A model generated the notes under the pieces. It saw only the letters and a list, made by a program, of their open reading frames with translations. It did not search any database and had not been told where the DNA came from. The translations under genes and the position numbers were made by a program. Shown here piece by piece: positions 1-14,706 of a stretch of DNA of 14,706 nucleotides. The stretch spans positions 1 through 14,706 of the forward strand of contig JAGWLG010000051.1 in NCBI GenBank assembly GCA_028864975.1, given 5' to 3'. Numbering within the stretch: the first letter of the stretch is position 1; each line of letters opens with the position of its first letter. This DNA comes from Thermoplasmata archaeon. Its GTDB lineage: Archaea; Thermoplasmatota; Thermoplasmata; Lutacidiplasmatales; UBA184.

Positions 1-893
1 TTGATTGATAGGCCCCGCATCTCAAAGAGTGAAGCCTGAATCAATGAGTTCAACTCGTGCTCCGTGGATTCGAGATACCTCAGTGAGATCCCCATCTCCA
101 CCGCCCGCTGACACGCGGCGAGAGCGACCAGGTGCAATGAGTCAGTCTCACAAAGAAGTGCTGCCAAAACATTTGTGTCAACGAGGATCGACTCAATCTG
201 GCTGCGCAAATCAATTTCGCCGAACTCCTCCTCACGGGAGAGAACGTCGTAGTTGAGCAAACCCTGGTAGATCTCGACAAAGAGCTCAGAGAGAATCTGA
301 GTCGGGTTGAGCAGGTACTTGCAGAGCGTCTCGCGCAAGGCAGCCCGGTTGCCAAACTTCTTCCCATGTGAGGCAGCGTCGATTACTCTCTCGAGGCTCG
401 CGGACGGCAGGAGTTCCAGTTGCTTCGAGAGTTCCTGCCCACTTGCGGCAATCTCGGAAAAGACTCGAAGCAGTACTTCGTCAAATATGCCCCGGGCGTC
501 GGCATCTGCGAAGTGCTCGTCGAGGTCAGGATATCGTTGTCGTAGTTGCGGAAGGTAGTCCTTCCAAGCGGGTTCAGTGAGTTCGTGGAAACTCGGAAGC
601 TTCGGTCCGTTCTTAAGTTGGAATCGCCCGTTTCCCAGGTCGGAAACGGACCCCGCTTGGACCAGCTTCGCGAGACTCGCAGCGATGGTCGCCTCGCTGA
701 ACGCGAGTCCCGACTCAAGCTTTACCGCCTCCCAAACGTCTGTGGCCTTGAACGATTGTTGGTTCGGTAGCGTGGTAAGAATCTCGTGAACGATGCAGGA
801 CTTGATTGCTTGACGGTGCTCAACCACGGGACGGGATATGAGCGGAGCGAGCCTGATCAACCGATCGAGGTTCCTTGGTGGAGAGTCGGTCAT
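1..893 (-). CDS. Winged-helix + PIN-domain protein, 3'-truncated by window edge (>=297 aa)
   Basis: Manual translation from ATG at 893 (in-frame stop just upstream at 903-905) is open to the left edge: MTDSPPRNLDRLIRLAPL... N-terminal FKATDVWEAVKLESGLAFSEATIAASLAKLVQAGSVSDLGNGRFQL looks like a wHTH. ILVDTNVLAALLCETDSLHLVALAACQRAVEMGISLRYLESTEHEL matches the PIN start (D-T-N, H..A, T..E). Absent from the ORF track because there is no stop in the window. Confidence 0.8.
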   Translation of the reverse strand, partial: MTDSPPRNLDRLIRLAPLISRPVVEHRQAIKSCIVHEILTTLPNQQSFKATDVWEAVKLESGLAFSEATIAASLAKLVQAGSVSDLGNGRFQLKNGPKLPSFHELTEPAWKDYLPQLRQRYPDLDEHFADADARGIFDEVLLRVFSEIAASGQELSKQLELLPSASLERVIDAASHGKKFGNRAALRETLCKYLLNPTQILSELFVEIYQGLLNYDVLSREEEFGEIDLRSQIESILVDTNVLAALLCETDSLHLVALAACQRAVEMGISLRYLESTEHELNSLIQASLFEMRGLSI

Positions 894-996
894 GAGTGGA
901 CCTCAGACCGTGAAAGCTGCGATTGGTCTGATGACCTGCACACGGACGGAAGCGCCCGACACCGTGACGCCCCTCACCCGAGTCCACCCGTCCTCG

Positions 997-1227
997 TCAG
1001 CGGCCTCTGAAGACCAGGTACGCGATGATAGCCAGGATCACCACCGCGATTATCGCAATGAGTATTATCCAAGAATCGCCAGAGAGAAGGGAGTCATTGC
1101 CTTGAGTGATGGATTGATTCGCGCCGGCAATTGAGTAGCTCGCTGCGACAACGGCAACACACAGTATCACTGCCACAATAACGATCCCAAGAACGGTCTC
1201 GCCCTCGATTCCTCGATGATTCTGCAC
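997..1227 (-). CDS. Small 2-TM membrane protein (76 aa)
   Basis: GTG start after GAGAGGGTAA. Two clear hydrophobic helices (VLGIVIVAVILCVAVVAA; WIILIAIIAVVILAIIAYLVF) and a basic tail RGR. Confidence 0.75.
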   Translation of the reverse strand: MQNHRGIEGETVLGIVIVAVILCVAVVAASYSIAGANQSITQGNDSLLSGDSWIILIAIIAVVILAIIAYLVFRGR

Positions 1228-1370
1228 TTACCCTCTCAAGCGGACAAGTTTACCATCATAACAAATCGGACCAAAGTGAGACTTCATGTCTAGCGAAGGG
1301 TTGAGGAACGAGCGGATCGCGCGCGTGTTTCGCGCCCTCAAGGTGACTGGTAGTCGCTGCAAGCAACATT

Positions 1371-1733
1371 TCACCTCGGGGCAAGCAGACGGCGCTCCGA
1401 CACGCTCCGCGACGGATCGATCGTGGCGTCGAGGGCAGAAGCTAGCCCAGGCGCAGTGTCGCCCCGCATCGGCGGAGAGGGAACCTTCAGCCCCTCCACC
1501 CGGAAGAACCCCGCAGGGCCCCCACCCACTCTCTGCGAAGCGGCGGAGCGGATCCGCTCGTCGTGCTCGTCCAGAAGCCGCACGATGAGCGTGTCCATCG
1601 TGTCCCGCATTGACCCCGTGTCGAGGAGCCGCTCGACGGTCGACTCCTGGAGCTTGATCGAACGGCGAATCGATGGCGCCCCCGGGACGGACGCGGGGAA
1701 AACGCCCGACCTTCGTCGCTTCAGGGGCGCCAT
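1371..1733 (-). CDS. Ribbon-helix-helix (archaeal antitoxin/CopG-like) DNA-binding protein, 120 aa
   Basis: From internal ATG 1733 (MAPLKRRR). Core RRSIKLQESTVERLLDTGSMRDTMDTLIVRLLDEH fits the archaeal RHH pattern (T/S-I-K-L...T..RL.......T.D..I.RLL). Flanks are low complexity. Confidence 0.65.
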   Translation of the reverse strand: MAPLKRRRSGVFPASVPGAPSIRRSIKLQESTVERLLDTGSMRDTMDTLIVRLLDEHDERIRSAASQRVGGGPAGFFRVEGLKVPSPPMRGDTAPGLASALDATIDPSRSVSERRLLAPR

Positions 1734-1860
1734 CGCAAAACCAGATAACCAACCGGTTACGGTAGAATACCCGTTGTGGTGCAGTCCTCTACCGGACGTT
1801 CGCGAAGAGTCAAAGGTCCGGACCGCTCCTTGAACGCGTTGCGACCCGCCCGTCTCCGCA

Positions 1861-1875
1861 TGGACACTGTGTCCA
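1861..1875. promoter_or_regulatory. Perfect 7-1-7 palindrome TGGACAC-T-GTGTCCA, candidate operator
   Basis: Read directly. It lies in the divergent intergenic region between the RHH gene and the secreted-protein gene. A related GACA-T-TGTC follows at 1883-1891. Confidence 0.45.
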
Positions 1876-1938
1876 CTCGGTAGACATTGTCCCCTGTACG
1901 GGACCGAATTGATGTAGGATGTCGAGGCTCGTTGGCTC

Positions 1939-2790
1939 ATGCAAGGGGTTCAGGCAGACCGGCCACATTCTGGAGCACGAAGCATTCTCGCCCACGCACG
2001 CCGGTGGCCGTGCTTCCCGGTTCTCCTAGTGCTTGTCTTCTCCGCGTTCGTTGCAGCCTCGCCGGCGGCCCGCGCGGACAACCCCCACACCTGCGGGGGG
2101 ACTGGGAACATCACCGGCCTCTGGTGCGGGGGCGACTTTACGACCACATCCTGGAGCAGTTCCTGGGCAACCCTCGTCACCAACCAGCAGGCGTGTTACA
2201 GCGCGAACTCGAACTCGTACTCTGACAGCGCCTCTGGAGGCTCCTTCTACGGCAAGGCGTCCACTCGGGCCGACGAGTCCTCAAGCTGCGCCACGAACGT
2301 GGGCATCGTCGAGATCAACATCGGGACGCACGGTGGCTCGTTCACGGCGTGGAAGGCGGGAAGCGCCTACTACACGGTGGTGGCGAACTTCACCTTTAGC
2401 GACTTCCTCAGCATTGGCACCTACTGCGCTTCGACCGGGTCGCCCTACACCTCGGCCCAGATCCAGTCCTCCGGTGCAATGTACGACCAGTCCACCGGTT
2501 CCGGCGTCGGCTGGTCGTCATCGGGGGAGGTCTCCAACACCACAATCGAGAACGTCTGCAACACAAGCCAAACCCAGAGAGACAACGCGGCCCTCGTCCA
2601 AGCGTCCTTCTCCACGAACGTTGCGGTGTCCAGCGGAAACGTGCTCACCCCCCGAGGTAGCGTCTGGGCGGAGGTCTACGTGAGCATGCCTGGAGTTTCC
2701 CCGTACCCCGCGGCTCACGCCTACTCAAGCCTCGATTTCAACAACGACGGGTATGGCTACATCACCCTGGATTCAATATGGGTCTACTGA
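1939..2790 (+). CDS. Secreted Ser/Thr/Gly-rich, Cys-containing (glyco)protein, 283 aa
   Basis: Signal peptide RRWPCFPVLLVLVFSAFVAASPAARA|D with an A-x-A cleavage site. The mature part has 6 Cys and N-glycosylation sequons NIT, NFT, NTT, NTS, with beta-strand periodicity and no anchor. Confidence 0.85.
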   Translation: MQGVQADRPHSGARSILAHARRWPCFPVLLVLVFSAFVAASPAARADNPHTCGGTGNITGLWCGGDFTTTSWSSSWATLVTNQQACYSANSNSYSDSASGGSFYGKASTRADESSSCATNVGIVEINIGTHGGSFTAWKAGSAYYTVVANFTFSDFLSIGTYCASTGSPYTSAQIQSSGAMYDQSTGSGVGWSSSGEVSNTTIENVCNTSQTQRDNAALVQASFSTNVAVSSGNVLTPRGSVWAEVYVSMPGVSPYPAAHAYSSLDFNNDGYGYITLDSIWVY

Positions 2791-2841
2791 GGGCCCGTTG
2801 AGTTTTGCACCACAACTGCCTTTTCCTCGAATGCGCATGTC

Positions 2842-3978
2842 TTGACGTTGTCGCCTTCACGCCTTGTCGCCACCAACTCTACCGGGGCTGATTGCTACTC
2901 CATCCTCGTAGGCGTCGCTCTCGCACTACTCATCGGACTTTCAAGCATCGGGTTTTCGTTTGATGTCAGGGACATCGGCCCGGTCCGGAAGGCAGCGGCG
3001 ACTCAAGCAGCAACCCTTTGTGGGGGATACAGGTACTTCACAACTCCCGCGGGGTTGGCCGTTAACGCTAGCGGCTGCCGGCCGAGTTTCGTCGGGTCGT
3101 TCACTCAGGGCGACTCCAATGAGACCCTCGGATTCGCCGTCGCCTCCCTCGCTGAAGTCTCGCGAGCGGGGACAGTTGTTTCGCTTCAGGACCTGTCGGG
3201 TCCCCTTGACTCCGGCTTCACGTCTGTTCAGGGGCCATCGAGCCTTACGTTCACCGATCGCCTGAGCTCAACCGTCTCCAACGCCACCGGCTTCTGGCTC
3301 CCCTCCGACACGGCGTACGGGTCGGGTTCGCAGAAGTTCCACGCAGGGTCCCAAGTCCTCGGGATGGCCTCCGTCACACTGACCTTCTACCTGCGATGGG
3401 GCGGGGCCAACGATTCCTCTCTAAGCTTCGAGCTCAACGAGTCCGGTTGGCCCTGGGTCAGCTCCTCGGACCAGCTCGGAGTGGAGCTCGATTCTACGGC
3501 CGCGACCGGTAGCGAGGTGGCCTACTCCCCGGGCTCAACGACTCTGAGCGAGGCCCAGTCGGGAGGCGGCTCCGTTGAGGCCAACCTCGCCCTAGGACCG
3601 AATGCCGCCACAAGTGGAGGTGCCCCAACCTCTCTCTCGGTCTCGACCCAGGCGGGCATCTTCTCGTCGGGGGCTTCCAACAACTTGGCCGCCATCCTAC
3701 TCACCCTTGGTGGACCCGGGGGCTACGCCGGCTTCTCGTACGGTCCGTCGCTCACCTTCTTCCCCCTCCCCGCCAAAGTCGCCCCCCAGACCCTCGGAAT
3801 CCTCTCGATCGCGGCCATCGGGCTTGTCGTGGTGGCGGCGGTCATCCTCGGCGTCCTGGGCATCCGCGCACGCCGGGTCCCCCCGGAGGCGGACCTCGCT
3901 CCGCTGAACCCTTCGGGCCGAGGGAAGGGCACGGCCCATCGACCCGGGCCAGGTTCCCCCTTCGCGCCTACCTCATGA
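2842..3978 (+). CDS. Membrane-anchored surface glycoprotein, beta-rich ectodomain, 378 aa
   Basis: TTG start (exact start uncertain). N-terminal hydrophobic helix, sequons NAS, NET, NAT, NDS, NES, and a C-terminal TM (ILSIAAIGLVVVAAVILGVLGI) followed by RARR. Confidence 0.85.
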   Translation: MTLSPSRLVATNSTGADCYSILVGVALALLIGLSSIGFSFDVRDIGPVRKAAATQAATLCGGYRYFTTPAGLAVNASGCRPSFVGSFTQGDSNETLGFAVASLAEVSRAGTVVSLQDLSGPLDSGFTSVQGPSSLTFTDRLSSTVSNATGFWLPSDTAYGSGSQKFHAGSQVLGMASVTLTFYLRWGGANDSSLSFELNESGWPWVSSSDQLGVELDSTAATGSEVAYSPGSTTLSEAQSGGGSVEANLALGPNAATSGGAPTSLSVSTQAGIFSSGASNNLAAILLTLGGPGGYAGFSYGPSLTFFPLPAKVAPQTLGILSIAAIGLVVVAAVILGVLGIRARRVPPEADLAPLNPSGRGKGTAHRPGPGSPFAPTS

Positions 3979-4483
3979 GCCCCGCCAGGGTCTCCGAGAT
4001 CTTGCTCGCCCATCGGTCCGTGAACGTTTCGACGAACGACGTGTGGACCCGAAGGATGGTCGCCGCCTGGACGGCTCGATAGACACGGGGACTGACCGAC
4101 GTGTCCTGGATGACCAGCTGCCCCCGCATCAACGCCCTGAGGTGGAAGGAGACCGTGGGGTTCGTCCGATGGACCAGCTCCGCGATCCGACCGAACCGCA
4201 GACCCTCCCCCGAGGCTGCCAGGTAGACAAGGATGGCCCGCTGGACCGGGCTCTGCATGGCCTTCAGGAACCGCCCGTCGACCTCCGGGAAGCCCGGGGG
4301 AAAGTAGTAGTCGCTCCGTCCCCCCTTCTGGCAGACGAGGACCCGCTGCTTGACCAAGCGCCGCAGATGAAACGCGGTCTGGCCCCAGGCGAGGGAGAGG
4401 CCGCGCTGGATGGCTCGAGCGCTCGTCGCGGGGTGGGAGCGGACGAACTCAAGGATCAGTTCGGAGGTTGGGCTCTCCACCAC
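3968..4483 (-). CDS. Tandem winged-HTH transcriptional regulator (COG3398-like), ~171 aa
   Basis: GTG at 4483 (or 4480) after GGAGA. Two HTH repeats: ILEFVRSHPATSARAIQRGLSLAWGQTAFHLRRL and ILVYLAASGEGLRFGRIAELVHRTNPTVSFHLRAL. The first 70 aa of the track ORF are overlap with the upstream gene. Confidence 0.85.
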   Translation of the reverse strand: MVESPTSELILEFVRSHPATSARAIQRGLSLAWGQTAFHLRRLVKQRVLVCQKGGRSDYYFPPGFPEVDGRFLKAMQSPVQRAILVYLAASGEGLRFGRIAELVHRTNPTVSFHLRALMRGQLVIQDTSVSPRVYRAVQAATILRVHTSFVETFTDRWASKISETLAGLMR

Positions 4484-4784
4484 GGGTAACGGTCTCCGAA
4501 AGGGTCGTCGGCGAGCGTGTCGCGACGAAGGAGACGTAGAGGAGCGCCTCCGCGGCGAGGAGGACGAGCGAGGGGGCCCACCCGAGGTCGGCCCAGGGGA
4601 CGGAGCCTCCCTCCACCGCGGAGAGCAGCCCCAGGCCGCCGGCGACCCCCACGAGGCCGATAGCGAGCCCGACCAAAGCGAATCGGAGCTCACGGTAGCG
4701 AGCGGCGGTGTAGAGGGTCATGGCGGCCAACATCGCCCCGACGGCCAGTACGGCGGCGTCGAGAACAGGCAGGAACTGGTCCAT
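4449..4784 (-). CDS. Small 3-TM membrane protein overlapping the wHTH gene start
   Basis: 111 aa with three hydrophobic segments. ATG follows GGGGGACCG. Its 3' end overlaps the regulator start by about 35 bp, suggesting an operon. Confidence 0.8.
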   Translation of the reverse strand: MDQFLPVLDAAVLAVGAMLAAMTLYTAARYRELRFALVGLAIGLVGVAGGLGLLSAVEGGSVPWADLGWAPSLVLLAAEALLYVSFVATRSPTTLSETVTRGGEPNLRTDP

Positions 4785-4985
4785 CGGTCCCCCTAGCCTG
4801 TCGGGTCTGGCTCGGACCTGACAGCGACTCGTCTGCCGAGCATCCCCGGGACGGTCAGGGTCGCATAAGGTTCATGAACGAAGTGGTGCAATTCTCTACT
4901 ACGGTGTTCCTTGGCCGCACTCCGCGACCCTGTCGATGGTCTACGAAGGAGCGACGTCAGGTCGACCTTGTGGGGGACCACCGTT

Positions 4986-5192
4986 CTACCCCCGCCGAAC
5001 CGGCCGCTCGGTCCGCTCGACCGTCACCTTGCCCGTGACGTTGTCCGCGACCCAGTGGACGGCATCACCGGGCTTCAGCTCCATGAACTCGACGATGATC
5101 CTGGGTACGGTCAGTCGGAGCGCCTTCGACCCCTTCAGGCGCGGGGCGGCCCTCACACAGGCGCTGGTCCCTTCGAACGTCCGGGGCGGCAT
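4986..5192 (-). CDS. AbrB/MazE/SpoVT-family DNA-binding protein, 68 aa
   Basis: Motif SKALRLTVPRIIVEFMELKPGDAVHW matches the swapped-hairpin consensus (S...T.P......L.L..GD.V.W). Confidence 0.9.
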   Translation of the reverse strand: MPPRTFEGTSACVRAAPRLKGSKALRLTVPRIIVEFMELKPGDAVHWVADNVTGKVTVERTERPVRRG

Positions 5193-5209
5193 CCCGGGGG
5201 CACCGGCGC

Positions 5210-5255
5210 TCGGGTCTTTTAATGCGTCAGAAGTGAGGTGTTATCTTAGACCCGA
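5210..5255. promoter_or_regulatory. Compact bidirectional promoter framed by 8-bp inverted repeat TCGGGTCT...AGACCCGA
   Basis: IR arms at 5210-5217 and 5248-5255. AT-rich TATA-like elements CTTTTAAT (5216-5223) and TTATCTTA (5241-5248) lie inside. It fills the 65-bp gap between divergent ATGs. Confidence 0.55.
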
Positions 5256-5257
5256 CC

Positions 5258-5446
5258 ATGACGAAGCTCATCTGGGACTTCGAGCGGTGGACCGAGGTGA
5301 AGAGGTCGGGGAAGCGAGAAGTGTGCTGGTTCTGTGAGGCCGGGACTCCCGAGGACTGCCTCGTGGTCCGCGCCTCGGGCCGATTCATCCACGCCTGCCA
5401 TTCCTGCGCGAACCTTCTCCTCGATTGTGGAATCGTCTGCTCGTAA
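5258..5446 (+). CDS. Small zinc-finger protein (CxxC...CxxC), 62 aa
   Basis: ATG start; CWFC and HACHSC pairs. Confidence 0.7.
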   Translation: MTKLIWDFERWTEVKRSGKREVCWFCEAGTPEDCLVVRASGRFIHACHSCANLLLDCGIVCS

Positions 5447-5591
5447 GAAGTCCGGGGCTGGAACCTCCCGGGAGCTTGGCACCAGCGAGCTCTGGGGTGT
5501 GTCCTCCCACCATCGAGCGAGGGCATCGCGCCCTCTGGGCACGGTCCCAGCGAGTCGAGCAGGGTCACGACGAGCCGAGAAGGCTCCCCGC

Positions 5592-6395
5592 TCAGCTCGG
5601 GGCCTTCGGAGCCTTCCCTGAGGGGCTGTCGGGCGTAGGACCAAAGATCGTGTCCGCGATCGACTGGAGCTTGCTGAACGCGTGCTCCGCGAACATCCCG
5701 GTGAGGAAGCAGATCACCGCGATCCCGAGAACGCTCGTGTTCGGCACGCTCGTGCTCGACGAGATGACGCCTGCTCGAAGGGCGACGTAGACCACGAAGG
5801 CCAGCCCCGCCGCGAGAGGGGGCCTCAGGATGTACCAGCCCATCCAGACGAGGTCGAAGTCCTTGAGGGCCGAGTAGTGGTGCGTGATCGCCCACAGCGA
5901 GTAGATGCACGCTCCCACGGCACCCGAAAGGACTGCCACCAGCAGGAGGATCGTCTCAGGACCGACCGCGAAAGGCCCCATCTGCCACAGGAGGAAGCTG
6001 ATCTTCACCTGGCGGGTCGAGGACGCGCTGAGGTCCCCTGGGACCACCGGCCACACGATGCTGAGCAAGTAGGAGAGCGCGAGCAGCATGATCGAGCTGT
6101 AGATGGCGGCCCCTCCCGCGTACCACTCGTCACTCCTGTCCATGACATGCGACTTCTCCAGGACCAGGACGTCGCCCGCTGCGACGTTCAGGTCGGCCAA
6201 CGACTTGGAGAGGTCGAGCGGGGTCGTGTCGCTCCCGAGCCGCCGGAGCGCAAACCGCGCGATCATGGGGAGCTCCTCAGGATAGGTCTTGTCCAGAGTA
6301 TCGGCGACGAGCTTGGACGCTTTCTCCGAGGGGTCGAAGACGTGGGCGGACTTCTTCTTCCAGACCACGAAGACATCGCTCAAGAGGGACACCAC
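5592..6395 (-). CDS. Ubiquitin-like (beta-grasp, YukD/EsaB-like) domain fused to ~4-TM membrane domain, 267 aa
   Basis: Residues ~7-80 align by eye to ubiquitin (VFV..K...DPSE; RFAL..LG; LDLSKSLADLNVAAGDVLVL vs [20 protein letters not shown]). Residues ~91-252 have four TMs with GAVGA, WYILRP and FLTGMF...KL..IADTIF motifs. Confidence 0.8.
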   Translation of the reverse strand: MVSLLSDVFVVWKKKSAHVFDPSEKASKLVADTLDKTYPEELPMIARFALRRLGSDTTPLDLSKSLADLNVAAGDVLVLEKSHVMDRSDEWYAGGAAIYSSIMLLALSYLLSIVWPVVPGDLSASSTRQVKISFLLWQMGPFAVGPETILLLVAVLSGAVGACIYSLWAITHHYSALKDFDLVWMGWYILRPPLAAGLAFVVYVALRAGVISSSTSVPNTSVLGIAVICFLTGMFAEHAFSKLQSIADTIFGPTPDSPSGKAPKAPS

Positions 6396-6478
6396 CGTGT
6401 CGAGACGTTCGCCCTATCCTCCTTCCCGTTCAAGAACGTTGGGAGGCCGCGGAGGTCGAGAGTTGCACCAGCAGAGCT

Positions 6479-7018
6479 TTGGTTGACCGAGAGCCAGGTC
6501 AAGGAAAGCTCTCATGGGAACCTTCCCCTTTCCTCGCTGTCGTGGCCTTCTTCCATCCCACCCACACGCACGGTTTTCCACCGGGCTCCCTCGCCGTCGG
6601 GGAAGAGGTCGTGGCCCATTGGACCGCCCCCTCAGCCCATGACCGGGGCCTCCTCACTTCCCTCCGGGTCCTGCTCCTCTCCGCCCCCCATGCGGTTTCC
6701 CTCCATCGGGAGATCTCGTGGGAGGTCCCGCTGGAGAAGGTCGAAGAGCTCGAGGTGACCCAGCAAGAGAGCTACGACGCCCCTTCCGGCGGGTTTGTCG
6801 TCCCGTGGGGCCTAGGAATGGGCGCAATGCCCGACATGAACATGAACGTAGCCGCCAGGGGCGGGGCCGCCGCCACGACCGAGCGTGTGGAAGGAGACTT
6901 CGGGGTCGTTGTCAACGGCACTATCGTCTTCCTCGGCGACCCCGAGCCCGCTGAGCAGCTTCAGGGGTGGATCGATAAAGCTCGGATGGAGCGACGAGCG
7001 GCGCTGGGCATGCCCTAG
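6479..7018 (+). CDS. Putative PH-like fold protein (start may be GTG 6542)
   Basis: GEEVVAHW...GLLTSLRVLLL...WEVPLEKVEELEV...VVVNGTIVF...AEQLQGWIDKAR resembles prokaryotic PH domains (LT..R.l, IPL..I..v, C-terminal helix). It carries a Gly/Met-rich insertion. Confidence 0.6.
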   Translation: MVDREPGQGKLSWEPSPFLAVVAFFHPTHTHGFPPGSLAVGEEVVAHWTAPSAHDRGLLTSLRVLLLSAPHAVSLHREISWEVPLEKVEELEVTQQESYDAPSGGFVVPWGLGMGAMPDMNMNVAARGGAAATTERVEGDFGVVVNGTIVFLGDPEPAEQLQGWIDKARMERRAALGMP

Positions 7019-7082
7019 GACCCCATGCTACGCTTGGCTGCCGTGTAGGTTCATGATCGCGTCGCGCATTTGGGGGCCTTGG

Positions 7083-7544
7083 TCAGAGCTCCCGGAGAAC
7101 GAGCTCGCGACGATCCTCTCTCACGATCAACTCGTGGTGCATTAGGAACGGGCGACGGCCGAGAAGAGGCGTCGGGACCTCCTCGTCCGCTGCCGCGACC
7201 ATGATCGGGTCCATCACCCAGACGCGACCTGGAAAGCCGAGCGTGTCAGGCCCGACGACCTGCAGGCAGACCCGGGAGGGGCGGATCACGACGGACCCCC
7301 CGACTCCTCGTGCGGGCTCCTGCAGCGGCGCCCCGAGCTCCAGCCCCAGATCCTCGGCGATCCAGGGCGGCAAGAGGGTAAAGGTCGCTCCCGAGTCCAT
7401 CAGGAGGTTCTGAAGCGACTGCTTGCTCTTCCACGTGAGGCGGACATGGACCATGGGGGCCACGTCGGTGTGCCGGGAAATCCGAACCTTCGAGTACTCG
7501 ATACGAAAGACGCCCGACCCCTTCCTACGGGCACGAGCTGTCAA
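7083..7544 (-). CDS. Retropepsin-like (clan AA) aspartic protease, 153 aa
   Basis: Catalytic LLMDSGATFTLLP, flap RGVGG, and psi-loop PLLGR. Confidence 0.9.
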   Translation of the reverse strand: MTARARRKGSGVFRIEYSKVRISRHTDVAPMVHVRLTWKSKQSLQNLLMDSGATFTLLPPWIAEDLGLELGAPLQEPARGVGGSVVIRPSRVCLQVVGPDTLGFPGRVWVMDPIMVAAADEEVPTPLLGRRPFLMHHELIVREDRRELVLREL

Positions 7545-7556
7545 GGGGCTCCCCCC

Positions 7557-7808
7557 TTAGAAGAACTGGACTTCGCCGGCGGGTACGTGAAGCATGCTGG
7601 GCTCCAGGCCCCTAGAGCGGGTCCGGCCCTCCGCGAGGACCCTCCTCGGGTCCGTCCCCGCCGCCACGATCTTCCGGTTCACGATGGCCACCCACTCCCC
7701 TGGGTGCTTCCCCAGCTCCCTTGGAGATGGCAGGTGGGAAGGCTGGTGCCACCGACGCGCTCGCGGGGTCATGGATCTTCTTGTCCGTTCCATCTCCTGC
7801 CCGTTCAT
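7557..7808 (-). CDS. DUF5678-domain protein
   Basis: KHPGEWVAIVNRKIVAAGTDPRRVL matches the DUF5678 pattern (KY.G.WVAI....IVA.G). The track start at 7856 is inside the IS end, so the likely start is ATG 7808 (GGAGGT upstream), or 7793/7772. Confidence 0.8.
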   Translation of the reverse strand: MNGQEMERTRRSMTPRARRWHQPSHLPSPRELGKHPGEWVAIVNRKIVAAGTDPRRVLAEGRTRSRGLEPSMLHVPAGEVQFF

Positions 7809-7849
7809 ATCGGTTCGCTCGACCTCCTTCCATGACTTGAGGATGCCGA

Positions 7850-7901
7850 TGTACAACGTCGTAGAATTCTAGGCCGATTCTCGTCGCGAATCGTACGCCA
7901 C
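7850..7901. repeat. IS21 end downstream of istB: two transposase-binding repeats
   Basis: 7850-7875 and TTCTCGTCGCGAATCGTACGCCAC (7878-7901) are inverted copies of the repeats at 10198-10296. Confidence 0.9.
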
Positions 7902-7965
7902 CCCGAAGGCAGCTCCTTGTCTCCTCACCTCCTTGATACCTGACGGCCGACGCTCTACTTACCCT

Positions 7966-8910
7966 TCACGCTCGAGCTTGCAGTGGCGCCAGGGGGGAGG
8001 GGGTCGGCAGTCCGCTCTTCCTCCGTGACCTCAGCCGGTAGCTCTCTCCCTTGATGCTGACGACCGTCGCATGGTGCAGGATCCGGTCCAGCGTCGCCGC
8101 GGCGATCGCCGTGTCCCCCATCACCTCGCCCCACTCCGCGAAACTCTTGTTCGAGGTGAACACCGTCGAGCCCTTCTCGTAGCGGGCGTTGATCAGTTGG
8201 AAGAACAGGTGCGCTCCCACCCTCTCCATCGGGAGGTAGCCGATCTCGTCGACGATGAGCACCCCGTACTTCGCGTACAACCGGAGCTTGCTGTCGAGGC
8301 GATCCACCTCCGCCCCTCGGCGGAGGTCTTCGACGAGACGGGGTGCACTCACGAAGAAGACGGAGAACCCCGCTCGGAGCGCCTCCCACCCTAGCGCCAC
8401 GGCCAGATGCGTTTTTCCGACCCCCGGGGGCCCGAGCAGCAGGACGTTGGCGTGGTCGTGCACGAACCGGAGCGTCCGGAGTTCCTCGAGGACTTTCGGG
8501 TCGATCGAGGGTTGAGCCGCGAGGTCGAACTCCTCGAGGGTCTTCCTCACCGGGATCTTCGAGAACTGCAGACGGAGCTGCAGCGAGAGCGCATCCCTCG
8601 CCTTCACTTCCTCCTGGAGGAGGTGGTCCAGGATCTCCGTCACGCTCTGCTCGTCCACCCCCGGGCCCTGGAGGTAGCCATCGAGCTGGGCCTCCACGGT
8701 CTTGAGGCCGACGCCGAGCAAGTTCGCGTGGAGCCGCTCGTAGGCGAGATGGCCGTCTCCGAAGGGGTGTGCGCCGGGAACCGGCGCACGGAAACGGTCC
8801 TCCTGGCTCTCCGGAGCGATCGGCGAAGGGTCCAGGACCTTCCCTCGCTCGAGGGAAGGGGTGGTCGTCGCGGGGCGGGTGGCGCGTCGTTCGGGCTCTC
8901 TCTTTCTCAT
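7966..8910 (-). CDS. istB: IS21 helper AAA+ ATPase IstB, 314 aa
   Basis: Walker A GPPGVGKT, Walker B LIVDEIGY, TSNK, LDRILHH. ATGA overlap with the istA stop. Confidence 0.97.
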   Translation of the reverse strand: MRKREPERRATRPATTTPSLERGKVLDPSPIAPESQEDRFRAPVPGAHPFGDGHLAYERLHANLLGVGLKTVEAQLDGYLQGPGVDEQSVTEILDHLLQEEVKARDALSLQLRLQFSKIPVRKTLEEFDLAAQPSIDPKVLEELRTLRFVHDHANVLLLGPPGVGKTHLAVALGWEALRAGFSVFFVSAPRLVEDLRRGAEVDRLDSKLRLYAKYGVLIVDEIGYLPMERVGAHLFFQLINARYEKGSTVFTSNKSFAEWGEVMGDTAIAAATLDRILHHATVVSIKGESYRLRSRRKSGLPTPSPLAPLQARA

Positions 8911-10163
8911 GGGTTCTCCTGGGTGGCTTGGTCGTAGACCGAGAGGTCCCGCTGTTCCACCCGCGGGACCTCAGGGAACGACTGGAACGACTCCAGGCGC
9001 GCCTGGCGCACCGGAGGCTTCTGGCGGATGGCGGCGAGGAGACCGGCCCGGTGGCCTTCGGTCTGGACTACATGGCCGGTGCCGGGGCGACGGGTGTGGC
9101 GACAGATCTCCACGCCGTCGACCTCGACAACGAACCCGTCGTCGGTGAGGCGAAGGGTCGCTTCGCGACCCGCATGCTTCCACGGTACCGAGTACCGGTT
9201 CCTCTCGAAGTCGACGTAACAGTCGCGGCTGATCTTGCGACGGACGGTCCGGACGATGGGATAGGGAGCTCGCCCCGCCACCGGGGTGAGCTGCTCCTCC
9301 TCCAGACGGTCGATGGGCGCGATGTGCGTGGTGCCGTGGGGTCGCTGATTGATCCGGTTACACCAGCGGAGGGCCTCGAGGTTCACTTCCTGCAGCGAGG
9401 AGAAGTGCTGTCCGTCGAAGAACCCCTGGCGGACGACGCGGACGCTCCGCTCGACCTTGCCCTTGGTCTGGGCTCGGTACGGTGCGCACAAGCGCACCGT
9501 CAGACCGTAGTAGGCGGCGAAGTCCAGGAAGGTCTTGTTGAACTCGCTGTCCGCGGCGAGGAAGGCCCGGGCCAGCACCACGTTCTTGGTGTTGTCGTAG
9601 AGGGCCTCTCGCGGGAACCCTCCGAAGTAGTCGAAGGCGTGGAGGTGACACTGGATGAACGTTGCCGTGGAGAGATCGGTGACGAACTCGACGTAGCGAC
9701 CTCGGGAGTATCCGAGCGTCATGATGAAGGCGGCCAGCCGTCGGCGTTTCCCGTCCTCGTCGATCCAGCCGAAGAACGCCCAGTCGACCTGGGCTTGCTG
9801 GCCCGGGAGGGTCTCGAAGCGGTAGACCGCGAGGGGGAGACGAGCGGCTCGCAAGGGGCGTAGGGCACGCAGGAGCGTGGAGTAGCTCCCGGTGAACCCA
9901 CGACCACGAACCTCGTCCAGGAGGCGGGTGGTGGTGAGGGTGGGGAACTCGTCCAGTCTACCTTTGAGGTAGTCCAGGAAGGGGAGGAGCAGCTCCGGAT
10001 CGGAGGCGCGTGCCCGGTAGACCGGAGCCCGCGGACAGGCGAGGTACTTCAGGACCGTGGTACGGTTGAACCCGGTGCGTTTGGCGATGGCGCGGGCCGA
10101 GAGGCCCTGGTCGTGCAGGTGGCGGATGTAGGCCCAGTCTTCCATGTGCAGCAAGGCTACCAC
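8907..10163 (-). CDS. istA: IS21 DDE transposase IstA, ~418 aa (start may be TTG 10154)
   Basis: N-terminal HTH (GLSARAIAKRTGFNRTTVLKYL), RFETLPGQQAQVDW (D), LYDN (D), QTKGKVER (E), NQRPHGTT. Confidence 0.97.
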   Translation of the reverse strand: MVALLHMEDWAYIRHLHDQGLSARAIAKRTGFNRTTVLKYLACPRAPVYRARASDPELLLPFLDYLKGRLDEFPTLTTTRLLDEVRGRGFTGSYSTLLRALRPLRAARLPLAVYRFETLPGQQAQVDWAFFGWIDEDGKRRRLAAFIMTLGYSRGRYVEFVTDLSTATFIQCHLHAFDYFGGFPREALYDNTKNVVLARAFLAADSEFNKTFLDFAAYYGLTVRLCAPYRAQTKGKVERSVRVVRQGFFDGQHFSSLQEVNLEALRWCNRINQRPHGTTHIAPIDRLEEEQLTPVAGRAPYPIVRTVRRKISRDCYVDFERNRYSVPWKHAGREATLRLTDDGFVVEVDGVEICRHTRRPGTGHVVQTEGHRAGLLAAIRQKPPVRQARLESFQSFPEVPRVEQRDLSVYDQATQENP

Positions 10164-10197
10164 TCCCCCGAGGGGGTTCGGGGGAGAGGCGGGAGGG

Positions 10198-10296
10198 GTG
10201 GCGTACTTTTCGCGACGAAAAGTGGCCCACTTTTCGCGACGAAGACTGGCGTACTTCCTACGACGATAGATGGCCTAGTTTTCGCGACGTTCTACA
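10198..10296. repeat. IS21 end upstream of istA: four tandem 24-bp repeats (consensus gTGGCgtACTTTTCGCGACGaa) ending in CA
   Basis: Copies start at 10198, 10222, 10246 and 10270, giving exact 24-bp periodicity. Confidence 0.93.
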
Positions 10297-10385
10297 CCGA
10301 GAACCAGAGCGTGCCTGGGTGCGAGGTGCAAGCCTGGGTGGAGGGGGCCCCTCCCGCCCGGGTCGCTATTGAGGAGTCTCGGCTT

Positions 10386-10714
10386 TCATCCCAGTCGCCC
10401 GCAACCCCACAAGAGGAGCATGAACCCCACGAGGCATGGAGGGGCAACGAAGAGCAGGTAGGGCTCGGTCAGGTCGCAAGACCCAGAAACGAGGAGGCAG
10501 GTGAACGACGTGGCCACCAGCGCCGCGAACAGTACCAGCACCACGCCCCCAACAATGGCCATCCACCCGACCGCGCGTCGGTTCTCCCGCTCGACCTTAG
10601 CCGTACCGTCGCGAGTGGACGGTGATCTGAGCGAGAGCAAGGCCCCGCACGCTGCGCACCTGTCAGAAGGTCCGAAGTTGGCCTGGCCGCAGCTAAGCAC
10701 ACTCGGAGGGCCAT
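10386..10714 (-). pseudogene. Zinc-ribbon + 2-TM membrane protein with a 1-nt frameshift
   Basis: ATG 10714 gives MALRVC. One base is missing at ~10695-10696, after which the adjacent frame gives SCGQANFGPSDRCAACG and two TM helices. Restoring one base completes CxxC...CxxC. Confidence 0.65.
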
Positions 10715-10823
10715 TGGGATCCCATGGCCGAGCGGCGAGATGAACCCCGCGCCGGCCCCTGCGGCCGCCATTGCCCGGCAAGAAGAATGACCACCACGAG
10801 GGCGACCGCGCGAGGGGTGTCCA

Positions 10824-11333
10824 TCAGGGGAAGATCGCGACGGTCACCCCGCTCCTCTTGCAGAACGCGCTGATCGCGTTGAGAGCGATGTGGACGTCCT
10901 GATGGTTCGAAGCGACGCCATCGATGAGCACCAGCATGGGTTTGTCTCCGGGGCGGTGAACGATCCTCTCCGTGAGGCGCACGGGAAGGCAGACGTAGCC
11001 GAACGCCGCGGCGAGGAGCGGCGCATCTCCCAGGATCTCGGGAAAGGCCTCCCGGCAGCGCCTCCCGAGCTGTCCCAACGGGGGCAGCCGCCAGTCCTGC
11101 ATCCTCAGCGCCCGCCCTCCCATCTGGAGAAGAGCACGGATGTCGGCCAGCCGCTCGTCCGACCCCAGGTAGTGCACCTCGGCGTTCATCCGGAGCGCCT
11201 CCGTTGCGACCTCGATCAAGAGCGAGGCGTCGTGCATCCTCTTGGAGGGTCGTCCCGAGAGCTCCTCCAGGATGGAAAGGTCCCGTCCCGGCGGCGCCTG
11301 GACGCTCGTGCCTGAGAGTACCGCGCTCTCCAT
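10824..11333 (-). CDS. RecA/KaiC-like fold protein with degenerate Walker A, 169 aa
   Basis: ATG 11333 after GAGGAGG. Motif order LEELSGRP / ATEALRMNAEVHYLGSDE / MLVLIDGV / LNAISAFCKRSGVTVAIF parallels KaiC/RadB (l.G.pgsGKT / a......v.Yis.Ee / lvviDsi / l..l.k..gvtv). Confidence 0.6.
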   Translation of the reverse strand: MESAVLSGTSVQAPPGRDLSILEELSGRPSKRMHDASLLIEVATEALRMNAEVHYLGSDERLADIRALLQMGGRALRMQDWRLPPLGQLGRRCREAFPEILGDAPLLAAAFGYVCLPVRLTERIVHRPGDKPMLVLIDGVASNHQDVHIALNAISAFCKRSGVTVAIFP

Positions 11334-11367
11334 CCCGCTCGCCCTCCTCGTGTCGGAGCCGCGATGT

Positions 11368-11559
11368 TCACGCCAGCACGTTGGAACACGCCGGGCAAAC
11401 ACGCGCCTCGGGTCCGACTGGAGTGGAACAGACCGCACAGGTGACGAGGTCCTCCTCGAACGCGACCCCGCATGCAGGGCAGAAGGGAACGGCGAGGGGA
11501 GCGGCCGTCAGGCAGAGCGGGCAGTGGGCCCACTCGACCTCGTCCGACTCGGCGGGCAT
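11368..11559 (-). CDS. Double zinc ribbon (DZR) protein, 63 aa (alternative start 11604)
   Basis: Four CxxC motifs: CPLC, CPAC, CAVC, CPAC. Confidence 0.8.
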   Translation of the reverse strand: MPAESDEVEWAHCPLCLTAAPLAVPFCPACGVAFEEDLVTCAVCSTPVGPEARVCPACSNVLA

Positions 11560-11699
11560 GTTCGGGCTCGGCAGGATCGCTTGGGTTTCGGGGGTGGCCA
11601 ACATGAGGGCCACTTCGGGCCCAGGGGGGATGAAGCCGCAGTTCAGGAACGGAACCTGAGGGGGGTGGCCGGACGCGTCCAAGAACTTGTGGGGCAACC

Positions 11700-11947
11700 G
11701 AGGTTCGGGGGGCGGCATTCGGGAACCCCGTGGGCATCAGGTCCAGATCCACGCTCAAGCGGGGAGCCTTCGGCCAGTGGAAGACGTTGAGCGCGGTCCC
11801 TCCCTTCAGGGTGAACTTGTCGCGAGTGGCGACGCGCGCCTGGAGCTCGCGGAGGAGCCCCAGGAGACGCCAGACCTTCTCCGCGGTCGCCTGCGGGAAG
11901 CCCTCGCTGAGCGCCTTCGAGAGGTCCTCCGAGCCTACTTCGACCAC
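11700..11947 (-). pseudogene. abiEii: Truncated AbiEii-family nucleotidyltransferase toxin (N-terminal ~80 codons only)
   Basis: FTLKGGTALNVFH...RLSVDLDL is the AbiEii GGTA/DxD signature. After about residue 80 the frame becomes Pro/Arg-rich sequence overlapping the DZR and KaiC-like genes. GTG start overlaps the abiEi end. Confidence 0.85.
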
Positions 11948-12744
11948 CTACGCACCTCTGGGTATACGACCCTGAAGCGACGGTCATAGCGGTTGGACGG
12001 AGCGCGAGGCCGCGTTCCCAGGTACTTCGGACTTGACCGAGCCACCGCTCGCTCGAGGTCGGAAAGCACCGGTTCGAAGCCCCGGAGCTTCGGCGGGTCG
12101 CCCACCGCTCGAGCGAGGAAGTGGCCGAGCCGGGCGAGGGCCGCCGTGTTGCTCACCCCTCGGGCCGCGCGGGAGAGGTCGACCGGGTCGACACGGGGAA
12201 GGAGACTCCTGAACGCCTCGAAGGTCCCCTCGTAGTCCTGCTCGGGCCCGGAGAGGCCAGCCAGGTCCACGAGGGTCTGCGCGGGGGTGGTCACGAGCAA
12301 AGTCGCCCCTCCTCGCCGCACCCTCCGGGTGACGCCTTCCCAGGCGTGGGCGGGTGAAGCATGGACCCGAAGGGAGGTCTCCCCGACGGTGCGGCGGCGC
12401 GGGCGCACTCCGCGGGCCTCCACGTGGATCACGTTGCGGACCTGCTGCTCGGCTCCTAAGAGCGCCAGTGCGCTGAAGTGACTGAAGACGTAACGCTCGC
12501 CCAGGGCACGATGGACGGCGAGGAATGGGTCGGGGTGGAACCCCCTGGGCTCAACATCAAGCGGGACCGCCGCGTACACGCCTCGCTGGACCGCCTTGAG
12601 GAAGCCGCGAGCCCGGAGGTCGAACGCCGTCTTCGCAGCGTTCCTGGGGGAGACCCCGAGGACACGAGCGAGGTCCCGTGTGGTCAGGACACGGCCCCGG
12701 GCCACCTTGAGGAGGGTCTCACGATTTACTCTCCTACGCTCCAT
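11935..12744 (-). CDS. abiEi: Type IV toxin-antitoxin antitoxin, AbiEi family, 269 aa
   Basis: N-terminal wHTH ending VQRGVY, then YVFSHFSALALLG, VTTPAQTLVD and ARLGHFL. It overlaps the abiEii start. Confidence 0.9.
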   Translation of the reverse strand: MERRRVNRETLLKVARGRVLTTRDLARVLGVSPRNAAKTAFDLRARGFLKAVQRGVYAAVPLDVEPRGFHPDPFLAVHRALGERYVFSHFSALALLGAEQQVRNVIHVEARGVRPRRRTVGETSLRVHASPAHAWEGVTRRVRRGGATLLVTTPAQTLVDLAGLSGPEQDYEGTFEAFRSLLPRVDPVDLSRAARGVSNTAALARLGHFLARAVGDPPKLRGFEPVLSDLERAVARSSPKYLGTRPRAPSNRYDRRFRVVYPEVRRWSK

Positions 12745-12751
12745 GCTGATT

Positions 12752-12785
12752 CTATCATATGGAATCTATGTGGAGTATATGATAG
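12752..12785. promoter_or_regulatory. abiE promoter inverted repeat CTATCATAT-N16-ATATGATAG
   Basis: Perfect 9-bp IR in an AT-rich patch 8-41 bp upstream of the abiEi ATG. Confidence 0.7.
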
Positions 12786-13009
12786 CGATGGGCCACCCGT
12801 ACCCGGACGACTCCAGGGCAGGGCGGTCCTGCACCGCGGTTTCGAGGAATCGGAGGCGGCGGGCGGGCGCTCACCTTCGGAAGGAATGGAAGGCTGCCCT
12901 GAGCCCTTCGCGGTCAGCTTCATCTCACGGGGCCTCGAGGGGCCTTCGGCAGGTCCCGCGGCGGGGAGCGCGTGCAGATGCTCGACCGGACCCCACGAGG
13001 TCTCCGCGC

Positions 13010-13465
13010 TCAGCTTACGGCCTTCTTCAGCAGCGCCGCGATCCGCGCCTCTTCCGCTGCGGTCATCTGCATCAACGCAAAGCTGGTGGGCCACATCTGC
13101 CCCTCGTCGAGCTTCGCCTCGTTGCCGAACCCCAGGGTCCCGTAGCGCGCCTTGAACTTGCTCGCCGGCTGGAAGAAGCAGAGCACGTCCCCGCCCTTGG
13201 AGTACGCGGGCATCCCGTACCAGAGCCTAGGGGAGAGCTCGGGCGCGGTCGACGTGATGACCGCGTGAAGGCGCTTGGCGATCGAGCGATCCGGTTCCGG
13301 GAACTCAGCGATCTTGGCGAGCACCGCCCTCTCGTCCTTCTCCCGGTCCTTCCCCCATACGATCTTCTGCTCTCGAACGGCCTCCCGCATCGCGGACCGC
13401 TCTTCGTCGGAGAATCCCGAGGACCTCTTACCGGACCGGTCGCTCGGCTTCTTCGCGGCTGGCAT
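13010..13465 (-). CDS. DUF1801 (YdhG-like) domain protein, 151 aa
   Basis: GFSDEERSAM...LAKIAEFPEPDR...PRLWYGMPAY...CFFQPASKFKARYGTLGF...MWPTSFAL is the typical family sequence. ATG 13465 has a TATA-like CTTCTTATG about 25 bp upstream. Confidence 0.9.
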   Translation of the reverse strand: MPAAKKPSDRSGKRSSGFSDEERSAMREAVREQKIVWGKDREKDERAVLAKIAEFPEPDRSIAKRLHAVITSTAPELSPRLWYGMPAYSKGGDVLCFFQPASKFKARYGTLGFGNEAKLDEGQMWPTSFALMQMTAAEEARIAALLKKAVS

Positions 13466-13563
13466 GGCCCGGCCCACGAACTCAGACATAAGAAGGTCAG
13501 CTCGGACCTCCACCGCTTGGGCGAGGTCCCGGTACGATTCGCCCTGGTCACGCGAGACCCGGC

Positions 13564-14544
13564 TCACCCGCTACCGGGCGCCGCCGGGTCCACCGACCTC
13601 TCGATCTCGGCAAGACGGAGCCGGTTCTCTTGCCCGAGGACCTTCATCAGTCCCTCCCGACGGATGCGCCGGAGGACCTCCCGAACCTCCGTCGCCGCAC
13701 CTCTACGGCGGGCGAGCTCCGCCTCGACGACCAGCGCCTGAGCGACGAAGTAGCGAACTCCGCCCTTCTCCCCGGCCGCCTTCAGCTCGTCGAGAGCCCT
13801 GCTCGCCTCCTCCCATCGGCCCTGGCCCATGGCGATGGAGGCCTCCAGGAGACGAAGCTGCAGTCGATCGACGTGGGTCTCAGGTACGTGCGACCCCCCC
13901 CGGTCGACGAACTTCCGCAGTTCTTGGGCGAGCTCCTCCGCCCTGGCGTACGCCCCCGCGCCACAGGCGTACTCCCCGACGTTGCCCAAGATCATCATCA
14001 AGCTCGATCGGGCCCCGGTCCTTCGGGCCTCCCTCAGCGCCTCCTCCCCCCGCTCAAGGGCGGCCGGGTATCGCCTCCGGTTGAACTCGACCTCGGCGAG
14101 GGTCGCGAGGAGCTCGACCACGATCGTCTGATGAGGAGTCCCGACCACGCGATCGCGATGCTCCAGCGCCCCGAGCAAGTGCTGTCGAGCCTTCTCCGGG
14201 TCCTCTCCCGCAAGCAGGTAGGCGCCGGCCACGTCCAGATGGCAGCGCATCCTCAGCGAGAGGTTCTTCCCCCGGTCGGCGAGGGCGCAGGCCCGCTCCC
14301 CCATCTCCAGGGCTTCCGCAGAACGGCCGCGGGTGCTGAGGAGTCCGCAGTAAGCCCGCAGGAGCGCCGCCTCCTCGTCCCGGAACTTTCCCCGGGCCTC
14401 CCCCAGCGCCCGCTTGAGCTCCTCCTCGGGGTCATGCCCCAAGTTCACCTCCGCCACCGCGATCAGGGCCACGTAGGGAAGCCGCTCCCTCCTCGGCGCG
14501 CCGCGGGCCTCGGAGATCGCGTAGGCGCGTCGGAGGGCTTGCAC
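13564..14544 (-). CDS. TPR-repeat (MalT-like superhelical) protein, 326 aa, possibly 5'-truncated
   Basis: All-helical repeats (GRSAEALEMGERACALA, RRYPAALERGEEALREA, GAYARAEELAQE, GRWEEASRALDE). TPR-like sequence continues upstream of the GTG to a TAG at 14566-14568. Confidence 0.75.
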   Translation of the reverse strand: MQALRRAYAISEARGAPRRERLPYVALIAVAEVNLGHDPEEELKRALGEARGKFRDEEAALLRAYCGLLSTRGRSAEALEMGERACALADRGKNLSLRMRCHLDVAGAYLLAGEDPEKARQHLLGALEHRDRVVGTPHQTIVVELLATLAEVEFNRRRYPAALERGEEALREARRTGARSSLMMILGNVGEYACGAGAYARAEELAQELRKFVDRGGSHVPETHVDRLQLRLLEASIAMGQGRWEEASRALDELKAAGEKGGVRYFVAQALVVEAELARRRGAATEVREVLRRIRREGLMKVLGQENRLRLAEIERSVDPAAPGSG

Positions 14545-14643
14545 GCACCCCGAGGGGTCCTCGGCCTATTGTTGACCGCAAGCCTTGAGCGGCCGTCGTA
14601 GTGAGTAACGACAGGATCGCTCCACTATCGGGGAAAGGTCCAA

Positions 14644-14674
14644 ATATGTAGTGAGAATATTGTTCACTACAGAT
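14644..14674. promoter_or_regulatory. Palindrome TGTAGTGA-N9-TCACTACA overlapping a TATA-like element
   Basis: Arms at 14647-14654 and 14664-14671, extending to 10/11 matches. Extra half-site GTAGTGAG at 14598-14605. AAATAT at 14642-14647. Confidence 0.6.
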
Positions 14675-14706
14675 GAGCTACGTTCGGGCCTTCAAGAAGA
14701 CCCTCG
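14673..14706 (+). CDS. 5' end of a gene running off the window (MSYVRAFKKTL...)
   Basis: ATG 25-30 bp downstream of a TATA-like element, 11 open codons. Too short to assign. Confidence 0.4.
   Translation, partial: MSYVRAFKKTL

Follow-up and report, generated by a model that had tools for sequence, protein, structure and literature searches.

What does a ubiquitin-like (Ubl) domain do when it is fixed to the front of a small membrane protein in an archaeon? This question is raised by a single gene on contig JAGWLG010000051.1 of a Thermoplasmata archaeon (GenBank assembly GCA_028864975.1). The stretch of 14,706 nucleotides analysed here is referred to as the window. Its source genome is archaeal, with an SSU rRNA scoring 1488 bits on the archaeal model, and comprises 3.6 Mb in 124 contigs at 89.6% completeness.

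The reading frame on which the question depends exists as originally proposed, with 267 codons counted from GTG 6395. Third-position GC is 0.89 for this gene compared with 0.64-0.65 for the overlapping ORFs 5682-6758(+) and 5227-5910(-), and hence 5592-6395(-) is the coding frame. Full-length homologues of the whole protein were found at 78% and 41% identity; together with the GC3 value they establish that the gene is real. The GTG at 6395, which gives the longest reading, directly follows an in-frame TAG. Four codons inside this GTG, at TTG 6383, lies the start of the public gene call (P0002, 263 aa), and the 78% identical homologue P0003 (ATG, MSDVY...) agrees with that position. Judged from this comparison of sequences, the true start is likely TTG 6383, resulting in a protein of 263 aa. 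The gene sequence was found again in metagenome runs of mine drainage and soil from two studies, and no RNA runs were among the sequencing runs listed with it. Features of the protein and of its surroundings are collected in the table.

Table. Features of the Ubl-bearing membrane protein and neighbouring genes in the window
Feature	Position	Strand	Basis or remark
Whole gene (longest ORF, 267 codons + stop)	5592..6395	-	ORF list, translation, GC3
Putative Ubl beta-grasp, residues 5-82	6150..6383	-	b1 7-12, b2 14-19, a1 26-37, extra helix 39-47, b3 48-52, b5 76-81
Short charged linker, residues 83-92 (SHVMDRSDEW...), straight into TM1	6120..6149	-	sequence; alignment of 10 homologues
TM1, residues 93-115, ends in W115-P116	6051..6119	-	hydropathy; model helix 87-114; W115 94%, P116 87% (113 rows)
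Loop 1, residues 116-145, variable, small beta-hairpin, predicted outside	5961..6050	-	model strands 128-130, 142-144; low K+R
TM2, residues 146-172; E147, G158, invariant G161	5880..5960	-	hydropathy, model, conservation; G161 in predicted subunit interface
Loop 2, residues 173-184, K/R-rich, predicted cytoplasmic; H173, D179, W184	5844..5879	-	K+R 1.88 per 11 residues (family mean)
TM3, residues 185-208, signature WYxLRPxxGxxLA...Y...R	5772..5843	-	conservation; one face of predicted interface
Loop 3, residues 209-221, nearly without K/R, N-T-S sequon (N217), predicted outside	5733..5771	-	K+R 0.12 (family mean); sequon count
TM4, residues 222-240; G224, invariant G233, F235	5676..5732	-	hydropathy, model, conservation; interface residues
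C-terminal amphipathic helix (to ~251; K242, L243, D248, F251 conserved), then Pro/Ser/Lys-rich tail	5595..5675	-	model helix 236-251; pLDDT down to 55 in tail
Tandem winged-helix regulator	3968-4693	-	downstream of gene
'PH-like' ORF, unannotated, opposite strand	6479-7018	+	upstream of gene; no Pfam match
DUF5678 + retropepsin pair	7083-7856	-	upstream of gene
Retropepsin-like gene	7083-7544	-	Asp_protease_2, E 1.3e-6; 690 bp upstream of Ubl gene, same strand
Complete IS21	7966-10163	-	upstream of gene
AbiEi/AbiEii pair	11216-12744	-	upstream of gene

The N-terminal region had been described as ubiquitin-like from its sequence pattern, and it does model as a beta-grasp. AlphaFold2 with a 113-row alignment, of which only 11-12 rows cover the N-domain, gave a whole-protein model with a pLDDT of 91.6 and a pTM of 0.82. 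The single-sequence model was all-helical with a pLDDT of 44 and was discarded. In a Foldseek comparison the AlphaFold2 model matched the Ubl of EccD1 with a TM-score of 0.54 by target, and the N-domain superposes on YukD (PDB 2bps) as a ubiquitin-like beta-grasp. The nearest structural matches of the Ubl are ubiquitin-type proteins, not ThiS/MoaD.

The corresponding sequence matches lie below the family cut-offs. YukD (PF08817) matched residues 43-79 only, with 19.7 bits (E 0.0015) and, in the genome-wide search, with 21.9 bits, both short of the gathering cut-off of 27 bits. EccD (TIGR03920) matched residues 46-82 only, with 16.8 bits (E 0.0023; cut-off 94.95). Weak YukD matches occur in four independent members (E 0.0015-0.06), and the homologues P0004, P0010 and P0036 score 14.5-15.8 bits (E 0.02-0.06). 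Homologues also weakly match UBL_UBAC1 (E 0.007) and ubiquitin (E 0.2). When a profile of 11 N-domains was compared with the PDB, only ubiquitin-fold chains were retrieved (At2g30105 UBL, 2.5e-3; di-ubiquitin, 3e-3; EccD1, 0.027), and the profile stays in register with ubiquitin over strands 1 to 5. Polyubiquitin reached an E-value of 4e-7 only because nine repeats at 6 bits each were summed, and this value is an artefact. Because the scores against ubiquitin amount to just 6-8 bits per domain and 11-12 rows are available, the homology of the Ubl rests on predicted structure. On the evidence of the model, residues ~5-82 are directly predicted to form a ubiquitin-fold domain without a conjugation tail.

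The lack of this tail sets the domain apart from the conjugatable modifiers (PF00240, SAMP/ThiS/MoaD), with which it shares the beta-grasp. Neither a free C-terminus ending in Gly-Gly nor a processing site exposing one was found. No GG is conserved in the alignment of 10 homologues and the chain continues into TM1, in keeping with the absence of a terminal GG already noted from the single sequence. The AGG at residues 93-95 sits where TM1 begins and is missing from most homologues. Since the chain enters TM1 unbroken and without a Gly-Gly tail, the Ubl, unlike ubiquitin or a SAMP, cannot be set free and conjugated. In the genome (89.6% complete), neither a match to ubiquitin (PF00240) nor a second copy of the same Ubl was detected. 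UQ_con (E2) had no match in the genome either, but the control search for it was positive in 0 of 14 control genomes. A free-standing relative of the N-domain was not retrieved by a word-indexed profile search, a method insensitive at such divergence, and absence is not implied.

The Ubl is followed by four transmembrane helices, as the original prediction had it. Hydropathy places membrane segments at about 93-115, 146-170, 186-208 and 219-240, and the AlphaFold2 model agrees on four long helices (87-114, 146-176, 182-210 and 222-251). An exhaustive HMMER search returned 2649 cluster representatives (50% identity) at E<=1e-3 and 576 at E<=1e-10, and nearly all of these matches are confined to residues ~90-260, the core. 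Membership of the core in this unnamed four-helix (4-TM) family is supported by E-values down to 6e-53 for non-trivial relatives. The family pattern WP...G..G...WYxLRP..G..LA...Y...R.G...G.F...KL is complete here: W115, P116, G161, W187, Y188, R191, A199, Y203, R207, G209, G233, F235, K242, L243 and F251 are all present and are 87-100% conserved (113 rows). TM3 is particularly well preserved in these rows (W187 90%, Y188 99%, R191 88%, G195 91%, A199 98%, Y203 96%, R207 96%). Residues ~87-251 are directly predicted to be the four-helix core of a large unnamed family, which is mostly bacterial.

This family had been described as uncharacterised, with frequent fusions to Ig-like domains, and both points are borne out. 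Pfam and NCBIfam contain no model for the membrane core, and the whole-family profile gave no match to PDB sequences at E<=1. In the Foldseek and VIA-align lists for the full model every match was taken by the Ubl and none by the core. Structural matches in the Atlas are members of the 4-TM family only (TM 0.51-0.55 by query); these look-alikes are unnamed or TIG-labelled and come mostly from Actinomycetota, Chloroflexota and Pseudomonadota. Feature searches in the Atlas led to unnamed clusters only and to no usable named cluster. Members are often annotated as 'IPT/TIG domain-containing protein' or 'hypothetical protein'. The JGI label 'YeaQ/YmgE (transglycosylase-associated)' on some relatives was dropped, as Transgly_assoc gave no match even at E<=5. 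Isolated matches below cut-off to LapA_dom, YLATT, PycTM, MIP and CrcB were treated as noise.

Most core relatives have a short N-tail, and the core is followed either by nothing or by ~90-200 residues of Ig-like sequence. In many relatives these Ig-like domains stand in the place of the Pro/Ser/Lys-rich tail of the present protein. Among 150 relatives, 23 carry TIG (IPT/TIG), 3 He_PIG, 1 PKD and 42 the NCBIfam CoaZ repeat (CoaZ_rpt_PGGG, 'choice-of-anchor Z'), which is a C-terminal extension outside the core. Stand-alone core proteins of ~190 aa exist as well.

The Ubl itself is found on about a dozen 50%-identity clusters only (P0003, P0004, P0006, P0008, P0010, P0013, P0014, P0036, P0075, P0153, P0154). 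In a quick and provisional maximum-likelihood tree of the core, the Ubl-bearing members fall into two separate clades (supports 95 and 99), and members with other heads or none are interspersed among them. Because these two supported clades are separate, the combination of Ubl with core has originated or been retained repeatedly. The well-supported branches of this provisional tree require at least four gains or losses, and the soluble parts of the 4-TM family appear to be interchangeable. A word-indexed search, which is insensitive at such divergence, yielded only one non-identical full-length relative, and a related-locus search with a 5-row alignment found 4 loci, all of them core-only.

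Our literature search found no published description of a Ubl fused to four transmembrane helices, and no curated family covering this architecture was found, in line with the first impression that the fusion had not been reported. Iyer, Burroughs and Aravind (2006; PMC1779556) described only the fusion of YukD to 12 transmembrane helices in actinobacteria. The fusion is thus real and undescribed, and within the limits of prediction its architecture can be regarded as established.

How might the core work? Four copies of residues 85-262 were folded with the family alignment. The resulting score of 0.54, which is the model's own confidence, passes a binding mark that is reached by 20 of 30 solved same-chain pairs and by 1 of 23 solved single chains, a calibration from which four copies and a custom alignment depart. 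The best of 3 controls scored 0.00; these were unrelated natural soluble proteins and leave the general packing tendency of hydrophobic helices uncontrolled. Contact agreement between the oligomer runs was at least 88% and the pLDDT of the partners at least 68. The scored copy contacts two neighbours via different faces: one consists of residues 147-151, TM3 (186-210) and the C-helix (236-255), the other of TM1 (97-115), TM2 (157-171) and TM4 (221-242). The lowest expected error is seen at pairs such as 161-197 and 235-247, and the predicted interface contains the invariant small residues G161, G195/A199 and G233. This modelled geometry supports a cyclic, head-to-tail oligomer, i.e. a self-assembling ring. 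In the original prediction a Ubl adaptor was thought to recruit an AAA ATPase or protease to a membrane complex or channel. The membrane complex or channel gains some support from the predicted homo-oligomer; the recruited partner fares less well, as discussed below.

Consistent with these models, we propose a membrane ring that assembles by itself and bears a non-conjugatable Ubl as its docking head, with interchangeable heads and a functional core, and assign this reading a probability of roughly 0.5. The core would assemble head-to-tail as a ring-like homo-oligomer, with TM3 and the C-terminal helix of one copy against TM1, TM2 and TM4 of the next, and would pack through the invariant G161, G195/A199 and G233. 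The work would be done by this core, acting as a small channel or as a platform in the membrane. Lineages would swap the soluble heads, most using C-terminal Ig-like repeats and about a dozen clusters a Ubl. This Ubl would then serve not as a modifier but as a fixed cytoplasmic docking or self-association module, for which the YukD-like domain of EccD is the model. In this role it may couple a candidate cytoplasmic partner to the ring, or may regulate the ring.

A search for shared gene context had been suggested at the outset. It came out negative: a translated comparison of the window with 10 homologue loci showed no shared neighbour except the gene itself, i.e. none is conserved in the 11 loci. 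Elsewhere the neighbours include tRNA synthetases, PIN-MazE pairs, transposases and a terminase. The 'PH-like' ORF of the window shows no similarity to a weak bPH_5 protein encoded upstream of P0004. KaiC-like genes near the loci L002 and L016 were not counted as an association, because KaiC is abundant in archaea and the copy in the window lies beyond the IS21. No tRNA genes marking an integration site were found in the window. The Ubl gene stands alone within a variable region, near an IS21 and toxin-antitoxin genes, and does not belong to an operon-encoded machine.

These surroundings would also fit a different role for the same ring. The protein could be a mobile membrane-permeabilising effector, a toxin-like or exclusion module, in which the predicted ring-like oligomer forms a pore and the Ubl is a regulatory or sensing head. 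The gene is patchily distributed, being present in 2 of 401 genomes searched of the phylum and in 0 of 9 of the same family. In the window it lies close to the IS21, AbiEi/AbiEii and the DUF5678-retropepsin pair, and related loci stand beside a PIN-MazE pair and a terminase (L016), an IS240 transposase (L021), or a vWA protein and a Cas4-like nuclease (L011). Because of this patchy distribution and these island-like surroundings, the pore effector is a reasonable competitor. However, PADLOC-DB 2.0 contains no family matching this protein, and 150 relatives gave only single scattered matches (E 0.002-0.004), which are not meaningful. In addition, L002 and L022 lie in housekeeping surroundings, and the loci share no cognate sensor or immunity gene. 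On balance we consider a mobile pore doubtful.

The docking head we favour could also be given a more specific task. A ubiquitin- or UBX-type handle might recruit an AAA+ unfoldase (Cdc48/VAT, PAN) or a protease to the membrane, which would make the protein an archaeal counterpart of HERP and TMUB1. The predicted shape of the domain is nearer to ubiquitin and to shuttle UBLs (ubiquilin/hPLIC-2, Rad23, Dsk2, UBX of PUX5) than to ThiS/MoaD, and its location is predicted to be cytoplasmic. In the profile alignment F48 occupies the position of I44 in ubiquitin and is conserved in 83% of the Ubl-bearing members. This is the only hydrophobic position of the three compared, however, since the position of L8 holds Lys or is variable and that of V70 holds Glu. 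Moreover, no AAA ATPase or protease is conserved beside the gene in the 11 loci, and in most lineages the core occurs without any Ubl. A handle of this kind is therefore unlikely. Rather improbable, too, is a broader version, in which the core is a new ring-forming channel or platform and, in a few archaeal lineages, has acquired a true ubiquitin-type domain by which the ring or its clients are passed on to a cytoplasmic unfoldase or protease (Cdc48/VAT, PAN-proteasome). If it were true, the link between Ubl, ring and unfoldase would be a prokaryotic forerunner or analogue of the membrane Ubl adaptors in eukaryotic ER quality control.

Both the docking head and the unfoldase handle place the Ubl in the cytoplasm. 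Family means for K+R are 1.28 in the N-flank, 1.88 in loop 2 (11 residues) and 4.10 in the C-flank, as against 1.61 in loop 1 (28 residues) and 0.12 in loop 3. Among the 12 Ubl-bearing members, loops 1 and 3 together hold 20 N-x-S/T sequons, compared with 3 in loop 2 and the C-flank combined. The sequon in loop 1 is located at one aligned position in 9 of these 12 members, the present protein not being among them; here a sequon (N217-T-S) is found in loop 3. Since archaeal N-glycosylation acts on the outer face, the sequon counts fit an N-in/C-in arrangement. The N-domain carries no signal peptide. Charge bias, sequons and the missing signal peptide thus all point the same way, and the Ubl is quite probably cytoplasmic. 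The Ubl and the C-terminal tail would lie on the cytoplasmic side, loops 1 and 3 on the outer side.

With both termini in the cytoplasm, the Ig-like domains of the relatives (TIG, PKD, CoaZ) would be cytoplasmic as well, a location that is unusual for domains of these types. Turned around, the same arrangement could make the core a surface-display anchor with both termini outward and the Ubl an extracellular adhesion or wall-contact domain. The 42 of 150 relatives with 'choice-of-anchor Z' and the others with PKD, TIG or He_PIG carry what are usually cell-surface types. P0036 has a Thr-rich linker ahead of its PKD domain, and the N-tails of some CoaZ-bearing members lack positive charge, counter to the N-in pattern. 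An outward Ubl would nevertheless require that a folded N-domain of 85 residues cross the membrane unaided by a signal peptide, and the positive-inside rule and the sequon counts favour the opposite orientation. Invariant Gly, Arg and Trp residues and the stand-alone forms of ~190 aa would be unexpected of a mere anchor. A surface role is hence quite unlikely.

Two further explanations can be dismissed briefly. A split Ddi1-like module (UBL plus retroviral-protease fold) would use the retropepsin upstream on the same strand, but neither one protein nor a conserved pair of this kind was found: the retropepsin is paired with the DUF5678 gene directly upstream of it, it is separated from the Ubl gene by 690 bp and an ORF on the opposite strand, and a homologue of retropepsin, DUF5678 or 'PH-like' ORF lies beside the gene in 0 of 10 other loci, so that this non-conservation largely refutes the module. 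Equally remote is a miniature EccD, the Ubl-bearing subunit of an archaeal type VII-like secretion system, which has the same order of parts (a YukD-like Ubl, then a membrane domain), the weak YukD and EccD matches and an EccD row among the Atlas structures (TM 0.46 by query) in its favour, but is opposed by the short EccD match far below its cut-off, by four helices instead of 11, by a genome (89.6% complete) without a WXG100 match and with matches to FtsK_SpoIIIE/EccC below cut-off only, and by the lack of conserved neighbours and of type VII secretion genes in the window and the 10 homologous loci.

With these explanations set aside, the docking head on a membrane ring would be of interest beyond this one archaeon. 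It draws attention to a mostly bacterial membrane family of more than 2600 clusters with a predicted ring interface built from invariant glycines, and a partner of the Ubl, if found, would be the first functional handle on the whole 4-TM family. If this partner were an AAA+ unfoldase, it would imply ubiquitin-fold recruitment at a prokaryotic membrane without conjugation machinery.

Compared with known systems, the protein combines familiar parts in an unfamiliar way. Like the SAMPs and ThiS/MoaD it has a beta-grasp in an archaeon; those are small free proteins with a GG end that are E1-activated, whereas the present domain lacks a free C-terminus and, in predicted shape, resembles ubiquitin proper more closely than it does the ThiS/MoaD-type SAMPs that are usual in archaea. 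Ubiquitin, ubiquilin, Rad23, Dsk2, HERP and TMUB1 differ from it in that this Ubl lacks a GG tail and has non-hydrophobic residues at the L8 and V70 positions, and the membrane part is unrelated. EccD of mycobacteria (TIGR03920; YukD + EccD) has 11-12 helices compared with 4 here, and the membrane parts show no detectable similarity. Unlike EccD and free YukD/EsaB (PDB 2bps), the present Ubl belongs to a solo gene in an archaeal host in which no WXG100 or EccC was found, and its scores are far below the cut-offs of these families. Within the unnamed 4-TM family the core is a clear member, but the N-terminal Ubl distinguishes the protein from most other members. To our knowledge, very few settings exist for a membrane-fixed, non-conjugatable ubiquitin fold, namely EccD in type VII secretion and HERP/TMUB1 in eukaryotes. 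The Ubl-4-TM protein would represent a third, unrelated setting, in archaea.

Homologues of the Ubl-4TM gene, which encodes a ubiquitin-like domain ahead of a four-helix membrane core, are followed by a further gene in the lineage of the homologue P0010. On two independent contigs (loci L016 and L017) a gene for a 265-aa protein begins 14 nt past the Ubl-4TM gene. A Pfam search with this protein gave no match, and the window holds no counterpart of the gene. It may be an operon partner of the Ubl-4TM gene that is specific to the P0010 lineage.

On a Candidatus Bathyarchaeia contig the core occurs by itself, as a 194-aa protein. Its gene is convergent, tail to tail, with that for a 601-aa protein with a C-terminal vWA-like segment (L011:5860-8310). 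The neighbourhood also includes an ORF for a Cas4-like nuclease, along with a TPR protein and a large protein of HEAT repeats. The surroundings look like a defence island; the labels were assigned by reading the sequences rather than by profile matches.

In the window, a complete IS21-family element (7966-10163, minus strand) comprises both IstA and IstB. It is adjoined by a DUF5678 gene immediately upstream of a retropepsin-like gene (7083-7856, minus strand). These two genes look like a separate two-gene cassette. The AbiEi-like and AbiEii-like genes overlap each other (11216-12744, minus strand); in the AbiEii match, the Pfam model is covered over its first ~40 residues only. Across positions 1-3000 the GC content runs at 0.56-0.62, versus 0.64-0.70 over the remainder of the window, and this shift after the first 3 kb suggests a composition boundary inside the contig.

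Features of the window and of the P0010-lineage loci
Feature	Location	Strand	Match or remark
Double winged-helix regulator	window 3968-4693	-	HTH_HVO_0163_N + ArsR-type HTH
Small ORF, hydrophobic protein	window 4449-4784	-	overlaps 5' end of the regulator
Retropepsin-like aspartyl protease	window 7083-7544	-	Asp_protease_2, E 1.3e-6
DUF5678	window 7557-7856	-	domain match, E 1.5e-10
IstB helper ATPase of IS21	window 7966-8910	-	E 5e-78
IstA transposase of IS21	window 8907-10163	-	NF033546, E 1e-81
AbiEii-like nucleotidyltransferase toxin	window 11216-11947	-	
AbiEi-like antitoxin	window 11935-12744	-	
265-aa gene	L016:8827-9624	+	no Pfam match
265-aa gene	L017:4466-5263	+	no Pfam match

Among 150 relatives of the core, 42 (P0038, P0071, P0072 and 39 others) carry the 'choice-of-anchor Z' repeat (NF058597, a recent NCBIfam entry) immediately C-terminal of the core. 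By charge bias and sequon counts these Ig-like repeats would be cytoplasmic. Either the repeat-bearing members have a different topology or their Ig domains are intracellular; a cytoplasmic placement is odd for Ig-like domains of this kind.
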